Assembly: GCF_003790525.1 (NCBI RefSeq) | Contig: NZ_CP033635.1 | Origin: Escherichia coli | GTDB lineage: Bacteria > Pseudomonadota > Gammaproteobacteria > Enterobacterales > Enterobacteriaceae | DNA: 64,000 nt | Direction: 5' to 3' (one strand) | In this document: positions 1 through 64,000 of the stretch, piece after piece | Layout of the letters: every line of letters begins with the position of its first letter | How positions within the stretch are numbered: position 1 is the first letter of the stretch | The notes under the pieces: generated by a model | Seen by the model: only the letters and a program-made list of their open reading frames with translations | What the model was told of the DNA's origin: nothing | Databases searched by the model: none | Made by a program: the position numbers and the translations under genes

Positions 1-109
1 AGCGGCGAAAGTTTACGGACATGAATATATAACGCGCAGGATTAAAGGGGTTACGCAAACCAACGTGACAACAACAGACGACTGCGACGCGTTTTTATAG
101 TTTTAGACA

Positions 110-340
110 AAAGCCCTCTACCCCTTCTACCTTAAGAAAATAATTACATATATTTCATGTTGATAGATTGGGTAGATGGCAGGTAGAAGGTACTTAAAAG
201 CCCTCTACACCCTCTACCATAATTCAGGGCATTTGTGAGGGGGTGGTAGATGGCAGGTAGAGGGCCAAAAAAGCCCTCTACCCCGCTGAAATCCGCGCCA
301 TTACTGACCTGAAAGATGATTGTGTAGAGAGGTAGAGGAG
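110..340. repeat. Array of about 10 copies of a 9-bp motif CCCTCTACC / GGTAGAGGG in both orientations; candidate iteron-type origin or regulator-binding array of the upstream island
   Basis: Motif copies read at about 113, 123, 172, 182, 201, 210, 245, 256, 274 and 331. Confidence 0.5.
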
Positions 341-386
341 GTGCACCACAACACAAAACTTTTTAAACACGAGGGTAAAAATAAAA

Positions 387-644
387 ATGCACACATCAGA
401 AAAATTTAACAATCAGAAGAAATCACATAACCGCGCCATTGACCTTACAGAGCACTGGCTGAGGGTGGCGATAAAAATCATCGACCGCAACGCGGGAGAA
501 GGATACGCGAAAGCGCATCCCGAACTGATTAGCGCATTCATGACCACAGCGGCGGCAAACTTTGCCACGCTGACACAACGGGAGATTGCCGAAGCGGAAC
601 AGGTAACAACCATCAACGTTAAAACCAGTGAGGTGGAATCATGA
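387..644 (+). CDS. Hypothetical protein (island)
   Basis: 85-aa ORF; stop overlaps start of the next ORF (ATGA). Confidence 0.4.
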   Translation: MHTSEKFNNQKKSHNRAIDLTEHWLRVAIKIIDRNAGEGYAKAHPELISAFMTTAAANFATLTQREIAEAEQVTTINVKTSEVES

Positions 645-1051
645 CAGCACAGATAGCGGCTTACGGGCGGCTGGTGGCTGACCCGCAGTTAAAGACCACC
701 AGCAAGGGGACACAAATGGCGATGGCGAGTATGGCGGTCCCCCTTCCGTGCAGCCAGGCAGATGACGGAACGGCGACGATGTGGTTATCTGTGCTGGCGT
801 TTGGCAGACAGGCCGAAGCACTGGCAAAGCACCGCAAGGGTGAACTCCTGAGCGTGGCGGGTAACATGCAGGTCAGCCAGTGGACCGGACAGAACGGGGA
901 AACGCGGCAGGGCTGGCAGGTTATCGCAGACAGCGTAATCAGTGCGCGGACAGTGCGACCGGGCGGAAAAACACGCAAAACCACAGGCGCACAGGGGAAT
1001 AAGCCACCAGCGGGAGGCGATGGCCCCTACGGAGATGATATACCCTTCTGA
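641..1051 (+). CDS. SSB-like single-stranded DNA-binding protein
   Basis: OB-fold-like N-terminus, Gly/Pro-rich linker and C-terminal DDIPF tail as in bacterial SSB. Confidence 0.6.
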   Translation: MTAQIAAYGRLVADPQLKTTSKGTQMAMASMAVPLPCSQADDGTATMWLSVLAFGRQAEALAKHRKGELLSVAGNMQVSQWTGQNGETRQGWQVIADSVISARTVRPGGKTRKTTGAQGNKPPAGGDGPYGDDIPF

Positions 1052-1068
1052 ATCAGGCGGGGAGCAAC

Positions 1069-1389
1069 ATGAACAACAGCACACCGAAGAACCGGACAAT
1101 AAGCGACGCGACAGCAGAAGAACTCGAGAGCAGGGGACTGTGGCGACGGGCTGCCAGAAGGTGGCAGGATGTGATGATTACTCTTCAGGAAGACAGGCAC
1201 AGAGAACTTGCGGCAATGAGAGCAAGGGAATGTATCAGGAAGGCAAAGCGCCCGATACCTGAAAACCGTTATGATGTTCACGCAGTCAGAAGGGCCGCAG
1301 ACAGGACAATACAACAGATGGGGCTACCGTCGCTTACTGATGAAATATGGCGTGATTACCCTGATAACGTAAATGATGACGGTTATTAA
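1069..1389 (+). CDS. Small regulator, possibly PerC-family
   Basis: 106 aa with AEELESRGLWRRAARRW motif recalled from the PerC/Pch family; memory-based. Confidence 0.3.
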   Translation: MNNSTPKNRTISDATAEELESRGLWRRAARRWQDVMITLQEDRHRELAAMRARECIRKAKRPIPENRYDVHAVRRAADRTIQQMGLPSLTDEIWRDYPDNVNDDGY

Positions 1390-1468
1390 CAGGCGGGGAA
1401 ACACGACACCAGCGGGAGCGACACGGGGTAGCAGATGCCGCTGGTGGAACAGCACAAAGGGGGAGAAC

Positions 1469-2053
1469 ATGACAAAGCTGACCATTAACCGAAAACCAAA
1501 AGGCATATACGGCACACCGCAGAAAAAGACGCAGGAGGCTGAACAGCCGGATAAAACCACACCAGCGCAAAAGCAGAGCCGCGAGCAGAAAACACAACAG
1601 AAGACGGCAGCAAAACGCAAATCAGAAAAGAGCCGGAAAAAAAATATCAGACGCGTTGAACGCCTTGCCGCGCTCTGGCCTGAACTTTTCAGCCAGGAAT
1701 CGCCCAGACCGCTTAAGGTTGGCATATTTGATGACCTGATGGAGGATATTACTGCGAGAGGTATTTCATTAGGTCAGGGAGCGCTTCGCGCAACGCTGGC
1801 GTATTATGTCAGTTCAGTGCGATATTACCGTTCCCTGATGGCTGGTGGCGTGCGTTACGACCTGAAAGGCCATCCGTGCGGGGAGGTGACACAGGAGCAC
1901 CAGTTGAACGCGGGGAAGCGACTGGATGAGATGAAGAAAAAACAGCAGGAGCGCAGAAACATGAAGGCAGAAAATAAGCATAACGGTAAGCCACCAGCAG
2001 GGCATAATATTATTCTGAAAAATGCCAGTTCCTCGGGCGTACGGAAAGCATAA
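1469..2053 (+). CDS. ProQ/FinO-domain RNA-binding protein
   Basis: RPLKVGIFDDL and YYVSSVRYYRSL...GGVRYDLKGHPCGEV closely resemble the E. coli ProQ N-terminal domain; start at ATG 1469 after a GGGGGAG SD (ORF track starts at 1373). Confidence 0.7.
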   Translation: MTKLTINRKPKGIYGTPQKKTQEAEQPDKTTPAQKQSREQKTQQKTAAKRKSEKSRKKNIRRVERLAALWPELFSQESPRPLKVGIFDDLMEDITARGISLGQGALRATLAYYVSSVRYYRSLMAGGVRYDLKGHPCGEVTQEHQLNAGKRLDEMKKKQQERRNMKAENKHNGKPPAGHNIILKNASSSGVRKA

Positions 2054-2077
2054 AACCCTGACCACATGAAGAGACGA

Positions 2078-2105
2078 AGCCGGAGTAGTCCGGCTTTATT
2101 TTTTA
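2078..2105 (+). terminator. Intrinsic terminator after the ProQ/FinO-like gene
   Basis: agccggagtagtccggct hairpin followed by a T-run. Confidence 0.6.
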
Positions 2106-2110
2106 TGGGT

Positions 2111-2225
2111 CCTTTCCGGCATGTGGACCCGTTACGGGGCGGCGACCTCGCGCAAAACAACTCCTTATGAAATTTTTACGGGAAATTCAGATCCGTTCTT
2201 CTTTTTTGTAAGTCATTGTGTATAT
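2111..2225 (+). other. Lambda-type cos site (cosQ-cosN-cosB); cosN GGGCGGCGACCT at 2137-2148
   Basis: gggtcctttccgg...gttacggggcggcgacctcgcg...tatgaaatttt...ccgttcttctt matches the phage lambda cos junction as recalled. Confidence 0.65.
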
Positions 2226-2340
2226 TGAATTTTATTTGTTCTGAGAAAGGATCTGATAAGGCTTCGTTTCGCCTGAAAAGGCAGTTTTAAGATCCTTTCT
2301 TAAAAAAACGGGTCATTTTCTTGCTGGAGGGGATGCTGGT

Positions 2341-2925
2341 GTGAGGGTTAACAAGAAAAAGCTGGCTGAGATTTTTGATGTTGATGTGCGGACTATATCC
2401 ACCTGGCAAAATCAGGGGCTGCCGCTGATATCAGGCGGCGGGAAAGGGAATGAAGCGATTTTTGATACGGGAAAAGCGATTGAGTGGTTCGCTCAGCGTG
2501 AGGCCGACATTGAAAATGAAAAACTTCGTAAGGAAGTCGACGATATGCGCGTGGCTGCTGAGTCGGATCTGCAGCCCGGTACGATTGATTACGAACGCTA
2601 CCGTCTCACAAAAGCACAGGCAGATGCGCAGGAACTTAAAAACGAGCGCGATCGCGGTGACGTGATTGATACAGAGTTTTGCATGTACGCGCTTTCAAAA
2701 CTGGCGAGACAGATTTCATCAATCATGGACAGCCTCCCGCTTACTATGCAAAGGAGCTTCCCACAGATGACCCCCGCCATGCTGGATGGCCTGAAAAAAG
2801 AAGTTGTCAGAGCCTGTAACGCATGCACAAAACTTGATGAAAACATCCCGCGAATGCTGTCCGATTATCTGATGGAAACTACCGGAAATGTGCCTGATAA
2901 GTTTCAGCCGGATAAAGACAAGTAA
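2341..2925 (+). CDS. Nu1-like small terminase subunit homolog; no large subunit follows
   Basis: MRVNKKKLAEIF...GGGKGNE...ENEKLRKEV...LQPGTIDYERYRLTKAQADAQELKN tracks lambda Nu1 along its length; GTG start. Confidence 0.75.
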   Translation: MRVNKKKLAEIFDVDVRTISTWQNQGLPLISGGGKGNEAIFDTGKAIEWFAQREADIENEKLRKEVDDMRVAAESDLQPGTIDYERYRLTKAQADAQELKNERDRGDVIDTEFCMYALSKLARQISSIMDSLPLTMQRSFPQMTPAMLDGLKKEVVRACNACTKLDENIPRMLSDYLMETTGNVPDKFQPDKDK

Positions 2926-3086
2926 CGTAGTGCACAATGACCGAAGCCAGTTTACTGACTGGCTTTCAGCGTTGCGCTGGTGGGCGTTATGCGTCAGTGA
3001 TGAACAAAAAACAATCGAAATCGACACCGAAAAATAAAACATCAAGTCATATCAATATATTGCATTGGTGGTGATAACGAATAAAA

Positions 3087-3467
3087 ATGCAAAAACTAGC
3101 CTTTTTCCGCGATGCTCCCGCCCCGTGGCAGGGCACCCCACAAGGAGGACCCGCCATCACTATGGAGGACATGACCATGACCATGACCGAGACCGAAGCG
3201 ATCGGGATAATCCGCAGTATTACCGGAATCAGCCAGCAGGCTGGCGAACAGGAGGCCACGCAGCCGGACAGCGTGATAGCCGAAAATTACGCGTGTGTTG
3301 TTGCTGAGGTGATGCGCCGTGATGGTATTGAGCTTAACGGCGTGGATATGCGCAACATACGAACCAGAGTCCTTGAGTTGCTGGCATACCGTCGCCGTTC
3401 TCAACAACGGAGGGAGAGCGCGAAAAACACTTATCAGTGGAAGAAGCCGGAACGGTTGCGGCGGTAG
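3087..3467 (+). CDS. Hypothetical protein; start uncertain (possibly near 3162)
   Basis: ORF track; several in-frame ATGs with SD-like sequences. Confidence 0.3.
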   Translation: MQKLAFFRDAPAPWQGTPQGGPAITMEDMTMTMTETEAIGIIRSITGISQQAGEQEATQPDSVIAENYACVVAEVMRRDGIELNGVDMRNIRTRVLELLAYRRRSQQRRESAKNTYQWKKPERLRR

Positions 3468-4488
3468 ATTCCTGATATTCAGGAAAACCACGAATCCGGG
3501 GGTTTTACTGGCGCGGTGTACACGGTGGAACGCATAGCGTTACCTGACTTATTGCATTGTAAAAAGTTAGAAAGGCACGGCCTGTAAGATGGGATGTTGT
3601 GAGTAGTTTAAAGCTACCCGCAAATTCTTTCGTTGTGCTGGCACAGGCGGTTAAACCGTCGGTAACTGGATAATCCCCACTGGGGGAAAAGCTGGCTACA
3701 TCCCTCACATCTGAGGACTGATAATGCGACATTGCGCTGGCTGGTGGGTGAGTTGCAGATTTGCAACTCGACCATGAAACTACGGAAACTACCCGTAGTT
3801 TGGGTAGTAAGAGTAACACCCAGATTTTGGGGCTTACTCGCGATACCCAAATAAAGGGTATCGGTGGAAGAAATATCGTTTCTCATATGTAAGTACCGAG
3901 GGCGGAATTCCGCCTTCGGTTACTTATTGTGCTCATTCACAGGGAGGGGCGGGTCAAATCTCTGTACCCTGACGTCTTCAGGACTGCCCGCCCCATCGAT
4001 TTTTTATACCCGCGAAAAATGAAAAACGCTTCACGCTGGTGGGCCTGATGCCGATATGGGGAGCCGCATACCGGAGAATATCCACCAGCACGGCAACAGC
4101 AGAATAGCCCCGACACAGAAAAACCACGAATATGGGGTTTTTGTTATGGCATGGTCATGATGACCGCCCCTGCTCTGAATGGTGGAAATCACCACGCAGA
4201 TCATCCACCAGCTTCATGACGGATAGCCGGAAAATGATAATGATTAAAGCGTGTTGATCTTTGTTCGCGGTTGTTCGATATTGTTCGTGAAGCGGTGTAG
4301 TTAATGGTGTAGTTAATATCACTGTTTTTGACGGGCTTGTTATTTGCAACATAATGAAAAATAAAGACTAATTAACTAAATGATATAAGATAGTTATCTA
4401 TCATGTGGAGTAGATTGGTCAGGCAAATAAGCTCTTGTCAGCGGCAGGGCGTTCTGCCGATAACCGTAACCGAAGATGATAACTGACA

Positions 4489-4809
4489 ATGGGTAAAACG
4501 AACGACTGGCTGGACTTTGATCAACTGGCGGAAGAAAAAGTTCGCGACGCGCTAAAACCGCCATCTATGTATAAAGTGATATTAGTCAATGATGATTACA
4601 CTCCGATGGAGTTTGTTATTGACGTGTTACAAAAATTCTTTTCTTATGATGTAGAACGTGCAACGCAATTGATGCTCGCTGTTCACTACCAGGGGAAGGC
4701 CATTTGCGGAGTCTTTACCGCCGAGGTTGCAGAAACCAAAGTGGCGATGGTGAACAAGTACGCGAGGGAGAATGAGCATCCATTGCTGTGTACGCTAGAA
4801 AAAGCCTGA
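4489..4809 (+). CDS. clpS: ATP-dependent Clp protease adaptor ClpS
   Basis: 106-aa translation matches ClpS. Confidence 0.95.
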
Positions 4810-4839
4810 ATGCAGGCATAAAAATTGGGGGAGGTGCCT

Positions 4840-7116
4840 ATGCTCAATCAAGAACTGGAACTCAGTTTAAATATGGCTTTCGCCAGAGCGCGCGAGCACC
4901 GTCATGAGTTTATGACCGTCGAGCACTTGTTACTGGCGCTGCTCAGTAACCCATCTGCCCGGGAGGCGCTGGAAGCGTGTTCTGTGGATTTGGTTGCGCT
5001 CCGTCAGGAACTGGAAGCCTTTATTGAACAAACCACACCCGTTCTGCCTGCCAGTGAAGAGGAGCGCGACACACAGCCGACGCTGAGTTTTCAGCGTGTA
5101 CTGCAACGTGCGGTCTTCCATGTCCAGTCCTCCGGTCGCAATGAGGTTACCGGTGCAAACGTTCTGGTCGCTATTTTTAGCGAACAGGAGTCGCAGGCGG
5201 CATATCTGTTGCGTAAACATGAAGTCAGCCGTCTCGATGTGGTGAACTTTATCTCTCATGGCACGCGTAAAGACGAGCCGACACAGTCTTCTGATCCTGG
5301 CAGCCAGCCAAACAGCGAAGAACAAGCTGGTGGGGAGGAACGTATGGAGAATTTCACGACGAACCTGAATCAGCTTGCGCGAGTGGGCGGAATCGACCCA
5401 CTGATTGGTCGTGAGAAGGAGCTGGAGCGTGCTATTCAGGTTCTCTGCCGTCGCCGTAAAAACAACCCGCTGCTGGTGGGGGAATCTGGTGTCGGTAAAA
5501 CCGCGATTGCGGAAGGTCTTGCCTGGCGAATTGTTCAGGGCGATGTGCCGGAAGTGATGGCTGACTGTACGATTTACTCTCTCGATATCGGTTCTCTGTT
5601 AGCGGGCACTAAATATCGCGGCGACTTTGAAAAACGTTTTAAAGCGTTGCTCAAGCAGCTGGAGCAGGACACTAACAGCATCCTGTTTATTGATGAGATC
5701 CACACCATTATCGGTGCGGGTGCAGCGTCTGGTGGTCAGGTCGATGCGGCTAACCTGATCAAACCGTTGCTCTCCAGCGGTAAAATTCGCGTAATTGGTT
5801 CGACAACCTATCAGGAGTTCAGCAACATTTTCGAGAAAGACCGTGCTCTGGCGCGTCGCTTCCAGAAAATTGATATTACTGAACCGTCGATCGAAGAAAC
5901 TGTTCAAATCATCAATGGCCTGAAACCGAAGTACGAAGCGCACCATGACGTGCGTTATACCGCAAAAGCGGTGCGTGCAGCGGTAGAGCTGGCGGTGAAA
6001 TACATTAACGATCGTCATCTGCCGGATAAAGCCATTGACGTTATCGACGAAGCGGGCGCTCGCGCACGCCTGATGCCGGTAAGCAAACGCAAGAAAACCG
6101 TTAATGTGGCGGATATTGAGTCTGTGGTGGCCCGTATTGCGCGCATTCCAGAGAAGAGTGTTTCGCAGAGTGACCGCGATACCCTGAAAAACCTCGGCGA
6201 TCGCCTGAAAATGCTGGTCTTCGGTCAGGATAAAGCCATTGAGGCGCTGACTGAAGCCATTAAGATGGCGCGTGCAGGTTTAGGTCACGAACATAAACCG
6301 GTCGGTTCGTTCCTGTTTGCCGGTCCTACCGGGGTCGGGAAAACAGAGGTGACGGTACAGCTTTCGAAAGCTTTGGGCATTGAGCTTCTGCGCTTTGATA
6401 TGTCCGAGTATATGGAACGCCATACCGTCAGCCGTCTGATTGGTGCGCCTCCGGGATACGTTGGTTTTGATCAGGGGGGGCTGCTGACCGATGCGGTCAT
6501 CAAGCATCCGCACGCGGTACTGCTGCTGGACGAAATCGAGAAAGCGCATCCGGACGTGTTCAATATTCTGTTGCAGGTGATGGACAACGGTACGCTGACC
6601 GATAACAACGGACGCAAAGCGGACTTCCGTAACGTGGTATTGGTGATGACCACCAACGCTGGGGTACGAGAAACTGAGCGTAAATCGATTGGTCTTATCC
6701 ATCAGGACAACAGCACCGATGCGATGGAAGAGATCAAGAAGATCTTTACGCCGGAGTTTCGTAACCGTCTCGACAACATTATCTGGTTCGATCATCTCTC
6801 CACCGACGTGATCCATCAGGTAGTGGATAAATTCATCGTCGAGTTGCAGGTTCAGCTGGATCAGAAAGGTGTTTCTCTGGAAGTGAGCCAGGAAGCGCGT
6901 AACTGGCTGGCCGAGAAAGGTTACGACCGGGCAATGGGCGCACGTCCGATGGCGCGTGTCATCCAGGACAACCTGAAAAAACCGCTCGCCAACGAACTGT
7001 TGTTTGGTTCGCTGGTGGACGGCGGTCAGGTGACGGTTGCGCTGGATAAAGAGAAAAATGAGCTGACTTACGGATTCCAGAGTGCACAAAAGCACAAGGC
7101 GGAAGCAGCGCATTAA
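4840..7116 (+). CDS. clpA: ATP-dependent Clp protease ATP-binding subunit ClpA
   Basis: Two AAA+ modules with Walker A GESGVGKT and GPTGVGKT; start [10 protein letters not shown] inside the track ORF. Confidence 0.95.
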
Positions 7117-7140
7117 TCTGATTGTCTGGTAGGTTGGTGA

Positions 7141-7179
7141 AGTCCGTAATCTCGAAAGAGGTTACGGACTTTTTGTTTG
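7141..7179 (+). terminator. clpA intrinsic terminator
   Basis: agtccgtaatctcgaaagaggttacggact hairpin plus T-run. Confidence 0.7.
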
Positions 7180-7399
7180 TAGGGTGGAGGAGGTTCAGAC
7201 CCTTTTTTTGATGATGATGGTAAGTTGTTGATAATTAGTGCTGCGGGAAGGTAAGGATAAAAAAGGGTGGTAGCAGGAAAATGAGATGGTTTTGCTTTAT
7301 TAATAACGGACTAAACGTGTAGTATTTGAGCTCACTGCCGTACAGGCAGATAAAATGCGAAAAAAAGCCCGTACTTTCGTACGAGCTCTTCTTTAAATA

Positions 7400-7487
7400 T
7401 GGCGGTGAGGGGGGGATTCGAACCCCCGATACGTTGCCGTATACACACTTTCCAGGCGTGCTCCTTCAGCCACTCGGACACCTCACC
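7400..7487 (-). tRNA. serW: tRNA-Ser (GGA anticodon)
   Basis: Reverse complement gives GGTGAGGTGTCCGAGTGGCTGAAGGAGCACGCCTGGAAAGTGTG...GGTTCGAATCCCCCCCTCACCGCCA with long variable arm. Confidence 0.9.
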
Positions 7488-7676
7488 AAATTGTTTTGCT
7501 GCCAAACCTCATGGGTGGCAACGGGGCGCTACTATAGGGAGTTGGAGTAAAACGGTCAAGAAGAATTTTAATGATAATTATTGTTTGCTCATACTGTAAA
7601 CAAGTTGTGCAGTATATCTACATCGAGACAAGTTATGGACTTATACTTCCAAAGTACTTCATACATATCACAAAAT

Positions 7677-7704
7677 AAAAAGGTCGGTTAAACCGACCTT
7701 TTAC
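7677..7704 (-). terminator. infA terminator (bidirectional hairpin)
   Basis: aaaaggtcggtttaaccgacctttt. Confidence 0.6.
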
Positions 7705-7740
7705 TCGTTCTTTCTCTTCGCCCATCAGGCGGTAAAACAA

Positions 7741-7962
<222 letters not shown>

Positions 7963-8243
7963 ATCCTCTGGGGTATCACTACCGTAATTTGAACCGGCAA
8001 GATAATGCCGAAGTTCTGTAAATAAGTAAAGATTTGCGCGCTAAATCGCAACAAACAGGTTCGGCACATTACTCCGAAAACACACGGCTAAGCCGCACCA
8101 AAAGCGCAACGTATAAGGGAGCGGTGAGATAAACGATGGGCGTTACCTGACGCGAAAAATTCCTTATCGGCAGCGGGGTAATGAGCGTAACCAACTCTGC
8201 GACCGCAATTATAACACTCTGGGGAGAAATGTGCCGAAAACAT

Positions 8244-8948
8244 TCATTCTTGTGGTGAAAACAAGCACCGTGGTACCCAGAAATTATTCGGCAATCGTCC
8301 GAGGCGCATTTGATTGAGATAATTTAGATAATCCCGGCGGGGAATTTCGCAGGCACCAAGCGAAGCTGTGTGATCGTTAAGGACCTGGCAGTCGATAAGC
8401 TTACCGCCATGACCAATAAATTCCTCACAGAATACCAGAAGCGCCGTTTTAGACGCATTTTCCATCCGGCTGAACATGGACTCGCCACAAAATAGCGTTC
8501 CCTGGGCCACGCCGTACATACCGCCGACAAGCTCATCTTCACGCCAGACTTCAATAGAGTGGGCATGACCGAGTTCGTGAAGGCGATGGTAGGCTTCGAC
8601 CACGCCACGCGTGATCCAGGTTCCTTCTTCGCGATCGCTGGCACAGCCTTCAATGACCTGACCAAAAGCGTAATTCATCGTGACTCGATAGGGCGAGCGT
8701 TTATGAAATCGCTTCATACTACGGCTGATATGCAGTGATTCTGGCCATAGCACCGCGCGGGGATCGGGCGACCACCAGAGGATGGGGTCGCCTGGAGAAA
8801 ACCACGGAAAAATACCACGCTGGTAAGCCATTAACAGGCGCGCAGGGCTAAGATCGCCCCCCAGTGCCAGCAGGCCGTTAGGCTCACGTAATGCGCCTTC
8901 CGGGGAAGGGAAGGCTATTGAATGGCGAGAAAGCTGAACCAGGCGCAT
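8244..8948 (-). CDS. aat: Leucyl/phenylalanyl-tRNA-protein transferase
   Basis: 234-aa translation; conserved position between infA and cydC. Confidence 0.9.
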
Positions 8949-8989
8949 GACCGCAAAACTCCACGCAAGTCGGATCGTTCAATAATAGC

Positions 8990-10711
8990 TTACAAACCCT
9001 GCTTAAACTGGTAATAACGCCCCTGTCGGGCAAGCAGTTCTGCGTGAGTACCTTGCTCAATAATTTGCCCGTTGTCCATCACTATTATTTGCTGGAAACG
9101 AGAGAGCCCGCGAAGTCGATGGGTGACCATTAACACCGTTTTCTCACGCATCATTTCTGCAAGTAATTCAAGGATCTGACTTTCAGTTGTGGCATCTAAG
9201 CCTTCGGTAGGTTCATCCAGCAATACCAGTGGCGCATCATGTAACAGCGCACGGGCGATAGCCAGACGGCGCAGTTCACCACCGGAGAGCTGGCGTCCGC
9301 CTTCACCCAACCAACTGTTGAGACCTGCATCCTCGAGCAGCTTCTCCAGACCAACGCGACGCAAGATCTCCGCCAGAGCCTCATCACTACTATCAGGCGA
9401 GGCGAGTAACAGATTATCACGCAGCGTGGCGCTAAACAGATGCACTCGCTGTGGCACAACGCTGATGGTCTGTCGTAGAGTCGCTTCATTCAGGCTGGCT
9501 ATGGGGCTATCGTTAAGCAAAATCTCGCCCTGTTGCGGGTCCCATGCGCGGGTCAGCAGTTGTAACAATGTTGATTTGCCGCATCCGGTTCGCCCGAGAA
9601 TCGCTATATGTTCTCCGGCGTTTACCTGAAGAGAAATCCCTTTAAGTGCCTGTTGGGATTGCTCTGGATAAGTGAACTGAACATCCCGTAATGTCAGCGA
9701 AACACGATCGGCAACACGAGTTTGGGTATCAGGGAAGGTGACTTCCGGTTTTTGATCCGTTAAGTCAGTGATCCGTACGGCAGAGGCAATGACTTGCCCC
9801 AGATGCTGAAATGCACCCGTTACTGGTGCCAGTGCTTCAAACGCGGCTAACGCGCAGAAGACAAACAGGGCAATTAACGCGCCGGGTTGAGCATTGCCGC
9901 CAACGCCGCCAGACGCCATCCACAGCATCAGGATCACCGCTAACGCGCCAATGAGCAGCATTATCGCTTGCGACAATGCGGTGAGTTCAGATTGACGACG
10001 TTGCGATTCCAGCCACTGAATTTCGGTATTCTCTAACTGCGTGCGATAACGATCGCTGGCACCAAAAATGGTCAGCTCAGCTTGCCCTTGCAGCCAGGCC
10101 GTCAGTTGTTGGCGATACTGCCCGCGAAGATGAGTCAGATTTTGCCCGGTGCTTTTTCCCGCACGATAAAACAGTGGTGGCATAAGGAAAAGCGTCAGTA
10201 ACATAATGCCGCCCAGCGTAAAGGCGAGGGTGAAATCAAGGAAACTTAACCCGATTGTCACCACCATAATCACCACAAAAGCGCCCACCAGCGGCGAGAT
10301 AACGCGCAGGTAAAGATGATCGAGCGTATCAACATCCGCCACCACGCGGTTGAGCAATTCGCCCTGACGATAGCGCGCCAGTCCGGCAGGGGAGAGGGGC
10401 AGCAATTTGCTGAAGGTATAAATGCGCAGATGCTGCAACACGCGGAAAGTCGCGTCGTGACTTACCAGGCGTTCAAAATAGCGCCCGGCAGTACGGGTGA
10501 TTGCTGCGCCACGCACGCCCGCAGCGGGTAGCATATAGTTGAAGCTGTACAGTCCGGCAACCCCCGCAACCGCTGAGGCGGAGAGGAACCAGCCCGAAAG
10601 TGTCAACAGACCGATGCTGGCGAGCAGCGTGACAATTGCCAGCACAATACCAAGACTTAACATCCATTTATGACGTTTATACAGTGCCAGATAGGGTAGC
10701 AAAGCGCGCAT
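8990..10711 (-). CDS. cydC: Cysteine/glutathione ABC exporter subunit CydC
   Basis: N-terminal 6-TM domain plus C-terminal ABC ATPase (GRTGCGKST, LSGGE). Confidence 0.9.
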   Translation of the reverse strand: MRALLPYLALYKRHKWMLSLGIVLAIVTLLASIGLLTLSGWFLSASAVAGVAGLYSFNYMLPAAGVRGAAITRTAGRYFERLVSHDATFRVLQHLRIYTFSKLLPLSPAGLARYRQGELLNRVVADVDTLDHLYLRVISPLVGAFVVIMVVTIGLSFLDFTLAFTLGGIMLLTLFLMPPLFYRAGKSTGQNLTHLRGQYRQQLTAWLQGQAELTIFGASDRYRTQLENTEIQWLESQRRQSELTALSQAIMLLIGALAVILMLWMASGGVGGNAQPGALIALFVFCALAAFEALAPVTGAFQHLGQVIASAVRITDLTDQKPEVTFPDTQTRVADRVSLTLRDVQFTYPEQSQQALKGISLQVNAGEHIAILGRTGCGKSTLLQLLTRAWDPQQGEILLNDSPIASLNEATLRQTISVVPQRVHLFSATLRDNLLLASPDSSDEALAEILRRVGLEKLLEDAGLNSWLGEGGRQLSGGELRRLAIARALLHDAPLVLLDEPTEGLDATTESQILELLAEMMREKTVLMVTHRLRGLSRFQQIIVMDNGQIIEQGTHAELLARQGRYYQFKQGL

Positions 10712-12478
10712 TTAAATCTCCTCCTGACGATGGGCCAGCAATGTGGCGAAAGGACCACCAGCCACGCTTAATTCCGCGTAACGTCCTTGCTCAATAATCT
10801 GACCATCCTGCATTACCCAAATGACATCCCAGTCAGCAAGATCTTCTAACTGGTGGGTGACCATTAACGTTGTCTGGCGCAGAGAGGCGGCATTAAGCGC
10901 CTCCATTACGCGCTGTTCACTGTGAGCATCAAGGCTGGCAGCGGGTTCATCCAACAGTAATAGCGAACAGGGATTCAGTAATGCTCGGGCCACCGCCACG
11001 CGCTGCGCCTGCCCCACGGAAAGGCGGGCAGCCTGGTCACCAACAGGCGTATCAACGCCTTGTGGCAGGAGCGGTAGAAACTCACTGACCCAGGCGTTAT
11101 CCAGTGCTGCTTGTAACTCGTGTTCGTTGGCATCAGGTCGCGCCAGTAGTACGTTATCCCGTAGTGTTGCTGCCGGTAATTGTGGGTTTTGCCCAACCCA
11201 GGAGAGATGTTTACGCCATGATTCTGGTGATAAATCGCGTAATTCTATCCCGTTGATTCGTAGCGATCCCTGATATGAGAGAAAACCAGAAAGCGCGTTC
11301 AGCAGTGAGCTTTTACCTGAACCGCTGCGACCAACCAACACTGCACGTTGGCCTGCTGGCAAAGTAAAGTTCAGCGGTCCGGCCAGCGTTTTACCTTCTG
11401 GTGATGTAATAAACAGCTCCTCGGCTTCAATGGTCACCGGATCGGTCGATGCTAATTCCGCCTCACCACGCTGCGGATGGGCAAGCGGGGTTTCCATAAA
11501 CGTTTTCAAACTGTCAGCTGCACCAACAGCCTGGGCTTTAGCATGATAAAACGTACCGAGATCGCGTAATGGCTGGAAAAACTCCGGCGCAAGGATCAGG
11601 GCCAGAAAACCCGCAGCCAGCGTCACGCCAGTATCATAGTGACCAAAATCCAGCTCGCCGAGATAGGAAAAACCAAAGTAGACCGCCACCAGAGCAATTG
11701 ACAGCGAGGTAAAAAATTCGAGAATGCCGGAGGATAAAAACGCCAGCCGTAGCACTTCCATTGTCCGTTGGCGGAAATCTTCCGAAGCAGAACGAATACT
11801 TTCAATTTCAGCTTCACCACGACCAAAAATACGCAATGTTTCCATGCCGCGCAGGCGATCGAGAAAATGCCCACTTAAGCGAGCAAGAGCGAGAAAGTTA
11901 CGTCGGTTAGCATCGGCAGCCCCCATTCCAACCAGCGCCATAAACAACGGAATTAACGGAGCAGTGCCCAGCAGAATGAGCGCCGCAGCCCAGTTAGAGG
12001 GGAAGATAGCCACCACAATCAGCAACGGCACCGACACTGCCAGCGCCATTTGCGGCAGGTAGCGTGCATAGTAATCATGCATATCGTCAATTTGCTCGAG
12101 TACCAGCGTCGCCCAGCTCCCCGCCGGTTTACCCTGAATCCACGCTGGCCCTGCTTGTTGCAGACGGTCGAGAACCTGACGGCGGATGGCAAAGCGGATA
12201 TGCTGCCCGGCGTGATAACCCACCCGTTCGCGTAACCAGACCACCCATGCGCGCAGTACAAAGGTCAGAACCAGTAACGTAAAGGGAAGCAGCAGGGCTT
12301 CACGGGGAATATTCTCCATAATCATATGTTGCAGAATTCGCGCCATGAACCAGGCCTGGGCAATGATCAATATGCCGCTCACAAAGCCCAGCAGACGAGA
12401 AATATTCAGCCAACGTTGGGAGATGACGCTTTGCTGTTTTAACCAGCGGGTTAACTCTTTTTGACGGGATTTATTCAT
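10712..12478 (-). CDS. cydD: Cysteine/glutathione ABC exporter subunit CydD
   Basis: TM domain plus ABC ATPase (GRSGSGKSS, LSVGQ); abuts cydC. Confidence 0.9.
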   Translation of the reverse strand: MNKSRQKELTRWLKQQSVISQRWLNISRLLGFVSGILIIAQAWFMARILQHMIMENIPREALLLPFTLLVLTFVLRAWVVWLRERVGYHAGQHIRFAIRRQVLDRLQQAGPAWIQGKPAGSWATLVLEQIDDMHDYYARYLPQMALAVSVPLLIVVAIFPSNWAAALILLGTAPLIPLFMALVGMGAADANRRNFLALARLSGHFLDRLRGMETLRIFGRGEAEIESIRSASEDFRQRTMEVLRLAFLSSGILEFFTSLSIALVAVYFGFSYLGELDFGHYDTGVTLAAGFLALILAPEFFQPLRDLGTFYHAKAQAVGAADSLKTFMETPLAHPQRGEAELASTDPVTIEAEELFITSPEGKTLAGPLNFTLPAGQRAVLVGRSGSGKSSLLNALSGFLSYQGSLRINGIELRDLSPESWRKHLSWVGQNPQLPAATLRDNVLLARPDANEHELQAALDNAWVSEFLPLLPQGVDTPVGDQAARLSVGQAQRVAVARALLNPCSLLLLDEPAASLDAHSEQRVMEALNAASLRQTTLMVTHQLEDLADWDVIWVMQDGQIIEQGRYAELSVAGGPFATLLAHRQEEI

Positions 12479-12600
12479 TGCACGCTTAGCAGGTGAGTTA
12501 TCAGAATTATTTGCAGAGCAATGTTACAACGAGGAAAAAATAAAGGCGACCCATAGTCGCATGGTGTCGCCTTCTTTACTTTTGTTACTGATTTGTAAAA

Positions 12601-13683
<1,083 letters not shown>

Positions 13684-14110
13684 TCAAATTCTCCCGTCAT
13701 TATCACCTCTGCTACTTAAATTTCCCGCTTTATAAGCCGATTAAATGATGAATAAACGCCCCTGTTAATGAATATCTGGCATGTTGTACTAAAAATCGAT
13801 GTTTTGCTTTGACAATCCCCTGGTGTTTTGCGAAAACATTCTAGGAAGAAAAAAAACAGTATTCTTATATGCGCATAATCATGCATGTAAATACCATGTT
13901 TACCGTGCTAGTGAAATCTACGTATGGCGTGGACAGACGCCATTCGTGATGTCGATAGCTGCCACAAGGCAACGGTCTTCTCACCGTAGACCCAGGCATT
14001 GCGCGCCGTGAATCTTCATGATTTCGGTCTATCGTGACGGGTAGCGACTCTGAACAGTGATGTTTCAGGGTCAGACAGGAGTAGGGAAGGAATACAGAGA
14101 GACAATAATA

Positions 14111-14605
14111 ATGGTAGATAGCAAGAAGCGCCCTGGCAAAGATCTCGACCGTATCGATCGTAACATTCTTAATGAGTTGCAAAAGGATGGGCGTATTTCT
14201 AACGTCGAGCTTTCTAAACGTGTGGGACTTTCCCCAACGCCGTGCCTTGAGCGTGTGCGTCGGCTGGAAAGACAAGGGTTTATTCAGGGCTATACGGCGC
14301 TGCTGAACCCCCATTATCTGGATGCATCACTTCTGGTATTCGTTGAGATTACTCTGAATCGTGGCGCACCGGATGTGTTTGAACAATTCAATACCGCTGT
14401 ACAAAAACTTGAAGAAATTCAGGAGTGTCATTTAGTGTCCGGTGATTTCGACTACCTGTTGAAAACACGCGTGCCGGATATGTCAGCTTACCGTAAGTTG
14501 CTGGGGGAAACCCTGCTGCGTCTGCCTGGCGTCAATGACACACGGACATACGTTGTTATGGAAGAAGTCAAGCAGAGTAATCGTCTGGTTATTAAGACGC
14601 GCTAA
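14111..14605 (+). CDS. lrp: Leucine-responsive regulatory protein
   Basis: MVDSKKRPGKDLDRIDRNILNELQKDGRISNVELSKRVGLSPTPC...; internal start of the track ORF. Confidence 0.95.
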   Translation: MVDSKKRPGKDLDRIDRNILNELQKDGRISNVELSKRVGLSPTPCLERVRRLERQGFIQGYTALLNPHYLDASLLVFVEITLNRGAPDVFEQFNTAVQKLEEIQECHLVSGDFDYLLKTRVPDMSAYRKLLGETLLRLPGVNDTRTYVVMEEVKQSNRLVIKTR

Positions 14606-14645
14606 CACGGAACAGGTGCAAAATCGGCGTATTTTGATTACACTC

Positions 14646-14661
14646 CTGTTAATCCATACAG
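14646..14661. promoter_or_regulatory. LexA-box-like CTGT-N8-ACAG upstream of ftsK
   Basis: CTGTTAATCCATACAG about 80 bp upstream of the ftsK start. Confidence 0.45.
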
Positions 14662-14739
14662 CAACAGTACTGGGGTAACCTGGTACTGTTGTCCGTTTTA
14701 GCATCGGGCAGGAAAAGCCTGTAACCTGGAGAGCCTTTC

Positions 14740-17700
14740 TTGAGCCAGGAATACACTGAAGACAAAGAAGTCACATTGACAAAGTTAAGTAGCGGCCGCC
14801 GCCTTCTGGAGGCGTTGCTGATCCTTATTGTCCTGTTTGCCGTCTGGTTGATGGCTGCCTTACTAAGCTTTAACCCTTCGGACCCCAGCTGGTCGCAAAC
14901 GGCCTGGCATGAACCTATCCATAATTTAGGTGGGATGCCCGGTGCATGGCTGGCAGATACGCTGTTCTTTATTTTTGGAGTGATGGCTTACACCATTCCC
15001 GTCATTATTGTCGGCGGTTGTTGGTTTGCCTGGCGTCATCAGTCCAGCGACGAATACATTGATTATTTTGCCGTTTCGCTACGCATCATTGGCGTTTTGG
15101 CGCTCATCCTTACCTCCTGTGGTCTGGCGGCAATCAACGCTGACGATATCTGGTATTTTGCCTCCGGTGGCGTCATTGGCAGCTTACTGAGCACTACGCT
15201 ACAACCACTGCTACACAGTAGCGGGGGAACTATTGCACTGCTCTGCGTTTGGGCAGCGGGCCTGACGCTGTTCACCGGTTGGTCATGGGTGACCATTGCT
15301 GAAAAACTCGGCGGCTGGATTTTAAATATTCTTACCTTCGCCAGTAATCGTACCCGTCGCGATGATACCTGGGTCGATGAAGATGAGTATGAAGACGACG
15401 AAGAATATGAAGAAGATGAAAGTCACGGCAAACAGCATGAATCACGCCGTGCCCGTATTCTTCGCGGCGCGCTAGCGCGTCGTAAACGGTTGGCGGAAAA
15501 ATTCATTAATCCGATGGGGCGGCAAACAGACGCTGCGTTGTTCTCCGGTAAGCGGATGGATGATGACGAAGAGATTACCTACACTGCACGCGGTGTGGCT
15601 GCCGACCCTGACGACGTCCTCTTTTCGGGCAATCGTGCAACGCAGCCAGAATATGACGAGTACGATCCATTATTAAACGGTGCGCCAATTACCGAACCTG
15701 TTGCTGTAGCAGCTGCTGCTACCACGGCGACACAAAGCTGGGCTGCGCCGGTTGAACCTGTGACTCAGACGCCGCCTGTTGCCTCTGTTGATGTTCCACC
15801 TGCACAACCTACAGTAGCCTGGCAGCCTGTACCGGGGCCACAAACGGGAGAGCCGGTTATTGCTCCTGCACCGGAAGGTTACCCACAGCAGCCACAATAT
15901 GCGCAGCCTGCAGTGCAATATAATGAGCCGCTGCAACAACCAGTACAGCCACAGCAGCCGTATTATGCACCTGCAGCTGAACAATCTGCGCAACAACCTT
16001 ACTACGCTCCTGCGCCGGAACAGTCTGCGCAACAGCCGTATTACGCCCCTGCGCCAGAACAATCGGTGGCAGGTAACGCCTGGCAAGCCGAAGAGCAGCA
16101 ATCCACTTTTGCTCCACAGTCTACATACCAGACGGAGCAAACTTATCAGCAGCCAGCCGCTCAGGAGCCGTTGTACCAACAGCCGCAACCCGTTGAACAG
16201 CAGCCTGTTGTGGAGCCTGAACCCGTTGTAGAAGAGACAAAACCCGCGCGTCCGCCGCTTTACTATTTTGAAGAAGTGGAAGAGAAGCGTGCCCGTGAAC
16301 GTGAACAACTTGCGGCCTGGTATCAACCGATTCCAGAACCTGTTAAAGAACCAGAACCGATCAAATCTTCGCTAAAAGCACCTTCTGTTGCAGCAGTACC
16401 TCCAGTGGAAGCCGCTGCCGCCGTTTCTCCGCTGGCATCTGGCGTGAAAAAAGCGACACTGGCGACGGGGGCTGCCGCAACCGTTGCCGCGCCAGTCTTC
16501 AGTCTGGCAAATAGCGGTGGACCGCGTCCACAGGTCAAAGAGGGGATTGGCCCCCAGTTGCCACGACCGAAACGCATCCGCGTGCCAACTCGTCGTGAAC
16601 TGGCGTCTTACGGTATTAAGCTGCCCTCACAGCGTGCGGCAGAAGAAAAAGCCCGTGAAGCCCAGCGCAATCAGTATGATTCTGGCGATCAGTATAACGA
16701 TGATGAAATCGATGCGATGCAGCAGGATGAACTGGCGCGTCAATTCGCCCAGACACAGCAGCAACGCTACGGCGAACAGTATCAACATGATGTGCCCGTG
16801 AACGCAGAAGATGCAGATGCTGCGGCAGAGGCTGAACTGGCTCGTCAGTTTGCTCAAACTCAACAACAACGTTATTCCGGCGAACAACCGGCTGGGGCGA
16901 ATCCGTTCACTCTGGATGATTTTGAATTTTCGCCAATGAAAGCGTTGCTGGATGATGGTCCACACGAACCGCTGTTTACGCCAATTGTTGAACCTGTACA
17001 GCAGCCGCAACAACCGATTGCACCGCAGCAACAGTATCAGCAGCCGCAGCAACCAGTTGCGCCGCAGCCGCAGTATCAGCAGCCGCAACAGCCGGTTGCA
17101 CCGCAGCAGCAATATCAGCAGCCGCAACAGCCGGTTGCACCACAGCCGCAATATCAGCAGCCGCAACAGCCAGTTGCGCCGCAGCCGCAGTATCAGCAGC
17201 CACAACAACCGGTTGCGCCGCAGCAGCAATATCAGCAGCCACAACAGCCAGTTGCGCCGCAGCCGCAGTATCAGCAGCCACAACAGCCAGTTGCGCCACA
17301 GCCGCAGGATACCCTGCTTCATCCGCTGTTGATGCGTAATGGCGACAGCCGTCCGTTGCATAAACCGACGACGCCGCTGCCTTCTCTGGATTTGTTGACG
17401 CCGCCGCCGAGCGAAGTGGAGCCGGTAGATACCTTTGCGCTTGAACAAATGGCGCGTCTGGTGGAAGCGCGTCTGGCTGATTTCCGTATTAAAGCCGATG
17501 TCGTCAATTACTCTCCGGGGCCAGTTATCACTCGCTTTGAACTTAACCTGGCACCTGGCGTAAAAGCGGCGCGCATTTCTAACTTGTCACGGGACCTTGC
17601 CCGTTCACTTTCGACGGTGGCGGTGCGTGTCGTTGAAGTTATTCCTGGCAAACCCTATGTAGGTCTGGAGTTACCGAATAAAAAACGACAAACCGTTTAT

Positions 17701-18849
17701 CTGCGCGAAGTTTTGGATAACGCCAAATTCCGCGATAATCCGTCGCCATTAACCGTGGTGCTGGGTAAAGATATCGCCGGTGAGCCGGTGGTTGCCGATC
17801 TGGCAAAAATGCCGCACTTGTTGGTTGCGGGGACTACCGGTTCCGGTAAGTCTGTCGGGGTGAACGCGATGATCCTGAGCATGCTTTATAAAGCACAGCC
17901 AGAAGATGTGCGTTTCATCATGATCGACCCGAAAATGCTGGAGCTTTCGGTTTATGAAGGCATTCCGCATCTGTTAACGGAAGTTGTTACTGATATGAAA
18001 GATGCCGCCAACGCGCTGCGCTGGTGTGTTAACGAGATGGAGCGTCGTTATAAACTGATGTCTGCGCTGGGTGTGCGTAATCTGGCGGGTTATAACGAAA
18101 AAATTGCTGAAGCCGATCGCATGATGCGTCCGATTCCAGACCCGTACTGGAAGCCGGGTGACAGTATGGATGCCCAGCATCCGGTGCTGAAAAAAGAACC
18201 GTACATTGTGGTGTTGGTGGACGAATTTGCCGACCTGATGATGACGGTAGGTAAAAAAGTGGAAGAGCTTATAGCACGTCTGGCGCAAAAAGCCCGTGCC
18301 GCGGGTATCCACCTCGTACTGGCAACGCAGCGTCCATCGGTTGATGTTATTACTGGTCTGATTAAAGCGAATATTCCGACCCGTATCGCCTTTACCGTAT
18401 CCAGTAAGATTGACTCACGTACCATTCTTGATCAGGCTGGCGCGGAATCACTGCTGGGTATGGGGGATATGCTTTACTCTGGGCCGAACTCCACGTTGCC
18501 GGTACGTGTTCATGGTGCTTTTGTTCGCGATCAGGAAGTTCATGCCGTGGTGCAGGACTGGAAAGCGCGTGGTCGCCCACAGTATGTTGATGGCATCACC
18601 TCCGACAGTGAAAGCGAAGGTGGCGCGGGCGGTTTCGATGGCGCTGAAGAACTGGATCCGTTGTTCGATCAGGCGGTGCAGTTTGTCACTGAAAAACGCA
18701 AAGCATCAATTTCTGGCGTACAGCGTCAGTTCCGCATTGGTTATAACCGTGCAGCGCGTATTATCGAACAGATGGAAGCGCAGGGGATTGTCAGCGAACA
18801 GGGGCACAACGGTAATCGTGAAGTGCTGGCCCCACCGCCGTTTGACTAA
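14740..18849 (+). CDS. ftsK: DNA translocase FtsK
   Basis: N-terminal membrane domain, Pro/Gln-rich linker, C-terminal motor (GTTGSGKS) and gamma domain; 1369 aa. Confidence 0.95.
16990..17310 (+). repeat. In-frame tandem repeats (about 42 bp) encoding [10 protein letters not shown](P/Q)QYQ in the FtsK linker
   Basis: About eight consecutive near-identical units. Confidence 0.8.
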
Positions 18850-18863
18850 TTAATGCATCGTAT

Positions 18864-18895
18864 GCCGGAAAAGGCGCGGTAGCGTCGCATCCGGC
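18864..18895. repeat. REP-like palindromic element between ftsK and lolA
   Basis: gccggaaaaggcgcggtagcgtcgcatccggc resembles the REP consensus. Confidence 0.5.
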
Positions 18896-19004
18896 ACTCT
18901 ATCAACTGAAAATTCAGTATTTTCTTCTTTCCTCAAGCTGATTATTAGCCTGGAATAGAGAGTAGAGGGAGCTCCCGGTCGGGAGTGACGTAATTTGAGG
19001 AATA

Positions 19005-19619
19005 ATGATGAAAAAAATTGCTATCACCTGTGCATTACTCTCAAGCTTAGTAGCAAGCAGCGTTTGGGCTGATGCCGCAAGCGATCTGAAAAGCCGCCTG
19101 GATAAAGTCAGCAGCTTCCACGCCAGCTTCACACAAAAAGTGACTGACGGTAGCGGCGCGGCGGTGCAGGAAGGTCAGGGCGATCTGTGGGTGAAACGTC
19201 CAAACTTATTCAACTGGCATATGACTCAACCTGACGAAAGCATTCTGGTTTCTGACGGTAAAACACTGTGGTTCTATAACCCGTTCGTTGAGCAAGCTAC
19301 GGCAACCTGGCTGAAAGATGCCACCGGTAATACGCCGTTTATGCTGATTGCCCGCAACCAGTCCAGCGACTGGCAGCAGTACAATATCAAACAGAATGGC
19401 GATGACTTTGTCCTGACGCCGAAAGCCAGCAATGGCAATCTGAAGCAGTTCACCATTAACGTGGGACGTGATGGCACAATCCATCAGTTTAGCGCGGTGG
19501 AGCAGGACGATCAGCGCAGCAGTTATCAGCTGAAATCCCAGCAAAATGGGGCTGTGGATGCAGCGAAATTTACCTTCACCCCGCCGCAAGGCGTCACGGT
19601 AGATGATCAACGTAAGTAG
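19005..19619 (+). CDS. lolA: Outer-membrane lipoprotein carrier LolA
   Basis: [34 protein letters not shown]...; signal peptide. Confidence 0.9.
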
Positions 19620-19629
19620 AGGCACCTGA

Positions 19630-20973
19630 GTGAGCAATCTGTCGCTCGATTTTTCGGATAATACTTTTCAACCTCTGGCCGCGCGTATGCGGCCAGAAAA
19701 TTTAGCACAGTATATCGGCCAGCAACATTTGCTGGCTGCGGGGAAGCCGTTGCCGCGCGCTATCGAAGCCGGGCATTTGCATTCTATGATCCTCTGGGGG
19801 CCGCCGGGTACCGGCAAAACAACCCTCGCTGAAGTGATTGCCCGCTATGCGAACGCTGATGTGGAACGTATTTCTGCCGTCACCTCTGGTGTGAAAGAGA
19901 TTCGCGAGGCGATCGAGCGCGCTCGGCAAAACCGCAATGCAGGTCGCCGCACTATTCTTTTTGTTGACGAAGTTCACCGTTTCAACAAAAGCCAGCAGGA
20001 TGCATTTCTGCCACATATTGAAGACGGCACCATCACTTTTATTGGCGCAACCACTGAAAACCCGTCGTTTGAGCTTAATTCGGCACTGCTTTCCCGTGCC
20101 CGTGTCTATCTGTTGAAATCCCTGAGTACAGAGGATATTGAGCAAGTACTGACTCAGGCGATGGAAGACAAAACCCGTGGCTATGGTGGTCAGGATATTG
20201 TTCTGCCAGATGAAACACGACGCGCCATTGCTGAACTGGTGAATGGCGACGCGCGCCGGGCGTTAAATACGCTGGAAATGATGGCGGATATGGCCGAAGT
20301 CGATGATAGCGGTAAGCGGGTCCTGAAACCTGAATTACTGACCGAAATCGCCGGTGAACGTAGCGCCCGCTTTGATAACAAAGGCGATCGCTTTTACGAT
20401 CTGATTTCCGCATTGCATAAGTCGGTACGTGGTAGCGCACCCGATGCGGCGCTGTACTGGTATGCGCGAATTATTACCGCCGGTGGCGATCCGTTATATG
20501 TTGCGCGTCGTTGCCTGGCAATTGCTTCCGAAGATGTCGGCAATGCCGACCCACGGGCGATGCAGGTGGCAATTGCGGCCTGGGATTGCTTTACTCGCGT
20601 TGGCCCGGCGGAAGGTGAACGCGCCATTGCTCAGGCGATTGTTTACCTGGCCTGCGCGCCAAAAAGCAACGCTGTCTACACCGCGTTTAAAGCCGCGCTG
20701 GCCGATGCTCGCGAACGTCCCGATTATGACGTGCCGGTTCATTTGCGTAATGCGCCGACGAAATTAATGAAGGAAATGGGCTACGGGCAGGAATATCGTT
20801 ACGCTCATGATGAAGCAAACGCTTATGCTGCCGGTGAGGTTTATTTCCCGCCGGAAATAGCACAAACACGCTATTATTTCCCGACAAACAGGGGCCTTGA
20901 AGGCAAGATTGGCGAAAAGCTCGCCTGGCTGGCTGAACAGGATCAAAATAGCCCCATAAAACGCTACCGTTAA
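19630..20973 (+). CDS. rarA: Replication-associated recombination protein RarA (MgsA)
   Basis: AAA+ Walker [10 protein letters not shown], 447 aa; GTG start. Confidence 0.9.
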
Positions 20974-21042
20974 TGTTATCGTTGCGGTAATGTTGTTACT
21001 GTATCCCTGTGGTCGCAGGCTGTGGCCACATCTCCCATTTAA

Positions 21043-22356
<1,314 letters not shown>

Positions 22357-22374
22357 TACCCAATTTTTCTGAAT

Positions 22375-22405
22375 CTAAAAAGCGCCTGCGGGCGCTTTTG
22401 CATGG
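22375..22405 (+). terminator. serS terminator hairpin containing the prophage attL core (22385-22399)
   Basis: aaaaagcgcctgcgggcgctttt; CCTGCGGGCGCTTTT repeated at 59774-59788. Confidence 0.7.
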
Positions 22406-22554
22406 TACTTAACTATATGAAAATAAATGGATTTTATTTTCATGTGTCCAGATAATGTCCATCTTTGAAGAAAAAAGTCCACAATACTGACGTTGTGGGC
22501 TTTTCTTTTTCCTGATGGTGTCGTGCCGTCAGTGCAACGAACCAAAGGGAGGGG

Positions 22555-22782
22555 ATGTTGATGTTGTTTTCCCTTCGCACCAGCTTTAAAGCCACTCTTG
22601 TTAACGATGATGGTACGCCACGGATCACGGCCGAGGTGAGGAATGTGACACCTGATGATATCGGGAAGGTGGCGGAACTTGTCAGGGATGTTTTTGGTAC
22701 TCCTTCCGGTACCTGCCGTTCAGACTCTGCGGCCAGGGTTGACAGGCAGGATGTTAACGCCGGGTGGCTTACGCGCCTCTGA
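22555..22782 (+). CDS. Hypothetical 75-aa protein at the attL end
   Basis: Strong SD GGGAGGGG before the ATG; preceded by a terminator hairpin. Confidence 0.35.
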   Translation: MLMLFSLRTSFKATLVNDDGTPRITAEVRNVTPDDIGKVAELVRDVFGTPSGTCRSDSAARVDRQDVNAGWLTRL

Positions 22783-22932
22783 ATGATGATGCCCTCACTG
22801 GTGAGGGTGACAAAAAAGCCCTCTCAATGGCGGGCAAATCTGGTTTTTTGTTTTGTCTCTACAGGGAAAGGGCGCCATATCGGCCCACCCCAACAACCGG
22901 ATAGCGGGGAATTTCTCCCCCGCTGCGGTTTC

Positions 22933-23073
22933 TTACGGTTTACACTGCAAGAACGCCGCAAAACGCGCTCCCCAGATATCAAAGCTGAATTCACATAACG
23001 AATCGTGGACCATCCAGATGACCAGGGTTATTGTCAGGCATAAAATGCCAACAATAATCGTTTTTTGCGGTAT
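22933..23073 (-). pseudogene. Hok/Gef-family toxin paralog with ATA in the start position
   Basis: Frame gives IPQKTIIVGILCLTITLVIWMVHDSLCEFSFDIWGARFAAFLQCKP; same length and context as the intact copy at 24938-25078. Confidence 0.45.
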
Positions 23074-23173
23074 AGCGCTTGCTCCTTTTACAAAGAGGCG
23101 CTAACCTTCCACTTGTCACGGTAGGAAGGGTCAGGCCTCGGTTAAACACAGATGTTTTCCGGGGCCTTTCCAC
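22991..23173 (-). CDS. Mok-like reading frame overlapping the hok-like ORF
   Basis: ORF overlaps the hok paralog in another frame; paralog of 24945-25178. Confidence 0.3.
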   Translation of the reverse strand: MERPRKTSVFNRGLTLPTVTSGRLAPLCKRSKRYTAKNDYCWHFMPDNNPGHLDGPRFVM

Positions 23174-23283
23174 ATCCGGCCTTCAGGTTTTCCCTCCGGC
23201 CATCAGCCGAAAGGCACCCGTTTCTTTTTGTTGCGGCAATATTTCAGGTGTCAGTTGGGGTGGGCTGTATCTTGTCTGATGCA

Positions 23284-23382
23284 TAAAAAAATGCCCGCGC
23301 TTTGGCGGGCAAAAGACAAGACTTTTCGTTTGTATATCATGGATAATGGACACCCCTTCCTGTTGTCAGGTGGCAGGCACCC
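23284..23382 (-). ncRNA. Candidate small RNA or leader unit X1
   Basis: Minus-strand -35 TTGAGA (23412-23417), 17-bp spacer, -10 TAGATT (23389-23394); ends at hairpin plus U-run. Confidence 0.3.
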
Positions 23383-23486
23383 GTGGTTAATCTACTGTTT
23401 TTGTGCTTTTGTCTCAACCCTGAAGTTTTCATGGAAAATCAGGGTTGCTTCATATGTGCCAGGAAGGTGCGGCTATGATAACTGCC

Positions 23487-23578
23487 AAAAAAAGCCCGCT
23501 TTCCGGCGGGCAAAACAGCAATGTGAGTTGTCTGTCATTGATACTGGACAGCCTTCCTGTTGTCAGGTGGAAGGTACC
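23487..23578 (-). ncRNA. Candidate small RNA or leader unit X2
   Basis: TTGAGA-N17-TAGATT on the minus strand, then terminator. Confidence 0.3.
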
Positions 23579-23930
23579 CGTGGTTAATCTACTGTCTTTG
23601 TGCTTTTGTCTCAACCCTGAAGTTTTCATGGAAAATCAGGGTTGCTTCATGTGAACCAGGAAGGTGAGGCGATGGTAACCGCCAAAAAAATGCCCGCTTT
23701 CCGGCGGGCAAAACAAGGAAGTACGGATCATGTATTATTGATTACGAGGCATTCCACCATGCCCACGTTTAATTTAGCTAGTTTTCATTTTATTCACAAT
23801 ATAGTTACTTATCATATTTATGAACAAAACTGTAATTTCATCTATAGGTATAAGTGATTTGCATTAACATGTTTCTTCTGTATTGCTGTTGGTTTTCCGA
23901 TGCTGATATTTATGATACATTCAGGGGCAA

Positions 23931-24002
23931 ATGAGGTTGTTCCACAGAAACGATGTTGAGATATTTCTGCTCCAGAAAGGACAAGCTAAAAAAATAAAGT
24001 GA
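23931..24002 (+). pseudogene. Disrupted paralog (Y1) of the small protein at 25756-25971
   Basis: MRLFHRNDVEIF... then premature stop; conserved AT-rich upstream region. Confidence 0.3.
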
Positions 24003-24135
24003 AATTATGATATGTCAGGGATGTTCAGGCATGTCAGTGTCTTATTAATAAACTCGTTGCTGCTGTAATAACACCAAAAAAATCAAAGCATAATCTGCAT
24101 GTTGTTCCTGATGACCCAATAACCACAAAAGAATA

Positions 24136-24228
24136 AAAAAATGCCCGCTTTCCGGCGGGCAAAACAGCAATGTGAGTTGTCTGTCATTGATACTGGACAC
24201 CCTTCCTGTTGTCAGGTGGAAGGCACCC
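24136..24228 (-). ncRNA. Candidate small RNA or leader unit X3
   Basis: TTGAGC-N17-TAGATT on the minus strand, then terminator. Confidence 0.3.
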
Positions 24229-24586
24229 GTGGTTAATCTACTGTCTTTGTGCTTTTGGCTCAACCCTGAAGTTTTCATGGAAAATCAGGGCTGCTTTGTG
24301 TGCGCCAGGGAAGGCGCCTCGATGGCAGGCGCAAAAAAAATGCCCGTGCTTCGGCGGGCAAAATAAGGAAGTACAGGTTACATGTTATTGATAAAGTAGC
24401 ATTGCTCTGTCCGTCTTTAATCTAACGAGTTTTGAGTTTTTTCACAATATTGTTACCTGTCATGTTATAGATGAAACTGCAATTTCATCTATAGGTATAA
24501 ATGATTTGTATTAATGTGTGTCCACTGTTTGTCTGCTTTCTGGTTTTCAGTTGACTGTGTTTCTGATGAATTCAGGAGGTTGTCTT

Positions 24587-24685
24587 ATGAGGCTGTTCCA
24601 CAGAAACGATATTGAGATTGAACTGCATTTCTCCTCCGGTGAGGATAAGGTTAAATCATTGTTGATGAAAAAAACAAAGATTTAA
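24587..24685 (+). pseudogene. Truncated paralog (Y2) of the small protein at 25756-25971
   Basis: MRLFHRNDIEIELHFSSGEDKVKS then divergence and stop; SD AGGAGG. Confidence 0.3.
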
Positions 24686-24815
24686 TTTATTGATATAAAG
24701 GATTTGTATCAGCGTATGTCCACGCAGTGACCACATTTTCGAGAGGTAGAGTAAGCCCGCAACATTGCGGGCTTTGTCTTATAGTCTGATCACTGTTTCA
24801 AGTCGGTGAGGACAC

Positions 24816-24852
24816 CAAAAAGAAAACCCGCAGTTTTTATGCTGCGGGTTTG
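24816..24852 (-). terminator. Intrinsic terminator downstream of the hok-like gene
   Basis: Minus strand aaacccgcagcataaaaactgcgggttt plus T-run. Confidence 0.6.
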
Positions 24853-24937
24853 TTGTTCATGTCTGTGAGATAGGGTGCCTTATCGACCTTACCCTGGCAA
24901 CCGATTGACGGGGGATTGCTCCCCCGTCGCGGTTTCC

Positions 24938-25078
24938 TTACTTCTTACATTGTAAGAACGCCGCAAACTCCGCTCCCCAGAAGCTCATCCGTATTTCGCA
25001 CAGCGAACCGTGCAATATCCAGATGATGAGGATTGCCGTCACGCAGAACGTGATGGCCGTAAGCGATTTTTGCGACAT
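24938..25078 (-). CDS. Hok/Gef-family type I toxin homolog (46 aa)
   Basis: MSQKSLTAITFCVTAILIIWILHGSLCEIRMSFWGAEFAAFLQCKK; TM helix plus SLCEIR...AAF as in Hok; SD AAGGAG. Confidence 0.65.
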   Translation of the reverse strand: MSQKSLTAITFCVTAILIIWILHGSLCEIRMSFWGAEFAAFLQCKK

Positions 25079-25178
25079 AGCACTTGCTCCTTTTCCGGAG
25101 AGGCGCTAACCTTTCACTTGTCAAGGTAATGCGGTTAGGGCCTCGGTTAAACAGAAATGTTTTCCGGGGCCTTTCCAC
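24945..25178 (-). CDS. Mok-like reading frame overlapping the hok-like ORF
   Basis: ORF track; overlaps the hok homolog in another frame. Confidence 0.3.
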   Translation of the reverse strand: MERPRKTFLFNRGPNRITLTSERLAPLRKRSKCYVAKIAYGHHVLRDGNPHHLDIARFAVRNTDELLGSGVCGVLTM

Positions 25179-25314
25179 ATCCGGCCTTCAGGTTTTCCCT
25201 CCGGCCATCAGCCGAAAGGCACCCGCGCGTAATTTAACTGTTTCTTTTTGTTGCGGCAATATTTCAGGTGTCAGTTGGGGTGGGCTGTATCTTGTCTGAT
25301 GCATAAAAAAATGC

Positions 25315-25400
25315 CCGCGCTTCGGCGGGCAAAAAACAAGACTTTTCGTTTGTATATCATGGATAATGGACACCCTTCCTGTTGTCAGGGGGAGGTACCC
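25315..25400 (-). ncRNA. Candidate small RNA or leader unit X4
   Basis: -35 and -10 hexamers kept (TTGAGC, TAGATT) while the 17-bp spacer differs from X1-X3. Confidence 0.3.
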
Positions 25401-25755
25401 GTAGCTAATCTACTCACTTTGTGCCCGCAGCTCAACCCTGAAGTTTTCATGGAAAATCAGGGCTGCTTTGTGTGCGCCAGGGAAGGCGCCTCGATGGCAG
25501 GCGCAAAAAAAATGCCCGCTCTCCGGCGGGCAAAACAATGATCTACGTCACATTATATTGATAACCGGGCATTCCTCCATGCCCATTTTTAATTTAGCCA
25601 TTTTTCATTTTGTTCACAATATAGTTATCTATCATATTCATGAATGAAATTATAATTTCATCTATAGGTATAAATGATTTGTGTTAATATGTTTCTCCTG
25701 TCTAACTGTTTTCTCATTTTTCGATACTAGTATTTCTGATATATTCAGGGGGCGT

Positions 25756-25971
25756 ATGAGATTGTTCCGAAGAAACGATATTGAGATTGAACTGCATTTC
25801 TCCTCCGGTGAGGATAAGGTTAAATCAATAAAGGTGAAACTAAGACATGCCCGGGATGTTCAGGCGTGTCAGTGTCTTATTGATGAACTCGTTGCTGCCG
25901 GAGGAACGCCAAAAAAACAAAAATATAATCTGCACGTGGTTCCTGATGACCCCATAACCACAAAAGAATAA
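25756..25971 (+). CDS. Hypothetical small protein (72 aa), intact member of the three-copy 'Y' family
   Basis: MRLFRRNDIEIELHFSSGEDKVKS...; SD AGGGGG; AT-rich upstream region. Confidence 0.45.
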   Translation: MRLFRRNDIEIELHFSSGEDKVKSIKVKLRHARDVQACQCLIDELVAAGGTPKKQKYNLHVVPDDPITTKE

Positions 25972-26113
25972 AAAAATGCCCGCTTTCCGGCGGGCAAAAA
26001 ACAATTTAGGTCATATTTCATCATGGATAATTAAATACTTGCCCGTGGTTGCGGGAAAGTATCTGCCGTTAATCTACTTGCCTTATGATGTCCTCTCAAC
26101 CTGATTATTGTTC

Positions 26114-26365
26114 TTAAATATCAAGATTAATCTGAGTATTCCCCCTGTGAGATCCCGGAAAATCTTCCCACGGTATCCGCTCTGTACCCTGCGGCGACGG
26201 GGCGCGTTTTGATGTGAATTTGTTAAAACCCTCCAGTGTGGTAAAGCCGATCCCGCATTCGAGGTTATTGCACTGGTAGTACTTCAGGCGAACTGTGCCT
26301 GAATCATTTTCATTGCGACTGGTGCGGATACGTGCGGATGCACCGCATAGGGGACAACGGAACAT
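26114..26365 (-). CDS. ogr: Ogr/Delta-type zinc-finger late-gene activator
   Basis: MFRCPLCGASARIRTSR...YYQCNNLEC resembles P2 Ogr C2C2 finger. Confidence 0.85.
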   Translation of the reverse strand: MFRCPLCGASARIRTSRNENDSGTVRLKYYQCNNLECGIGFTTLEGFNKFTSKRAPSPQGTERIPWEDFPGSHRGNTQINLDI

Positions 26366-26408
26366 GGCTTCTCCTTATCTGGCTGAGTGGAGATGGCTCA
26401 TTTTAATT

Positions 26409-27500
26409 TTATCCGCCTGAATCTGCTATCCATTCGGGGATTTTCGCTTCCAGCTCCAGTTGTGTGGTGAAGCCGCTTTCATCTATGATGTGCTCCACCC
26501 TGGCAATAATCCAGTCCTGATTGTCCACCTCGCTTTTAAAACCTGTTACCCTGCCGTGCATTTCGGGATACAGGTCGGCACGACCCCGTGCCAGAGTGAT
26601 GGAGAATGCCGCTGCTCCCCGCTGTAACTCCTGCCACTTTGCCGCAGCTGCACGTCGTGCGGTTTCTTCATTCTGGTAAGTCCTGCGCAGAACGTAGACG
26701 TTCCCTTCCGCGCCTTCCATGTAATCACCCTCCCGGCTGCTGCTCTTCTCCTGTTTCTGTTTCCCGGCTTCCCTGCGTCGCTTCACGTTCACTTTTTTCT
26801 TGTGCCCGAACTTCAGATCGAGCCAGTGCGCCCGGACCCCCGTATACGCATCACGGTCAGCAATGCGAAAGCGGTGACTGTCGCCGCTGCTGCGGGTAAT
26901 GGCGAACGAAGGCAGGGCTCTTCCGTCCGGCCCGGTTCCGCCACCCGGCAGAATGAATAACAGGCTGCCGTTTTTTACGGTGGCAATCGCACCCAGCATT
27001 TCAGCCATGCGGGTCAGGAAGGATATATCGCTCTCTTCGGTCTGGTCAGCGTGGTCAATTTCGATATCCATGAGGATTTCGCTTATCTGTGTCTTCAGGC
27101 CGTAGCGGTGAGCGATGGCTGACACAACCTGTTTTACGGTCACGTCGTGCCAGGATACCTCCCGCCTCACGTTGAACTCTTCCCGAAAATCTGCGCTGCT
27201 GGCGGTGATGATCAGTTTATCTGGAGGTCCTTCCCACGCAACCTCATCAACGACGTAGGTGCCCTTGTTAACCAGTGATTCTCCTCGCCAGCCAATCATC
27301 ACTCTCAGGCGTGCGCCACGTGGTGGCAACTGTAACTGCCCGTCCGTATCGTCAAGGGTGAGGGTGACGCGGTCTGCCTCAAAGGCCCGGTTATCCGTCA
27401 GGGTCAGCGTCATGAGTCGCTCTGTGAGGTTTGCCAGTGTGTTGTTGTTGATGGTGATGTCGATATCCGGTGACGGAACGGTAACTGACAGCTCTTTCAT
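26409..27500 (-). CDS. D: P2 gpD-like tail protein
   Basis: TLTDNRAFEADRVTLTLDDTDGQ...SWHDVT...REGDYMEGAEGNV resemble P2 D; start at MKELSVT with SD AGGAGA. Confidence 0.85.
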   Translation of the reverse strand: MKELSVTVPSPDIDITINNNTLANLTERLMTLTLTDNRAFEADRVTLTLDDTDGQLQLPPRGARLRVMIGWRGESLVNKGTYVVDEVAWEGPPDKLIITASSADFREEFNVRREVSWHDVTVKQVVSAIAHRYGLKTQISEILMDIEIDHADQTEESDISFLTRMAEMLGAIATVKNGSLLFILPGGGTGPDGRALPSFAITRSSGDSHRFRIADRDAYTGVRAHWLDLKFGHKKKVNVKRRREAGKQKQEKSSSREGDYMEGAEGNVYVLRRTYQNEETARRAAAAKWQELQRGAAAFSITLARGRADLYPEMHGRVTGFKSEVDNQDWIIARVEHIIDESGFTTQLELEAKIPEWIADSGG

Positions 27501-27567
27501 GGTGTTCTCTCCTGGTGCGTTCTGTAATGGTTTCATGCACCGCAGCGGCGTTGAATGGCTGTTTTGT

Positions 27568-27585
27568 TGTCGCTGTCAGGAGACA
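27568..27585. promoter_or_regulatory. Ogr-type late-promoter dyad TGT-N12-ACA between divergent D and FI
   Basis: TGTTGTcgctgtcaggagACAACA, about 76 bp from the D ATG and 85 bp from the FI ATG. Confidence 0.5.
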
Positions 27586-27661
27586 ACATCAAAGGGGTGA
27601 GATTACCGCGTGTGTGGGTAATGATTACGCAAAATCAACCAGCCAGACAAGGGTGAAACAT

Positions 27662-28945
27662 ATGAGTGAAACACGCTTTCATGGTGCGCGCGTAAGGGAA
27701 AGTACCGGCCTTGCCACCGCCATTAATGATGTGGATTCCAGTGTTATTGGTATTGTGGCTACGGCAGATGACGCGGATGAAACTCTGTTCCCGCTGAACA
27801 AACCCACACTGCTGACCCGCGTCAGTGATGTGCTGGGTAAGGCCGGCACAAAGGGGACGCTTTACAAATCGCTTAAGGCTGTCGCCGACCAGGTGAGCAC
27901 GAAGGTGATTGTGGTGCGCGTTCCTGATGCCAGTTCTCAGGGCGCCCCGGATACAGGAGTTACATCATTCGGTCATCTGGATCCTGAAGACAGGGCATTT
28001 TTTGGTATTGATGAGTCTGAAGATGCACATCCTGTATACCCACACAAAACGCAGGACCAGTATGTCATTGGTGGCACGGATGGCGACGGTAATTATACCG
28101 GTATGTATGCACTTCTGATAGCTGAACAGGATGATGCCATCGGTTACCGTCCGCGCATCATCGCAGCTCCCGGACTGGATACTGAAGCTGTCACAAAATC
28201 CCTGTGTGTAATTGCAGAAAAACTTCGCGCATTTGTCTACGCGGGCTGTCACAACTGCAAGAAGCCCGCCGATGCAATCAGCTACCGCGCCAGATTTAAC
28301 GAGCGCGAACTTATGCTGGTCTGGCCGGACTTCATCGCCCATAACCCGAAATCCGGCGCTAATGAGGTCTTCCCGGCTGTGGCGTACGCCTGCGGTTTAC
28401 GTGCACGTATTGACCACGAACAGGGCTGGCATAAATCGCTGTCCAACGTGCCGGTAAGAAATGTGCTGGGTATTTCCAGCCCGGTGTTCTGGTCCCTTCA
28501 GTCCGAAGACAGCGATGCCAACAATCTCAACAACAAGGAAATCACTACCATCATTTGCCGTAACGGTTTCCGCTTCTGGGGCAACCGTACGCCGGAAACG
28601 AAGGCGTATATCTTTGAGGTGTACACGCGAACCGCTCAGGTGCTGGCTGATTCCATTGCGGAAGCGCAGTTTGAAACGATTGATGCCCCGCTGACCCCTG
28701 CTAATGTGAAAGACGTGTTAAGCGCAATTCGCGCAAAACTGGATGCGCTGGTTACGTCAGGACGTCTCATTGGTGCGGAGTGCTGGTATGACGTGGTGGA
28801 TAACAGCACCACGGAACTTCGTCAGGGACGCGTGCGTATCCGCTACAAGTACACGCCCGTTCCGCCGCTTGAGGATATGGAACTTTACCAGGCGTTTACT
28901 GATGAATTCTTTGGTCCTGCATTTGCGACGCTTGGAGGTGCTTAA
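27662..28945 (+). CDS. FI: Tail sheath protein (P2 FI-like)
   Basis: MSETRFHGARVRE...DETLFPLNKPTLL...KGTLYKSLKAVADQ resembles P2 FI. Confidence 0.85.
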   Translation: MSETRFHGARVRESTGLATAINDVDSSVIGIVATADDADETLFPLNKPTLLTRVSDVLGKAGTKGTLYKSLKAVADQVSTKVIVVRVPDASSQGAPDTGVTSFGHLDPEDRAFFGIDESEDAHPVYPHKTQDQYVIGGTDGDGNYTGMYALLIAEQDDAIGYRPRIIAAPGLDTEAVTKSLCVIAEKLRAFVYAGCHNCKKPADAISYRARFNERELMLVWPDFIAHNPKSGANEVFPAVAYACGLRARIDHEQGWHKSLSNVPVRNVLGISSPVFWSLQSEDSDANNLNNKEITTIICRNGFRFWGNRTPETKAYIFEVYTRTAQVLADSIAEAQFETIDAPLTPANVKDVLSAIRAKLDALVTSGRLIGAECWYDVVDNSTTELRQGRVRIRYKYTPVPPLEDMELYQAFTDEFFGPAFATLGGA

Positions 28946-29463
28946 TGGCCGTACCAAAAAATCTCAGGGTGTTCACGCTGTTTACTGACGGGGTGAACCA
29001 GATTGGCAGGGTGACCGGCTTCACGCCCCCCAAACTGACCCGTAAAACGGAAGCCTATCGCGGTGGTGGTATGGCCGGCGCGGTGAATATCGACCTTGGT
29101 CTGGATGACGGCGCGCTGGATGCGAGTTTCACCATGGGCGGGCCGACCCGCGAACTGTTCCTTAAGTACGGCGGCACGATCGACGGTACGCTGCTGCGCT
29201 TTGTCGGTGAGTACTACAACGATGAAGAGCAGAGCGACCTGTATGAAATTGAGCTTCGCGGCCGCGTGACGGAAATTGATACGGGGGAGGCAAAACAGGG
29301 TGAGGTCACGTCTCACACCTATGCGGTCAGGAGTACCTACTACAAACTCAGCATTAACGACCGTCCGGTGCTGGAGATTGATTTACTGAACCACATCGAA
29401 CGCAAGGACGGCAAAAACGTCTTCCCGGACCGCGTGCGCTCGGCGATTGGTCTTGGTGGTTAA
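28945..29463 (+). CDS. FII: Tail tube protein (P2 FII-like)
   Basis: 172 aa directly after the sheath gene. Confidence 0.8.
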   Translation: MAVPKNLRVFTLFTDGVNQIGRVTGFTPPKLTRKTEAYRGGGMAGAVNIDLGLDDGALDASFTMGGPTRELFLKYGGTIDGTLLRFVGEYYNDEEQSDLYEIELRGRVTEIDTGEAKQGEVTSHTYAVRSTYYKLSINDRPVLEIDLLNHIERKDGKNVFPDRVRSAIGLGG

Positions 29464-29513
29464 TGTTTCCCACGGCGGCGCGCGGCGTCGCCCCCTGATT
29501 TGAGGTTTTATGC

Positions 29514-29876
29514 ATGAAAGAAAATCCGGTTGTTGCCCCTGTTACTGACGGTGCTGATGCGGCGGACGTGACCAGTGAGCGCGGCGTGACGCTGAAAACG
29601 CCCCTTGTGCTCGGTAACAAAAAAATCACGTATGTGGAAATCACGCCTGCTGTACAGCAGGCCGGTTCACTGCGCGGGCTGTCACTGCTTGACGTGCTGA
29701 ACATGAAAACGGACGCGATGTTTGAGTTACTCCCGCGCGTCACTTCGCCGCGACTGGACGAGGTTCTGCTTAAGCGCATGGGGTCCGCTGATTTTATTCA
29801 GCTGTGCGGGGTGGCGGTTAATTTTTTGGCCGGTCAGGACTCTGGCGGGAAGAGCGGGGCGGCGACGGCAGGCTGA
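29514..29876 (+). CDS. E: Tail assembly chaperone (P2 E-like); E+E' product by -1 frameshift would extend to about 30040
   Basis: Position between tube and tape measure; slippery heptamer near the 3' end. Confidence 0.7.
   Translation: MKENPVVAPVTDGADAADVTSERGVTLKTPLVLGNKKITYVEITPAVQQAGSLRGLSLLDVLNMKTDAMFELLPRVTSPRLDEVLLKRMGSADFIQLCGVAVNFLAGQDSGGKSGAATAG
29822..29828 (+). promoter_or_regulatory. Candidate -1 programmed frameshift heptamer T_TTT_TTG (E/E')
   Basis: In-frame AAT TTT TTG; -1 frame continues about 70 codons to TGA at 30038-30040. Confidence 0.55.
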
Positions 29877-30026
29877 TAACCGTCGTGCCCTTTGAGCACA
29901 TTGAAGACTTTGTGGCGGATATCGCCGTTATTTTCAACTGGTCTCCCGCTGAAATCTTCCTGATGGATCCCGGCGAGGTGGTCGCCTGGCGTGAGCGGGC
30001 GGCCCTTCGCAGCGGGAACGCAGAGC

Positions 30027-33000
30027 ATGAAAACGCTTGATATACGGGTCGCCTTCAGCGCTGTTGACAGGCTGACCCGTCCCACCGAAAACGCCCGTCG
30101 CATGATGGGCCAGCTTGGCGACTCCATACAGAGAACGCAGGGTGCGATCAAAAACCTGGAACGCTACGCCCGTTCATTTGATCGCGCCCGCGAGGCTGCA
30201 AACAAGGCCGGAAACGGCATTGTCAGGGCGCAACGCCAGTTAAGCGCACTTCAGCAAATTCAGCGCGCCGGAACCGTGCTGTCTGACAAACAGAAAAAGC
30301 TGATGAACGATTTGAGCCTCAAACTTGAGCGTCTCAATGAGGTCCGTGCGCGTGAAGTTCAGCGAATGCGCGAACTGGGTGGTGAGCTGCGGCGCCACGG
30401 TATTGCGCTTTCCGGCAGTGACAACACCATTCAACAGGCCATACGGCGAACACAGCAATACAACGACCAGCTGGAACGCGAACGGCAGGCGCTGGCACGT
30501 GTCACGCAGGCACGCCAGCAATATTCCCGTGCTCAGGAGACGGCGGGAAAACTTAAAACGGTCGGACTTACGGCGGTTGGTACGGCGGCGGCAGGCGGCT
30601 ATGCGGCCGGACGTTTCCTGCAACCGGCGGTCAGTTTTGGTAAGGAGATGTCACGCGTCCAGGCGCTGACCCGTATTGACAAAAACAGTCCGCAGTTTAA
30701 GGCGCTGCGCGAACAGGCCATTAAGCTGGGCTCTGAAACGCAGTTTACCGCCGGTGATGCTGCCAGCGGTCAGGCGTTCCTTGCCATGGCCGGCTTCACA
30801 CCACAGGCCATACAGGCGGCGCTACCCGGCGTGCTTGATCTGGCAATGGCTGCAGGGATGGACCTGGGACAGACTGCCGATATCAGTTCGAATATCCTCA
30901 CACAGTTTGGTCTGTCCGCTGACCAGATGGATCGCGTGGGTGACACGCTGGCCGCCACCTTCACACGAACCAATACGGATCTCCGTTCACTGGGTGAAAC
31001 CATGAAGTACACGGGTCCGGTTGCAGCTTCACTTGGCCTGTCCCTTGAACAGGCGGCAGCCATGACGGGTGTCCTTGGCAGTGTGGGGATCCGTGGAAGT
31101 GATGCAGGTACGGCGCTGCGTGCCAGTCTGTCACGTCTGGTTGATCCGCCGAAGGCCGCTGCAATGGCACTGAAAGAGCTTGGCGTGGAGACGCAGAATG
31201 CTTACGGGAACATGCGCCGGATGGAAAATATCCTGAATGAGCTGTACCAGGCCACCCGAAAATACGGTAATGCCGCGCAGGTCTCCTTTTTCAGGGCTAT
31301 TGCCGGGCAGGAGTCCTATGTTTCCCTGATGAATCTTGTCACTGCGGCGGGGGAAAATAATCTTCCCCGTCTTACGCAGGAGATTGAACTGGCCACCGGG
31401 GAACTTAATCACACTGCCCGTGTTATGGCTGATAACCTGGACGGTGACCTGAAATCACTGAACAGCGCATGGGAAGGACTGCGTATCCGTGTCGCTGACC
31501 TCGTTGACGGGCCGCTGCGTTCTGTCACGCAGTCGTTCACCCGGGTTATTGCGAAAGTCACCGCGCTGGCTCAGGCGCACCCTGAACTGACAAAACAACT
31601 GCTGATTGCCGGTGGTGTACTGCTGGCTGCGGTTGCGGCCATGGGGGCGCTGTCACTTGCCACTGGTGTGTTGATGGGGCCGCTGGCAAAACTGCGTCTT
31701 GGGTTTGCCCTGCTGACCGGCACATCCGGCCTCGGTCGTGCGCTGCCGTTACTGACGCAGCTGCGCGGCGTACTCGGTGGTCCGCTGGGCGGTATCGGTG
31801 GCTGGCGCGTGCTGTTTGTCGGTATCACCTCCGGTGCCGGACGGTTTGCTGCACTGCTGGGCGTAGTTGCGGGGCGGCTTCGTGGTGTGCAGGCGGGACT
31901 TGGCGCGCTGCGTGGTGGTCTGCTGGCTGCGTTCACTTCACCTGGCGGCGCACTGATTTCACTGGGGCGCGGTATCGGAATACTGGCGCTCAGACTGTCA
32001 GGTCTGCCCGCACTGTGGGGGATGGTGAGTGGTGCGGTGGGCGCACTTGGCGGGGCGCTGGGTTTTCTGTTAAGTCCGGTGGGCCTTGTGGTGGCGACAC
32101 TGGTCGGTGCGGCAGTGCTTATCTGGCGGCACTGGGACCAGCTGAAGGCTGTCGTGGGCGGGTTCTTGTCCGGCCTGTGGCAGGGGCTTACGCCACTGCG
32201 CGAGGCTGTGGCACCACTGGGACCGCTGTTTGAGTATGTCGGGCAGACAATCGGGCGTGTGTGGCAGTGGTTCGTGGATTTGTTCGCGCCGGTAAGCACA
32301 ACAAAGGATGAGCTGGACAAGTGCACGGAAGCCGGGCGTACGTTCGGGCAGAAGGTAGGGGAGTTTATCAGCAATCTGGTGACCGGTCCGGTTACGCTGC
32401 TGATTGACTCATTAACCCGGGTGCTGGAAAAACTCGGGCTGATTCCGTCGGCGGTTGAGCGCGCCCGGAAAAAGGCGGAAGAACTAAAACAGAAGGAGTT
32501 GCTGAACGAGAAAGCTGCCATGCTTCTGGCGGATGTTAACGTCATTAATCCGCCGAAAAAGGACGAGGATAAAAAAGACGGCGAAAAACCCAAAGGGGGG
32601 CAACCACCCCTGACGGGGGAGAATACCGGCACTATGCGCCGCCTGAACAAAATCGTCGATAACACCGGTGGTCTGCTGGATGAGGCGAAACAGGCGAAAA
32701 AACGCGCTGGTCCCGGCGATATTATCTTTAAAAACCTGCCGGAAGCGCTGGCCGTTCGTGGTGAGTGGAAGGAGGAACGCTTTAACCGAGCAGCTTCCCT
32801 GTTACCGGGTAGTGTCAGTGAGCCACCTGTCAGACTGCCGCAGGTGCCGTCGGTCAGTGTGCCTTCGTTGCCACCGCTGCCAGCGCCACCGCCTGTCAGT
32901 GTTTCGCCGCTGATATCCACCACGGCGAACGTGTCGCCGGTCGTGAAGCCGGTGGTGTCCGTGAATAATGTGCCGGTTATTCCTCCGGTCGTCCGTCCGG

Positions 33001-33338
33001 TACTGTCCGGTAATATTACGCCAGTGGTTCCGCCGGTGATCAAACCGGTTATGACTCACGATGTCATGCCGACGTTCTCCCCGCTAATGACACCAGTGAT
33101 GGCGGCAACATCCCGTCCGGTGGTTGAGGCTGTGCGCCAGCCCATATCCCCCGCATCGCCCCGACCGCGCCAGAGTGAGCCGGCACCATGGGGATTAACT
33201 GGCGAACTGCATATTCACCTGCATGATGTTCACACGCAAAACCCGCGCGAACTGGCAAAAATGGTGGGTGATGCCGTCCGTGCGGAAATGGAACGCCGTA
33301 TCCGCCAGACAGTCGGTAGTTTCCGTGACAGAGATTAG
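30027..33338 (+). CDS. T: Tail tape measure protein (P2 T-like)
   Basis: About 1103 aa, coiled-coil N-terminus, Gly/Ala-rich hydrophobic middle; start MKTLDIRV. Confidence 0.85.
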   Translation: MKTLDIRVAFSAVDRLTRPTENARRMMGQLGDSIQRTQGAIKNLERYARSFDRAREAANKAGNGIVRAQRQLSALQQIQRAGTVLSDKQKKLMNDLSLKLERLNEVRAREVQRMRELGGELRRHGIALSGSDNTIQQAIRRTQQYNDQLERERQALARVTQARQQYSRAQETAGKLKTVGLTAVGTAAAGGYAAGRFLQPAVSFGKEMSRVQALTRIDKNSPQFKALREQAIKLGSETQFTAGDAASGQAFLAMAGFTPQAIQAALPGVLDLAMAAGMDLGQTADISSNILTQFGLSADQMDRVGDTLAATFTRTNTDLRSLGETMKYTGPVAASLGLSLEQAAAMTGVLGSVGIRGSDAGTALRASLSRLVDPPKAAAMALKELGVETQNAYGNMRRMENILNELYQATRKYGNAAQVSFFRAIAGQESYVSLMNLVTAAGENNLPRLTQEIELATGELNHTARVMADNLDGDLKSLNSAWEGLRIRVADLVDGPLRSVTQSFTRVIAKVTALAQAHPELTKQLLIAGGVLLAAVAAMGALSLATGVLMGPLAKLRLGFALLTGTSGLGRALPLLTQLRGVLGGPLGGIGGWRVLFVGITSGAGRFAALLGVVAGRLRGVQAGLGALRGGLLAAFTSPGGALISLGRGIGILALRLSGLPALWGMVSGAVGALGGALGFLLSPVGLVVATLVGAAVLIWRHWDQLKAVVGGFLSGLWQGLTPLREAVAPLGPLFEYVGQTIGRVWQWFVDLFAPVSTTKDELDKCTEAGRTFGQKVGEFISNLVTGPVTLLIDSLTRVLEKLGLIPSAVERARKKAEELKQKELLNEKAAMLLADVNVINPPKKDEDKKDGEKPKGGQPPLTGENTGTMRRLNKIVDNTGGLLDEAKQAKKRAGPGDIIFKNLPEALAVRGEWKEERFNRAASLLPGSVSEPPVRLPQVPSVSVPSLPPLPAPPPVSVSPLISTTANVSPVVKPVVSVNNVPVIPPVVRPVLSGNITPVVPPVIKPVMTHDVMPTFSPLMTPVMAATSRPVVEAVRQPISPASPRPRQSEPAPWGLTGELHIHLHDVHTQNPRELAKMVGDAVRAEMERRIRQTVGSFRDRD

Positions 33339-33349
33339 GAGTACCTCTC

Positions 33350-33838
33350 ATGATGATGATTTACGGCATGTTTGTTTTTGAGTTGCGTACGCTGCCTCAT
33401 CAACAACTGCAACATAATAAAACCTGGCGCCACGTTAAAAATGAACGCATCAATCGTTCGGCCAGCTGGCAGTATATCGGGGCGGGTGACGACCAGATCA
33501 CGTTGTCCGGTGTGCTTTATCCCGAAATTACCGGCGGTGAGGTTTCCCTCAGCCTTTTAACGACGCAGGCTTACACTGGTCGCCCATGGCCGCTGATTGA
33601 CGGTGTGGGGCAGATATACGGCATGTATGTGATAACGGCTGTCCGCACAACGCGAAGCGAACTTGACCGCCACGGTAAGGCCAAAAAAATTGAGTTCACT
33701 GTCAGTCTGGAACGCTGTGATGAGGATTTGCGGGAGAGTATGGCCTCGTCGCCGGTGTCTGATATGCTTTCGGGAATGAAAGGGAAGTTAAGTTCGGTCT
33801 GGAATACCACAGTAAGCGGCGTAAATGATCTGATGTGA
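33350..33838 (+). CDS. U: Tail protein (P2 U-like)
   Basis: MMMIYGMFVFELRTLPHQQLQ...ITLSGVLYPEITGG resembles P2 U. Confidence 0.75.
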   Translation: MMMIYGMFVFELRTLPHQQLQHNKTWRHVKNERINRSASWQYIGAGDDQITLSGVLYPEITGGEVSLSLLTTQAYTGRPWPLIDGVGQIYGMYVITAVRTTRSELDRHGKAKKIEFTVSLERCDEDLRESMASSPVSDMLSGMKGKLSSVWNTTVSGVNDLM

Positions 33839-33845
33839 AGGTAAT

Positions 33846-33865
33846 GTGCCGCATTCTTGCGGCAC
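33846..33865. terminator. Bidirectional hairpin between convergent U (+) and G (-)
   Basis: gtgccgcattcttgcggcac. Confidence 0.5.
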
Positions 33866-33908
33866 CTGCATGATGAATTATTTATGAATGCCCGTTCCTT
33901 TTCCCCGC

Positions 33909-34520
33909 TCATTCCATTTCTGGTGGTGTTTCCGGCCAGCTTATTTCAGGCTCCGTGCTGATATCCAGTGCGTTCAGCTCGTCGATATAATCCAGCACGG
34001 CATTCAGTTTTGCCGTTTCTTCTGGTGTCAGACTGCGACCTGCCCGCAACTTAAGGTTGATGAGGTCGATGGACTTCATCGCCTGATCCACCCGTTCCTT
34101 GCGTTGCTGTCTGGCAACCTCCAGCTCTTCGGCTTGCTGCCGTTCTGTATCGGTTACCCACGCCTCACCGTTCCAGGTATCCCATGGTGTGGCAGGCTGT
34201 TTTGTCGTTGTCCCTTCCGGGTAGTCACCTGGTTGGGTAATCTGGACCGGATTACCGTTCTCTGTGCTGTATACCGTCTCTCCACGATGATCGGGGACAT
34301 ACTCCCACCCGTCCAGCGTGGACGTCCGGCAAATCACGTAACCCGGCATTGCCTCTGGCGGGGCATCGGCGCATGAATGTGCCGGGGTACCCACCCCCAG
34401 GGCGAGATACTCCACAGAGGATGAGGTGTATTCCCGGGTTTCCTCATCATAGTGATATACAGTGATATCGCCTGCGAAAGTGGCGATACCGTTTTCATCC
34501 AGAACTGCAGTGTTACTCAT
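33909..34520 (-). CDS. G: Tail fiber assembly protein (P2 G-like)
   Basis: 203 aa downstream of the tail fiber gene. Confidence 0.7.
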   Translation of the reverse strand: MSNTAVLDENGIATFAGDITVYHYDEETREYTSSSVEYLALGVGTPAHSCADAPPEAMPGYVICRTSTLDGWEYVPDHRGETVYSTENGNPVQITQPGDYPEGTTTKQPATPWDTWNGEAWVTDTERQQAEELEVARQQRKERVDQAMKSIDLINLKLRAGRSLTPEETAKLNAVLDYIDELNALDISTEPEISWPETPPEME

Positions 34521-36754
34521 TAAACTGCCCTCACAATATAATTAAAAGCGATATTGCGCGGTCTGATCGCTATCCATCTGTCTTTTTCATTACTCACCAG
34601 CTTACCGGCTCTGGCTATTGCCCATCTGTCAACTGGTTTTGTGCCGTACAGGATGCCGTTACCGGTTCTGGGTTGATCAGGGGTTATGTTTATGATGTCG
34701 TTATCATGTGATGCAAATGAAATCCCTGCCTGAATATCTGCACCTCCCGCTACGCCGTGGTACGCCTGTATGGCGGTACAAATATATGTTGCTTCCTGTG
34801 TGGATAACAATAAGCGTCCCCTGTCAATCATTCGCAGGTCATCCCATCCACGAATAAATTCCCCGCGCAAATCTGGTAGCCTGAGGTCAGGGTAGGCCAC
34901 CGCCAGTTTTGGGTATTTTGTACGCGTGAATGCGGCACCGTTGCACTGTAACCACCCCTCAGGTGGTCTTGACGAAGGCCACGGAACGGGTACGCCAACT
35001 GGCAGCGTCGAGCCTTCTCCTAAACCAAAGTAATCAAGAATATCTTTTATGCTTTGTTTACCCATGATGACGCGGGCAACAGACGAAAAAACAGGGGCGT
35101 CTGTGATCTGAGCCCAGCGATGAGTGTGGGCTGCCGAGGCTTTGCTGTTGGCAAGGTCATACGCAGCTTTAACAGCTTTTGGTGTGGCCGCCAGCGTTTC
35201 GGAATTGCTGTTTGTGGCGCTGCTTAGCTGTACGATGCCTTTGCGTCCGGTGGTTGCATCCTGTCCTGTATACTTGCTCGTCAGCATATCGTGTAAGGCT
35301 TTAACCGCTTTGGGGGTGGCGGCCTCAGTCTCTGACTCACTGTTTGTGGCACTGCTCAGCTGTACGGTGCCTTTTGCCGTCAGCGAGGCTGATGGCACAC
35401 CTGTTATCTGATTCCACGGGTGGGTGTGGCTGGCGGGTGCTTTACCGGCTGCAAGGTCATATGCAGCCTTGACGGCTCTTGGTGTGGCCGCCAGCGTTTC
35501 GGAATTGCTGTTTGTATCGCTGCTCAGCTGTACGATGCCTTTGCGTCCAGTTGTTGCATCTGTGTTTGTCACCTCCACCCACTCTGACCATGGGCCGTTA
35601 CCGTTAAAGTTTCCGGTAACTGTCCTGATAAATTTTCGTGGCGGATCCCAGCTCGTGTATTCATGCTGGCAGAATCCCCATGCACCAACACGGATGCGTA
35701 ACTCTCCTGCCTTCTCTACAGGATAGTTTCTGTCTGTTCTCGCACCTGAGTCACTCTGCTGGTAATAATCTCCCGCGTCTTCCTTACGCCCCAGAGTGTT
35801 CAGGTCTGTTTCCCCCAGGGATGTTGTTGGCTTCACGAACGCCATGCTCAGTGCATCACTTACTGCCTTCGGTGTGGCCGCCAGTGTTTCGGAATTGCTG
35901 TTTGTGGCGCTGCTCAGCTGTACGATGCCTTTGCGTCCGGTGGTTGCATCCTGTCCTGTATACTTGCTCGTCACCATATCGTGTAAGGCTTTAACCGCTT
36001 TGGGGGTGGCCGCCTCAGTCTCTGACTCACTGTTTGTGGCACTGCTCAGCTGTACGGTGCCTTTTGCCGTCAGCGAGGCTGATGGCACACCAGTTATCTG
36101 ATTCCACGGGTGGGTGTGGCTGGCGGCTGCTTTACCGGCTGCAAGGTCATATGCAGCCTTGACGGCCTTCGGTGTGGCGGCCAGTGTTTCAGAGGTGCTG
36201 TTTGTGGCGCTGCTCAGTTGGGTGAATCCTTTTTCTGTCAGTGTCGCGTCAGGGTGGTTACGGGAACGTGCGTGTTCCGCCATTTTCTCATCAATGTAGT
36301 CCGTGGTCGGCAGAATTGTTGTTGTGTCCATGACCAGTTCCACCACGGCGTCGGAGGTGACGGTGATTACTGCACGGAATATCTGCGCCCGCCCTGAACC
36401 TTCCTCTCTGGTGGGCTTGTAACTTTCAGCGGTATTTCCTACTGCAATCATTGTACCTGTATCATCAAACACACCAATTTCACGCACCCAGAATCCGCCG
36501 GTTTCAGGAGGAATGACCAGTTCGGCGATGAGGCGGTTCGGGTTCTCCGGGTCGGTGAAGACGCGGTTGACAGACTGGCGCCAAACCTCATTGTAAAGCG
36601 ATGTCTGGTTTTTCTGCGGCTGACGAAGCTCTCCATTGCCGTCCCCTACAGCCATGTGCGTAAGGCGTACAGGTCTACCGCCAGGCGCCGTTGTTGCGGC
36701 CAGCTTTGCCAGCCCGATGTCGGTGATAAGGGTTCTGAATTTTCTCGTGCTCAT
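34520..36754 (-). CDS. H: Tail fiber protein (P2 H-like) with internal repeated modules
   Basis: 744 aa; repeated TGRKGIVQLSSATNSNSETLAATPKAVKAAYDLA and TAKGTVQLSSATNSESETEAATPKAVKALHDM blocks. Confidence 0.8.
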   Translation of the reverse strand: MSTRKFRTLITDIGLAKLAATTAPGGRPVRLTHMAVGDGNGELRQPQKNQTSLYNEVWRQSVNRVFTDPENPNRLIAELVIPPETGGFWVREIGVFDDTGTMIAVGNTAESYKPTREEGSGRAQIFRAVITVTSDAVVELVMDTTTILPTTDYIDEKMAEHARSRNHPDATLTEKGFTQLSSATNSTSETLAATPKAVKAAYDLAAGKAAASHTHPWNQITGVPSASLTAKGTVQLSSATNSESETEAATPKAVKALHDMVTSKYTGQDATTGRKGIVQLSSATNSNSETLAATPKAVSDALSMAFVKPTTSLGETDLNTLGRKEDAGDYYQQSDSGARTDRNYPVEKAGELRIRVGAWGFCQHEYTSWDPPRKFIRTVTGNFNGNGPWSEWVEVTNTDATTGRKGIVQLSSDTNSNSETLAATPRAVKAAYDLAAGKAPASHTHPWNQITGVPSASLTAKGTVQLSSATNSESETEAATPKAVKALHDMLTSKYTGQDATTGRKGIVQLSSATNSNSETLAATPKAVKAAYDLANSKASAAHTHRWAQITDAPVFSSVARVIMGKQSIKDILDYFGLGEGSTLPVGVPVPWPSSRPPEGWLQCNGAAFTRTKYPKLAVAYPDLRLPDLRGEFIRGWDDLRMIDRGRLLLSTQEATYICTAIQAYHGVAGGADIQAGISFASHDNDIINITPDQPRTGNGILYGTKPVDRWAIARAGKLVSNEKDRWIAIRPRNIAFNYIVRAV

Positions 36755-36757
36755 GGT

Positions 36758-37324
36758 TCAGTCTTCCGGGTAAATGGTGATGATGTCGCCGTCGTAACCT
36801 GCGGCAGCGGCGTAAATGGCACCGTGTATTTCCTGGATGATACTAAGCCCCACGAGGTGGCGGCTGACGGGGCGCGCATCGGCAATCAGACGCTCCATTT
36901 CTTCATGCAGCTCTTCACTTACTCCGGTTTCAAGTGTGCCAATCTCAATGGTGAAGGTCCCGGGCGAGCCGTCAAACTCCCACCATTCTGATACACGGAT
37001 GAGGTAGCCCAGTGGTTCAACGATGCGGCGGAGTGCACTGATGGTCCCTTTGTGGCGATGTATCATCCATGCGTCCCGAATCACCTGTCGCCTGGTCTCT
37101 TCCGGCCAGTTGCGGTCCCAGCTGTCAACGGAACATGCCCATGCAAGGTAGGGCAGGAGGTGAGCAGGGCAGCGGTCCGGCGACCACAGGGTGTCGGCGT
37201 CCACCGGTATGGTACTGATGCGTACTCCTGTCGCCTCTGTGGCGCGCATGAATGGCCCTGCGGACGGTGGAAGCAGTGATGTACTGTGCTGTGCGCTGTC
37301 TGTTTTTTTCCTGTCACTCATTGC
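36758..37324 (-). CDS. I: Baseplate protein (P2 I-like)
   Basis: Position and size; start chosen at MSDRKK. Confidence 0.7.
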   Translation of the reverse strand, partial: AMSDRKKTDSAQHSTSLLPPSAGPFMRATEATGVRISTIPVDADTLWSPDRCPAHLLPYLAWACSVDSWDRNWPEETRRQVIRDAWMIHRHKGTISALRRIVEPLGYLIRVSEWWEFDGSPGTFTIEIGTLETGVSEELHEEMERLIADARPVSRHLVGLSIIQEIHGAIYAAAAGYDGDIITIYPED

Positions 37325-38210
37325 GTCCTCCTTCGCTGATGCTGAATGTGGTACATCTGGCTGCCTGAGTGTCACTGATGGTGATGTTCTGCGTGGGTTT
37401 TATGACCTCAACGCGCTGGACACCGTGAACATGCAGCGCTGCAGTGATGGCTGACAGGGCCACGTCCTGACCGATACGGCCCTGGTCTGCCAGCCATGCA
37501 CGGAAAGCGGCGTCAGCGGCCGCAAGCATGGGTTCAGACTCCGGCCCTGGATAAAAATACAGCTTCGCTTCCATTACCCAGTTCACGATGGTAGCACTCT
37601 GCACAGTCAGGCGGTCGGCAACCGGGCGCACGTTCTCGGCATTCAGGGCGGTGCGCACCGTGTTCAGTAACGCCTCACCGGCGGTGCCGTCACCGTCTGC
37701 TGACAGGATGGAGACGGTGACTGTGGCCGGTGACGGGCTGATGGCGCGCGCATCACGGACAAGACCGCTTGCGCTCCGGGCAAAATACTCATACGCGCCG
37801 GACGGTCCGGCCACACTCAGGCCGTCCCAGGCTGACTGGGCACGCAGACGCAGCGATGTGTCGCTTTCCATCACTGCTTCCGTGGTATCAGTGGCCGGAT
37901 GAATGACCAGGCGGCGGGTGTTGTTGTTGGCGGCCAGATTGTCCAGGTCACTGCCCCGGCTGTGGCTGAGCATGCAGGCGCGGGCGGCTTCATTGATGCG
38001 CTGGCGAAGCAGCATTTCACGAAAGGCCATGGCCTGGGAAATGATGTTCAATGGCTCGGATTCCAGAGTAAGGGCACGGGTGACGGCGGCGCGGTATTCT
38101 TCCGGGAAGGAGCTCACCATCATGGTTTTAATGTCTGCCAGGATGGACTCAAAATCCGGCTGCGCGATGATGGCCGGTTCCGGTAACTGTGACAGGTCAA
38201 CGGAAGGCAT
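37314..38210 (-). CDS. J: Baseplate protein (P2 J-like)
   Basis: 298 aa in the V-W-J-I-H-G block. Confidence 0.75.
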   Translation of the reverse strand: MPSVDLSQLPEPAIIAQPDFESILADIKTMMVSSFPEEYRAAVTRALTLESEPLNIISQAMAFREMLLRQRINEAARACMLSHSRGSDLDNLAANNNTRRLVIHPATDTTEAVMESDTSLRLRAQSAWDGLSVAGPSGAYEYFARSASGLVRDARAISPSPATVTVSILSADGDGTAGEALLNTVRTALNAENVRPVADRLTVQSATIVNWVMEAKLYFYPGPESEPMLAAADAAFRAWLADQGRIGQDVALSAITAALHVHGVQRVEVIKPTQNITISDTQAARCTTFSISEGGRNE

Positions 38211-38213
38211 GAT

Positions 38214-38564
38214 TTACTCCCTCAGGGTGATACTGAATGTGATGTTCTGCATGGTTTCGGTGATGATGCCGGATAACGTCACCACGGCGCGTCCGCCAGC
38301 CCGCCAGTTCACATCGACGTTCTGCAGTGCTATACGGGGTTCATGGCGCGCCAGCGCAGTCACCGTGGCGCTCATGCACTGTAAACGCGTGGTGTCGTTC
38401 ATGGGCTCGTCGATGAGGTCCGGTAACAGGCTGCCGTATTCGCGGCGCATCACCCGGCTGCCTGGCGGTGTGGTCAGGATATCCCGCACGCTGTTTTTCA
38501 GGTGTTCGCTGTCGCTCAGCGTGCCGGTTCCCTGCGGGTTCATCCCCCTGTAAACAGCGGTCAT
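38214..38564 (-). CDS. W: Baseplate protein (P2 W-like)
   Basis: About 116 aa from MTAVYRGMNP; the track ORF extends upstream. Confidence 0.7.
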   Translation of the reverse strand: MTAVYRGMNPQGTGTLSDSEHLKNSVRDILTTPPGSRVMRREYGSLLPDLIDEPMNDTTRLQCMSATVTALARHEPRIALQNVDVNWRAGGRAVVTLSGIITETMQNITFSITLRE

Positions 38565-39142
38565 TGCGGGCCTCCCGTGGTGCCCGGGCCCGTCCTGACG
38601 CCACCGTGGGTGTGCGTATGAACGGTGATACCGTTGGATGTCAGGCTGCCGCCGCTGTGGGATATGCTGCCGCGCATCTCGCCGCCGTTCTGCACCTCCA
38701 GGGTGGCGGTGATAAGTTTGCGGGTACACACCACCTCCGACGTGTCCAGGGTGATGCGCGTGTCGGCCTGAATGCTGGCTGTTTTAATCCCCTTAACCTC
38801 CAGTGCACCGGCGTCTGCATCGTAGCGGAATACCGCACCGTCCGGTGCTGTCATGATGATTTCCTTCAGTGTGCTGCCCGGTGCCGGGATATCATCGCTC
38901 CAGAGGCTGCCGATGATTATCGCGGTTTCGGGATTACCACCGATACAGACGAACGCCACCTGTTCACCGGTGGCTGGCGGCACCCAGACACTGAACGCGC
39001 CCGCCCGCGCGGTGCTCCAGCGAAGCCAGCCTGTCTCCAGTCCGCCACTGCGCACCCGGACCTCCCAGGTCTGCGGGTTCACGTCGAAAATCACGCCGGT
39101 TCTGATGATGTTGCTGATAAGGCGCATTAATTCCGCGTTCAT
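38561..39142 (-). CDS. V: Baseplate spike/hub protein (P2 V-like)
   Basis: 193 aa; position. Confidence 0.75.
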   Translation of the reverse strand: MNAELMRLISNIIRTGVIFDVNPQTWEVRVRSGGLETGWLRWSTARAGAFSVWVPPATGEQVAFVCIGGNPETAIIIGSLWSDDIPAPGSTLKEIIMTAPDGAVFRYDADAGALEVKGIKTASIQADTRITLDTSEVVCTRKLITATLEVQNGGEMRGSISHSGGSLTSNGITVHTHTHGGVRTGPGTTGGPQ

Positions 39143-39795
39143 GCCACAGCCCTCGCGATATTGTCCATAATGATACGCTGAATAAGTCGTTCATCTGCCG
39201 GTGTTATTCCAAGAAGTTCACGGGCCGGATAATCCGTATACATCCCTGCGGCCACCCGGTCGCGCTCCCCGAACTGGTGAACGCGGGCAATGCGTGCCGC
39301 CACGCCGCTGTAGCCCACCGTCACGCCTGATGCGTCCGCCTTCACTTTCAGATAACGGGCCGTGCGCAGCTTCGCAAACATCGGCACCGTTTTTGTGGTG
39401 TCACGGTTGATGCGGCGTGTCCTGATTTCAAGGAAACGGAGGATATCACTCCGGTAAAAGGTACGTATGCCGCTCCGGTCTTCATCCCAGCCGGTGATGG
39501 TCTGGCCGTATTTTCCTGAACCGTGATGCCAGTTTTTCAGGGTGCGGTTCTGGTTTTGCCAGATAAAGCTGATGCGCTCCTGAAGGCGTGATATACGGCG
39601 TTTACGGCGTGTCCACACCGAACCGTCCGGCGCTTTCTGGGCGCGCATCCGGCTCTGGTTCACGCGCCGCAGCTCCTTACCCACATGCGCGGCAATGCGC
39701 TTCACTGCCTGCGGGCTGGTTGCCAGCCGGATATTGACAAACATGTTACTCATTCCTTCAGCGGGAACGAGGTTACGGTATCTCAGTTTCCCCAT
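39139..39795 (-). CDS. S: Tail completion protein (P2 S-like); start uncertain
   Basis: Position after R; ORF longer than P2 S. Confidence 0.55.
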   Translation of the reverse strand: MGKLRYRNLVPAEGMSNMFVNIRLATSPQAVKRIAAHVGKELRRVNQSRMRAQKAPDGSVWTRRKRRISRLQERISFIWQNQNRTLKNWHHGSGKYGQTITGWDEDRSGIRTFYRSDILRFLEIRTRRINRDTTKTVPMFAKLRTARYLKVKADASGVTVGYSGVAARIARVHQFGERDRVAAGMYTDYPARELLGITPADERLIQRIIMDNIARAVA

Positions 39796-39810
39796 AACAT
39801 TCTCCGCGTG

Positions 39811-40275
39811 TTATCCGGTGACAATGTTCCACGTCACATCCTCCAGAATGTGTGACCAGTCGCCGTCCTGCGGGATGCGTGATTTCGGCTCCGGTAGATG
39901 TTCTGTCATGAGGGTGCCGTCATCCCTGCGGGTGACGCGCACGCGTTCACGTAACGGCAGCTCAAACAGCACGTCCGCGCTGTCGTCGTCGTTAATGGCC
40001 GCCGTGAACTGAATATCGTTGTTGCGCTCAGGATTAAGCAGCAACTGCGGCTGGTTCTCTGCCAGCCAGACAATCAGTGGAAGCGTCAGGTTGTCCAGAT
40101 CGCCCGTGTAGTCCATCACGAACATCACCAGCCGGTAGTTGTACACGAACGTCGGCGTCTCGCCGGTGGTCTCTATCCCGCCACGTTCAATGAACACGGT
40201 GAACTTTTCCGGGTTGGCCCTGCACCACCGGCACGCTGTACTCATGTGTGTGCTCAGGGATTTACTTTTCAGCAT
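39811..40275 (-). CDS. R: Tail completion protein (P2 R-like)
   Basis: 154 aa from MLKSKSLSTH. Confidence 0.65.
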   Translation of the reverse strand: MLKSKSLSTHMSTACRWCRANPEKFTVFIERGGIETTGETPTFVYNYRLVMFVMDYTGDLDNLTLPLIVWLAENQPQLLLNPERNNDIQFTAAINDDDSADVLFELPLRERVRVTRRDDGTLMTEHLPEPKSRIPQDGDWSHILEDVTWNIVTG

Positions 40276-40546
40276 GCGCCTCTCCGTTCTGTCGGTTGAG
40301 TCTCCGGCGCTCCATCGCCTCAATGGCCCGTTTGTCTGCGTTGCAGGTTTCCAGTGCATCCAGGAGGCTGTCGCTCCATATCCCGATATTTCCCCAGGTG
40401 GGGTGTTCAGGGAAGGGCGGGGGCCGTGTTCCCGTCGTCAGTCCCGCCGGAATGAACCGGAAGGAGGGCGCGGGCAGTGGCGCGTTCCGTGTGTTCGCGC
40501 AGCCGGTCAGTAAAACGGTGGTCAGGAAGAGTGCCGGCGCACTCAT
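40262..40546 (-). CDS. lysC: o-spanin lipoprotein (LysC/Rz1-like)
   Basis: Lipobox LLTGC, proline-rich; overlaps the 3' end of the lysB-like gene. Confidence 0.6.
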   Translation of the reverse strand: MSAPALFLTTVLLTGCANTRNAPLPAPSFRFIPAGLTTGTRPPPFPEHPTWGNIGIWSDSLLDALETCNADKRAIEAMERRRLNRQNGEAHAEK

Positions 40547-40814
40547 CCGTCGCAGCAATTTCGCGAAGCTGTTCACGTCTGACTTCTCCTTCCTGTGCCC
40601 TTTTCTGTCGCTGCGTCATCACCTCATGCAGTACGGCGGAGGCATCGCTGATAACGGCGGAGGACTCACGCAGCGCCCGGCTGTATTCGCCCAGCTGCTG
40701 CTCTGCGGCGTCACGTGCCTCACCGGCACGCCCCAGCCGGTATGACTGCCACATGGCCGCCGCCGTCAGGGTGGTCACCATGAGGGCAACAATCACGGCG
40801 TAAACCGGTCTCAT
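40407..40814 (-). CDS. lysB: i-spanin (LysB/Rz-like)
   Basis: N-terminal TM helix then charged coiled coil. Confidence 0.55.
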   Translation of the reverse strand: MRPVYAVIVALMVTTLTAAAMWQSYRLGRAGEARDAAEQQLGEYSRALRESSAVISDASAVLHEVMTQRQKRAQEGEVRREQLREIAATDECAGTLPDHRFTDRLREHTERATARALLPVHSGGTDDGNTAPALP

Positions 40815-41356
40815 GTGCTGCCTCCCGTGTCGCGAAGACACCACTGTCTGAACTCCTCCCGGCGGTTAACCAGCCCCTGTGAGCGGCGTCCGCCACTGTT
40901 GACAAAATCGGTCAGTCTCCCGCACATCGCCACCCAGCGGTGCGCCTGTGCGTGCTTCCAGATGGTGGTGCGCTGCCGGTTGCCGCTCCTGTCCCGGTAC
41001 CACATCAGGCCGGTACAGCCGACGTTGAACGCCGCGTCGGTCATCGCCTCAAAGGCGGACTGGGGCATGGCGGCACCGCTGAAGTTCTGGTTGATACAGT
41101 TTTCCGCGTGCCGCAGGTCATTCACCCAGCGGCGGGCCACCTCCTTTTCTCCGTAAACCCGGTTCTCCACGCCCCCTGTTGAACCACATCCCACGGTCAT
41201 TACTCCTGCAATATCACGGTACGGTGTCGCCCGGCACTCTTCCCGGGTGGCGATTTTTATCTGTGCTTCCCGTGAGGTTCTCAGTTCACCGGGTGCCATG
41301 GAGACGCCCAGCGCCACAATGGCCGCCACCGCATAACGTTTTACCGGCAGTTTCAC
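40811..41356 (-). CDS. Endolysin (lysozyme family) with N-terminal SAR-like hydrophobic segment
   Basis: YAVAAIVALGVSMAPG then lysozyme-like motifs; C-terminus resembles phage 21 R-type SAR endolysins. Confidence 0.7.
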   Translation of the reverse strand: MKLPVKRYAVAAIVALGVSMAPGELRTSREAQIKIATREECRATPYRDIAGVMTVGCGSTGGVENRVYGEKEVARRWVNDLRHAENCINQNFSGAAMPQSAFEAMTDAAFNVGCTGLMWYRDRSGNRQRTTIWKHAQAHRWVAMCGRLTDFVNSGGRRSQGLVNRREEFRQWCLRDTGGST

Positions 41357-41643
41357 CGCTCTTCTCCGTCCTGTCTCACGCTGTCCAGTGCCCGTCTCTC
41401 ACCGTCGTGAAGCTCGCGGTTTTCTGAACGTGCCAGGATGCGGGCGATAAGGTCATTGCGGCGCTTCATTGCCTGCTCCGTACGCCTGCGGTGGCACCAG
41501 GCATGGATGGCGGAAAGTGACCCCAGAAGCAGCCCGGCCAGCGCAATTTTTTCGCTGATGGTCATAACACCAATGGTTGTTGCCGTCACTGACGCCCAGA
41601 AGGTGATCCAGTCACTGACGCGCTGAAAAAATCCCGTCACCAT
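41353..41643 (-). CDS. Holin
   Basis: 96 aa with two TM segments and charged C-terminus, directly upstream of the endolysin. Confidence 0.6.
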   Translation of the reverse strand: MVTGFFQRVSDWITFWASVTATTIGVMTISEKIALAGLLLGSLSAIHAWCHRRRTEQAMKRRNDLIARILARSENRELHDGERRALDSVRQDGEER

Positions 41644-41834
41644 AGCTTTACCTTTTCGCGTTGCTGTTTCCTTTCCGGCTCCGGCATCTCCACCTCCTGT
41701 CCCGCTTCCAGAATTACCTGGCGGCAGAGCCCTGGATTGGCATCAAGTACCTGTGCGGTCACCCCCTGCGTGGTGCCGTAGTGCCGGAAACAGAGTAAAT
41801 CGACGGTATCCCCCTGGAGTGCCCTCACTTTCAT
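41637..41834 (-). CDS. X: Tail protein X (P2 X-like)
   Basis: About 65 aa from MKVRALQGDTVD. Confidence 0.6.
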   Translation of the reverse strand: MKVRALQGDTVDLLCFRHYGTTQGVTAQVLDANPGLCRQVILEAGQEVEMPEPERKQQREKVKLW

Positions 41835-42328
41835 CACACCAGCTCCGCAAAAAGACGGGGGCGACCCAGAATATCTGCCACGGACCAGCGCACATCGCGC
41901 CATAAGTCTTCCATCTGCTCATCCAGTGCGTCAGCCCGGCGGTCCCCCTTGTCGGTGGTGTCCACATCCCGCCAGCGTTCCAGAATCAGGGCGCGGGTGG
42001 CGCTGTAGACGGCGTTGCGGTAATGCCATACGTTGACGCTCTCACCGTTGATGGTGGCGGCAGGCACTTCTGCGAGGATGCTGAACCCTGCGGCAGACTG
42101 CGCCTTCTGCCACTCTTCCAGCTCCCGCGTGACGTGAGCCACGGCTCCCGTGGCAACGTGCGCCAGACGTGTGGAGGTGATGCGGCCCGGCAGGCGTACT
42201 GCAAGGCGCAGCTCCCGCAGCACAATCTCCGGCCAGAATGCCCCGGCGGTGATGGTGGCGTCGCCGTCGTCGGTGTCGGGGATATCGTCCCGTGCAGGGG
42301 CGGCTTCCGGTCTTGCGACCATGCTCAT
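41834..42328 (-). CDS. L: Head completion protein (P2 L-like)
   Basis: About 164 aa from MSMVARPEA with SD AAGGAG. Confidence 0.65.
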   Translation of the reverse strand: MSMVARPEAAPARDDIPDTDDGDATITAGAFWPEIVLRELRLAVRLPGRITSTRLAHVATGAVAHVTRELEEWQKAQSAAGFSILAEVPAATINGESVNVWHYRNAVYSATRALILERWRDVDTTDKGDRRADALDEQMEDLWRDVRWSVADILGRPRLFAELV

Positions 42329-42430
42329 AAATCGCTCCTTCAGAAAAAAAGGCGGTGGGTGCCGGGTGTAAGGGGAACGGAAAACCGTAACCGGAACGCC
42401 CGGCACGCCGCCTTCTGACGGGGTCAGCCG

Positions 42431-43207
42431 TTAACCACGTTTCGCCTTCGCTTTCGCCTTCGGCGTCGTGGTCTGTTCTCTGGTTGTATCTTTCTGTGCC
42501 GCAGGCTCCTGTGCGGCAGCGGCTTCATCCTGTCCGGCCTTTTTCAGGGCCCGTGAAAGCGTGGCAATCTCACGTTTTACCCCCGCATTCGGGTTAAGGT
42601 GCATTGCCTCACGGAACAGCTTCAGACTCACCGCCATGCTGTCGGCATCGGTCAGGCCACGACGGGCAAAGGCGCATGCCTTGCACAGCTTGGCGCGGAC
42701 CTCATCGGGCATGTCCCGGTTCGCGACAATTTGCCAGAGGGTGTCCAGCGGTTCGATGTAGCCGGACAAATCGGCGTGTGCATCCGTTCCGGCCTGTGTC
42801 AGAACAGGGTTGCAGATTTCCTCGGTCAGTACCGTGGCTGCCGTACGCCCGAAGTTGTCAGGCATCGTGAGGTTGTGGCGAACCACATAATCCCCGATGC
42901 GCAGTGCAAGCGCCAGGTCGCCACAGTCCACGGCCCACACCATGAGTGTGGCTATCACCTCATCCTGCTGTCCGCCGTCGGCTTCCAGCGTGCCGTCTAT
43001 CCAGCCTGCAAAACCCGGCAGCATTTCACGCTTGAGCGCGGCCTTTGCCGCTTTTGCCTGGACGCCCTTTATGCGTTGCTGTGCCAGGCGCAGACGGTGA
43101 AGGACCTGCTCATGAGCCGTGCGGGCCACGATATCCTCGTTTTCTGCTGCCGTTCCTGCCCGTAAAGCCATCACGTGCTGGAAATGAGCCTGTGCCGGTG
43201 TCAGCAT
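42431..43207 (-). CDS. M: Terminase small/endonuclease subunit (P2 M-like)
   Basis: 258 aa; position between capsid gene and L. Confidence 0.75.
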   Translation of the reverse strand: MLTPAQAHFQHVMALRAGTAAENEDIVARTAHEQVLHRLRLAQQRIKGVQAKAAKAALKREMLPGFAGWIDGTLEADGGQQDEVIATLMVWAVDCGDLALALRIGDYVVRHNLTMPDNFGRTAATVLTEEICNPVLTQAGTDAHADLSGYIEPLDTLWQIVANRDMPDEVRAKLCKACAFARRGLTDADSMAVSLKLFREAMHLNPNAGVKREIATLSRALKKAGQDEAAAAQEPAAQKDTTREQTTTPKAKAKAKRG

Positions 43208-43209
43208 GG

Positions 43210-44349
43210 TTAATCCTCCTCTTCCCCTGCATCCTTGTCTTCAGCCTGCGCTGACAGTGCTTTTATGCCCTCCCGGTACCAGTCCGGCGCGTCATGGTCA
43301 TATTCGGCAAAGCTGATATTCTCAATCAGTGCGCACTTACCATGGTCCTCAACCACATAGCAGTCGTTAACGGACTGATAGATGGCGATACGGTTGTATT
43401 CGGGCTCATCCTTCATGAGACGACGCATGGACCCCTTCTGCCAGTAAACCGACAGGTTGCTGAATGAGGTGATGAGCATTGACTGAGCCGGGAAAAATGG
43501 CGCAAGGTACACATCAAGGTCGCCAATGGTCCGCGTTGACACAATGAGCTGTCCGGCAAGCAGTTCGGCATTCGCATTCTGCATGCTGATACTGTTCAGG
43601 ACCGGCAGGCGCAGGGAGTTAAAGAGGTTTCGCCCCATGATGACAACGAGGTCGTCTGCGTCCTTGTGCCATTCGTCAAGCAGGGATGAGCGTGCATCCT
43701 GGACCAGTGCATCGGGATTGGCGTATCTGCCTGTGTATGCCACCGAATTGTCCATATTGCGCGCAGTCAGCATCACGTCTTTCATGACGCGTTGCGGGGC
43801 CTGGTCCCTGATATCCTGCAGCCACCCCTTATTGACGTCCTCAAGTCGCGGGTGTTTTTTTATATCCGAGACTTCCGCATGGTGCGTACCGTTAAAACCT
43901 GTCATGATGCGATCAAGTGCCACCTGTCTGGCAATCTGGCGACTCACACGCAGCTGGAAGTCAGGGTGTCCGGCCCACATGTCAAGCTGAGGGTAGGAGA
44001 TGAAGGTGTCGTAGTTCACCTGCTCGCACTCATAGCGTCGCGCTTTCATGTCCACCACATTCAGCGGGTTACGACGATTTGTACCGTCATAACTGCTGTT
44101 CGTGCGCGCAACCGGCCCGGTGGTGTCCAGGAGTACCTTTTCACCTTTCTGCTCTGTCACACCAATGCTGTTGGCTTTCTGAAGAAAATCATGGCTTTCC
44201 TTTGATGCGTTTTCAAATCTCTGCTGCACTGCCGGCTGTACCGAAAAGCGGGAGGAGAGCGCAGATATCGTGATGTTATTCATCTCCGCCTGTTGTGCCT
44301 GGTAAGCAAAAAGCTCGGCCCGCGCGGCATCGCTCATGATCAGATTCAT
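43210..44349 (-). CDS. N: Major capsid protein (P2 N-like)
   Basis: 379 aa; position. Confidence 0.85.
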   Translation of the reverse strand: MNLIMSDAARAELFAYQAQQAEMNNITISALSSRFSVQPAVQQRFENASKESHDFLQKANSIGVTEQKGEKVLLDTTGPVARTNSSYDGTNRRNPLNVVDMKARRYECEQVNYDTFISYPQLDMWAGHPDFQLRVSRQIARQVALDRIMTGFNGTHHAEVSDIKKHPRLEDVNKGWLQDIRDQAPQRVMKDVMLTARNMDNSVAYTGRYANPDALVQDARSSLLDEWHKDADDLVVIMGRNLFNSLRLPVLNSISMQNANAELLAGQLIVSTRTIGDLDVYLAPFFPAQSMLITSFSNLSVYWQKGSMRRLMKDEPEYNRIAIYQSVNDCYVVEDHGKCALIENISFAEYDHDAPDWYREGIKALSAQAEDKDAGEEED

Positions 44350-44377
44350 CGGTTATCACCTCTTGTGGTTATTTCTG

Positions 44378-45214
44378 TCAGTAGTCAGCCAGTTGTCTGG
44401 ACTGCCCGCCGGTTGCCGTAAAACGACTTTCCTGATCAGCGTCCAGTCCGCGCAGTCTGTTTTTCAGCTCTGCCAGCTCAGTGGACAGGGTGGCGATTTT
44501 CTGTCTGTCTGCCTGATGGCGCGATTCCAGTGCACTGAAGCGGTCGAGAAGGTCGGCATGCGATGAGGCTATCCCCTCAACGGCGTCATGAATGCGGGAG
44601 AACCGGGTGTCGTCAGCCCTGCGTCCTCGCCCAATCATGTTCATCACGCGGTTAAGCCACTGCGCACCTTCCTCGCTGCGGCGCTCCGTCAGTTCGATCA
44701 CTTCAGCCTCAATGGCGTCAGAGAACATCGGTGCTTCCGTCTGCTGATTATTGAAGGTCATGACCGAACGGCGCTGCTGCAGGGCGAACTGAAGACGCTC
44801 CGTGCCGATGCTTGCCGGGGTGTCTGTCATGGCAAGGCCAATAAGATACGGGGTGCCCGTAGGGGTGAAATTTCGTGCCAGCTCAATACTGGAGTAAATT
44901 TTCTTACCCCGGGAGACCAGATTTTTCATGCGGTCGGTGGGTTCGATTTCCGCATACAGCGCAGTACGACCGACCAGCGGACCTTCGGTGATTTCTTCTG
45001 TGCTCAGTGCCGTCACATCACCCATGGCGGAAAATTCACTGGACGGAACCGGTGAAAGCCAGTGCTCCACGTTCACGCGTGCGCCGTAAATCTCAGGGTT
45101 GAAGTTACTGGCCGCCGCGCGCAAATCTGCGGCACTGATTTCGCGACCGTCTGCGGTGGGACCGGAAACGGCCACGCGGAATGTTTTACGGGATGTTTTT
45201 TTCTGTTCAGGCAT
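44378..45214 (-). CDS. O: Capsid scaffold protein (P2 O-like)
   Basis: About 278 aa from MPEQKKTSRK with SD GAGGG; the track ORF extends to 45355. Confidence 0.75.
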   Translation of the reverse strand: MPEQKKTSRKTFRVAVSGPTADGREISAADLRAAASNFNPEIYGARVNVEHWLSPVPSSEFSAMGDVTALSTEEITEGPLVGRTALYAEIEPTDRMKNLVSRGKKIYSSIELARNFTPTGTPYLIGLAMTDTPASIGTERLQFALQQRRSVMTFNNQQTEAPMFSDAIEAEVIELTERRSEEGAQWLNRVMNMIGRGRRADDTRFSRIHDAVEGIASSHADLLDRFSALESRHQADRQKIATLSTELAELKNRLRGLDADQESRFTATGGQSRQLADY

Positions 45215-45284
45215 TGTCGGGCCCTCGTGATGATCGTTTGTCTCATGATGGCAAAACGGGGCAGGGACAGACAAAGTGCGTTTG

Positions 45285-45302
45285 TTGTAAGCGAATGCCG
45301 AC
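45285..45302. promoter_or_regulatory. Ogr-type late-promoter dyad TGT-N12-ACA between divergent O and P
   Basis: TGTTGTaagcgaatgccgACAACA, about 79 bp from the O ATG and 76 bp from the P ATG. Confidence 0.5.
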
Positions 45303-45368
45303 AACACCGGGCATGGCAGGAGGCCTGTAAGGGGTGAGTAAACTGCCTGAATCACATGAGGGGGAGAA

Positions 45369-47120
45369 ATGATTCAGGATACATTTGTTCGCCAGCGGGC
45401 ACGCCAGCTGTACTGGCAGGGTTACCCTGTTGCGGAAATTTCCCGCCTTATGGGTATCAACCAGAACACGATCCATTCGTGGAAAAAACGCGACCAGTGG
45501 GATGAGACGCCCCCGGTTCAGCGTGTCACGCAGTCCATGGATGCGCGACTCATTCAGCTCACGGAAAAACAGAATAAAACAGGCGGGGACTTTAAGGAAA
45601 TTGATTTGCTGACCCGTCAGCTTAAAAAGCTGCATGACGGTCTGCCGGATGAGACGGCAACAGGAAAGAAAGGCCGGGCGAAAAAACACAAAAATCATTT
45701 CACGCCGGAACAGATCGCGGCGCTGCGGGAAAAAATTACCGACAGGCTGGCCGGACACCAGCGCAAATGGCTTGATGCTATCGGTGCCTGTGAGCGTGCC
45801 GGAATTACTGACAGGATGATCCTGAAATCCCGCCAGATTGGGGCGACCTGGTATTTTGCGCAGGAAGCGCTGCTGATGGCGCTGCGTGACGATGTGGCAC
45901 AACCTTACCAGCGTAACCAGATTTTTTTGTCTGCGTCTCGTCGTCAGGCGCTCCAGTTTAAAAGCATTATTCAGAAGGCTGCATCTGAAGTTGATGTGGA
46001 ACTGAAAGGGGGCGATAAAGTCATCCTCTCCAACGGTGCAGAGCTGCATTTTCTCGGCACTTCTGCGGCCACCGCGCAAGCGTACACAGGGAATCTGTAT
46101 TTTGATGAGTTTTTCTGGACGGGGCGTTTCGCAGAGCTGCGCAAGGTGGCTGCTGCTATGGCAACGCTGGATGGTTTGCGGTGTACCTATTTTTCCACGC
46201 CATCAAGTGAAACACATGAGGCGTATGCATACTGGAACGGCGATCACTGGAATGAAGGGCTTCGTACTCATAAACGTCAGCATTTTGATGTGAGCTGGAA
46301 TGCGCTTCATAACGGCCTTATCTGTCCTGACTATATCTGGCGGCAAATTGTGACGCTGGAAGATGTGGTCAGTCAGGGATGGACGTTAACCAACATTGAC
46401 AAAATCCGGCGCAATAACACTGAAGACGAGTTCCGCAATCTCTACATGTGTGAATTTGCTCGCGAAGGGGAATCGGCATTTAACCTGAATATCCTGATTG
46501 GCTGCGGTGTTGACGGATACGACGAGTGGCCGGACTGGAAGCCGTTTGCACCGCGTCCGATGGGGAACCGCCCTGTGTGGATTGGGTACGACGCCAACGG
46601 CAGTAGCGGGAACGGTGACAGCGGGGCGGTTGTCGTGGTGGTGCCGCCAGCCGTACCGGGCGGGCGTTTTCGCACCGTGGAGACGCGGCGGGTGCAGGGG
46701 CTGGAGTTTGAGGCGCAGGCGAAGGTGATTGAAGAGTTCACCTTTCGCTATAACGTTGAGCATATCGGTATTGACGTAACCGGCGGTCACGGGGATGCGG
46801 TGTATCAGATTGTGAAGCGCTTTTTTCCGGCAGCCATTCCCTACACCTTCACCCTGTCATCAAAGCGCACGCTGGTTCTGAAGATGCTGCAGCTCATGCG
46901 CGCCGGGCGGTGGGAGTACGACCGCAGCGAGCGCGAACTGGTGAGCGCCTTTAACGCGGTACGCAAAACAAAAACGCAGGCCGGATTTATCACCTACGAA
47001 ACAGATCGCGCAAGAGGCGTAAGCCATGGCGATCTTGCATGGGCCACCATGCTGGCCGTTATCAACGAACCTGTCGGCGGTGAACATGATGCCGCCCCCT
47101 TCAGTGTTACGGAGTTCTGA
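45369..47120 (+). CDS. P: Terminase large (ATPase) subunit (P2 P-like)
   Basis: 583 aa; position. Confidence 0.9.
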   Translation: MIQDTFVRQRARQLYWQGYPVAEISRLMGINQNTIHSWKKRDQWDETPPVQRVTQSMDARLIQLTEKQNKTGGDFKEIDLLTRQLKKLHDGLPDETATGKKGRAKKHKNHFTPEQIAALREKITDRLAGHQRKWLDAIGACERAGITDRMILKSRQIGATWYFAQEALLMALRDDVAQPYQRNQIFLSASRRQALQFKSIIQKAASEVDVELKGGDKVILSNGAELHFLGTSAATAQAYTGNLYFDEFFWTGRFAELRKVAAAMATLDGLRCTYFSTPSSETHEAYAYWNGDHWNEGLRTHKRQHFDVSWNALHNGLICPDYIWRQIVTLEDVVSQGWTLTNIDKIRRNNTEDEFRNLYMCEFAREGESAFNLNILIGCGVDGYDEWPDWKPFAPRPMGNRPVWIGYDANGSSGNGDSGAVVVVVPPAVPGGRFRTVETRRVQGLEFEAQAKVIEEFTFRYNVEHIGIDVTGGHGDAVYQIVKRFFPAAIPYTFTLSSKRTLVLKMLQLMRAGRWEYDRSERELVSAFNAVRKTKTQAGFITYETDRARGVSHGDLAWATMLAVINEPVGGEHDAAPFSVTEF

Positions 47121-48175
47121 TGAGCAGAAAAAATAAACAACGACGTACGAACGCCCGCGCAGCGCAGGGCAGCCTTGCGGATTCCCTGCGAAGCGACCCG
47201 ACACTGAGTGCCTTCACGTTTGAAGGACCTTACCGGCTGTCAGGGGCCGACCTGCTGGACAGCATGTACTGCGCCGACAACGGGCGGTGGTTTGAAACGC
47301 CCGTTGACTGGTACGGACTGGCACGGGCTGCCCGCCAGACGTCCTGGCACCAGTCGGCGCTCAGCTTCAAACGTAATGTGCTGCTGGGCTGCTATATTCC
47401 ACATCCTCTGCTGTCCCGCCAGGAGTTCGCCGGGGTGGCGATGGACTGGTTTGTGTTCGGTAATGCCTGTCTTGAGCTGCGGCGCAACATGCTTGGCGAA
47501 CCGCTGGCCCTGCGCCGGGCGCTGGCGAAATACATGCGACGTGGCAGCGATATGAAATCATGGTGGTATATACAGGAAGGACAGGAAGAGTACCGCTTTC
47601 GTGAGGGGACGATATGCCACCTGATGAATCCTGATATCAACCAGGAGATTTACGGGATGCCGGATTACCTGGGCGGCCTGCTGTCTGCCAGCCTGTCACA
47701 TTCCGCCGATATCTTCCGCAAGCTCTACTACGATAACGGCTCACACGCGGGCTGTATTGTCTACATCGGTGCGGCGCAGGTTGACCGTGAAAGCATGGAA
47801 AAACTGCGGGAAACACTGCAAAGCGCGCGTGGTGGCGGGGCGTTTAAAAATCTGCTCATCCACGCGGCGGGAGGTGGTAAGGATGGCGTACAGATTTTGC
47901 CGTTTCAGCAAATCACCGCAAAGGATGAGTTCATGAACGTCAAGGCTGCATCGCGTGATGATGTGCTGTCCGTGCACCGTGTACCGCCGCAGCTGATGGG
48001 GGCCATGCCGGGTGAGAAGGGGTCATTCGGGGATGTGGAGAAGGCAGCCCGTGTGTTTGCCATTAACGAACTGATGCCCGTCATGGAAGCAATGAAACAC
48101 GTCAACGACTGGCTGGGCGAAGAGGTGATCCGTTTTAACCCTTACGCACTGTTAGACACCCAGCCCATATCCTGA
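47120..48175 (+). CDS. Q: Portal protein (P2 Q-like)
   Basis: 351 aa; position after P. Confidence 0.9.
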   Translation: MSRKNKQRRTNARAAQGSLADSLRSDPTLSAFTFEGPYRLSGADLLDSMYCADNGRWFETPVDWYGLARAARQTSWHQSALSFKRNVLLGCYIPHPLLSRQEFAGVAMDWFVFGNACLELRRNMLGEPLALRRALAKYMRRGSDMKSWWYIQEGQEEYRFREGTICHLMNPDINQEIYGMPDYLGGLLSASLSHSADIFRKLYYDNGSHAGCIVYIGAAQVDRESMEKLRETLQSARGGGAFKNLLIHAAGGGKDGVQILPFQQITAKDEFMNVKAASRDDVLSVHRVPPQLMGAMPGEKGSFGDVEKAARVFAINELMPVMEAMKHVNDWLGEEVIRFNPYALLDTQPIS

Positions 48176-48202
48176 CGCGCTTCGCTTGTCTGCTGCTTCG
48201 CC

Positions 48203-48225
48203 GGGGCATAAAAAATTTATGCCCC
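48203..48225. terminator. Hairpin between the portal gene and the cargo gene
   Basis: ggggcataaaaaatttatgcccc. Confidence 0.5.
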
Positions 48226-48241
48226 GACTCTCCAGCTCTGC

Positions 48242-48955
48242 TTAACGAAGTGCTGATGGCGCTCGCTTTTTCAGGTGATTAGCGATGTGCTTTTTCATGT
48301 GCATAACAACATCGCCCCAGGCTTCTTCGCTGGGTTTATTGATAAATACGCGAACAGAAATATCGTCTTCCACCCGGACTCTCAGAGACACCCGTTCCGC
48401 ATCTACTGAATATAATTCAAGTGCAATAACCACGCTTACCGGGTAGCTGCTGTCAGATGACTTAACCCAGGTTCGCACGGCCATGCGGAAAATATTGTCT
48501 GGTGCAGATGCGATATTGTGGACTGAAAGAGGACTAAAATCCGCCGCTGTCTTACATGGCAAGCCTGTCTCCACGTAGCGGTGCAGGTCGCCATCATCGT
48601 CTTCCCAGTACATGGATGGAAGCCCCAGCCATTCTTCATAGAAATCAATCAGCCTTGCCGCTTCATCCCGCAAAATTTGAGCTGCCTCAGCGCGTTTTTC
48701 TTCAGCTTCACGATTGATCTGGCATAAATCATTAAAGTGGCTCATGACATTATCCTCTTTTGAGTTGATGCCTGCCGCTATTCTGACTTTGCCCGGGTTC
48801 TCCTGCAAGCTGGTTATTCCTTCAGATAATTTCACAACATCTCCAACCTTGTAGCCATCATCGCCGGGCGGATGCTTACGCAACCCCGCAACTCTGACGA
48901 CATATTCTCGCTGCCTCAGTGCGATTTTGACGGCCTTATCTTTCACCCCCATCAA
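48242..48955 (-). CDS. Uncharacterised cargo protein at the P2 tin/old position (237 aa, or 167 aa from an internal start at about 48745)
   Basis: Own transcription unit; internal ATG has SD AAGAGGATAA; no motif recognised. Confidence 0.5.
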   Translation of the reverse strand: MMGVKDKAVKIALRQREYVVRVAGLRKHPPGDDGYKVGDVVKLSEGITSLQENPGKVRIAAGINSKEDNVMSHFNDLCQINREAEEKRAEAAQILRDEAARLIDFYEEWLGLPSMYWEDDDGDLHRYVETGLPCKTAADFSPLSVHNIASAPDNIFRMAVRTWVKSSDSSYPVSVVIALELYSVDAERVSLRVRVEDDISVRVFINKPSEEAWGDVVMHMKKHIANHLKKRAPSALR

Positions 48956-49235
48956 ATCAAGCTTTTACGTCTTTTTTACGCTCAGCGTGAGAAATACAGC
49001 CATTCTGTTGTGTCGCTGCAACATCGTTCAGGGAATGCTATTTACCCCCTGAAACGCGGGCTGTTCCCCCGTCACCTGCGCGCAGAAAAAGGCCTTTTTT
49101 CGTGCACGCACGGATCCCCGACGGATCCAGACGCCACACGGGCCGGAAGGGCAAAAAGTCGTTCAAAAAAATTGTGCAAATTTGTGCACTATTGTGCATT
49201 GAAATAAACGCCCTGGAGGAGGGCGTTTTGCTCAT

Positions 49236-49637
49236 CTATTTATAGCCTTGCCCCTTACTGGCCAGCGCCCTGATGGCAGGGCGTGCCAACACCATATTTT
49301 GGCAATGATGAATTGCCCGGCAAAATTCATCTCTACCCATTGGATGCTCAACTGGCAATGTAAAATACAGGTTCCATGCATCGCCTAAAAGTTGGGCTAT
49401 CTTTTGTTCTTCAGATGTCAGCAAGCGGTACTCCCCATCCTTGATGTAGTCACTTGTGCCATCGACCTGCTGTTCTGCAATGTGGAAAGCACCTATTGGT
49501 TTTGCTTCCAGCGATGCCAAAGCAATCCGTGCCAGTTTTTCCGCTTCTTCGGCTGGCAGTACAACGTTGCTACCAGGTCCGTATGTTTCGCGCCACTGCC
49601 TGATTGTCAGTAGTCGCTCTTTGGTTATAGTGGTCAT
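49236..49637 (-). CDS. Hypothetical protein (133 aa), last gene of the operon downstream of A
   Basis: ORF track; start overlaps upstream ORF; followed by a terminator at about 49210-49232. Confidence 0.45.
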   Translation of the reverse strand: MTTITKERLLTIRQWRETYGPGSNVVLPAEEAEKLARIALASLEAKPIGAFHIAEQQVDGTSDYIKDGEYRLLTSEEQKIAQLLGDAWNLYFTLPVEHPMGRDEFCRAIHHCQNMVLARPAIRALASKGQGYK

Positions 49638-49843
49638 TTGTTAATCCTCAAAACTTTATGCCCGGGCGCAAAAGCACGAGTTTTGTCTTTGCTTATTCGC
49701 CAGCCATCCTTACGCGCCTCTTTTGCACAGCCAGTCCATGACGTACCGATATATTCACCGAAGTCTGGCGTTTGATATTTACCATTTGTACACTGGCGAC
49801 AATCACAATAGAGATGCATGGTGTAACTTGCGGCAATAGCCAT
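49634..49843 (-). CDS. Hypothetical Cys-rich small protein (69 aa), possible zinc ribbon
   Basis: CDCRQC...C pattern; translationally coupled to neighbours. Confidence 0.4.
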   Translation of the reverse strand: MAIAASYTMHLYCDCRQCTNGKYQTPDFGEYIGTSWTGCAKEARKDGWRISKDKTRAFAPGHKVLRINK

Positions 49844-49844
49844 A

Positions 49845-50174
49845 TCAGTCTCCTTTGATGCCAGTGTTTACAACCTGACAAGCCTCTTTGAGCACCCAGT
49901 CAACAGCGTCTTGCCATGCTCCGGTTTCGACTGGCGGATTCTCACGCTTTACCAGTTCATAGAAACGTACTGCTCTAACCAGTCCATCTGACGGTTTTGC
50001 CTGTAGTGCAGCCTGAGCTATGCGGTATACCTGGAGCATACAGGCGTCGTTGATATCCATTCCGAATGGAATATCTGATGACTGAGATTCCACATCTTCC
50101 AGCCTGGCAATTTCTTTACGTAAGAAGCCTTTCAGTTCCTGCTTCTGTTTCCTGTTCATATATTTTTCCTTCAA
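49845..50174 (-). CDS. Hypothetical protein (109 aa)
   Basis: ORF track; coupled within the operon. Confidence 0.45.
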   Translation of the reverse strand: MKEKYMNRKQKQELKGFLRKEIARLEDVESQSSDIPFGMDINDACMLQVYRIAQAALQAKPSDGLVRAVRFYELVKRENPPVETGAWQDAVDWVLKEACQVVNTGIKGD

Positions 50175-50365
50175 AGTTCGGTTCGCTGACAGGGTTTCTC
50201 TTTACGGCAGACAATGACGCTTCCTTTGCTCGAGTCGGTGATTGTTACCGTGCCGTCATCACACTGGACAATGACAACGGTGTTGCTCTTTTTCGCTACG
50301 CAGTTCGGCGTGGCTGATTGTGCGAATGGCGCGAAAAACAGCAGAAAAAGTAATATTCTGCTCAC
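50171..50365 (-). CDS. Candidate small secreted Cys-containing peptide (about 63 aa, GTG start)
   Basis: SD GGGAGGAAA before GTG; hydrophobic signal-like N-terminus and four Cys. Confidence 0.3.
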   Translation of the reverse strand: MSRILLFLLFFAPFAQSATPNCVAKKSNTVVIVQCDDGTVTITDSSKGSVIVCRKEKPCQRTEL

Positions 50366-50793
50366 TGTTGTTTCCTCCCGTTCTGTGCTGGTCTGGCGAA
50401 TGAATTGCGTTGTGGTGAAAAGACCATTCGCGCCAGCGCGGCCTTGTGATTGACTGTGTTCAGTGTTCTGGCCAGTCCGCCGTTGTGCCTGCGTGTCCGC
50501 TCTTCGTGATATCTCTGCATGATTTTCCCGGCAGGCGTGCACGGCTCCGGTTCCTCCGGCGAACGGCGCGGACGAATGACGACAGTCCAGCTATGGCTCT
50601 CGCTGCCCGGCCGCCTGTTGAGTATGTCGGCGATGGTGGTCTCCGTGGTGCGATCGGGGCTGACTATCGTGATTTCCAGCTCGTCGCCCGGTTGTGGCCT
50701 TGTGGCAGGCCTGAACAGTGTCAGCACCGGCATACGCTGGCGCATGATGGCCTCAAACTGTGGGCGCTGCATGGTGCAGCAAAATCGCGTCAT
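50362..50793 (-). CDS. Hypothetical protein (143 aa), translationally coupled to A
   Basis: Start overlaps the A stop. Confidence 0.45.
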   Translation of the reverse strand: MTRFCCTMQRPQFEAIMRQRMPVLTLFRPATRPQPGDELEITIVSPDRTTETTIADILNRRPGSESHSWTVVIRPRRSPEEPEPCTPAGKIMQRYHEERTRRHNGGLARTLNTVNHKAALARMVFSPQRNSFARPAQNGRKQQ

Positions 50794-53300
50794 GCTCCCG
50801 CCTCCACTGGCTGCTCTGTGATGATGTGACGGGCTGACTCATCCCAGTACGCTGTTCCCCCGTTATCCAGACGCACACGGGCACCGTTACGCACGGAGAT
50901 GATGGCCGCGTCAGGCAACTGCACACCCAGCGCATCAAGTTCGCGGGCGATTTGCGTGTCCGTCGCGGTATCCGCAGGCACGACAATCCCCACCCTTACA
51001 GGGGTGTCAGATGCCGGTGTGGTGTCGTTTTGTCCGGTTTTTGCGCCCGACGGCTGATTTTTAATCTGATTACGCAGTTTTCTCCGATCGCCCCTGCTTA
51101 ACGTATTCAGCCAGCTTTCCAGGTTCTCTTCGGGAAGCGTCAGTCGTCCGGGGTCCTGCCTGTTTTCTGGTCCGTGATTGTCTGTTTTTTCATCCCGGGG
51201 ACAGTTATTGCCACGAGTCCAAGGGGCGACGGGGTCGCCCTGAAGGTCAAAACCCTCGCCCGTGCGGTTGTCTGGTATTGTTTCTTTTTTAACCAGTTTC
51301 CACTCGTCCGGATGGGTGCATATGGTGTACCGCTCTCCGAGCGACGGGGCGCAGATTCCGTAGATACGTTGAGGGAATTCACCGTAGTCGTTGGCTTCGT
51401 CTGCGGTTTCGTATGCGGTGCGGACCAGATACTGGTTGCGCGGAATGAGCACACCACCCTGTTTCATGATGTAGGTGGCAAAACATCCCACATCTGCGGC
51501 AGCCATAATGGCGTCAATATCGTCATGATCGAGGTGCTTCGGTGATGCCGGGTTGCGCTCCATCTGGCTTGCAAGGCGGCGGAGTTCACGCCATACCTGG
51601 CGGGGCGGAATGCCGAAAAACTGGAACTGACGGATGCGGTGAAGGCTTGCCCAGGCAATGGCGTTCTCCACGGTTTCCGCCATGGTTTTCCCGGATTCCT
51701 CATCAACGTAAGGTTTTCCGGTTTTCGGATCATTGTTGTGGAAAGCGCTGGCGTCCAGGTTCTTACCGATATAGGTTGCGATATAGCTTGCCGGTGTGCC
51801 TTTTTCCGGGTCTATCTTCTCGCATTTAAAGCGCGGTGAAATATCGTCCCCCAGTTCGTGGCGATCTGATTTAATTGCTGCTTCGCGCATAATTTCGATG
51901 ATGCGCTCTGCGTTCTCCGGGGAAGTGAATACCAGCATATGCCAGTGTGGCGTGCCGTCATGGTGTGGCTCAGCGGTTCGCACGCCGTACCAGCCCAGCC
52001 CCTCTTTTTTTATTTTTTTTCTTACGGCTGCGAAGAAGTCGTAAACCAGATAATCACTGGCATCTCGTACTGTGGCACCGTTGTATTTCGGGTTCAGGCT
52101 GCCGTTCTCGTTCACGCTGTGAAAGCGGGAAGGGGTGGTTACTGTGATGAAGAATGCGACGTCAGCCCGTAATTCGGCCACCATCTCCATCCCTCTGACG
52201 CAGACCATCATTTCATTGCGGCGGTTGCGTGGATTACCCAGGCCAGCCCAGTACACGTCCTCCAGACTCAGGCGCTCGCCGTCTTCGTTTTCAATATCCC
52301 AGCTTTTGAGAAAGTCACAGGTGCGCTGGCGCTTCTCGCGGAACTCCAGTAGTGACTCATGGCTGATATAGGGGGATTGTTTACGTGACACTCTGCCGGC
52401 GGCGCGCAGTAACTCCTCCCGCCAGAGATCGGCGACGTGGCGTAACTGGTTGTTCCACCAGGTCGCGCAGGTGATGCGCAGTACCGCACCCGGAACCCGT
52501 TCAGGGTCCGGCGGTGTGCGTCGGTTGTGCCTGATTTCGAGTTCCGGCCAGTATGGCGGGACCATGCCCAGAATTAAGGCTGTGCGTGCCACCTTCTGGT
52601 AGGCCAGCAGCCAGATAACCGGGCTGTCATTATCCTTGCCTGTCCGTTCAAGAACTTCATCACATATGCGTTCAAATTCTGCGGCGAATGCCTGGGCTGT
52701 CAGTGTGGCGATGCGCTGGATTTCGTCACGGGTGAGTTGCGGCAGTGTGAGCAGTTCTTCAAGGCGATGGCGCACGACGGTGGTTTTGAATGCCGGCGTT
52801 GCAAAGCGGTCGTTAACCCTTTCAATACGTTTCAGGCGCGCACGCAGTCCACGGCGAACGAAATTATCGGCCACGTATGCGCTGTTGTTTTTTACACCTT
52901 CACTGCGGGCACTTTGCTGTTTCCGGTTCAGTCGTGCCAGATCACGGATCAACACACTGGCAAGAAACGAGGGCAGGGTGCGAAGTTCGGCTATCGCCTC
53001 CGATACCGCCGTTGGCGGATTTTCGCGTCTGTGTCGTGCCAGCTTATCCAGCCTTATCTGCCGCTCTTCGTCCCGGTGAAGGTGTGAATTAATTTGCTTA
53101 CCTTTGTCCGTGGTTGTCAGGAAGGCCACGGTTTCTTCATCCAGCCGGGCCTCAGTGCGAATGTCTTCGGTGAGGTAGTCACGGATTGCCCGTTGTAATG
53201 CGGTTGGCTTCTGCGGTAATGCTCTGCCGAATGTCTCAGGATCAATAACCGGCAGCGGGGCGTTCCACGGGTACGCCAGGTGCGTGTGGTGATGGCTCAT
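50790..53300 (-). CDS. A: Replication initiation protein (P2 A-like)
   Basis: 836 aa; position downstream of the regulatory genes. Confidence 0.85.
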   Translation of the reverse strand: MSHHHTHLAYPWNAPLPVIDPETFGRALPQKPTALQRAIRDYLTEDIRTEARLDEETVAFLTTTDKGKQINSHLHRDEERQIRLDKLARHRRENPPTAVSEAIAELRTLPSFLASVLIRDLARLNRKQQSARSEGVKNNSAYVADNFVRRGLRARLKRIERVNDRFATPAFKTTVVRHRLEELLTLPQLTRDEIQRIATLTAQAFAAEFERICDEVLERTGKDNDSPVIWLLAYQKVARTALILGMVPPYWPELEIRHNRRTPPDPERVPGAVLRITCATWWNNQLRHVADLWREELLRAAGRVSRKQSPYISHESLLEFREKRQRTCDFLKSWDIENEDGERLSLEDVYWAGLGNPRNRRNEMMVCVRGMEMVAELRADVAFFITVTTPSRFHSVNENGSLNPKYNGATVRDASDYLVYDFFAAVRKKIKKEGLGWYGVRTAEPHHDGTPHWHMLVFTSPENAERIIEIMREAAIKSDRHELGDDISPRFKCEKIDPEKGTPASYIATYIGKNLDASAFHNNDPKTGKPYVDEESGKTMAETVENAIAWASLHRIRQFQFFGIPPRQVWRELRRLASQMERNPASPKHLDHDDIDAIMAAADVGCFATYIMKQGGVLIPRNQYLVRTAYETADEANDYGEFPQRIYGICAPSLGERYTICTHPDEWKLVKKETIPDNRTGEGFDLQGDPVAPWTRGNNCPRDEKTDNHGPENRQDPGRLTLPEENLESWLNTLSRGDRRKLRNQIKNQPSGAKTGQNDTTPASDTPVRVGIVVPADTATDTQIARELDALGVQLPDAAIISVRNGARVRLDNGGTAYWDESARHIITEQPVEAGA

Positions 53301-53305
53301 TCCGC

Positions 53306-53719
53306 TTACTCCCCTGCTGTTGCCTTCTGAAATGCAGCCCGGTACAGCACAAGAAGGCGCTGGTATTCAGCGATAAAGTCTTCTGCTGTTTTAATCCCTT
53401 TCACGACCACGCTGTGGGTGGTCATTTCCAGAACGAGCACCATTTCTGACGATGACCAGCTGATAACGCTGCTGTCGCACCCGTTGATGTGGAACAGGCC
53501 CAGCTCCAGGCTGTGGTTCTGGTCTCTGACATCCACGCGGTAACGGTCGTCAACGGTGAAGGAAAAATCCCCGTATGTGGCAGCGCTGCGGGCTGCCTGT
53601 TTACAGGCGCGGCGGTAATAGTCGTGCAGGTCATTGAGACGGGAAGCGAGGCGTGGATCCACCGCCCACATCCAGTTAAAAAAATCCTGAATATCTGAAA
53701 GTCCCTTAACGCTCTTCAT
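53306..53719 (-). CDS. Hypothetical early-region protein (137 aa)
   Basis: ORF track; immediately upstream of A. Confidence 0.5.
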   Translation of the reverse strand: MKSVKGLSDIQDFFNWMWAVDPRLASRLNDLHDYYRRACKQAARSAATYGDFSFTVDDRYRVDVRDQNHSLELGLFHINGCDSSVISWSSSEMVLVLEMTTHSVVVKGIKTAEDFIAEYQRLLVLYRAAFQKATAGE

Positions 53720-53787
53720 GAGAACCTCCGGAAACGGACGTGCGGAAGCCTCCCGCGTACGGGGGCGGGATGGCTCCGGGATGTTGA

Positions 53788-54012
53788 TTAGTGGTGGTGC
53801 TGGTTAATGAGGTCCTGCAGCTCGCGCAGGTCATCCACCAGGTAGCTGAATACAGCGGCGGAATACATGTTTGACAGTGCGTGGCTGCGCTCATGCAGCA
53901 TATTGATGTGCATGATATGCGCGACGCGGAATGCGCGGAAAAGTCTGCGGTTGATTTCAGTCTGGATGTGACGACGCGCAGCGTATGCGCGCTGTTGTTT
54001 GCGGTTTGCCAT
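53788..54012 (-). CDS. Hypothetical early-region protein (74 aa)
   Basis: ORF track. Confidence 0.45.
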   Translation of the reverse strand: MANRKQQRAYAARRHIQTEINRRLFRAFRVAHIMHINMLHERSHALSNMYSAAVFSYLVDDLRELQDLINQHHH

Positions 54013-54020
54013 GGTGTGGC

Positions 54021-54245
54021 CTCTGTAGTTGCAAGTTTTGAAAACTCACCATCCAGAGGTTGCAATTCTGGGTGGCGAGACGTACAGGGTTGCAACCACC
54101 GGCAACTACAGAAACCGGCCCGACCGAAGTCGGCCCCATACGCCCCGCCATAATTCTGGCGCGAAAAAGACGTGGCGATACGGTACGCACAAAAAAACCG
54201 CTGGCGCGGTTGTGCGCTGTAGTTGTCAGCGGGGGTTGCAATCCC
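54021..54245. repeat. Cluster of GTTGCAA(C)/TAGTTGCAA motifs in a 320-bp intergenic region
   Basis: Six copies in both orientations at about 54026, 54057, 54087, 54101, 54219 and 54233. Confidence 0.45.
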
Positions 54246-54332
54246 GGCACCCGTTTTATGAGGTGCAGCGGAAATGTAACCTGACTGATTGCGGCATGGC
54301 AAGCGGTTTTTTTGTGTGTGCATAGTGGTTAC

Positions 54333-54971
54333 TCAGTCCGGTAGCAGTTCGCAAAGCACGGTGTCAGCGGCGGTATATCGTGCGTAAAGCCGGGCGAGGA
54401 CCCATCTTTTAAGGGATATCCCGGCCGTGTCCCGGATGTACTTTCTGATTTCGCTGAATGTCATCCCCTGTTCATCGCGCAGTTCAGTTACCAACTCCAC
54501 CAGGTGATCGCTGTATCTGGCTCTGTGGTGGAGTTCCCCGTATTTCCTGAACCGGTACCCTCTTTTTCTCAGGTTCAGTCCCACCGTGGATGTCGAGCGC
54601 CCCAGTTCATTCGCGAGTTCCCGGATGGTTTTTGTGTGGCGATTCCTGATGAGCGTGTTGAGTTCTTTTGTATTCAGGGGGGGTTGTTTGGTGTGGATAA
54701 CCCCCTGAGAGAGCAAAAGACGGATGCGGCTTCGTATTGCTGGCCCGGTTCTCTGAAAGTGTTTTGTCAGTTCTGGTACGGTGTGGGAGGGGTATAAACC
54801 GACCAGTAGAGCATCTTCCTGTTGTGTCCAGGCTCTGACATGCTTCGGTGGTACACCTGATACACCCATAGGTTTAAGTGCGGGCATAGTTGTTCTCCGT
54901 TGTTCTGTTTTGTGTCGGGGTAATGGTCCGGTTTTTTCGCCTTCAACCGGAAAAGAAGGGCGTGTTAGCAT
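54333..54971 (-). CDS. Early-region protein with repeated helix-turn-helix-like segments; start possibly internal (MPALKPMG)
   Basis: Basic, HTH-like stretches. Confidence 0.45.
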   Translation of the reverse strand: MLTRPSFPVEGEKTGPLPRHKTEQRRTTMPALKPMGVSGVPPKHVRAWTQQEDALLVGLYPSHTVPELTKHFQRTGPAIRSRIRLLLSQGVIHTKQPPLNTKELNTLIRNRHTKTIRELANELGRSTSTVGLNLRKRGYRFRKYGELHHRARYSDHLVELVTELRDEQGMTFSEIRKYIRDTAGISLKRWVLARLYARYTAADTVLCELLPD

Positions 54972-55121
54972 TGATGAATCCGCCGTTCAGTGGATCTGGC
55001 GGACACTTTGTTCAACACGCCCGGGGGTAAAGATGTCTGGCTGCAAAAATTCCACGAGCCAGGTTACCCTGCACTCTGCGCTGATTAGGGGCAGAGCGAT
55101 GACGATGAGGGATAAAACACC

Positions 55122-55604
55122 ATGCAAAACAACCAACGTAAAAAATCGAGAGAACGGGATGAGGTCATGTTCCGTCTCTGGTACAGCTACTGGCTGGAGC
55201 GCATCGCGGCGGTATTCAATCGTCGCCTTGATGCGATCATCAACATTTTGATCCTTGCGGCGGGTGCGTTCATCGTAGCCGGCTGGCATTTCGGCTGGGT
55301 GCTTGGGGCAGTGGTGGTGGTTCTCGGAGCCTGTAATTTCATATGTCGTTTCGGGCAACGTGCGCAGGCGGCGAGTGAGCATGCCCATCGCTACAATGAG
55401 TTGATTACCAAAAGCGCCCTCCTCAGTACGGAAGCTCTGCTGGCACGCCTTCCAGAGCTTGAGATGCATGACTCTCCTGTCCTGGAATGCATGGAAAATG
55501 TGGCGTACAACAAAGCCTGTATGTCTCTGAATATCAGTCATCGTGAATCTCTCTCTTTCGCTGAAAAGATGATGGCTGCCATTACGATCGGTTTTTCCCG
55601 ATAA
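55122..55604 (+). CDS. Small membrane protein (160 aa, two adjacent TM helices), opposite strand to all neighbours
   Basis: SD GAGGG; INILILAAGAFIVAGW and GWVLGAVVVVLGACNFI hydrophobic segments. Confidence 0.55.
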   Translation: MQNNQRKKSRERDEVMFRLWYSYWLERIAAVFNRRLDAIINILILAAGAFIVAGWHFGWVLGAVVVVLGACNFICRFGQRAQAASEHAHRYNELITKSALLSTEALLARLPELEMHDSPVLECMENVAYNKACMSLNISHRESLSFAEKMMAAITIGFSR

Positions 55605-55643
55605 GTGCCCTGCGTGTGTCATCTGACGCTCGCCATGTTCCCG

Positions 55644-55856
55644 TCAGTCGTTCGGGTTTATGACGTAATCCACGACGTTTTCCACGCGGCGGCGTAATTC
55701 CCTGTGTATCTGGCCTGGTGTTGCTGGTTCGCCCGGTTGCCCCAGGCCTGCCACAAAATCGTCGATTTCACTCATAAGCAGGTTGCGCATTACGGCGATA
55801 TGGTGACGCGCCTCTTTGCCTGGTCTGCGTGCGTTGGTATCGTGTTTGCTGCTCAT
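55644..55856 (-). CDS. Hypothetical small protein; start chosen at MSSKHDTN
   Basis: ORF track with internal start to avoid overlap. Confidence 0.4.
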   Translation of the reverse strand: MSSKHDTNARRPGKEARHHIAVMRNLLMSEIDDFVAGLGQPGEPATPGQIHRELRRRVENVVDYVINPND

Positions 55857-56062
55857 GTTCTTACCTCGCTTATTATCTCGAGTTCGCGCCATGACTCTGT
55901 CAGGACGGTTATCTGTGACCCGTCCGTCAGGTGGACGTAAATCAGTTCGTCACCTGCCGGGCATCGGGTGGTGGTGGCGATGACACTGCTTTCCACTTCG
56001 TATTCCATCCCGGATGTATCGGTAAAAAGCGTTTTATTGCGTCTTCTCAGAATTGCAGTCAT
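55853..56062 (-). CDS. Hypothetical small protein (69 aa)
   Basis: ORF track. Confidence 0.4.
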   Translation of the reverse strand: MTAILRRRNKTLFTDTSGMEYEVESSVIATTTRCPAGDELIYVHLTDGSQITVLTESWRELEIISEVRT

Positions 56063-56072
56063 GGTGTGGCCC

Positions 56073-56366
56073 TCAGTGTATTCGTGATGACGTGCCAGCC
56101 TCAGTGCTCTGAAGCTGACGTCTGAGGTTTTTCAGCTCCTGAGCCAGCCTGATGTTTTCTTCCCGGAACTCAGAAAGCGCCTGCACGGCAAGGGCGATGG
56201 CTATCGCTTCTGTCTGGTGCATCATGGCTAATAATATTTCTTCCGGATGTTCCATTAATTCACGGCTTAGTTTGTTTTTTTTCTTAATTAATTTGTTTGT
56301 GCCTTCGATTATTTTGTTGACCTGTTCACTGTTATCAATGATTCGGTTTTTTTTATTATTAAGCAT
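56073..56366 (-). CDS. Hypothetical coiled-coil protein (97 aa) in an AT-rich segment
   Basis: Lys/Asn-rich, A/T-rich codons unlike flanking genes. Confidence 0.45.
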   Translation of the reverse strand: MLNNKKNRIIDNSEQVNKIIEGTNKLIKKKNKLSRELMEHPEEILLAMMHQTEAIAIALAVQALSEFREENIRLAQELKNLRRQLQSTEAGTSSRIH

Positions 56367-56568
56367 TCCTGATTTCTCCTTTTTGAGCGGGTCAACCCCT
56401 CCGCGTGAGCGGATGTTTCTGGTTGTTTCTGGTGTTAAACGCCTGTTTATTTACGGCGCTTATCGCCAGTAAATAACGATTCAATGGTGTTAATGCTGTT
56501 AATTACCCGCATAATCCCCACAGCGCAAATAATGGCAAGGATAAGAATTAACCATGACATAAATACGC

Positions 56569-56811
56569 TCATGCTTCCTCCTGAATTACAAAGGGGGTTA
56601 TTACGTTTCCTTCAGACAGGTCTTTATTAATGGCCTGTAATTCCGTCAGAGCTTCATTATCTCCGGAACCAAAGGCGCAACAGGTCAGGCCCTTGATTGC
56701 TGTAGTCAGTGCTGCAAGTGAAACAGCGTCACCGTTAGTGCCACGGCTTGTAAGTCCGTAATGGTAATTCTGAAGCGCGTCGTTAATGAGTTCTTTATAG
56801 GCTCTTTTCAT
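56569..56811 (-). CDS. Hypothetical small protein (80 aa)
   Basis: ORF track. Confidence 0.45.
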   Translation of the reverse strand: MKRAYKELINDALQNYHYGLTSRGTNGDAVSLAALTTAIKGLTCCAFGSGDNEALTELQAINKDLSEGNVITPFVIQEEA

Positions 56812-56849
56812 CTTGCTGCCTCTTCTGTCTTATTAAGACTCCTTTTGCC

Positions 56850-57158
56850 TTAGTAGTCGGTATGCTGAAAGCTGCGCCCCTCGATTAAGCGGTCGGCAGT
56901 TCGCAAGGCTTCGTGCAGTGTGAAATCCTGTCCGAACTGATTGTCGCCGCTGCTCAGTGCAAAAATGCGGTTTCCGGTAAACGGATTGCGGTGGCATCTG
57001 TGGATCACGAGTCCGGCCTGCTCAATCAGCCAGGTGTGTTGACCAGTCTGTTTTACAGCATGACCGCCCGGCGTTGCGTGTGTTTCGCGCAGGCTCCAGC
57101 GGTTATTGCTGCGTGGTGCACTGTTGCGGAAATGTGGCTGTGAATAATGTTTTCGCAT
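56850..57158 (-). CDS. Hypothetical protein (102 aa)
   Basis: ORF track. Confidence 0.45.
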   Translation of the reverse strand: MRKHYSQPHFRNSAPRSNNRWSLRETHATPGGHAVKQTGQHTWLIEQAGLVIHRCHRNPFTGNRIFALSSGDNQFGQDFTLHEALRTADRLIEGRSFQHTDY

Positions 57159-57440
57159 TATTTATCTCCTGCGCTTATTTTTCCTTCTATGCAATCTTTC
57201 ATGAATAACAAATACTCATTGGCTTCCTCTTCCGTTTTTAATATTCTCTCCAGATAGAAATTCTGAAAGTGTATATAGACTTATGCTCCTACCTTTGTTG
57301 TGGCTATTATGTCTTTTGCTTTAAAGTGCAATGCGTCACTACTTCTGGAGGTTAATCTTTGTCTTGGTTTCATGTTGTTGTCTTCCTTTACTTGAATACT
57401 ATTGCGGAAATATAGCTACGAATGATTACGTTGTGTGCCT

Positions 57441-57647
57441 CTACCTGATGAGCCAGATGACAAACGCTGTAAGTCCCGCGCCAACAACTATTGGAAAAAG
57501 CCCTTTAGAATAAGCTGCGACGTAATGAACGTTGAGGACAATAAAACGTTCTTTTTGTCCTGTTAGCTTGCCAAGCAGATAAATCACTACTACGCCTAAT
57601 TCCAGGAATATAATGTTCAAAACGGCATTGATGATATTGCTGGTCAT
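57441..57647 (-). CDS. Small hydrophobic membrane protein (68 aa)
   Basis: Two predicted TM helices; follows the cox-like gene. Confidence 0.35.
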   Translation of the reverse strand: MTSNIINAVLNIIFLELGVVVIYLLGKLTGQKERFIVLNVHYVAAYSKGLFPIVVGAGLTAFVIWLIR

Positions 57648-57655
57648 TTTCGTGT

Positions 57656-58177
57656 TTAGCCGGGCTGGTTGTTTTTGAGTTGCTCCAGTTTTGAAACTCT
57701 GGGGGAGTAAACCTGCTTACCTTTAACGGTCTGGCAGTCCTCCTTGTTTGCCGGTGAAAACTTTCTTTTCTTGCGGTCGTACGTCCAGTAGCTTTTCCAG
57801 TTGTGCCACTCTGGCGGTTCGCACTCCAGTAGTTCGTCGGCTAGTTCGTCCCAGGCTTTGGCGTTAAACCACCATGTACCGTCTGACTTTTCATCTTCGG
57901 GATTTGAGCGCGTTTTGTGACCCGGCATCTGCCCGCGCTGAATGGCGGCGCGTAGCGCAGATTTTGTTACCCCCAGATAGGCAGCCCCTTTTTCCAGTGA
58001 CACAAGTCCTGCGACTGGGCCGTCCAGTCGTAGGGTTGCGCCCTTTTTGTAGGACGGTCTGGTTTTGGTTTCCAGGTGTTCGTTGTCGTTGGCAGCTTCA
58101 ATGAATTCATTGTCCGCGCCATCATCCTGAACCGGTTGAGCGCCAGATAACTCTTTGTCGGCAATAATCTCCCGCAT
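57656..58177 (-). CDS. Cox/Apl-like HTH excisionase-regulator candidate (173 aa)
   Basis: Divergent from the C repressor gene; HTH-like AYLGVTKSALRAAIQRGQMPGHK. Confidence 0.45.
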   Translation of the reverse strand: MREIIADKELSGAQPVQDDGADNEFIEAANDNEHLETKTRPSYKKGATLRLDGPVAGLVSLEKGAAYLGVTKSALRAAIQRGQMPGHKTRSNPEDEKSDGTWWFNAKAWDELADELLECEPPEWHNWKSYWTYDRKKRKFSPANKEDCQTVKGKQVYSPRVSKLEQLKNNQPG

Positions 58178-58280
58178 TTGTTATCCTCTTGCATTGGTGC
58201 GCTTGTTGCGCCTTTTGATGATTTTTGATGACTTGTAAAGATAATCGTACGGTTATCTTTTGTAGGAGATTAATCCCCAA
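58178..58280. promoter_or_regulatory. Divergent early promoter/operator (lysis-lysogeny switch) region
   Basis: Between cox-like and C genes; palindrome AGATAATCGTACGGTTATCT and direct repeats TGATGA. Confidence 0.45.
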
Positions 58281-58622
58281 ATGAGTATCTTGTCAATAGA
58301 CTATGCGAAAAAGTTGCGTTTGATACGCAAGACGGAAGGGCTAACTCAAAAGCAATTTGCTGATATTACAGGGTTATCTCTGGCAACTGTCAGGAATTAT
58401 GAGTCAGGGCAAAAGATCGCCAGAGCAAAGATTGTTGAGGCCGTCCTTCAAGTGGATCGGTTTGAAAAATATATGTTCTGGCTAATCAAAGATAAGACGC
58501 TACCTGTTGCCGGTCAGATCGCCCCGGCTCTCTCTCTTGATGGCTCCACGCAGTCGGAGGACGATCAGGTTTCAACCCGCAATACCCAAAAATCACCCCA
58601 ATCAGGCCGCAATGCTGGCTGA
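58281..58622 (+). CDS. C: Immunity repressor (P2 C-like)
   Basis: HTH LTQKQFADITGLSLATVRNYESGQ and GQIAPAL as in P2 C. Confidence 0.8.
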   Translation: MSILSIDYAKKLRLIRKTEGLTQKQFADITGLSLATVRNYESGQKIARAKIVEAVLQVDRFEKYMFWLIKDKTLPVAGQIAPALSLDGSTQSEDDQVSTRNTQKSPQSGRNAG

Positions 58623-58682
58623 CGCTGTATATTGAACGGGCGGCGTTCAGTAAGCAGGGGTTAACAGGTTTATCCGTCGGAG

Positions 58683-59687
58683 GTGCTGATCATGTCGATT
58701 AAGCAACTCAAAGACGGACGTTATCAGGTTGATGTAAGGCCTCAGGGGGCGGGAGGAAGGCGGATTCGTAAGATTTTCACCCTGAAATCAAAGGCGCAGG
58801 AATTCGAAAGATACGTTCTTCAGAATTTCCACAATAACCCGTGGCAGGCAAGGCCCGCCGATCAACGGCGGTTATCAGAACTGATTGAGGTGTGGTGGAT
58901 GCTTGATGGTCGTAATCAGGCATATGGTGATACCTACAGAACCAGACTGGAGAAGGTGATACGTGAAATGGGGGACCCGCGCGCCAGCCAGATGACACGA
59001 AAATTCGTGATTGAGTATCGCTCGGATAAGTTGCAGGCGGGACTGATGCCGTCCAGTATCAATCGCGACCTGTGCGCCTTATCTGCGATGTTTTCGTTGT
59101 TAATTGACGCGGAGGTTTATCATAACGAAAACCCTGTGCGCGGAATACGTAAACTCAAGGTTCAGAATACAGAAATGGCCTTTCTTTCAGATGACGAGAT
59201 TGATCGCCTTCTGAAACGGCTTGAGGGTGATGCACGACGCATTGCCATTCTGTGCCTTTCGACCGGGGCCAGATGGAAAGAGGCGTCAACGCTTCGCGGG
59301 GAACACATCGTGGGTAACAGGGTGACGTTCTTTAACACAAAGAACGGGAAATCGCGCTCGGTTCCTGTAGCTGATTCCGTTGTGCCGTTAATTAAAACCC
59401 GCCGGACCGGCCTGTTATATCAGGTTGATTATCTCAGTTTCAGGGAGATCCTTCAGGAGGTGAAGCCCGACTTACCCAAAGGGCAGGCCACGCATGTCAT
59501 GCGGCACACGTTCGCCACGCATTTCATGATGAACGGCGGGAACATCGTCACGTTGCAGAGGATCCTGGGTCACGCCACGATTCAGCAAACGATGACGTAT
59601 GCGCATTTTTCACCGGACTTTTTACAGGATGCGATCAGCTTTAATCCGCTGGCTGAAAGTGTCCATAAACTGTCCATCGACCAGTAA
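58683..59687 (+). CDS. int: Tyrosine integrase (P2 Int-like)
   Basis: KQLKDGRYQVDVRP...AILCLSTGARW...HVMRHTFATHF...LGHATIQQTMTYAHF close to P2 Int. Confidence 0.9.
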   Translation: MLIMSIKQLKDGRYQVDVRPQGAGGRRIRKIFTLKSKAQEFERYVLQNFHNNPWQARPADQRRLSELIEVWWMLDGRNQAYGDTYRTRLEKVIREMGDPRASQMTRKFVIEYRSDKLQAGLMPSSINRDLCALSAMFSLLIDAEVYHNENPVRGIRKLKVQNTEMAFLSDDEIDRLLKRLEGDARRIAILCLSTGARWKEASTLRGEHIVGNRVTFFNTKNGKSRSVPVADSVVPLIKTRRTGLLYQVDYLSFREILQEVKPDLPKGQATHVMRHTFATHFMMNGGNIVTLQRILGHATIQQTMTYAHFSPDFLQDAISFNPLAESVHKLSIDQ

Positions 59688-59773
59688 TTATTTGTGATAA
59701 TTTGCTCCCCTTGTTTTTGTTTACTTATTGAAAAATAAGGAAATCAGCAAGAGGAGTAAGTACCGTTAAATCT

Positions 59774-59788
59774 CCTGCGGGCGCTTTT
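59774..59788. other. attR core CCTGCGGGCGCTTTT
   Basis: Identical 15-mer at 22385-22399. Confidence 0.7.
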
Positions 59789-59983
59789 TTTGTCTCCCTT
59801 TGATACCGAACAATAATTACTCCTCACTTACACGTAATACTACTTTCGAGTGAAAATCTACCTATCTCTTTGATTTTCAAATTATTCGATATATACAAGC
59901 CTATATAGCGACCTGCTATAGAAATAATTACACAATACGGTTTGTTACTGGAATCAATCGTGAGCAAGCTTGAGTGAGCCATT

Positions 59984-62428
59984 ATGAAAACGAAAATCCC
60001 TGATGCGGTATTGGCTGCTGAGGTGAGTCGCCGTGGTTTGGTAAAAACGACAGCGATCGGCGGCCTGGCAATGGCCAGCAGCGCATTAACATTACCTTTT
60101 AGTCGGATTGCGCACGCTGTTGATAGTGCCCTTCCGGCAAAGTCAGACGAAAAGGTAATCTGGAGCGCCTGTACAGTTAACTGTGGTAGCCGCTGCCCGC
60201 TACGTATGCACGTTGTGGACGGTGAAATTAAATATGTTGAAACGGATAATACCGGCGATGACAACTATGACGGCCTGCACCAGGTGCGCGCCTGTCTGCG
60301 TGGGCGTTCCATGCGTCGCCGTGTCTACAATCCGGACCGCCTGAAATATCCGATGAAACGAGTCGGGGCGCGCGGTGAAGGCAAATTCGAGCGCATTAGC
60401 TGGGAAGAAGCCTACGACATCATCGCGACCAATATGCAGCGCCTGATCAAAGAGTACGGCAACGAGTCTATCTATCTGAACTATGGTACCGGTACGCTGG
60501 GCGGCACCATGACCCGCTCCTGGCCGCCGGGAAATACCCTGGTCGCTCGCCTGATGAACTGCTGCGGCGGTTATCTGAACCATTACGGTGACTACTCTTC
60601 CGCGCAAATTGCGGAAGGTTTGAACTATACCTACGGCGGCTGGGCAGATGGTAACAGCCCGTCGGATATCGAAAACAGTAAACTGGTAGTGCTGTTTGGT
60701 AATAACCCTGGCGAAACGCGAATGAGTGGCGGTGGGGTGACTTACTATCTTGAACAGGCGCGCCAGAAATCTAATGCTCGCATGATCATCATCGATCCGC
60801 GCTATACCGACACCGGTGCCGGGCGCGAAGATGAGTGGATCCCTATTCGTCCGGGAACAGATGCCGCACTGGTTAACGGTCTGGCGTATGTCATGATCAC
60901 CGAAAACCTGGTGGATCAGGCATTCCTCGATAAATATTGCGTTGGCTACGACGAGAAAACACTGCCAGCCAGTGCGCCGAAAAATGGTCACTATAAAGCT
61001 TATATTCTGGGTGAAGGGCCAGATGGCGTGGCTAAAACGCCGGAATGGGCCTCGCAAATCACTGGTGTTCCGGCAGACAAAATCATCAAATTGGCTCGTG
61101 AAATCGGTAGTACCAAACCGGCGTTTATCAGCCAGGGATGGGGCCCGCAGCGTCACGCTAACGGTGAAATCGCAACCCGTGCTATCTCGATGCTGGCGAT
61201 TCTGACCGGTAACGTTGGTATTAACGGAGGCAACAGCGGCGCGCGTGAAGGTTCATACAGCTTACCGTTTGTCCGTATGCCGACCCTCGAAAACCCGATC
61301 CAGACCAGCATTTCGATGTTTATGTGGACCGATGCCATTGAACGTGGCCCGGAAATGACAGCGCTGCGTGATGGTGTGCGCGGGAAAGATAAGCTGGATG
61401 TGCCGATCAAAATGATCTGGAACTATGCCGGTAACTGCCTGATTAATCAGCATTCTGAAATCAACCGTACCCATGAAATCCTTCAGGATGATAAGAAGTG
61501 CGAGCTGATTGTGGTTATCGACTGCCACATGACCTCATCGGCGAAATATGCTGACATCCTGCTGCCTGACTGCACCGCTTCAGAACAGATGGACTTTGCA
61601 CTGGATGCATCCTGCGGGAATATGTCTTACGTGATTTTCAACGATCAGGTGATTAAACCGCGCTTTGAATGTAAGACCATCTATGAAATGACCAGCGAAC
61701 TGGCAAAACGTCTTGGCGTTGAGCAACAATTTACTGAGGGCCGTACCCAGGAAGAGTGGATGCGGCATCTGTATGCCCAGTCGCGGGAAGCGATTCCTGA
61801 ACTGCCAACGTTTGAAGAGTTCCGTAAGCAGGGGATCTTTAAAAAGCGCGACCCACAAGGGCATCACGTTGCTTATAAAGCTTTCCGTGAAGATCCGCAG
61901 GCAAATCCACTGACCACGCCATCGGGGAAAATTGAGATTTATTCGCAGGCGCTGGCTGACATTGCCGCGACCTGGGAATTGCCAGAAGGTGATGTGATCG
62001 ATCCACTGCCGATCTACACGCCGGGCTTTGAAAGTTATCAGGATCCGCTGAACAAACAGTATCCGCTGCAGCTTACGGGTTTCCACTATAAATCTCGCGT
62101 TCACTCAACTTACGGCAACGTTGATGTGCTGAAAGCAGCTTGCCGTCAGGAAATGTGGATCAACCCGCTTGATGCGCAAAAACGCGGTATCAACAACGGC
62201 GATAAAGTCAGGATCTTTAACGATCGTGGTGAGGTTCATATTGAGGCGAAAGTGACGCCACGAATGATGCCGGGTGTGGTCGCACTGGGTGAAGGTGCCT
62301 GGTATGACCCGGATACAAAACGTGTCGATAAGGGCGGTTGTATCAACGTACTGACCACTCAACGTCCGTCTCCTCTCGCTAAGGGGAATCCGTCACATAC
62401 AAACCTTGTTCAGGTTGAAAAGGTGTAA
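59984..62428 (+). CDS. dmsA: DMSO reductase catalytic subunit
   Basis: Tat signal, Cys cluster, 814 aa. Confidence 0.95.
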   Translation: MKTKIPDAVLAAEVSRRGLVKTTAIGGLAMASSALTLPFSRIAHAVDSALPAKSDEKVIWSACTVNCGSRCPLRMHVVDGEIKYVETDNTGDDNYDGLHQVRACLRGRSMRRRVYNPDRLKYPMKRVGARGEGKFERISWEEAYDIIATNMQRLIKEYGNESIYLNYGTGTLGGTMTRSWPPGNTLVARLMNCCGGYLNHYGDYSSAQIAEGLNYTYGGWADGNSPSDIENSKLVVLFGNNPGETRMSGGGVTYYLEQARQKSNARMIIIDPRYTDTGAGREDEWIPIRPGTDAALVNGLAYVMITENLVDQAFLDKYCVGYDEKTLPASAPKNGHYKAYILGEGPDGVAKTPEWASQITGVPADKIIKLAREIGSTKPAFISQGWGPQRHANGEIATRAISMLAILTGNVGINGGNSGAREGSYSLPFVRMPTLENPIQTSISMFMWTDAIERGPEMTALRDGVRGKDKLDVPIKMIWNYAGNCLINQHSEINRTHEILQDDKKCELIVVIDCHMTSSAKYADILLPDCTASEQMDFALDASCGNMSYVIFNDQVIKPRFECKTIYEMTSELAKRLGVEQQFTEGRTQEEWMRHLYAQSREAIPELPTFEEFRKQGIFKKRDPQGHHVAYKAFREDPQANPLTTPSGKIEIYSQALADIAATWELPEGDVIDPLPIYTPGFESYQDPLNKQYPLQLTGFHYKSRVHSTYGNVDVLKAACRQEMWINPLDAQKRGINNGDKVRIFNDRGEVHIEAKVTPRMMPGVVALGEGAWYDPDTKRVDKGGCINVLTTQRPSPLAKGNPSHTNLVQVEKV

Positions 62429-62438
62429 GGAGTAACCG

Positions 62439-63056
62439 ATGACAACCCAGTATGGATTTTTTATTGATTCCAGCCGTTGCACCGGTTGCAAAACCTGCGA
62501 GCTGGCCTGTAAAGACTACAAAGATTTGACGCCAGAAGTCAGTTTCCGCCGCATTTATGAATATGCTGGCGGCGACTGGCAGGAAGATAACGGTGTCTGG
62601 CACCAGAACGTGTTTGCCTACTATCTGTCGATTTCATGTAACCACTGCGAAGATCCGGCTTGTACTAAAGTCTGCCCGAGCGGTGCGATGCATAAACGTG
62701 AAGATGGTTTTGTTGTGGTCGATGAAGATGTGTGCATTGGCTGCCGCTACTGCCATATGGCTTGCCCGTATGGCGCACCGCAATATAACGAAACGAAAGG
62801 CCGTATGACCAAATGCGATGGTTGTTATGACCGTGTTGCGGAGGGGAAAAAGCCGATCTGTGTTGAATCTTGCCCGCTGCGGGCGCTGGATTTCGGCCCT
62901 ATCGACGAGCTGCGTAAAAAACATGGCGATCTGGCGGCCGTTGCGCCGTTGCCGCGAGCTCACTTTACCAAACCGAATATTGTGATCAAACCCAATGCCA
63001 ACAGCCGCCCGACCGGGGATACCACTGGCTATCTGGCAAACCCGAAGGAGGTGTGA
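62439..63056 (+). CDS. dmsB: DMSO reductase iron-sulfur subunit
   Basis: Four ferredoxin-type Cys clusters. Confidence 0.95.
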   Translation: MTTQYGFFIDSSRCTGCKTCELACKDYKDLTPEVSFRRIYEYAGGDWQEDNGVWHQNVFAYYLSISCNHCEDPACTKVCPSGAMHKREDGFVVVDEDVCIGCRYCHMACPYGAPQYNETKGRMTKCDGCYDRVAEGKKPICVESCPLRALDFGPIDELRKKHGDLAAVAPLPRAHFTKPNIVIKPNANSRPTGDTTGYLANPKEV

Positions 63057-63057
63057 G

Positions 63058-63921
63058 ATGGGAAGTGGATGGCATGAATGGCCGCTGATGATCTTCACGG
63101 TCTTCGGGCAATGTGTAGCGGGTGGTTTTATCGTTCTGGCTTTGGCGCTGCTCAAAGGCGACCTGCGAGCAGAAGCCCAGCAGCGTGTTATTGCCTGCAT
63201 GTTTGGTTTATGGGTGCTGATGGGCATTGGCTTTATCGCCTCTATGCTTCATCTTGGTTCACCGATGCGCGCCTTTAACTCGCTCAACCGGGTAGGGGCT
63301 TCAGCACTCAGTAACGAAATCGCCAGCGGTTCGATCTTTTTTGCTGTTGGTGGCATCGGCTGGTTACTGGCAATGCTGAAAAAGCTGTCACCGGCATTGC
63401 GTACGCTGTGGCTGGTGGTGACGATGGTTCTTGGCGTCATCTTTGTCTGGATGATGGTGCGTGTCTATAACAGCATCGATACCGTACCTACCTGGTACAG
63501 CATCTGGACGCCGATGGGCTTCTTCCTGACGATGTTTATGGGCGGCCCGTTACTGGGTTACCTGTTGTTGAGTCTGGCTGGCGTCGATGGCTGGGCGATG
63601 CGTCTGCTGCCAGCAATTTCTGTACTGGCACTGGTAGTGAGTGGCGTGATGTCAGTGATGCAGGGCGCAGAGCTGGCGACTATTCATAGTTCTGTGCAGC
63701 AGGCCGCAGCGCTGGTGCCGGACTATGGTGCGCTGATGTCCTGGCGGATCGTGCTTTTGGCCGTTGCCCTGTGCTTGTGGATTGCACCACAGCTAAAAGG
63801 TTATCAGCCTGCGGTTCCGCTACTTTCTGTATCATTCATTCTGCTTCTGGCAGGGGAATTAATCGGTCGCGGCGTATTCTATGGTTTGCATATGACCGTG
63901 GGGATGACCGTCGCAAGCTAA
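63058..63921 (+). CDS. dmsC: DMSO reductase membrane anchor subunit
   Basis: Polytopic membrane protein; start MGSGWHEWPLMIF inside the track ORF. Confidence 0.9.
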   Translation: MGSGWHEWPLMIFTVFGQCVAGGFIVLALALLKGDLRAEAQQRVIACMFGLWVLMGIGFIASMLHLGSPMRAFNSLNRVGASALSNEIASGSIFFAVGGIGWLLAMLKKLSPALRTLWLVVTMVLGVIFVWMMVRVYNSIDTVPTWYSIWTPMGFFLTMFMGGPLLGYLLLSLAGVDGWAMRLLPAISVLALVVSGVMSVMQGAELATIHSSVQQAAALVPDYGALMSWRIVLLAVALCLWIAPQLKGYQPAVPLLSVSFILLLAGELIGRGVFYGLHMTVGMTVAS

Positions 63922-64000
63922 TCAGTAACAACCGGGGTTTCGGCCCCGGTTCTCTTTTATTTCTGCTTCGTTAACGTGTCATAACTGGTCATCAAATTAC

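Follow-up and report, generated by a model that had tools for sequence, protein, structure and literature searches.

Introduction

Phage-inducible chromosomal islands (PICIs) from Gram-negative hosts are recognized here, following Fillol-Salom 2018 and SatelliteFinder, by an integrase and att repeats bounding ~7–20 kb. Their replication origin is located immediately 3' of the primase-replicase gene pri-rep (PMC6092414), and PerC genes are a frequent part of their cargo (PMC11773190; PMC6092414 Table S1). Two such islands, EcCIIHE3034 and EcCI18098, are catalogued at the cspD-clpS site with the att core ATGATAGTTAT (Fillol-Salom 2018, Table S1, PMC6092414). Another, EcCICFT073, has no terS gene for a small terminase (TerS) and encodes a 144-aa RppA, which lacks the C-terminus that binds the large terminase (TerL) and can work only as a heterodimer with the helper TerS. 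Among the staphylococcal islands (SaPIs), SaPI1 and SaPIbov1 capture the helper TerL with a TerS of their own, and SaPIbov5 carries a copy of the helper cos without a cognate terminase gene (PMC6092414). Laboratory phage-by-phage recombinants between lambda and 21 (Feiss laboratory, PMC9026076) have assigned specificity for cosB to the N-terminal half of TerS and specificity for TerL to its C-terminal half. In phages SfI, SfV, SfII, ST64B and phiP27, with HNH-associated, HK97-like terminases, cos lies between the HNH gene and terS/terL; the SfI cohesive end, TGCCCGCCCC, was determined experimentally (PMC3636060).

The island described here lies at the beginning of a 64,000-nucleotide stretch of Escherichia coli DNA (contig NZ_CP033635.1; hereafter, the window) and shares traits with each of these systems. 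With EcCIIHE3034 and EcCI18098 it has in common the site, the 11-bp att core and the size class (~10.5 kb), and the parts shared with L002, a common representative of that type (integrase region, SSB, TerS C-terminal half, downstream ORF, non-coding unit B, second cos and att arm repeats), are 96–100% identical. However, that type carries capsid, decoration and rdgR-like genes where the window island has PerC and ProQ/FinO, and a TerS with an 'MKSHLMNKK' N-terminus and a non-R-box cosB where the window island has a phage-derived cassette of cosB and DNA-binding domain (DBD); in the window island there is also an additional non-coding unit, A, of ~240 bp. Its order of int, alpA, pri, ori, ssb, perC, cos, packaging protein and 93–94 aa ORF is that of EcCICFT073, as are the lambda-like cosQ and cosN, with dependence on a lambdoid helper TerL expected (Fillol-Salom 2018, 2019; Murialdo & Feiss 2022). 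In contrast to EcCICFT073, its packaging protein is a 194-aa Nu1-family TerS with a full C-terminal half, its cosB is of the canonical three-R-box form (EcCICFT073 lacks the R3-I1-R2-R1 set), and an SfV-type cos, absent from EcCICFT073, is present. As in the lambda-21 hybrids, the crossover is inside terS, cosB travels with the DBD, and different parents supplied the DNA-binding (N-terminal) and TerL-specificity (C-terminal) halves; the island, though, is a natural satellite-by-prophage recombinant with no TerL in cis. It resembles SaPI1/SaPIbov1 and SaPIbov5 in logic, apparently combining both strategies, but its host is Gram-negative, its TerS route is based on cos instead of pac and, in this variant, capsid-size remodelling genes are absent. 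With the SfI/SfV-type phages it shares 83 bp at 92–95% identity, the exact SfI 10-nt end and the flanking inverted repeat, although its second cos stands alone, 3' of a structured non-coding block.

Boundaries and left half of the island

As its gene content and boundaries indicate, window 1–4397 belongs to a 10.6-kb PICI of the EcCIIHE3034 family, sited between yljB/cspD and clpS, and makes up its right 4.4 kb, the replication, cargo and packaging half of the element. The right boundary is marked by the following features:

4294–4317, + strand: two tandem copies of GGTGTAGTTAAT, putative integrase arm-type sites (third copy in the related locus L001)
4387–4397, + strand: attR core AAGATAGTTAT, from alignment of attL/attR of L001, L002 and the window

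The attR core is the only att repeat inside the window and, in the same alignment, shows a 2-bp deletion at its left edge relative to the canonical core; clpS starts beyond it, at 4489. The third arm-type copy is found at L001 7957–7968, between the attL core and int, and we infer that the integrase may bind these repeats, the sequence of which is given as the 'att core' of EcCIDI14 (PMC6092414 Table S1).

The left half is outside the window and was read from near-identical copies in other strains. Strain TUM1886 (L001) carries a full-length copy, 99.9% identical, which supplies the genes to the left: a tyrosine integrase (int, 7993–9231; phrog_1, 1e-67), an AlpA-type regulator (9651–9860; phrog_2790, 4e-17; AlpA structure PDB 8C3T, 2e-7), Icd-like and DUF4222 genes, and a 'DNA primase family protein' CDS (12352–14100; phrog_864, 1e-168). 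The 11-bp direct repeats occur at L001 7809 and 18389, 10.6 kb apart. The L001 copy thus displays an integrase at one end with specific att repeats, an AlpA-type regulator downstream of int, and a primase-replicase followed by an iteron origin. The ORF list and PGAP annotation of the whole island contain no TerL, portal, capsid, tail or lysis genes, and so none of the 'forbidden' PICI genes (TerL, portal, tail, lysis). A capsid-forming cf-PICI was rejected, TerL, portal, protease, major capsid and head-tail connectors all being absent.

The original prediction had read this region, from the letters alone, as the end of a helper-dependent island abutting clpS and had pointed leftward for int, alpA, primase and the matching att repeat. 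All four are found in L001, which together with the 11-bp repeats has the layout of a Gram-negative PICI; the upstream sequence is therefore not that of a full lambdoid prophage with its late genes deleted, the finding named beforehand as a refutation. Every element of that prediction was recovered at or near its predicted position.

Replication and cargo genes

The left part of the window island contains:

1–100, + strand: 3' end of the primase gene (pri-rep), 99.9% collinear with L001 14001–14100
109–340, no strand assigned: replication origin with, by box count, ~10 CCTCTACC-like iteron boxes in alternating direct and inverted pairs
387–644, + strand: conserved hypothetical gene, 85 aa (phrog_1231, E=2e-46)
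641–1051, + strand: single-stranded DNA-binding protein, SSB (phrog_44, 2e-38; TIGR00621, 55.4 bits)
1069–1389, + strand: PerC-family regulator, accessory gene (phrog_994 and transcriptional-activator PHROGs; PGAP name PerC)
1469–2053, + strand: ProQ/FinO-domain protein, accessory gene (Pfam ProQ PF04352, E=2e-26)
2076–2097, + strand: terminator-like hairpin 3' of the ProQ gene (9-bp stem, then ATTTTTT)

The iteron array predicted at the outset is located directly 3' of the pri-rep stop, and 10 of the 36 CCTCTACC-like boxes in the window are concentrated within 224 bp (115–338), the other 26 being scattered across 63.7 kb. PHROG, NCBIfam and Pfam searches likewise uphold the SSB, PerC and ProQ/FinO assignments: the SSB score exceeds the curated TIGR00621 cut-off, and the NCBIfam ProQ and FinO models also match the ProQ/FinO-domain protein, with scores under their cut-offs. 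The 85-aa gene is found in most related PICI loci. All window ORFs of the island are intact.

Lambda-type cos and chimeric small terminase

The packaging region begins with a lambda-type cos followed by the small terminase gene:

2107–2119, + strand: cosQ-like block GGGTCCTTTCCGG (aligned with lambda −32..+12)
2137–2148, + strand: cosN cohesive-end 12-mer GGGCGGCGACCT, identical to the lambda cohesive end
~2149–2635, + strand: phage-derived specificity cassette, cosB plus TerS codons 1–97 (identity to prophages L007, L008 and L009)
2189–2199, + strand: R3 (R box, AGATCCkTTCT)
~2205–2240, + strand: I1-like AT-rich segment, part of cosB
2244–2254, inverted: R2 (R box, same consensus)
2290–2300, + strand: R1 (R box, same consensus)
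2341–2925, + strand: chimeric small terminase TerS, Nu1 family, 194 aa, GTG start (Pfam PF07471)

Both cosQ and cosN are identical to those of lambda, and the three R boxes, at bp 53–63, 108–118 (inverted) and 154–164 from the nick, fall within 1–2 bp of their lambda counterparts (54–64, 109–119, 156–166). By sequence, the site has all elements of a lambda-type cos (cosQ, a 12-nt cosN and a cosB of R3-I1-R2(inverted)-R1 at fixed distances); IHF binding at I1 and cleavage are predicted. The Phage_Nu1 profile (PF07471) matches TerS over positions 1–161 of 164 (E=3e-75), residues 1–98 align to the lambda TerS N-terminal structure (chain 6hn7_B, E=2e-40), and the alignment with TerS of lambda, 21, phi80 and PhiR5_1 reaches the C-terminus; TerL binding is predicted. 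The lambda-like cos and the full-length Nu1-like gene of the original prediction are thus both confirmed, as is the lack of large terminase, portal and head genes 3' of the latter (by ORF, PHROG, PADLOC and Pfam analysis). The suggested comparison with PICI packaging-redirection proteins identified a full-length Nu1-family TerS and not an Rpp protein, a class defined by a length of 144–153 aa, its own DBD type, the lack of a TerL-binding C-terminus and heterocomplex formation with the helper TerS: the match to RppC (6hlk) covers only residues 4–54, in the DNA-binding domain (E=0.008), and the 194-aa protein with its Nu1-like C-terminal half is unrelated in sequence to CFT073 RppA. A terS promoter was not identified; the terminator-like hairpin precedes cos.

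Identity profiles indicate that, from the right half of cosN through TerS codon 97, a phage-21-class lambdoid prophage has recently contributed its homologous segment in place of the island's own. TerS is thus a natural chimera, with its DNA-binding half from a phage and its C-terminal half from a PICI. The cassette is 99.4–100% identical to three lambdoid prophages of the phage-21 class (L007, L008, L009) and bears no relation to what the parental PICIs L010 and L002 have in its place; at about 2635, sliding identity changes over from ~100% with the prophage to 100% with the PICI. The left junction of the cassette falls within cosN. The spacer 2120–2130 matches the PICIs L002 and L010, not the donor prophage, and the cosQ block and cosN (2107–2148) are, on this comparison, of PICI ancestry. 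The parental islands L010 and L011 are 98.4–99.3% collinear with the window island throughout, save 2153–2612, and nucleotides beyond the cassette are 98–100% identical to the common PICI. At the protein level, TerS residues 1–97 are 100% identical to the donor TerS (37% to PICI) and residues 98–194 are 98% identical to the L002 TerS (36% to the donor's). The junction is in frame, and both crossovers coincide with functional module boundaries. The recognition helix (VRTISTWQNQG) differs from those of lambda (IRTIQNWQEQG) and 21 (PRTIERWQSQG), in keeping with its distinct R-box sequence.

In IMG/VR, 56 loci encode the PICI C-terminal half, and in none of them (0/56) does a gene of TerL size lie downstream. 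This half is coupled with at least three different DBD/cosB cassettes, and its identity to the C-terminal half of any phage TerS does not exceed 56%. Its maintenance in TerL-less loci, including a 13-aa tail conserved where TerL never occurs, suggests a positive docking function. The donor prophage TerL is of the phage-21 class, and the N-termini of TerL proteins vary in step with the C-terminal halves of TerS; by lambda/21 precedent, the chimeric TerS may not dock on the donor's TerL. The cosB/TerS cassette is present in 18 of 5426 E. coli genomes.

Region downstream of TerS and second cos

Between TerS and the att arm repeats, the island contains:

3183–3467, + strand: conserved PICI gene, 94 aa (PGAP start; ORF open from 3087; phrog_1561, E=4e-49)
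3470–3930, + strand: conserved, unusually foldable non-coding region (fold z-scores)
3940–4025, + strand: second cos, SfI/SfV/SfII/ST64B/phiP27 type, HNH-dependent (identity to phage termini)
3945–3952 and 3987–3994: inverted repeat GGGGCGGG / CCCGCCCC flanking the cohesive end
3985–3994, + strand: 10-nt cohesive end, exactly that of SfI

A homologue of the 94-aa gene, which has no Pfam match, follows rppA in EcCICFT073. The ~0.9 kb 3' of it (ORFs in 3470–4400) gave no PHROG, PADLOC or Pfam signal. Its non-coding part consists of unit A (~3480–3720), absent from L002, and unit B (3738–3930), which terminates in a 17-bp hairpin (3889–3926). For folding, the + strand as a whole has a z-score of −8.4, unit B by itself −8.7 and the − strand −5.7; the region has no Rfam, tRNA or PHROG match and almost no covariation.

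The second cos is 1.6 kb downstream of the lambda-type cos/TerS cassette and unrelated to it. The 83-bp identity extends to the termini of SfII, ST64B and vB_EcoM-720R4 (E=2e-28), bp 1 of SfV falls at about window 3978, and the phiP27 'cos-site' feature aligns to this site as well. Having the 10-nt end in a conserved ~80-bp block, the site is of the SfI/SfV type, and its cleavage in the island is predicted. It adjoins the same PICI module in 348 of 5426 genomes.

Proposed mechanism and alternative explanations

Taken as a whole, the locus is best explained, with fairly good confidence, as a PICI with a swapped cosB/TerS cassette and a second cos, undergoing helper-dependent packaging through either cos. 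We infer its induction, excision, TerS-TerL binding and packaging as follows. A helper phage would induce AlpA and excision, and Pri-rep and SSB would replicate the island from the iterons, giving concatemers. The N-terminal winged-helix domain of TerS would bind the island R boxes and its PICI-type C-terminal half would recruit the helper large terminase, leading to nicking of cosN and packaging into helper capsids. With cosB and the DBD now matching one particular prophage lineage, the TerS of that lineage should recognize the island as well, cosmid-fashion, and SfV/ST64B-like helpers could package it via the second cos. The co-residence of the island with a donor-type prophage in strain GF60 gives indirect support to helper-dependent induction, packaging and high-frequency transfer.

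There is an outside chance that the chimeric TerS is mainly an anti-helper interference factor rather than a packaging factor, occupying phage cosB or forming mixed oligomers with phage TerS without recruiting a 21-class TerL and so poisoning phage packaging by analogy with Rpp. The contrast between its donor-identical N-terminal and divergent C-terminal halves, the 21-class donor TerL with its co-varying N-terminus, the co-residence of island and donor-type prophage in strain GF60, and the ability of Rpp proteins to stop phage by engaging the TerS DBD (PMC6739421) would all be consistent with this. Nevertheless, a cosB block would also strike the island itself, whose cosQ-cosN-cosB is complete and has the same specificity, and the conserved C-terminal half and 13-aa tail argue for docking; interference is, moreover, compatible with helper-dependent packaging and not exclusive of it.

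We consider it quite improbable that the window copy is an immobile relic, in which a one-off illegitimate or homologous recombination without adaptive value swapped the cassette and excision or transfer was lost. Of 5426 complete genomes, no more than 5 cover the 4.4-kb query to 80% or more, and a recombinant this rare could be an evolutionary dead end; in the TUM1886 copy one small ORF is frameshifted and an 'Icd-like' fusion CDS is oddly long, and this frameshift, with the attR deletion in the window, means that this copy may excise poorly. Against this stand the intact window ORFs, the in-frame TerS junction and crossovers exactly at module boundaries. In addition, three of these genomes, from strains of Japan and Switzerland (poultry meat), hold the island at 99.8–99.9% identity, and two further poultry strains hold a variant at 98.8% over 90% of the query, which suggests spread or a successful clone.

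A lambdoid prophage remnant minus late genes or a P4-like satellite is scarcely credible in spite of the lambda-type cos, the Nu1-family gene, and Icd-like, DUF4222 and large primase genes also known from P4-like elements, given a left half of int, alpA and pri-rep without lambdoid immunity, replication, lysis or tail genes (L001), only 10.6 kb between att repeats, the site and att core of catalogued PICIs, no psu, sid, delta or epsilon genes (PGAP, PHROG), and cos sites of lambda and SfV, not P2, type.

Chi sites are ~8-fold enriched in the island, an observation that, like the second cos at 3940–4025 and the chimeric TerS, goes beyond the original prediction.

Identity and gene content of the island

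The leftmost part of the window, which the original prediction read as the end of a helper-dependent, PICI-like island abutting clpS, carries all of the elements that had been recognized there by eye (cos, a Nu1-like gene, iterons, and SSB, PerC and ProQ/FinO genes). According to the ORF list every gene of window 1-4400 lies on the plus strand; gene assignments were made with PHROGs, NCBIfam and Pfam.

Features of the island portion of the window
Window start, plus strand: last 100 bases (3' end) of the primase gene, from the collinear copy L001
115-338: non-coding stretch with repeated CCTCTACC-like boxes (iteron cluster)
387-644, plus strand: 85-aa ORF (PHROGs)
641-1051, plus strand: SSB gene (PHROGs, NCBIfam)
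1069-1389, plus strand: PerC-family gene (PHROGs)
1469-2053, plus strand: ProQ/FinO-domain gene (Pfam ProQ, E = 2e-26)
2076-2097: terminator-like hairpin between the ProQ/FinO gene and the cos region
2107-2119: cosQ-like block GGGTCCTTTCCGG, identical to lambda
2137-2148: cosN cohesive-end 12-mer GGGCGGCGACCT, identical to lambda
2341-2925, plus strand: Nu1-type gene, 194 aa (Pfam Phage_Nu1, E = 3e-75)
3183-3467, plus strand: conserved ORF, 94 aa, followed by about 0.9 kb without coding signal and then by clpS from 4489
3940-4025, plus strand: second cos of the SfI/SfV/SfII/ST64B/phiP27 (HNH-associated) type, by phage-terminus similarity
4294-4317: two tandem GGTGTAGTTAAT 12-mers, putative integrase arm sites

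The clustering of the iterons is far above chance: the 64-kb window has 36 one-mismatch matches to CCTCTACC, of which 10 fall within 115-338. A megablast search of 5426 complete E. coli genomes returned three copies of the island at 99.8-99.9% identity, two more with 90% query cover, and partial relatives in more than 2300 genomes. In the full copy of strain TUM1886 (L001), the left half encodes a tyrosine integrase, an AlpA-family regulator, YlcI, an Icd-like protein, DUF4222 and a 582-aa primase, and the 11-mer ATGATAGTTAT occurs at both island ends with a spacing of 10.6 kb. This 11-mer is the exact att core tabled for EcCIIHE3034 and EcCI18098 at cspD-clpS (Fillol-Salom et al. 2018, Table S1). 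The left half of L001 and the att core shared with catalogued PICIs support the interpretation as a helper-dependent island; given the integrase, AlpA and primase genes and the catalogued core repeated at both ends, a lambdoid prophage whose late genes were simply deleted is excluded. The element is thus of a known kind, within an already catalogued PICI family. What is new in this island is a phage-derived cosB/TerS-DBD cassette (DBD, DNA-binding domain) on a satellite TerS (small terminase), the presence of two heterologous cos sites, and a PerC and ProQ cargo replacing capsid genes. Every mechanistic step that goes beyond this sequence anatomy is one that we infer.

A lambda-type cos and a full-length TerS instead of Rpp

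In addition to the lambda-identical cosQ and cosN blocks, the island has three R boxes (consensus AGATCCkTTCT); counted from the nick, they occupy bp 53-63, 108-118 (inverted) and 154-164. The corresponding positions in lambda, whose boxes read GTTTCCkTTCT, are 54-64, 109-119 and 156-166, so that the geometry is equal within 1-2 bp, whereas the 5' part of each box is different. The recognition helix of TerS differs as well (VRTISTWQNQG in the island, IRTIQNWQEQG in lambda, PRTIERWQSQG in phage 21); R boxes and recognition helix are the specificity determinants of this system (Murialdo & Feiss review, PMC9026076). By its layout, the 2107-2300 region is a full cos of the lambda type.

The model E. 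coli PICI, EcCICFT073, has neither terS nor a phage-type cosB, and its 144-aa RppA, a redirecting-phage-packaging protein (Rpp), obligately pairs with the TerS of the helper (PMC6739421, PMC6092414). In EcCICFT073, rppA occupies the position that terS has in our island, and a homologue of the 3183-3467 ORF comes next. The island TerS matches RppC marginally (E = 0.008, DNA-binding domain only) vs. E = 2e-40 for lambda TerS 1-98, and can be aligned with phage TerS proteins through to the C-terminus; the packaging protein is of the TerS and not of the Rpp kind. The presence of terS in a PICI is not novel per se, since TerS is among the core PICI components in SatelliteFinder (PMC10085698) and terS homologues have been noted in "some" Gram-negative PICIs (PMC6092414). 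Literature searches over an open-access library turned up no functional work on lambda-cos PICIs that encode a TerS of their own. A PDB sequence search with the usual PICI TerS N-terminus, represented by the common cspD-clpS PICI L002, gave no RppC or Nu1 match.

A prophage-derived cosB/TerS cassette

Relative to L002, the island TerS shows 98% identity over its C-terminal ~97 aa and just ~37% over its N-terminal half, and the two cosB sequences are unrelated. A ~490-bp segment (2150-2640) is instead 99.4-100% identical to lambdoid prophages of NRZ14408, DG351-2 and GF60, and such donor-type prophages carry full late operons (TerS, the large terminase TerL, W, portal, protease, D, E and tail genes). 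By sliding identity comparison, the switch from prophage to PICI sequence falls at ~2635, within the conserved AQADAQELKN codons; the left junction lies inside the right part of cosN, and the cosQ-cosN spacer resembles the PICI, not the prophage. The PerC-ProQ backbone is shared, at 98.4-99.3% identity, by two IMG/VR contigs (L010 and L011) that carry the usual PICI cassette; the window differs from them only in 2153-2612, and they represent the parental form of the island. The TerS is a natural chimera, in which the swapped unit is exactly cosB plus residues 1-97, i.e., a DNA site together with its reading domain. Laboratory lambda-21 hybrids first placed cosB specificity in the N-terminal half of TerS and TerL specificity in its C-terminal half (PMC9026076); the island TerS is a natural counterpart of these recombinants. 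The cassette is present in 18 of the 5426 genomes, and in GF60 the island and a donor-type prophage occur in one strain.

The C-terminal TerS half and the choice of helper

Among 56 IMG/VR loci with an island-type TerS C-terminal half (67-99% identical), none shows a TerL-sized ORF downstream, which makes this C-terminal type an apparently satellite-specific one. At least three kinds of N-terminus/cosB are found attached to it; the survey of N-termini is based on the locus scan, the protein homologue search with the C-terminal half having returned mostly partial fragments.

N-terminal/cosB types joined to the PICI C-terminal half
Type 1: "MKSHLMNKK", frequent
Type 2: cassette of the phage-21 type (R boxes and helix 21-like), 194-aa TerS (IMG/VR PICI loci L062-L065)
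Type 3: prophage-derived cassette of the window island

The cosN of L062-L065 deviates, with GGGGTACGTGTACGCGC instead of GGGCGGCGACCTCGCG.

The C-terminal half is 54-56% identical to that of PhiR5_1 (the best phage match), 46% to lambda, 39% to phage 21 and 36% to the donor prophage, whose TerL is of the phage-21 class. The TerL of PhiR5_1 is 95% identical in its body to phage-21-class TerL (L004/L007) and only 50-55% identical over the first ~60 aa, and its TerS C-terminal half is likewise distinct, a case that illustrates how TerL N-termini co-vary with TerS C-terminal halves among lambdoid phages. The chimera, then, is unlikely to engage the donor TerL through the classical interface. With a donor-type helper, the helper's own TerS (identical DBD and cosB) would recognize the island, and the island TerS would serve as a true small terminase for helpers with a TerL matching the PICI C-terminal half. 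A live alternative is that the chimeric TerS is dominant-negative, acting as an interference factor against the helper.

A broader and still tentative model, in which we place limited confidence, is the following: cspD-clpS PICIs would hijack cos packaging independently of Rpp by means of a full-length TerS, the satellite-specific C-terminal half would act as an adaptor for helper large terminases, and the N-terminal DNA-binding half would travel with cosB as an exchangeable cassette. The window island would have retargeted by copying the cassette of a 21-class prophage and would represent such an event caught in the act. If this is true, at least two or three helper families could package a single 10.6-kb satellite, owing to the cassette together with the unrelated second cos. 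PICIs carry virulence, defence and regulatory genes among enterobacteria, and the phages that mobilize them set their host range. For Gram-negative cos-type PICIs, Rpp is the sole packaging mechanism worked out to date; here we describe a large E. coli PICI family with a complete Nu1-type TerS instead, and a clean natural example in which a cosB/DBD cassette was traded with a prophage and the satellite-specific C-terminal half stayed in place. The cassette swap and the second cos suggest a route by which satellites may broaden or switch helpers, and the isogenic pair (L010-type parent and window recombinant) is a ready system for the analysis of terminase specificity and satellite-helper matching.

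A second cos of the SfI/SfV type

A sensitive search of 3470-4400 against phages revealed an 83-bp stretch (3942-4024) with 92-95% identity to the ends of the SfII, ST64B and vB_EcoM-720R4 genomes; SfV bp 1 aligned at ~window 3978, and the annotated phiP27 cos-site aligned to the same region. The experimentally determined SfI cohesive end, TGCCCGCCCC (PMC3636060), is found as an exact 10-mer at 3985-3994, flanked by the inverted repeats GGGGCGGG/CCCGCCCC. In phiP27 and SfV the cos is bordered by an HNH endonuclease gene on one side and terS/terL on the other. As no terminase of that family is encoded in the island, its second cos could work in cosmid fashion only. Unit B (a non-coding block, 3738-3930) and the second cos occur beside the same PICI module in 348 of the 5426 E. 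coli genomes; the common PICI L002 has the second cos and EcCICFT073 does not. No description of an SfV-type cos in PICIs was found in the open-access literature searched. This site (3940-4025) was not among the features listed in the original prediction.

A structured non-coding region

The region 3470-3930, comprising unit A (~3480-3720) and unit B, folds far more stably than its shuffles (z = -8.4 on the plus and -5.7 on the minus strand; -8.7 for unit B alone) and is mosaic among relatives. Unit B ends with a 17-bp hairpin (3889-3926), and the non-coding block holds a perfect palindrome, GAGTTGCA-N4-TGCAACTC, as well as four interleaved ACTAC(C/G)(C/G) repeats. Covariation analysis of 45 unique IMG/VR variants yielded almost only invariant positions or one-sided changes, which neither supports nor excludes an RNA role; as a conserved 190-nt element of extreme foldability, unit B could represent a novel non-coding RNA of satellites. 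Rfam (1-4600, E <= 1) gave a chance snoRNA match only, ARAGORN found no tRNA or tmRNA in 3000-4500, ORFs of at least 40 aa in 3470-4400 had no PHROG or PADLOC match, and a genome-contig scan with the 16-mer GTAGTTTGGGTAGTAA produced chance matches only, in unrelated phyla. The single PADLOC match overall was a marginal, HTH-based one of TerS to mad1.

Three other roles were considered and rejected: a small toxin peptide (unit B contains a 26-aa ORF, but this lacks conservation, with a premature stop in the 81% variants), integrase arm sites formed by the unit B repeats (the arm-type 12-mer GGTGTAGTTAAT differs and sits at 4294-4317 and beside int), and a link of ProQ/FinO to the structured units (ProQ is present in only 3-4 loci, unit B is widespread). 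Two parts of unit A (3481-3539 and 3594-3630) show 80-95% identity over 36-59 nt to KilA-N and antirepressor gene regions of lambdoid phages, Stx-converting ones among them, and may be gene remnants or recombination scars.

Enrichment of Chi sites

Counted in both orientations, the Chi octamer GCTGGTGG occurs 11 times in 1-4398 and 19 times in the whole 10.6-kb island (L001 7809-18399), whereas the window's other 59.6 kb contain 6 copies. The 168 octamers of the same composition have a mean count of 0.57 in the island, the next best reaching 7; the enrichment is ~8-fold. In related PICI loci the mean is 0.8 Chi per kb, and the phage-derived cassette (2149-2635) has none. These counts hint that Chi enrichment may protect linear or concatemeric DNA of a gam-less satellite from RecBCD. 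Our searches of the open-access literature found no report of Chi enrichment in PICIs.

The att region and its neighborhood

On the attL side, a third copy of GGTGTAGTTAAT is placed between core and int (L001 7957-7968), so that in attP the core has these putative arm sites to its left and right. Directly before the tandem pair are three TTGTTCG repeats with 10-bp spacing (4261, 4271 and 4281; span 4261-4290), and the two sets of repeats probably serve as sites for excisionase/AlpA and as arm-type sites for integrase; the GGTGTAGTTAAT pair has been given as the "att core" of EcCIDI14 (Fillol-Salom 2018). The attR core of the window (4385-4397) is missing 2 bp at its left edge vs. the canonical ATGATAGTTAT of TUM1886 and FDAARGOS_1267, a deletion that might reduce excision of this copy. 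A good sigma-70-like promoter match (4328-4355, TTGACG-16-CATAAT, 10/12 consensus positions) within the right end of the island is directed toward clpS, 134 bp downstream, and could keep clpSA expressed after insertion.

The region 3' of clpA is a hotspot. In the window, clpA is directly followed by tRNA-Ser (GGA) and infA (7400-7487). In TUM1886 (L001), which is not the strain of the window, a ~43-kb island separates clpA from tRNA-Ser; besides an integrase it carries CbtA/YeeU and antirestriction genes, a TOTE-like system and a type I R-M system in which DarTG is embedded. FDAARGOS_1267 has a type I-F CRISPR-Cas locus after clpA.

Follow-up and report, generated by a model that had tools for sequence, protein, structure and literature searches.

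At the left edge of a 64,000-nucleotide stretch of Escherichia coli DNA (contig NZ_CP033635.1; hereafter the window) lies a conspicuously dense array of short repeats, and the question it raises is which process these repeats serve. The preliminary description had counted about ten copies of a motif in both orientations within 230 bp, upstream of an SSB-like gene. The count was borne out by our motif search, which retrieved 10 matches to CCCTCTACC with at most one mismatch at 114-339 (4 exact, 6 with one mismatch; 5 on the plus and 5 on the minus strand) and one weaker copy; the position relative to ssb is also right, with the addition that an 85-aa ORF (387-644) intervenes. The 11 copies of the 9-bp motif with its invariant core TCTACC are present in both orientations within 226 bp of the intergenic region at 101-386 and are grouped in pairs, in the order +,+ / 39-bp spacer / -,- / +,+ / -,- / single + / -,-. 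Our analysis indicates that a Gram-negative phage-inducible chromosomal island (PICI) very probably has its vegetative replication origin (ori) at window 101-386, with the 9-bp repeats as putative iterons for the binding of Pri-Rep. This reading is founded on the array itself, its position, the pattern of its conservation, the protein domains of Pri-Rep and the homology to an experimentally tested origin. The relevant features of the window are:

1-100 (coding 2-100), plus strand: 3' end of pri-rep (from the sequence), comprising the last 32 codons and the TAG stop (98-100); end of the C-terminal winged-helix-type origin-binding domain
114-131 (starts 114 and 123), plus strand: iterons 1 and 2 (CCCTCTACC, CCTTCTACC), abutting, on the left side of the AT-rich spacer (motif search)
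132-170: AT-rich spacer of 39 bp with 18% GC, the predicted DNA-unwinding (melting) site (base composition, alignment)
171-190, minus strand: iterons 3 (CCATCTACC, 171-179) and 4 (CCTTCTACC, 182-190) (motif and inverted-repeat search)
201-218 (starts 201 and 210), plus strand: iterons 5 and 6 (CCCTCTACA, CCCTCTACC), abutting (motif search)
245-264, minus strand: iterons 7 (CCATCTACC, 245-253) and 8 (CCCTCTACC, 256-264) (motif and inverted-repeat search)
274-282, plus strand: iteron 9 (CCCTCTACC) (motif and inverted-repeat search)
285-306: non-iteron block GCTGAAATCCGCGCCATTACTG (usually ...AAAGCC...), also GCTGAAA(G/T)CCGCGCCATTACTG, nearly invariant in 66 sequences
323-339, minus strand: iterons 10 (degenerate, CTCTCTACA, 323-331) and 11 (TCCTCTACC, 331-339) (motif search, alignment)
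355-386, plus strand: leader AAAACTTTTTAAAC and GAGGG ribosome-binding site of the next ORF (alignment)
387-644, plus strand: 85-aa ORF (phrog_1231 match), the gene that immediately follows the origin in every relative
641-1051, plus strand: ssb, the single-stranded-DNA-binding protein of the island (phrog_44 SSB, E 1.6e-38)
2341-2925: Nu1-like small terminase (phrog_57, E 7e-65)
4387-4404, plus strand: right att repeat AAGATAGTTATCTATCAT, the end of the island just before clpS (4489) (repeat search, published att core)

The motifs are short, and over the whole window their enrichment at up to one mismatch is modest (14 observed, 7.7 expected), which speaks for a chance cluster or a generic intergenic repeat of the REP/BIME type without specific function. 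The local statistics argue against it. Only four of the one-mismatch matches are located in the remaining 63.7 kb, and the exact core TCTACC/GGTAGA occurs nine times at 105-345 (241 bp; 0.045 expected) compared with 12 occurrences in the rest of the window, corresponding to a Poisson P of ~2e-18. Beyond the first 600 bp, every 241-bp stretch of the window holds at most one exact core, and the array is the single iteron cluster of the whole 10.6-kb island, which contains two further isolated cores. Furthermore, the iteron slots are conserved in 66 homologues despite diverged spacers, and a comparison with E. coli genomes and with phage and plasmid collections showed that the array is confined to this island family. 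The statistics and the conservation therefore exclude chance, and the probability of a repeat cluster without function is negligible. An Rfam scan of window 1-4500 with E values up to 1 retrieved one chance-level snoRNA match far from the array, so that no known RNA family coincides with it.

The arrangement of the repeats is that of a known class of origins. PICI and SaPI origins are described as 6-12 short iterons just after rep that flank an AT-rich region, two or more per side, in opposite orientation (PMC6092414 and the summary in PMC9371898). The same layout is found here: iterons 1 and 2 at 114-131 on the plus strand and the inverted iterons 3 and 4 at 171-190 on the minus strand flank the 39-bp spacer, and more sets follow at 201-339. 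Iterons 8 and 9 form a perfect 10-bp palindrome with a 7-bp gap (GGTAGAGGGC-N7-GCCCTCTACC), and the weaker iteron 10 (CTCTCTACA) has two mismatches at a place where relatives show the full GGTAGA core. Neither a DnaA box nor an IHF consensus nor a GATC (Dam) site was found in 1-420, and the origin therefore looks DnaA-independent, as would be expected for a self-loading helicase.

A replicase gene upstream of the array, whose absence would have refuted the origin according to the preliminary description, is indeed present. The gene pri-rep ends at position 100 of the window, and the first iteron begins 14 bp past its stop codon. Most of pri-rep lies to the left of the window. E. coli TUM1886 and two other genomes share the first 2400 bases of the window without a difference, and the full gene could be retrieved from the near-identical TUM1886 record (locus L001, 10352-12100). 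Its product of 582 aa is annotated as "DNA primase family protein" and contains the Pfam domains D5_N, DUF5906 (with the P-loop of superfamily-3 helicases) and a C-terminal Pox_D5. Residues 225-432 match the helicase structure of SaPI5 PriRep5 (7OLA, E 1.9e-13); for residues 488-576 the match is to 1KA8 (E 8.8e-7), the domain with which the alpha protein of phage P4 binds its origin. Residues 1-140 are the most variable part of the protein (42-88% identity among relatives) and contain no Pfam domain and no recognizable primase domain, and phage primase profiles align only from about profile position 350 on; primase activity is therefore not evident from the sequence. One peculiarity of the neighborhood is the "Icd-like" gene of TUM1886, a 1434-bp ORF (L001 8426-9859), at a place where relatives have icd-like genes of about 200 bp followed by several small ORFs; it may result from a fusion, from a different insert or from faulty annotation.

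The island that harbors pri-rep and the array has a size of 10.6 kb (L001 5809-16399 in TUM1886) and is located between cspD/yljB and clpS. Its gene order is int, a gene for an AlpA-type HTH protein, the Icd-like gene, a DUF4222 gene, pri-rep, the array, the 85-aa ORF, ssb, perC, a proQ/finO-like gene and terS. This is the organization of a PICI, with int and alpA, unidirectional rightward genes, a length of about 10 kb and att repeats at a PICI-specific site. The cspD-clpS site with the att core ATGATAGTTAT is listed for EcCIIHE3034 and EcCI18098 (Table S1 of Fillol-Salom et al. 2018, PMC6092414), our locus L008 is the published EcCIIHE3034 at this very site, and repeats of ATGATAGTTAT bound the island at both ends. 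Judged by its sequence, the island belongs to the Gram-negative PICIs and occupies the cspD-clpS site published for them. The exact core ATGATAGTTAT is absent from the window, which has a match with one mismatch at 4387-4397, because of a 2-bp difference from TUM1886: the right att repeat carries a 2-bp deletion in comparison with the otherwise identical TUM1886 island (AAGATAGTTAT vs AATGATAGTTAT).

The domain composition of Pri-Rep brings in a different satellite, since the array could be one half of a P4-type bipartite origin (ori and crr) served by an alpha-like primase-helicase, the island being a P4-like satellite and not a PICI. The homology of the C-terminal domain to the origin-binding domain of P4 alpha and a score of 108.3 bits against the P4-family primase C-terminal model TIGR01613 of NCBIfam (cut-off 108.7) favor this interpretation. 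It is nevertheless highly improbable, given that the 10.6-kb island contains a single iteron cluster, that the P4 type I iteron TGTTCACC was not found in 1-420 with up to one mismatch, and that both the gene content (alpA, perC and terS; no sid, psu, delta or cnr) and the att site are of the PICI type. PICIs have also been explicitly set apart from P4 (Fillol-Salom et al. 2018, PMC6092414).

Two further observations concern the genomic surroundings of these islands. A second integrase-bearing element is located right after clpA and a tRNA-Ser(GGA) gene (window 7400-7487 and on, about 7800-14000; L001 19813-26400) and encodes YfjI-family, HTH and inovirus Gp2-type genes; two mobile islands are therefore flanking clpS-clpA. 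In both E. coli L26 and EC4, a lambda-like prophage harbors an island with the pri-rep/ori module seen here; the insertion splits the portal or the major capsid gene of the prophage (L006 249-1082 / 11966-12748; L009 681-926 / 12252-13040), so that a structural gene of a potential helper is disrupted by the satellite.

Support for the origin also comes from a close homologue. EcCICFT073 was located in the CFT073 chromosome (L012), where 288 bp of intergenic DNA separate pri-rep (9242-10996) from the 85-aa ORF known from the window, and ssb and perC come next. Fillol-Salom et al. 2018 (ISME J 12:2114, PMC6092414) put pri-rep and the intergenic region of this island into a temperature-sensitive plasmid. 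The delta-rep plasmid yielded no colonies, and in the delta-ori plasmid maintenance was significantly reduced, with colony numbers lowered and not abolished (PMC6092414). For the homologue it is shown that plasmid replication requires pri-rep and is aided in cis by the ori fragment (PMC6092414). We mapped the published primers onto CFT073: the delta-ori construct ends 4 bp past the stop codon of pri-rep, and the ori-containing construct reaches about 20 bp into the next ORF, the reverse primer having been aligned by eye with a one-base difference. The tested "ori" of EcCICFT073 is therefore the exact counterpart of window ~101-410. Ten other islands, among them those of CFT073 and IHE3034, align colinearly with the window, with the invariant columns on the iteron cores, and the nucleotide identity to the CFT073-type relatives is 67-72%. 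The view of the preliminary description that the origin of a satellite island is situated downstream of its replicase gene has accordingly gained support from the adjoining pri-rep, the PICI context and the homology to the tested EcCICFT073 ori.

The position of the array also allows another interpretation, namely that the repeats are mainly a transcriptional operator set for the downstream genes ssb-perC-terS, read by Pri-Rep, AlpA or another regulator, and not an origin. The array is intergenic within a rightward operon and lies just upstream of the next ORF, one sigma-70-like match is present at 194-223, and plasmid iteron-binding initiators often autoregulate their genes. The single promoter-like match in 1-700 corresponds, however, to the level of shuffled sequence (0.8 expected), and no motif cluster was found near the alpA or int promoters. 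The AT-rich spacer between inverted pairs is origin-like, and the homologous EcCICFT073 fragment acts in cis on replication (PMC6092414). We therefore regard a predominantly regulatory array as very unlikely; a secondary regulatory, autoregulatory or roadblock role of the iterons is possible. The repressor operator set that the preliminary description had offered as its own alternative found no support either, as the island has no second cluster and the array stays with pri-rep. A terminator scan of 1-700 found none.

The distribution of the array is in agreement with an island-borne origin. Of 5426 complete E. coli genomes, 564 contain homologous regions with 67-100% identity, at 601 places that are all chromosomal, and a scan of viral contigs added 80 further loci. 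The collection of phage records contained no match to the array region and the plasmid collection one partial match only, and the array is therefore not a phage or plasmid origin. Within the islands it is kept next to pri-rep irrespective of the neighboring genes: it stays there in islands with a Nu1-like TerS, with a P27-type TerS plus TerL and capsid genes, or with no TerS, and also in those with quite different regulatory modules. This constancy bears on the idea that the repeats are a cosB- or pac-like packaging recognition site for the Nu1-like small terminase. The island does encode such an enzyme (2341-2925), and small terminases bind repeated sites. Because the array stays with pri-rep across completely different downstream modules, including relatives with another TerS family or none, and because it abuts pri-rep at a distance of at least 2 kb from terS, a packaging role is argued against. 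The cos sites of EcCICFT073 have moreover been genetically mapped as separate elements (PMC6092414), and a packaging site is an extremely improbable explanation of the array.

The replication origin proposed here is also reflected in the fine structure of its conservation. Among 66 distinct origin sequences, the mean entropy is 0.23 for the core columns vs 0.76 for the non-core columns (Mann-Whitney P 6e-12), and conservation reaches 95% or more in 52 of the 66 core columns, compared with 50 of the 174 non-core columns. The cores of iterons 1 and 2 belong to those with at least 95% conservation. The AT-rich spacer has a length of 39-40 bp and a GC content of 13-31% in all 66 sequences, with an identity to the window of just 50-62%; conservation of length and composition but not of sequence is the behavior of a presumptive unwinding element. 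Two strongly conserved blocks are situated inside the origin region and outside the iteron model, namely those at 285-306 and 355-368, the latter (AAAACTTTTTAAAC) being identical in 66 of 66 sequences. They could represent a priming site, a host factor site, a promoter or a leader.

From these elements we infer a sequence of events in which a helper phage would induce the island through AlpA and Pri-Rep would be made. Its C-terminal winged-helix domain may bind the TCTACC-core iterons, and the inverted iteron pairs flanking the 39-bp spacer (132-170) would place helicase hexamers face to face in a double-hexamer geometry. The spacer would then melt, the superfamily-3 helicase would load itself, and the host polymerase, aided by the island SSB, would copy the excised circle. 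In its core, from iteron binding to self-loading, this scheme is the one already published for this island family and for the SaPIs (PMC6092414, PMC9371898). The array marks the putative cis-acting site for the replication of a mobile island. This island exploits lambdoid phages as its helpers and disseminates accessory genes, in the present case those for PerC, ProQ/FinO and a small terminase. The stretch is unannotated in the 12 RefSeq records examined, and, given the homologous regions in 564 of 5426 genomes, recognizing the origin aids both annotation and the detection of satellites.

Our comparison of the iterons revealed a subdivision of this origin family. The three bases 5' of the core vary in concert, with CC(C/A/T) in the group of the window vs CT(G/A) in the CFT073 group, and the flank type switches between xCxTCTACC and xTxTCTACC in nearly all copies at once. 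Such a concerted change would be expected for sites that are read by one protein. The Pri-Rep alignment distinguishes the groups at just two columns, A542N and S545G, and both residues lie in the segment PLNV-x-x-F-x-KAMKP of the C-terminal domain. Based on loci L001-L092, A/S proteins were found beside C-type iterons in 37 of 38 cases and N/G proteins beside T-type iterons in 27 of 27, together 64 of 65 distinct origins. The only exception, L019 (IMGVR_UViG_3300029303_000153), combines the A/S helix with T-type iterons; it is a clean natural recombinant whose breakpoint falls within the final ~100 nt of pri-rep, and the T-type iterons occupy the 290 nt that follow. A single-sequence structure prediction of the C-terminal 110 residues of Pri-Rep was unusable (pLDDT 41), and it is from the 1KA8 alignment and a low-confidence helix that residues 542 and 545 are assigned to a putative recognition helix. 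As residues and iterons are located within ~200 bp, linkage alone could yield the association. It is hence only tentatively that we suggest, as one possibility and not the likeliest, a split of the E. coli PICIs with this one Pri-Rep allele family into two origin-specificity classes (C-type iterons with A542/S545, T-type iterons with N/G). If residues 542 and 545 did set which origin fires, co-resident islands could replicate independently and the iteron/residue pair would be a minimal natural case of initiator-iteron co-evolution, for which the recombinant L019 offers a ready-made test case of residue-set specificity.

The relationship of the array to known systems ranges from analogy to homology. 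In papillomavirus and polyomavirus origins, inverted short initiator sites lie beside an AT-rich segment and are bound by the origin-binding domain of a superfamily-3 helicase (E1, large T antigen) that assembles as two hexamers; the resemblance to the window is a mechanistic analogy and not one of membership. Iteron plasmid origins of the pSC101, F, P1 and R6K type have direct repeats of ~17-22 bp in one orientation together with DnaA boxes and often IHF or Dam sites, whereas the units of the window comprise 9 bp, occur in both orientations and are accompanied by no DnaA box, IHF consensus or GATC in 1-420. Phage P4 likewise has a superfamily-3 helicase as initiator, with an origin-binding domain at the C terminus to which the C-terminal domain of Pri-Rep is homologous (1KA8), and short repeated sites of octamer to nonamer size in both orientations. 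It differs in its need for two separated clusters (ori and crr) of TGTTCACC, where the window has one cluster of another motif, and Pri-Rep is without a recognizable P4-type N-terminal primase domain.

A closer agreement exists with the SaPI origins of Staphylococcus aureus (Ubeda et al. 2007/2012, as summarized in PMC9371898). According to this summary, they likewise comprise 6-12 short iterons directly after rep, with at least two in opposed orientation on each side of a central AT-rich region, and the superfamily-3 helicase that serves them loads itself and ends in a C-terminal winged-helix domain (PMC9371898); the helicase core of Pri-Rep is homologous to that of SaPI5 PriRep5 (7OLA, E 1.9e-13). 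The SaPI origin sequences are, in contrast, without similarity to the window, their iterons are penta- or hexanucleotides and not 9-bp units with a 6-bp core, and the SaPIs have the Stl repressor, whereas islands of the window type are Gram-negative with one direction of transcription and an AlpA activator (PMC6092414).

The closest counterpart is EcCICFT073, whose ori likewise adjoins the 3' end of pri-rep and precedes the 85-aa ORF and ssb, with colinear iteron slots, the same TCTACC core, an AT-rich spacer between the iteron sets and a Pri-Rep of the same family (94.5% identity to the CFT073 protein); EcCIIHE3034 has in addition the cspD-clpS att site in common with the window island. The differences to EcCICFT073 comprise a nucleotide identity of ~71% over the ori, the iteron 5' flanks (CT(G/A), T-type, there and CC(C/T/A), C-type, in the window), the fourth slot (+,+ / AT / -,+ in CFT073 and +,+ / AT / -,- in the window), the Pri-Rep residues (N/G compared with A542/S545) and the accessory module, which contains capsid-related genes in EcCICFT073 and ProQ/FinO and the Nu1-like TerS in the window island. 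The array belongs to an origin type that was described in 2018, together with functional tests on a close homologue, and it introduces no new principle; compared with what has been described for this island family (PMC6092414), the possibly new point is the two-class pattern of iterons and initiators.

Follow-up and report, generated by a model that had tools for sequence, protein, structure and literature searches.

Organization of the island

The locus belongs to an EcCICFT073-type cos PICI, which measures 10.4 kb between its att repeats and occupies a site between cspD/yljB and clpS. The order of its components is primase, iteron-containing origin of replication (ori), SSB, PerC, ProQ/FinO, terminator, lambda-type cosN and Nu1-like TerS. 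The following features were identified in the window, i.e. the whole stretch of 64,000 nt that was analysed (Escherichia coli contig NZ_CP033635.1, assembly GCF_003790525.1), to which the coordinates refer unless stated otherwise.

~1-100: 3′ end of the primase gene
109-340: replication origin; iterons AAAAGCCCTCTACC(N) and inverted GGTAGATGGCAGGTAGAGGG copies around an AT-rich spacer
387-644, + strand: conserved 85-aa hypothetical protein (phrog_1231; PHROGs E=1.8e-46), the first gene past the ori
641-1051, + strand: SSB (NCBIfam TIGR00621, 55.4 bits vs a cut-off of 53.95; PHROG 44)
1069-1389, + strand: PerC-family small regulator (RefSeq name; PHROGs 994 and 10396, "transcriptional activator")
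1469-2053, + strand: ProQ/FinO-domain gene (194 aa, ATG start, TAA stop)
2076-2106, + strand: predicted intrinsic terminator, GAAGCCGGAGTAGTCCGGCTTT then ATTTTTTAT, closing the hyp85-ssb-perC-proQ operon
2107-2340, + strand: lambda-type cos region, with cosN at 2137-2148 and a presumed cosB between cosN and terS
2341-2925, + strand: Nu1-like TerS (PHROG 57, E=7e-65; PDB 6hn7_B / 1j9i, lambda TerS N-terminal domain, E=1.7e-40)
3183-3467, + strand: hypothetical protein of 94 aa, conserved (phrog_1561); its gene is the last one in many PICIs
3700-4005, + strand: structured non-coding right arm, a chain of ~7 hairpins ending with GGGGCGGG...CCCGCCCC and a U-tract terminator
4293-4317: attR core CGGTGTAGTTAATGGTGTAGTTAAT, marking the right island end (direct-repeat search)

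The ori, located directly 3′ of the primase gene, contains direct repeats of families D1-D3 and inverted pairs I1-I13 (repeat search), a layout that agrees with the described origins of Gram-negative PICIs (PMC6092414). The gene of the 85-aa protein precedes that of SSB in many related islands, and the PerC homologues of neighbouring related loci are assigned to Pfam PF06069. The terminator at 2076-2106 has a predicted folding energy of -24.7 kcal/mol (z=-4.3), and an equivalent structure (GCCGGA-N4-TCCGGC plus a U-tract) is located past the ProQ/PerC module in other islands. The lambda cosN sequence GGGCGGCGACCT at 2137-2148 lies 84 nt past the ProQ/FinO stop codon, and from ~2100 onwards the island is homologous to the lambdoid-phage cos-Nu1 region. 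The initial annotation placed the ProQ/FinO gene on an island and next to cos; both statements are confirmed by its position inside the PICI, where it is followed by the terminator, cosN and the Nu1-like TerS gene.

The right arm (MFE -129.3 kcal/mol, z=-7.0) gave no Rfam match. Parts of it occur, unannotated, in 2139 of 5426 genomes and are not specific to ProQ-carrying islands; its consensus fold is shared by 6 diverse copies, among which 4 compensatory pairs were noted. The attL copy of CGGTGTAGTTAATGGTGTAGTTAAT lies just before the integrase gene (positions 7945-7969 of L001, the full-length island).

The element contains int, alpA, the primase module and the iteron ori in canonical order, and carries no tail genes, lysis genes or full head set; its length falls within the ~10-15 kb expected of such islands. 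As read from its sequence, it is an EcCICFT073-type PICI with a predicted cos/packaging function of its own.

The ProQ/FinO-domain gene and its product

The gene is preceded by the Shine-Dalgarno sequence GGGGGAG (1459-1465). Homologues of the encoded protein share the N-terminus MTKLTINRKP, beginning at the chosen ATG, which favours this codon (1469) over the upstream ATG at 1373. A promoter scan revealed no sigma-70-like promoter between the ori and the gene, and expression of the latter is therefore probably tied to the induced operon.

The initial annotation ascribed a ProQ/FinO domain to the protein and pointed to a Pfam profile search as the means of refuting this. The search assigned the domain (PF04352) to residues 63-163 with E=1.7e-26 (92.7 bits; model positions 8-107 of 109), and revealed no second Pfam domain C-terminal to it. 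Sequence matches in PDB are the N-terminal domain of ProQ (5nb9, 4e-18), FinO (1dvo, 2e-15) and RocC (7rgt, 2e-12). All 26 Foldseek PDB matches with E<=0.001 are FinO-domain structures (FinO, RocC, NMB1681 and a Legionella ProQ homologue); target TM-scores among these matches reach 0.83, and the best match is FinO.

The protein may be divided into five segments: (i) a disordered basic tail with a conserved LTINRKPxGIYG motif (residues 1-44), (ii) an N-terminal helix (45-69), (iii) the FinO core (70-141), (iv) a long C-terminal helix (142-171) and (v) a tail unique to this variant (172-194). The Lys-rich N-terminal extension, recognized in the initial annotation, was also found: residues 1-62 contain 14 Lys and 6 Arg (pI 11.0). 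In the AlphaFold model residues 11-48 are predicted to be disordered, followed by the helix 45-69; the FinO domain has a pLDDT of ~85-95, and the 31 residues beyond the profile-matched region correspond to the end of a helix and a disordered tail (pLDDT ~53-61).

In the RocC-RNA structure, a Tyr/Arg/Gly pocket clamps the 3′-terminal nucleotide of a terminator-type hairpin, and the helix N-cap S70-K71-S72-K73-L74-R75 contacts the hairpin backbone (PMC9674577). Tyr119, Arg129 and Gly85 of the island protein align with the corresponding residues of ProQ (Y70/R80/G37) and RocC (Y87/R97/G52). Among 18 aligned family sequences neither Y119 nor R129 varies and G85 is almost unchanged, and across Escherichia, Citrobacter and Salmonella 33 positions, including the RNA pocket, are invariant. 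The N-cap reads G-Q-G-A-L-R: the capping Ser is replaced by G102 and the two Lys by Gln and Ala, so the strength or specificity of binding may differ. The N-cap Arg is retained as R107 (Arg, Lys or, once, His within the family). FopA, a proven RNA binder, also has a deviant N-cap (T-M-D-E-W-L), and thus this change does not disqualify the island protein.

We conclude that 1469-2053 is a real gene, owned by the PICI and not by the host, for a predicted RNA-binding protein of the FinO/ProQ type. Its FinO domain is intact and has a conserved 3′-end pocket, on the basis of which RNA binding is predicted.

Distribution and genetic context in related islands

Of 5426 complete E. coli genomes, at least 995 (at least 18%) contain detectable homologues. 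At the DNA level these genomes gave 1388 matches, every one of them on the chromosome and none on a plasmid. Among the 30 plasmid matches sampled, 28 were FinO (31-34% identity), the exceptions being an unannotated 17.9-kb E. coli record (61%) and a ProQ/FINO protein of a Sodalis plasmid (36%). No close homologue was detected among 50,697 phage records, the best matches originating from Sodalis and Shewanella phages (32-36% identity). A phage or plasmid origin of the gene was considered and rejected, since the phage relatives are distant and the sampled plasmid matches are almost all FinO. The gene family is common in E. coli and the domain call is routine, already made in RefSeq, where the product of 1469-2053 is named "ProQ/FINO family protein".

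A survey of the neighbourhood of 89 loci carrying the gene (51 unique protein sequences) revealed that, in at least 37 of the unique loci (41 if primase matches more than 1.2 kb away are included), the upstream neighbour is the gene of SSB or of primase. A PerC-like gene is located downstream in 36 of the 51, and a + strand terminator within 1.5 kb of the gene end in 38, mostly 280-410 nt past it, after perC. In the island described here PerC is encoded upstream of the ProQ/FinO gene, and not downstream as in most islands. In most relatives the ProQ/FinO stop codon and the PerC-like start codon overlap. Relatives of 41-47% identity keep the gene order, with ProQ and PerC ORFs that overlap by 17 and 8 nt, and the related locus L020, whose ProQ-then-PerC arrangement is the commonest one, has an ATGA stop/start overlap. 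The operon behind the primase gene and the ori has the ProQ/FinO gene as its final or penultimate cistron. This position is constant even among islands that have different integrases, att sites, packaging modules and primase types (D5, DUF927, other). Within its own clade, the gene has long been a resident of PICI-type satellites, at a fixed position.

The location directly behind the primase-ori-SSB module might be taken to indicate a replication-linked or other non-regulatory role, e.g. on primer RNA or R-loops at the ori. Alternatively, the gene could have no current function and be a decaying passenger, with which the truncated and partial copies found in databases (entries of 113-135 aa) would be compatible. 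We consider such explanations very improbable in view of the strong conservation of the protein, including the 33 invariant positions with the RNA pocket, and of the maintenance of full-length ORFs in hundreds of genomes. Moreover, we know of no FinO-domain protein that acts directly on DNA replication intermediates, which counts against the replication-linked variant.

Relationship to EcCICFT073 and a sister island

The island shares with EcCICFT073 a backbone composed of int, alpA, YlcI (in minus orientation), an Icd-like gene, DUF4222, primase, iteron ori, the 85-aa protein, SSB, PerC, cos and the conserved last gene of ~94 aa. The two are 79.5% identical at the nucleotide level over the primase-3′/ori/ssb region. 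Furthermore, the segment 2071-2152 is 90% identical to a region of EcCICFT073 (L092, 15496-15574) just upstream of an RppA-sized gene, and the segment 2107-2183 matches a second, inverted copy in that element, which has two cos sites (PMC6739421). The terminator-cosN stretch is therefore homologous to the EcCICFT073 region in which the RppA-dependent cos site is expected. The islands differ in that EcCICFT073 (i) is devoid of the ProQ/FinO gene, (ii) carries capsid and decoration genes and (iii) contains a 144-aa gene of RppA size and position (the length of RppA being taken from PMC6739421), where the island described here encodes a full-length Nu1-like TerS.

Two further proteins were considered as counterparts of known PICI products. 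Identification of the 94-aa product of the last gene as RgdR was dropped: RgdR (C1493/ECs1581) is a 99-aa protein with RGD at residues 20-22 (PMC3378721), and the genes examined near the replication module (c1499-c1503) have higher locus numbers, which suggests that RgdR is located further left in EcCICFT073. A 168-aa protein encoded near the end of many ProQ-positive islands, considered as a possible Rpp, gave no sequence match in PDB.

EcCICFT073 replicates, is packaged and is transferred efficiently (PMC6092414, PMC6739421), and the ProQ/FinO protein is therefore dispensable for the basic PICI cycle. Its gene appears to occupy an exchange site of accessory modules, since a sister island at the same att site (L002) contains capsid, decoration and HTH genes in place of PerC and ProQ. 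Both observations would be expected of an accessory regulator which, together with the PerC-like protein, is directed at host genes, e.g. those of virulence, motility or stress, and serves "conversion" instead of the life cycle of the island. Such a protein might bind host sRNAs and mRNA 3′ ends, extending the host ProQ regulon or competing with it. Host genes are known targets of regulators carried by PICIs of this type, LEE expression and motility being affected by RgdR and some PerC homologues (PMC3378721, PMC6092414, PMC11773190). Moreover, FinO pockets read a generic terminator shape (PMC9674577), which makes host terminators plausible ligands. However, with no promoter of its own detected, and apparently located inside an induction-dependent operon, the gene would be expressed mainly in cells about to lyse; its tight linkage with primase and SSB over deep divergence would also be unusual for cargo. 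We therefore regard a primarily host-directed function as rather unlikely.

Search for a cognate RNA and proposed role

No cognate RNA of the protein was identified in the searches described below. An Rfam scan of the whole island (E<=1) revealed no family within it, the single match being the cspA thermoregulator in the cspD flank, outside the island. C4 antisense, IsrK or int-alpA RNA motifs are present in some related islands; they are missing here and so cannot be a general partner. Scanning of 70 unique ProQ/PerC modules for antisense hairpins with a U-tract gave nothing recurrent antisense to proQ or perC, the output comprising lineage-specific minus-strand matches and the bidirectional terminator after perC. 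An analysis of suppressed synonymous change, performed on 56 unique genes that are too closely related for this purpose, pointed to no region that stands out. The perC-proQ spacer and an antisense hairpin at 1647-1683 form mildly stable predicted folds (z of -2.9 and -2.5, respectively). Neither did any paper in the literature consulted link ProQ/FinO to E. coli PICIs.

We tentatively propose, with a probability of about 0.45, that the protein is a FinO-type RNA chaperone belonging to the regulatory equipment of the satellite itself, most likely acting on satellite transcripts. According to this proposal, the helper phage would turn on AlpA and the rightward operon of the island, and the protein would be produced together with SSB and PerC. 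It would then bind hairpin-plus-3′-tail structures on satellite transcripts, shielding them from 3′ exonucleases or speeding up their pairing with complementary RNA. As a result, the programme leading from replication to packaging of the satellite might be tuned, by analogy with the action of FinO on FinP/traJ and of FopA on Inc/repZ in their respective plasmids. The characterised element-borne FinO-domain proteins, FinO and FopA, target an RNA pair of their own element (PMC9977716, PMC7491321). Three candidate ligands may be indicated: (i) the operon's own terminator (2076-2106), (ii) the convergent, 3′-overlapping transcripts around alpA (L001, 9888-10012) and (iii) the multi-hairpin RNA of the right arm (3700-4005). 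Each of them is also present in islands devoid of ProQ, i.e. the sister island L002 and EcCICFT073.

Satellites commonly manipulate gene expression of their helper phage, and the protein could instead be a factor in conflicts with other mobile elements. In this case the targets might be structured RNAs of the helper, such as lambda OOP or late-leader RNAs, the helper being biased towards lysis or hindered; alternatively, the protein might stand in for FinO on the FinP-type antisense RNAs of F-like plasmids. Its FinO-like architecture over the full length would suit such a function, and the presence of cosN and a Nu1-like TerS indicates that the island parasitises lambdoid cos phages. RNA cross-regulation between satellite and helper has a precedent in PLE/ICP1 (bioRxiv 10.1101/2022.04.08.487710), and both FinO and RocC accept "foster" RNAs of other elements (PMC9977716). 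However, PADLOC matched no known defence-system protein among ProQ, PerC, the neighbouring small proteins and the large downstream ORFs of P0005-type islands. The family also spans islands whose packaging modules differ widely, suggesting that their helpers differ too; this argues against one specific helper RNA as the target. This conflict function appears improbable to us.

A bolder idea is that, in a large fraction of enterobacterial PICIs, the ProQ/FinO-PerC pair constitutes a two-layer switch, operating on RNA and on transcription, that would reprogramme helper or host RNAs upon induction. For example, it might stabilise a terminator-ended helper RNA and so force or time lysis, or displace host ProQ from its ligands. 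We consider this improbable; if true, it would be the first RNA chaperone encoded by a phage satellite and acting in the satellite-helper conflict.

The presence of such a gene in satellites bears on the biology of both PICIs and FinO-domain proteins. The latter make up one of three main classes of sRNA chaperones in bacteria, and, to our knowledge, the element-borne representatives studied to date are all plasmid-encoded. PICI biology, in turn, has been explained so far via AlpA, Rpp, TerS, capsid-remodelling factors and similar proteins. The presence, in at least 18% of complete E. coli genomes, of a FinO-type gene at the end of the replication operon, usually coupled in translation with a PerC-like regulator, points to regulation of the satellite at the RNA level. 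Being small (~170-200 aa) and carried by a 10-kb element in which ligands may be sought first, the protein may also constitute a compact natural system for studies of target choice by FinO domains. Furthermore, strains carrying such islands possess one to several additional FinO-domain proteins, a possible complication for work on the ProQ regulon of pathogenic isolates.

Comparison with ProQ, FinO and FopA

The initial annotation described the protein as a mobile-element copy of a global RNA chaperone, sharing ProQ motifs nearly residue for residue. The second statement proved to be exaggerated: identity with ProQ is ~40% (39-40% over 114 residues) and the N-cap differs. The first one is not supported either. 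The protein scores below the cut-offs of both the ProQ equivalog model of NCBIfam (NF003434; 76.4 vs 127 bits) and the FinO model (NF010317; 75.6 vs 136 bits), has no Tudor-like domain and aligns with FinO from end to end; in an NJ tree the island proteins form their own clade, apart from ProQ, FinO, FopA and RocC.

For the FinO core, the best sequence match is ProQ, with which the island protein shares the motifs RPLK(V/I)GIF, SS-RY and R-x-DL-G-PCGE. In contrast, the N-cap is S-K-T-x-L-R in ProQ and G-Q-G-A-L-R in the island protein. The island protein also lacks the linker and the Tudor-like C-terminal domain, which are components of ProQ (PMC5393179), and possesses a basic N-terminal extension of 62 residues that is absent from ProQ. 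Moreover, ProQ is a chromosomal global chaperone, whereas the island gene is found in a fraction of strains only, sometimes in several copies.

With FinO (31% identity) the island protein shares its location on a mobile element and its architecture, i.e. a basic flexible N-terminus, an N-terminal helix, the FinO core and a C-terminal helix, with no added domain. In the BLASTP alignment residues 4-167 correspond to residues 9-181 of FinO, and the aligned region includes an N-terminal L-T-[IL]-x-R-K motif. The two proteins differ in the N-cap (G-x-G-x-L-R vs S-H-K-K-L-R of FinO), and the island gene is never located on plasmids in complete E. coli genomes and is not accompanied by a tra operon; no FinP-like antisense RNA could be identified.

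FopA (YafB), encoded by the IncI plasmid pCol1B9, differs in sequence (~30% identity over 115 residues), in its branch of the tree and in its N-terminal region, which is unrelated to that of the island protein. It is nevertheless similarly element-encoded and of similar size (~200 aa), with a positively charged region before the FinO domain and no C-terminal domain (PMC7491321). FopA is the chaperone of Inc/repZ and controls, by means of an antisense RNA, the replication of its own plasmid (PMC7491321).

The ProQ/FinO protein

The ORF located at window positions 1469-2053 (+ strand) encodes a protein of 194 residues, and its ATG is preceded by GGGGGAG (1459-1465). An alternative ATG at 1373 would lengthen the ORF; the start at 1469 is favoured, since homologues in other islands share the N-terminus MTKLTINRKP and the RefSeq start is also placed at 1469. 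The initial annotation had proposed a ProQ/FinO domain, to be checked by a profile search, and this search confirmed it: Pfam PF04352 (ProQ/FinO) was assigned to residues 63-163 (E=1.7e-26). The NCBIfam ProQ and FinO models both match the protein (~1e-21), and its sequence matches in the PDB are the ProQ N-terminal domain (5nb9, 4e-18), FinO (1dvo, 2e-15), RocC (2e-12) and NMB1681. In an AlphaFold model built with 18 family members as input, the core (residues 60-160) has a pLDDT of ~85-95; residues 11-48 (pLDDT below 50) form a disordered N-terminus, followed by a helix at 45-69, and there is a long C-terminal helix at 142-171. All 26 Foldseek matches in the PDB at E<=0.001 are FinO-domain structures, so the fold agrees with the profile, and the evidence for the domain is consistent between methods. 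The domain call is thus correct, but it is already present in RefSeq, where the product is named "ProQ/FINO family protein" (WP_029400542.1).

The carrier island

Five complete E. coli genomes contain a near-identical copy of window 1-4480. The complete island of strain TUM1886 (10.4 kb) is inserted between cspD/yljB and clpS and has a 25-nt direct repeat at both ends; attR corresponds to window 4293-4317.

Features of the island, in island order (window coordinates)
Left part: integrase, AlpA-like regulator, two small leftward genes, Icd-like protein, DUF4222 protein and primase, in this order
109-340: iteron origin directly 3′ of the primase gene, with three copies of AAAAGCCCTCTACC.. and three inverted GGTAGA(T/A)GG.. 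around an AT-rich spacer
After the origin: 85-aa protein, SSB, PerC-family regulator (1069-1389, +) and ProQ/FinO protein (1469-2053, +), in this order
2076-2106: intrinsic terminator, downstream of the ProQ/FinO gene and ahead of cos
2137-2148: cosN GGGCGGCGACCT of a lambda-type cos
Downstream of cos: Nu1-like TerS (PDB match to lambda TerS, 1.7e-40)
After TerS, last in the island: gene of a 94-aa protein

This backbone is common to, and collinear with, that of the experimentally studied cos PICI EcCICFT073, with 79.5% identity over the primase 3′ end, origin and ssb, and 90% over the stretch from the terminator to cosN. The shared backbone, the att repeats and the cosN site bear out the earlier description of the gene as island-encoded and adjacent to cos. 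EcCICFT073 itself contains no ProQ/FinO gene, as judged from its annotation and by tblastn.

Distribution and gene neighbourhood

With E<=1e-5 as the threshold, a 90%-cluster database yielded 136 relatives; almost all have 160-215 aa and come from Escherichia, Shigella, Salmonella or Citrobacter, and one relative cluster occurs on at least 1000 contigs. At least one copy was found at the DNA level in 995 of 5426 complete E. coli genomes, which is a lower bound for homologues. The copies occupy 1388 places (up to nine per genome), all of them chromosomal and none plasmid-borne. For comparison, the backbone segment from the 85-aa protein gene to ssb is present at 2583 places in 1828 genomes.

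Reference island proteins were mapped onto 89 gene-carrying loci: 80 IMG/VR contigs, eight loci from genomes and the reference island itself. The ProQ/FinO gene is always oriented along the main operon. SSB or primase precedes it in at least 37 of 51 unique cases, a PerC-like gene lies immediately 3′ in 36 of the 51, and a strong terminator on the + strand is located beyond, typically 280-410 nt past the gene end. ProQ-then-PerC is the commonest arrangement, and in one locus (L020) the ProQ stop overlaps the perC start codon (ATGA). Even relatives that share only 41-47% identity retain the order primase-(SSB)-ProQ-PerC, with their ORFs overlapping by 17 and 8 nt. The overall pattern persists although the islands differ in integrase, att site and packaging module (Nu1-like TerS, capsid plus decoration, and others) and use three types of primase. 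The window island has the inverted order: PerC, a 79-nt spacer, then ProQ. The adjacency to cos is therefore particular to this island, and the linkage to the replication operon and perC is general.

Tandem pairs of ProQ/FinO paralogues (213 and 152 aa) are present in four Salmonella islands (L008-L010 and L089). In islands of the commonest ProQ-carrying type (P0005; L003-L007, 9564-16356), three large ORFs (~840, 600-690 and 820-920 aa; 24-73% identity between islands) lie downstream of the ProQ module. They have no Pfam or PADLOC match and may be uncharacterised cargo, perhaps for defence.

The gene is the last or penultimate cistron of the post-primase operon, is often translationally coupled to perC, and no promoter of its own was detected. 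PICI expression is AlpA-dependent (PMC6092414). We infer that a helper phage would trigger AlpA-dependent production of the ProQ/FinO protein, which would bind hairpin-3′-tail structures, stabilise or anneal satellite transcripts and so fine-tune the step from replication to packaging; we assign this reading a probability of about 0.45. It is improbable that the ProQ/FinO protein has a replication-linked role, or lacks a function.

Exchange of modules between islands

A sister island with the identical att site has major-capsid, decoration and HTH genes in place of PerC and ProQ. This PICI occupies the cspD/yljB-clpS site in many E. coli genomes, and the replaced segment extends from the PerC-ProQ block to the middle of terS (L002 12848-14634 versus window 1052-2612). 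The PerC-ProQ block is also joined, with 97-98.5% nucleotide identity, to other packaging modules in four related islands (L011-L014). In L012 and L013 the same block is fused to capsid and decoration modules. On either side of positions 2152-2613, L011 and L014 match the window at 98-99% identity, but within this interval they are wholly different. The interval comprises cosB and the DNA-binding N-terminal half of TerS, and its divergence suggests that a cassette for packaging specificity has been swapped.

Since EcCICFT073 lacks the gene and the sister island replaces PerC and ProQ, comparison of the islands indicates that the ProQ/FinO gene is not required for the basic PICI cycle, which probably explains its absence from the PICI literature. 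A dispensable gene could be host-directed regulatory cargo working with PerC, and the PICI regulators RgdR and PerC are known to affect the host (PMC11773190, PMC6092414, PMC3378721); we consider this role rather unlikely.

The searched literature appears to contain no description of this clade (i) as a gene that holds a fixed position in EcCICFT073-type PICIs and is usually coupled to perC, (ii) as occurring in about one in five complete E. coli genomes, or (iii) as absent from the model island EcCICFT073. The fixed position, the abundance and the absence from the model island make it a reasonable experimental lead rather than a surprising finding.

Search for an RNA partner

The characterised element-borne FinO-domain proteins all act on RNA of their own element, i.e. 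FinO on FinP/traJ and FopA on Inc/repZ (PMC9977716; PMC7491321), and a partner was therefore sought in the island. We consider it unlikely, more so than the host-directed role, that the protein is aimed at RNAs of the helper phage or a plasmid, for which satellite-helper RNA cross-talk in PLE/ICP1 offers a precedent (bioRxiv 10.1101/2022.04.08.487710).

No Rfam family was found in the window island at E<=1; some related islands contain, inconsistently, C4 antisense RNA, IsrK or the int-alpA RNA motif. C4 copies and IsrK lie upstream of the primase in the Salmonella island L008, and both also occur in the E. coli-type locus L036. The Rfam motif int-alpA RNA (RF02996) separates int from alpA in several islands that carry ProQ (L003 963-1030, L020 2870-2937, L086 699-767) but is absent from the window island.

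A scan of all loci for hairpins followed by a U-tract revealed (i) a conserved operon-end terminator, GCCGGA-N4-TCCGGC plus U-tract, and (ii) a conserved leftward terminator pair between the alpA/antirepressor genes and a YlcI-like gene; no recurrent antisense terminator was found within or beside the proQ-perC module. Among 56 unique, closely related copies of the gene, no stretch with reduced synonymous change stood out. The leftward terminators, GGCCACCG..GGGTGGCC and GCGCTCCGG..GGGGCGC, show compensatory variants and lie ~105-125 nt apart (L028, L036, L045, L056 and others; L001, the full-length copy of the island, 9888-9907 and 10212-10238). The interval between them might correspond to a small RNA. 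The outer hairpin of L001 is situated ~30 nt past the alpA stop and a + strand hairpin is present at 9970-10012, which gives convergent, 3′-overlapping transcription with alpA. At the divergent YlcI/Icd-like junction, the adjacent palindromes GTGTTAAACAC and GTGTTGAACAC, followed by T8 (L001 10475-10507, L020 5994-6024, L045 6087-6115), look more like an operator pair bound by an island regulator than like an RNA hairpin.

The right arm of the island (window 3467-4290) comprises 820 bp of non-coding DNA. Its core (3700-4005, + strand; ~300 nt) folds into ~7 near-perfect hairpins (-129 kcal/mol, z=-7.0), ends in the terminator GGGGCGGG...CCCGCCCC plus U-tract, and has no Rfam match. Parts of the arm are present, unannotated, in 2139 of the 5426 E. 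coli genomes. They invariably follow the ~94-aa gene that comes last in PICIs of several types, capsid-forming ones among them, and the structure is kept in six diverse copies with four compensatory pairs. The arm could represent either a structured RNA without an earlier description or a long 3′ UTR. The operon-end terminator, the leftward terminators and the right arm also occur in islands without the ProQ/FinO gene, so none of them can be regarded as a specific partner of the protein.

Comparison with ProQ, FinO, RocC and FopA

The initial annotation had regarded the protein as a mobile-element copy of a global RNA chaperone, a view that the comparisons do not support. The protein is ~40% identical to E. 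coli ProQ across 114 residues and 31% identical to FinO across 179; the values for RocC and FopA are 33% and 30% (the ProQ and FinO sequences used are consistent with the PDB alignments; FopA was taken from pCol1B9). The NCBIfam scores are far below the curated cut-offs of both models, at 76.4 (cut-off 127) for ProQ and 75.6 (cut-off 136) for FinO. In a neighbour-joining domain tree, the Escherichia, Citrobacter and Salmonella island proteins form their own clade, separate from ProQ, FinO, FopA and RocC. A search of 1.84 billion 50%-identity representatives gave 2580 matches at E<=1e-3 and two at E<=1e-30. Judged by sequence, the island proteins thus constitute a narrow clade within a very large superfamily, and the protein is not a copy of host ProQ.

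In the RocC-RNA crystal structure, the 3′-nucleotide pocket is formed by Tyr87, Arg97 and Gly52 (PMC9674577). The equivalent Y119 and R129 are invariant in the family alignment, and G85 is nearly so. The helix N-cap is G-Q-G-A-L-R in the island protein, compared with S-K-S-K-L-R in RocC and S-K-T-Q-L-R in ProQ; the Arg is retained, but neither the capping Ser nor the lysines are. As FopA, a proven RNA binder, likewise departs from this motif, the change possibly reflects a difference in specificity, not a loss of function.

Unlike ProQ, the island protein has neither the linker nor the Tudor-like C-terminal domain. It aligns nearly end to end with FinO, including the basic N-terminal part, which in the island protein contains 20 Lys+Arg per 62 residues (pI 11.0). 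Its architecture is within the known range of the family, to which this distinct, satellite-borne clade is therefore an addition.

Follow-up and report, generated by a model that had tools for sequence, protein, structure and literature searches.

The ftsK gene in the window, a 64,000-nucleotide stretch of Escherichia coli DNA, contains a protein-coding minisatellite of eight in-frame 39-nt units, hereafter array B, which is the VNTR CVN001 of the Lindstedt generic E. coli/Shigella MLVA scheme (GECM-7, GECM-10) and was already known. The eight-unit array, identical to that of E. coli SMS-3-5, is an ordinary minority allele and not the longest one known. Taken together, we consider it very likely that array B is a coding VNTR within a flexible tether, that its units change in number by slippage or unequal recombination, and that the window carries an ordinary allele of CVN001. 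Reportedly, typing has made routine use of the locus ever since the scheme of Lindstedt et al. (2007).

The host gene encodes a DNA translocase of the FtsK/SpoIIIE family, with the N-terminal four-transmembrane domain, the alpha and motor domains, the gamma domain and the genomic context all in place. All four FtsK domains of Pfam are present in the 1369-aa product (Table 1), the gamma-domain PDB entries 2j5p and 5dcf match residues 1285-1369, and PDB 2ius_A, the crystallised C-terminal construct of the E. coli FtsK motor, aligns to residues 858-1369 (E = 0). The open reading frames of the window follow the order lrp-ftsK-lolA-rarA, as in K-12, and the neighbours are annotated in both K-12 and SMS-3-5. 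At the nucleotide level, the gene is 100% identical to ftsK of SMS-3-5 (NC_010498.1, RefSeq FtsK WP_000077118.1), in which RefSeq annotates the same 4110-nt CDS as DNA translocase FtsK, flanked by lrp and lolA; the identical 4110-nt sequence (100%) is found in 24 complete genomes, that is, SMS-3-5 and 23 others. Array B sits between the FtsK_4TM and FtsK_alpha domains. The earlier note had assigned the repeat to the linker of FtsK, and the RefSeq CDS, the Pfam domains and the position ahead of the alpha domain all bear this out. As the array ends at residue 857 and the 2ius construct begins at residue 858, it closes the linker and borders directly on the motor. None of the solved FtsK structures retrieved by sequence search covers residues before 836.

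Table 1. Features of ftsK and its product in the window (nucleotide positions are those of the window; residues are those of FtsK).
Feature	Position	Strand	Description
ftsK CDS (DNA translocase FtsK)	14740-18849	+	TTG start; 4110 nt; 1369 aa + stop; from the ORF list
Acidic D/E run	15376-15420	+	15 residues; GAA/GAT/GAG triplets; one Glu codon more than K-12
Array A	15958-16074	+	three in-frame 39-nt units, PYYAPA[A/P]EQSAQQ; last one degenerate; from residue 407
CVN001 forward primer ECMLV4-F	16884-16904	+	exact match; primers from PMC11773471, PMC8143711
CVN001 forward primer Lindstedt F	16886-16904	+	exact match; primers from PMC11773471, PMC8143711
Array B (VNTR CVN001)	16999-17310	+	eight in-frame 39-nt units, QQPQQP[V/I]APQ[P/Q]Q[Y/D]; residues 754-857
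C-terminal motor (alpha, beta, gamma)	17311-18846	+	2ius_A alignment and Pfam; directly 3' of array B
CVN001 reverse primer ECMLV4-R	17378-17399	-	1 mismatch
CVN001 reverse primer Lindstedt R	17389-17408	-	2 mismatches
FtsK_4TM (PF13491)	residues 20-191		Pfam, E = 5.4e-42; N-terminal membrane domain
FtsK_alpha (PF17854)	residues 880-980		Pfam, E = 1.1e-29
FtsK_SpoIIIE (PF01580)	residues 988-1201		Pfam, E = 9e-88; RecA-like P-loop motor
FtsK_gamma (PF09397)	residues 1304-1364		Pfam, E = 2.6e-28; KOPS/XerD-interacting winged-helix

Tandem Repeats Finder reports array B at 16999-17307 with a period of 39, 7.9 copies, 89% matches, no indels and a score of 450, while a 117-nt super-period scores 506. 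Split in frame, it resolves into exactly 8 × 39 nt of 13 residues each, so that the eight in-frame Q/P-rich units described previously are all there, with the unit corrected from about 14 to 13 aa (39 nt) and the start of the array from 16990 to 16999. The order is that of a first 13-residue unit, followed by six units in which a ten-residue stretch is completed by (P/Q)QY, and a last unit that ends in D. The periodicity is far above chance, with a lag-39 self-identity of 0.894 compared to 0.50 ± 0.027 (maximum 0.593) in codon-preserving shuffles and 0.285 ± 0.026 in base shuffles. At the DNA level, no two units are identical, and between 1 and 9 bases differ from one unit to another. Pairwise comparison of the eight units yields 97 synonymous and 29 non-synonymous codon differences, the latter restricted to three positions, namely V/I at position 7, P/Q at position 11 and the terminal Y/D.

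The K-12 MG1655 gene measures 3990 nt and encodes 1329 aa, which is the length against which the 1369 aa of the window had been set in the earlier note. Aligned to each other, the two proteins are 99% identical and differ by three gaps that add up to 40 extra residues in the window: 26 aa correspond to two units of array B (8 vs 6), 13 aa to one unit of array A (3 vs 2), and one is a Glu in the acidic run, at alignment column 224. The proposal that the repeat is what makes this FtsK longer thus stands for 26 of the 40 residues, about two thirds of the difference, and falls short for the 13 contributed by array A and the single Glu. Array A, which Tandem Repeats Finder places at 15958-16064 (period 39, 2.7 copies), is itself variable: in a sample of 60 genomes, forms with 2, 3 and 4 units make up about one third each, and one genome has a single unit, shares that are subject to the excess of some clones among RefSeq complete genomes. 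In the acidic run, the same program finds a period of 9 at 15389-15420.

That array B is CVN001 follows from the published primers for this locus, which bracket it. One source lists "CNV001 (ftsK)" together with its primers (PMC11773471), and another provides the Lindstedt primers, with alleles sized as (PS-250)/39 (PMC8143711). From the window, the Lindstedt pair is predicted to amplify 523 bp, and (523-250)/39 = 7.0 makes this MLVA allele 7; from K-12, it would amplify 445 bp, or allele 5. With 8 units for allele 7 in the window and 6 units for allele 5 in K-12, the MLVA number equals the unit count minus one, and allele 7 corresponds to 8 units once the last, D-ending unit is counted. Among Swedish ESBL-producing isolates, allele 4 was found in 1%, allele 5 in 40%, allele 6 in 40%, allele 7 in 13% and allele 8 in 5% (PMC5217547), frequencies that agree with those of our genome samples after the one-unit offset. 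While the published range is 4-8, genome sampling adds alleles as short as 1 unit and as long as 11, and fragment sizing would round any allele that includes a truncated 15-nt unit.

The genome samples were two systematic sets of 60 records each, taken in even steps down a ranking of 5,426 complete E. coli genomes; the number of units was read from the match span, and odd cases were verified on the sequence. Eight units were found in 6 genomes of the first sample and 5 of the second, seven in 25 and 28, six in 21 and 19, and another or undetermined number in 8 and 8, so that whole-unit alleles of 6, 7 or 8 account for 104 of the 120 genomes. Expressed as shares, and bearing in mind that some clones are over-represented among the complete genomes in RefSeq, this amounts to about 9% with 8 units, 44% with 7 and 33% with 6, or 77% with either 6 or 7. 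Stabilising selection on length, as opposed to drift, could be what keeps most genomes at 6-7 units, or else this clustering could stem from the clonal over-representation in RefSeq.

The earlier note had also held the repeat to be likely strain-variable and had suggested a comparison of linker lengths across strains, and both samples confirm that the number of units varies. Among complete E. coli genomes, the extremes are 1 and 11 units, corresponding to FtsK proteins of 1264 and 1407 aa. A single unit is found in strains 25403 and 298 only (FtsK of 1264 aa), 9 units in Z1323HEC0010 and STEC367 (1381 aa), and 11 units in E70 (1407 aa), and several alleles include a truncated 15-nt unit, QQPQY. 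Against this range, to speak of an "expansion" in the window was an overstatement, as 8 units occur in about 9% of the sampled genomes and alleles of 9 and 11 units exist. The idea of a special expansion was to be given up if reference strains had the same count, and they do: E. coli 042 has 8 units (FtsK of 1368 aa), and so has SMS-3-5, whose genome is a RefSeq reference genome.

Alleles of the same size are not necessarily alike. Four 8-unit alleles (SMS-3-5, 042/B1.H1.1, 02B17CRGN002 and SC477) consist of different DNA unit strings, from which we conclude that this size arose more than once; that of 02B17CRGN002 resembles a K-12-type allele with two single-unit gains. As alleles of the same size arose independently, equal length does not equate to identity, which limits what MLVA fragment sizing can resolve. 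The unit number shifts through replication slippage or unequal recombination between adjacent units, and several alleles carry the traces of such events. Closest to SMS-3-5 is strain 500010, with 7 units; one of them matches SMS-3-5 unit 1 in its 5' part and unit 2 in its 3' part, a hybrid left behind by an in-register deletion through slippage or unequal exchange. EFF60 has SMS-3-5 units 0, 1, 2 and 5 in common and is without units 3 and 4, and in the 11 units of E70 the duplication of a 5-unit block is visible. Because 39 nt are 13 codons (13 × 3), the gain or loss of a unit never breaks the frame, and ftsK is open in all alleles examined, with proteins of 1264-1407 aa. A role as a phase-variable or contingency locus was considered and rejected, since the unit is a multiple of 3 and every allele is in frame.

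The array is not confined to E. coli. A degenerate pattern covering ten codons of the unit was run against species-representative genomes, one for each species, and multiple matches spaced by 39 nt were found only in Escherichia, Salmonella enterica subsp. arizonae and Citrobacter. The Escherichia members are E. coli, E. whittamii and a cryptic lineage, and those of Citrobacter are C. amalonaticus, C. sedlakii and a MAG; in FtsK of E. whittamii, the cryptic Escherichia lineage, S. enterica subsp. arizonae, C. amalonaticus and C. sedlakii, the array occupies the same position as in E. coli, with HEPLFTP before it and L(L/I) plus a further 13-residue segment after it, and comprises about 4-9 units. 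The units have a flavour that depends on the lineage: in C. sedlakii they all end in QQH(Y/F), and the cryptic Escherichia has units of the QPPQQP kind. They appear to be homogenised within lineages, as in concerted evolution. Judging by its distribution, the array appears to be older than the split of Escherichia, Salmonella and Citrobacter. The pattern was also matched singly in unrelated phyla (Streptomyces, Bifidobacterium and various MAGs), without periodic multiple hits at 39 nt, and these matches are probably due to chance or to unrelated Pro/Gln-rich proteins.

In Salmonella, the 39-bp ftsK repeat is known as STTR7/SENTR2 (PMC2430564), and a 195-bp in-frame deletion (5 × 39) has been described in S. 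Typhimurium in what the authors call "the variable PQ repeat region" of ftsK (PMC8627665). STTR7/SENTR2 is an orthologous array with the same 39-bp period, and the genome of S. enterica subsp. arizonae has a 13-residue unit of the same family at the same position in the FtsK linker as E. coli. The differences lie in the genus, in the typical counts (9.3 in S. Enteritidis NCTC 13349) and in the flanks, which read PGVMPES... before the array and ...SLIHPLL after it. The tolA VNTR (CVN004 in E. coli, SENTR1 in Salmonella), which we set beside ftsK by description, is one of the other coding VNTRs in envelope or division proteins and likewise a strain-variable, in-frame, low-complexity repeat in the long linker of a protein that is otherwise conserved, and it too serves as a typing marker; it lies in another gene, has units of 15 or 45 bp and encodes a different peptide.

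As for the role of the array, residues 201-870, which make up the linker, contain 17% Gln and 15% Pro, and the Pro/Gln-rich nature of the FtsK linker is textbook material. A review (PMC5357621) describes this linker as unstructured and puts it at about 650 aa in E. coli; its length differs from species to species, being far shorter in Vibrio and Pseudomonas, and it is unconserved outside close relatives. The same review reports that the linker helps to position the motor, that mutants in it filament (citing Bigot et al. 2004) and that some of its segments contact FtsQ, FtsL, FtsI and FtsZ (citing Dubarry et al. 2010). Array B is most likely part of a flexible, disordered tether between the N-terminal membrane domain, anchored at the septum, and the motor, and each unit lengthens the ~650-aa linker by 13 residues. 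We infer that differences of one or two units are near-neutral and that the exact number matters little. In favour of this speaks the existence of natural E. coli isolates with anything from 1 to 11 units, and in S. Enteritidis an ftsK allele swap between two strains, involving an 84-bp repeat indel, left survival in egg white, the one phenotype tested, unchanged (PMC6137255).

The sequence of the peptide itself may nevertheless matter, as suggested by the excess of synonymous differences and by the maintenance of the motif in three genera. Taken further, this leads to a different explanation, in which the units are functional docking motifs, perhaps of the polyproline-II type, that bind a divisome protein or help the motor to assemble, and their number tunes valency and is under selection. 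We regard it as very unlikely. The 97 synonymous against 29 non-synonymous codon differences would fit such a constraint, yet gene conversion combined with a narrow repertoire of Gln, Pro and Ala codons can give the same excess; the 13-residue motif is kept in Escherichia, Salmonella and Citrobacter, and interactions of the linker with FtsQ, FtsL, FtsI and FtsZ are reported, whereas the linker as a whole is unconserved beyond close relatives and far shorter in Vibrio and Pseudomonas (PMC5357621). Similarly, the concentration of unit numbers at 6-7 is set against viable clinical isolates with a single unit and others with 11, and against the Salmonella allele swap, for which no phenotype was detected (PMC6137255). 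A related idea is that the number of units in both linker arrays is a selected and quickly adjustable setting of tether reach or valency. The clustering at 6-7 units, the fact that the same sizes were reached several times independently, and the strong conservation of the unit peptide in three genera hint at it, and we would give it a very small chance of being correct.

Short reads can lead to the mis-assembly of a tandem array of 312 nt, but that the count results from a repeat mis-expanded in sequencing or assembly is next to impossible: the identical ftsK recurs in 24 complete genomes, each sequenced independently, whose sources are humans, chickens, dogs, river water and a pangolin; other lineages, including the reference strain 042, carry different 8-unit alleles; PCR fragment sizing in MLVA independently puts 13% of isolates at this allele size (PMC5217547); and the lack of any two DNA-identical units makes an assembly collapse or expansion less likely. 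A role of the repeat DNA on the opposite strand or as a structured RNA is just as improbable. The long minus-strand frame that spans array B (273 aa, 16627-17448) has a monotonous Leu/Arg-rich translation without a Pfam family and is what one would expect to arise from a CAG/CCG-rich repeat that lacks stop codons in its complementary frames; RefSeq annotates only ftsK at the locus, and no Rfam family was matched on either strand of 14000-19700.

We also considered a second genomic locus, perhaps the QQP repeats of TraD, which had been suggested by a median of 2 places per genome and by plasmid hits in searches with the array. This candidate was discarded: the records behind the plasmid hits bear ftsK itself, being either pieces of chromosome or megabase entries with a plasmid label, and with a one-unit query the number of places per genome goes down to 1, the extra places probably being off-register self-alignments of array B.

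As an ordinary coding VNTR with a known polymorphism (PMC11773471, PMC8143711, PMC5217547), array B has little discovery value in itself; its meaning is mostly practical. Length differences between E. coli FtsK proteins, which span 1264-1407 aa, are not to be taken as annotation errors or as functional divergence, and short-read assemblies may mis-size the region of the array. Should the number of units be a selected setting after all, the tether would tune the coupling between constriction and chromosome clearance across lineages or growth regimes. In either case, the natural series from 1 to 11 units provides ready material for testing the effect of linker length.

The linker of FtsK carries a second 39-nt in-frame repeat, which we call array A and which is separate from, and independent of, the CVN001 array. 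In a sample of 60 complete genomes, forms with 2, 3 and 4 units of array A each account for roughly one third of the genomes, and a single unit is found in one strain, SW07164, a degree of polymorphism similar to that of the CVN001 array. Array A was not found among the named typing loci in the literature searched for ftsK together with VNTR or MLVA.

Repeats and other sequence features of the FtsK linker in the window
Feature	Position	Description
Acidic run, 15 residues	15376-15420	GAA/GAT/GAG triplets
Array A, 39-nt in-frame repeat	15958-16074	3 units, PYYAPA[A/P]EQ[S/P]AQQ
Duplicated 14-aa segment, near-exact	16729-16875	residues 664-677 and 699-712

At the acidic run, the window has one Glu more than K-12, making this a third, small in-frame length polymorphism of ftsK. 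For some strains, the difference from the window over ftsK adds up to 42 nt, that is, 39 + 3. The two copies of the duplicated 14-aa segment lie at a spacing of 35 aa, and K-12 also has both. The start codon of ftsK is TTG, at 14740, a position on which the K-12 and SMS-3-5 annotations agree; for lrp, upstream of ftsK, the mechanical ORF list extends the frame to a GTG at 14057 (182 aa), whereas the annotated CDS is 495 nt.

The longest CVN001 allele among those examined is that of strain E70 (NZ_CM173937.1), with 11 units and an FtsK of 1407 aa; it is the product of the duplication of a 5-unit (195-nt) block, not of single-unit steps. The shortest has one unit and an FtsK of 1264 aa, and is found in only two of the 5,426 complete genomes, those of the clinical isolates 25403 (NZ_CP195555.1; from urine, Alexandria, Egypt) and 298 (NZ_CP195565.1), which may have a study or a clone in common, because their accession numbers are near each other. 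This allele is a natural near-deletion of the CVN001 array that is apparently compatible with viability. The array also matches 11 records of the plasmid collection (H161-H171), which range from 70 kb to 4.9 Mb, carry chromosomal ftsK, and are apparently fragments of chromosomes, or entire chromosomes, that were labelled as plasmids.

Not all CVN001 units are complete: a truncated unit of 15 nt, encoding QQPQY, which corresponds to the in-frame loss of 24 nt within a unit, is present in the alleles of four matched records (L002-L004 and L007) and also in IHE3034 (H222). MLVA based on fragment size would round alleles with this 15-nt unit to the wrong whole-unit allele.
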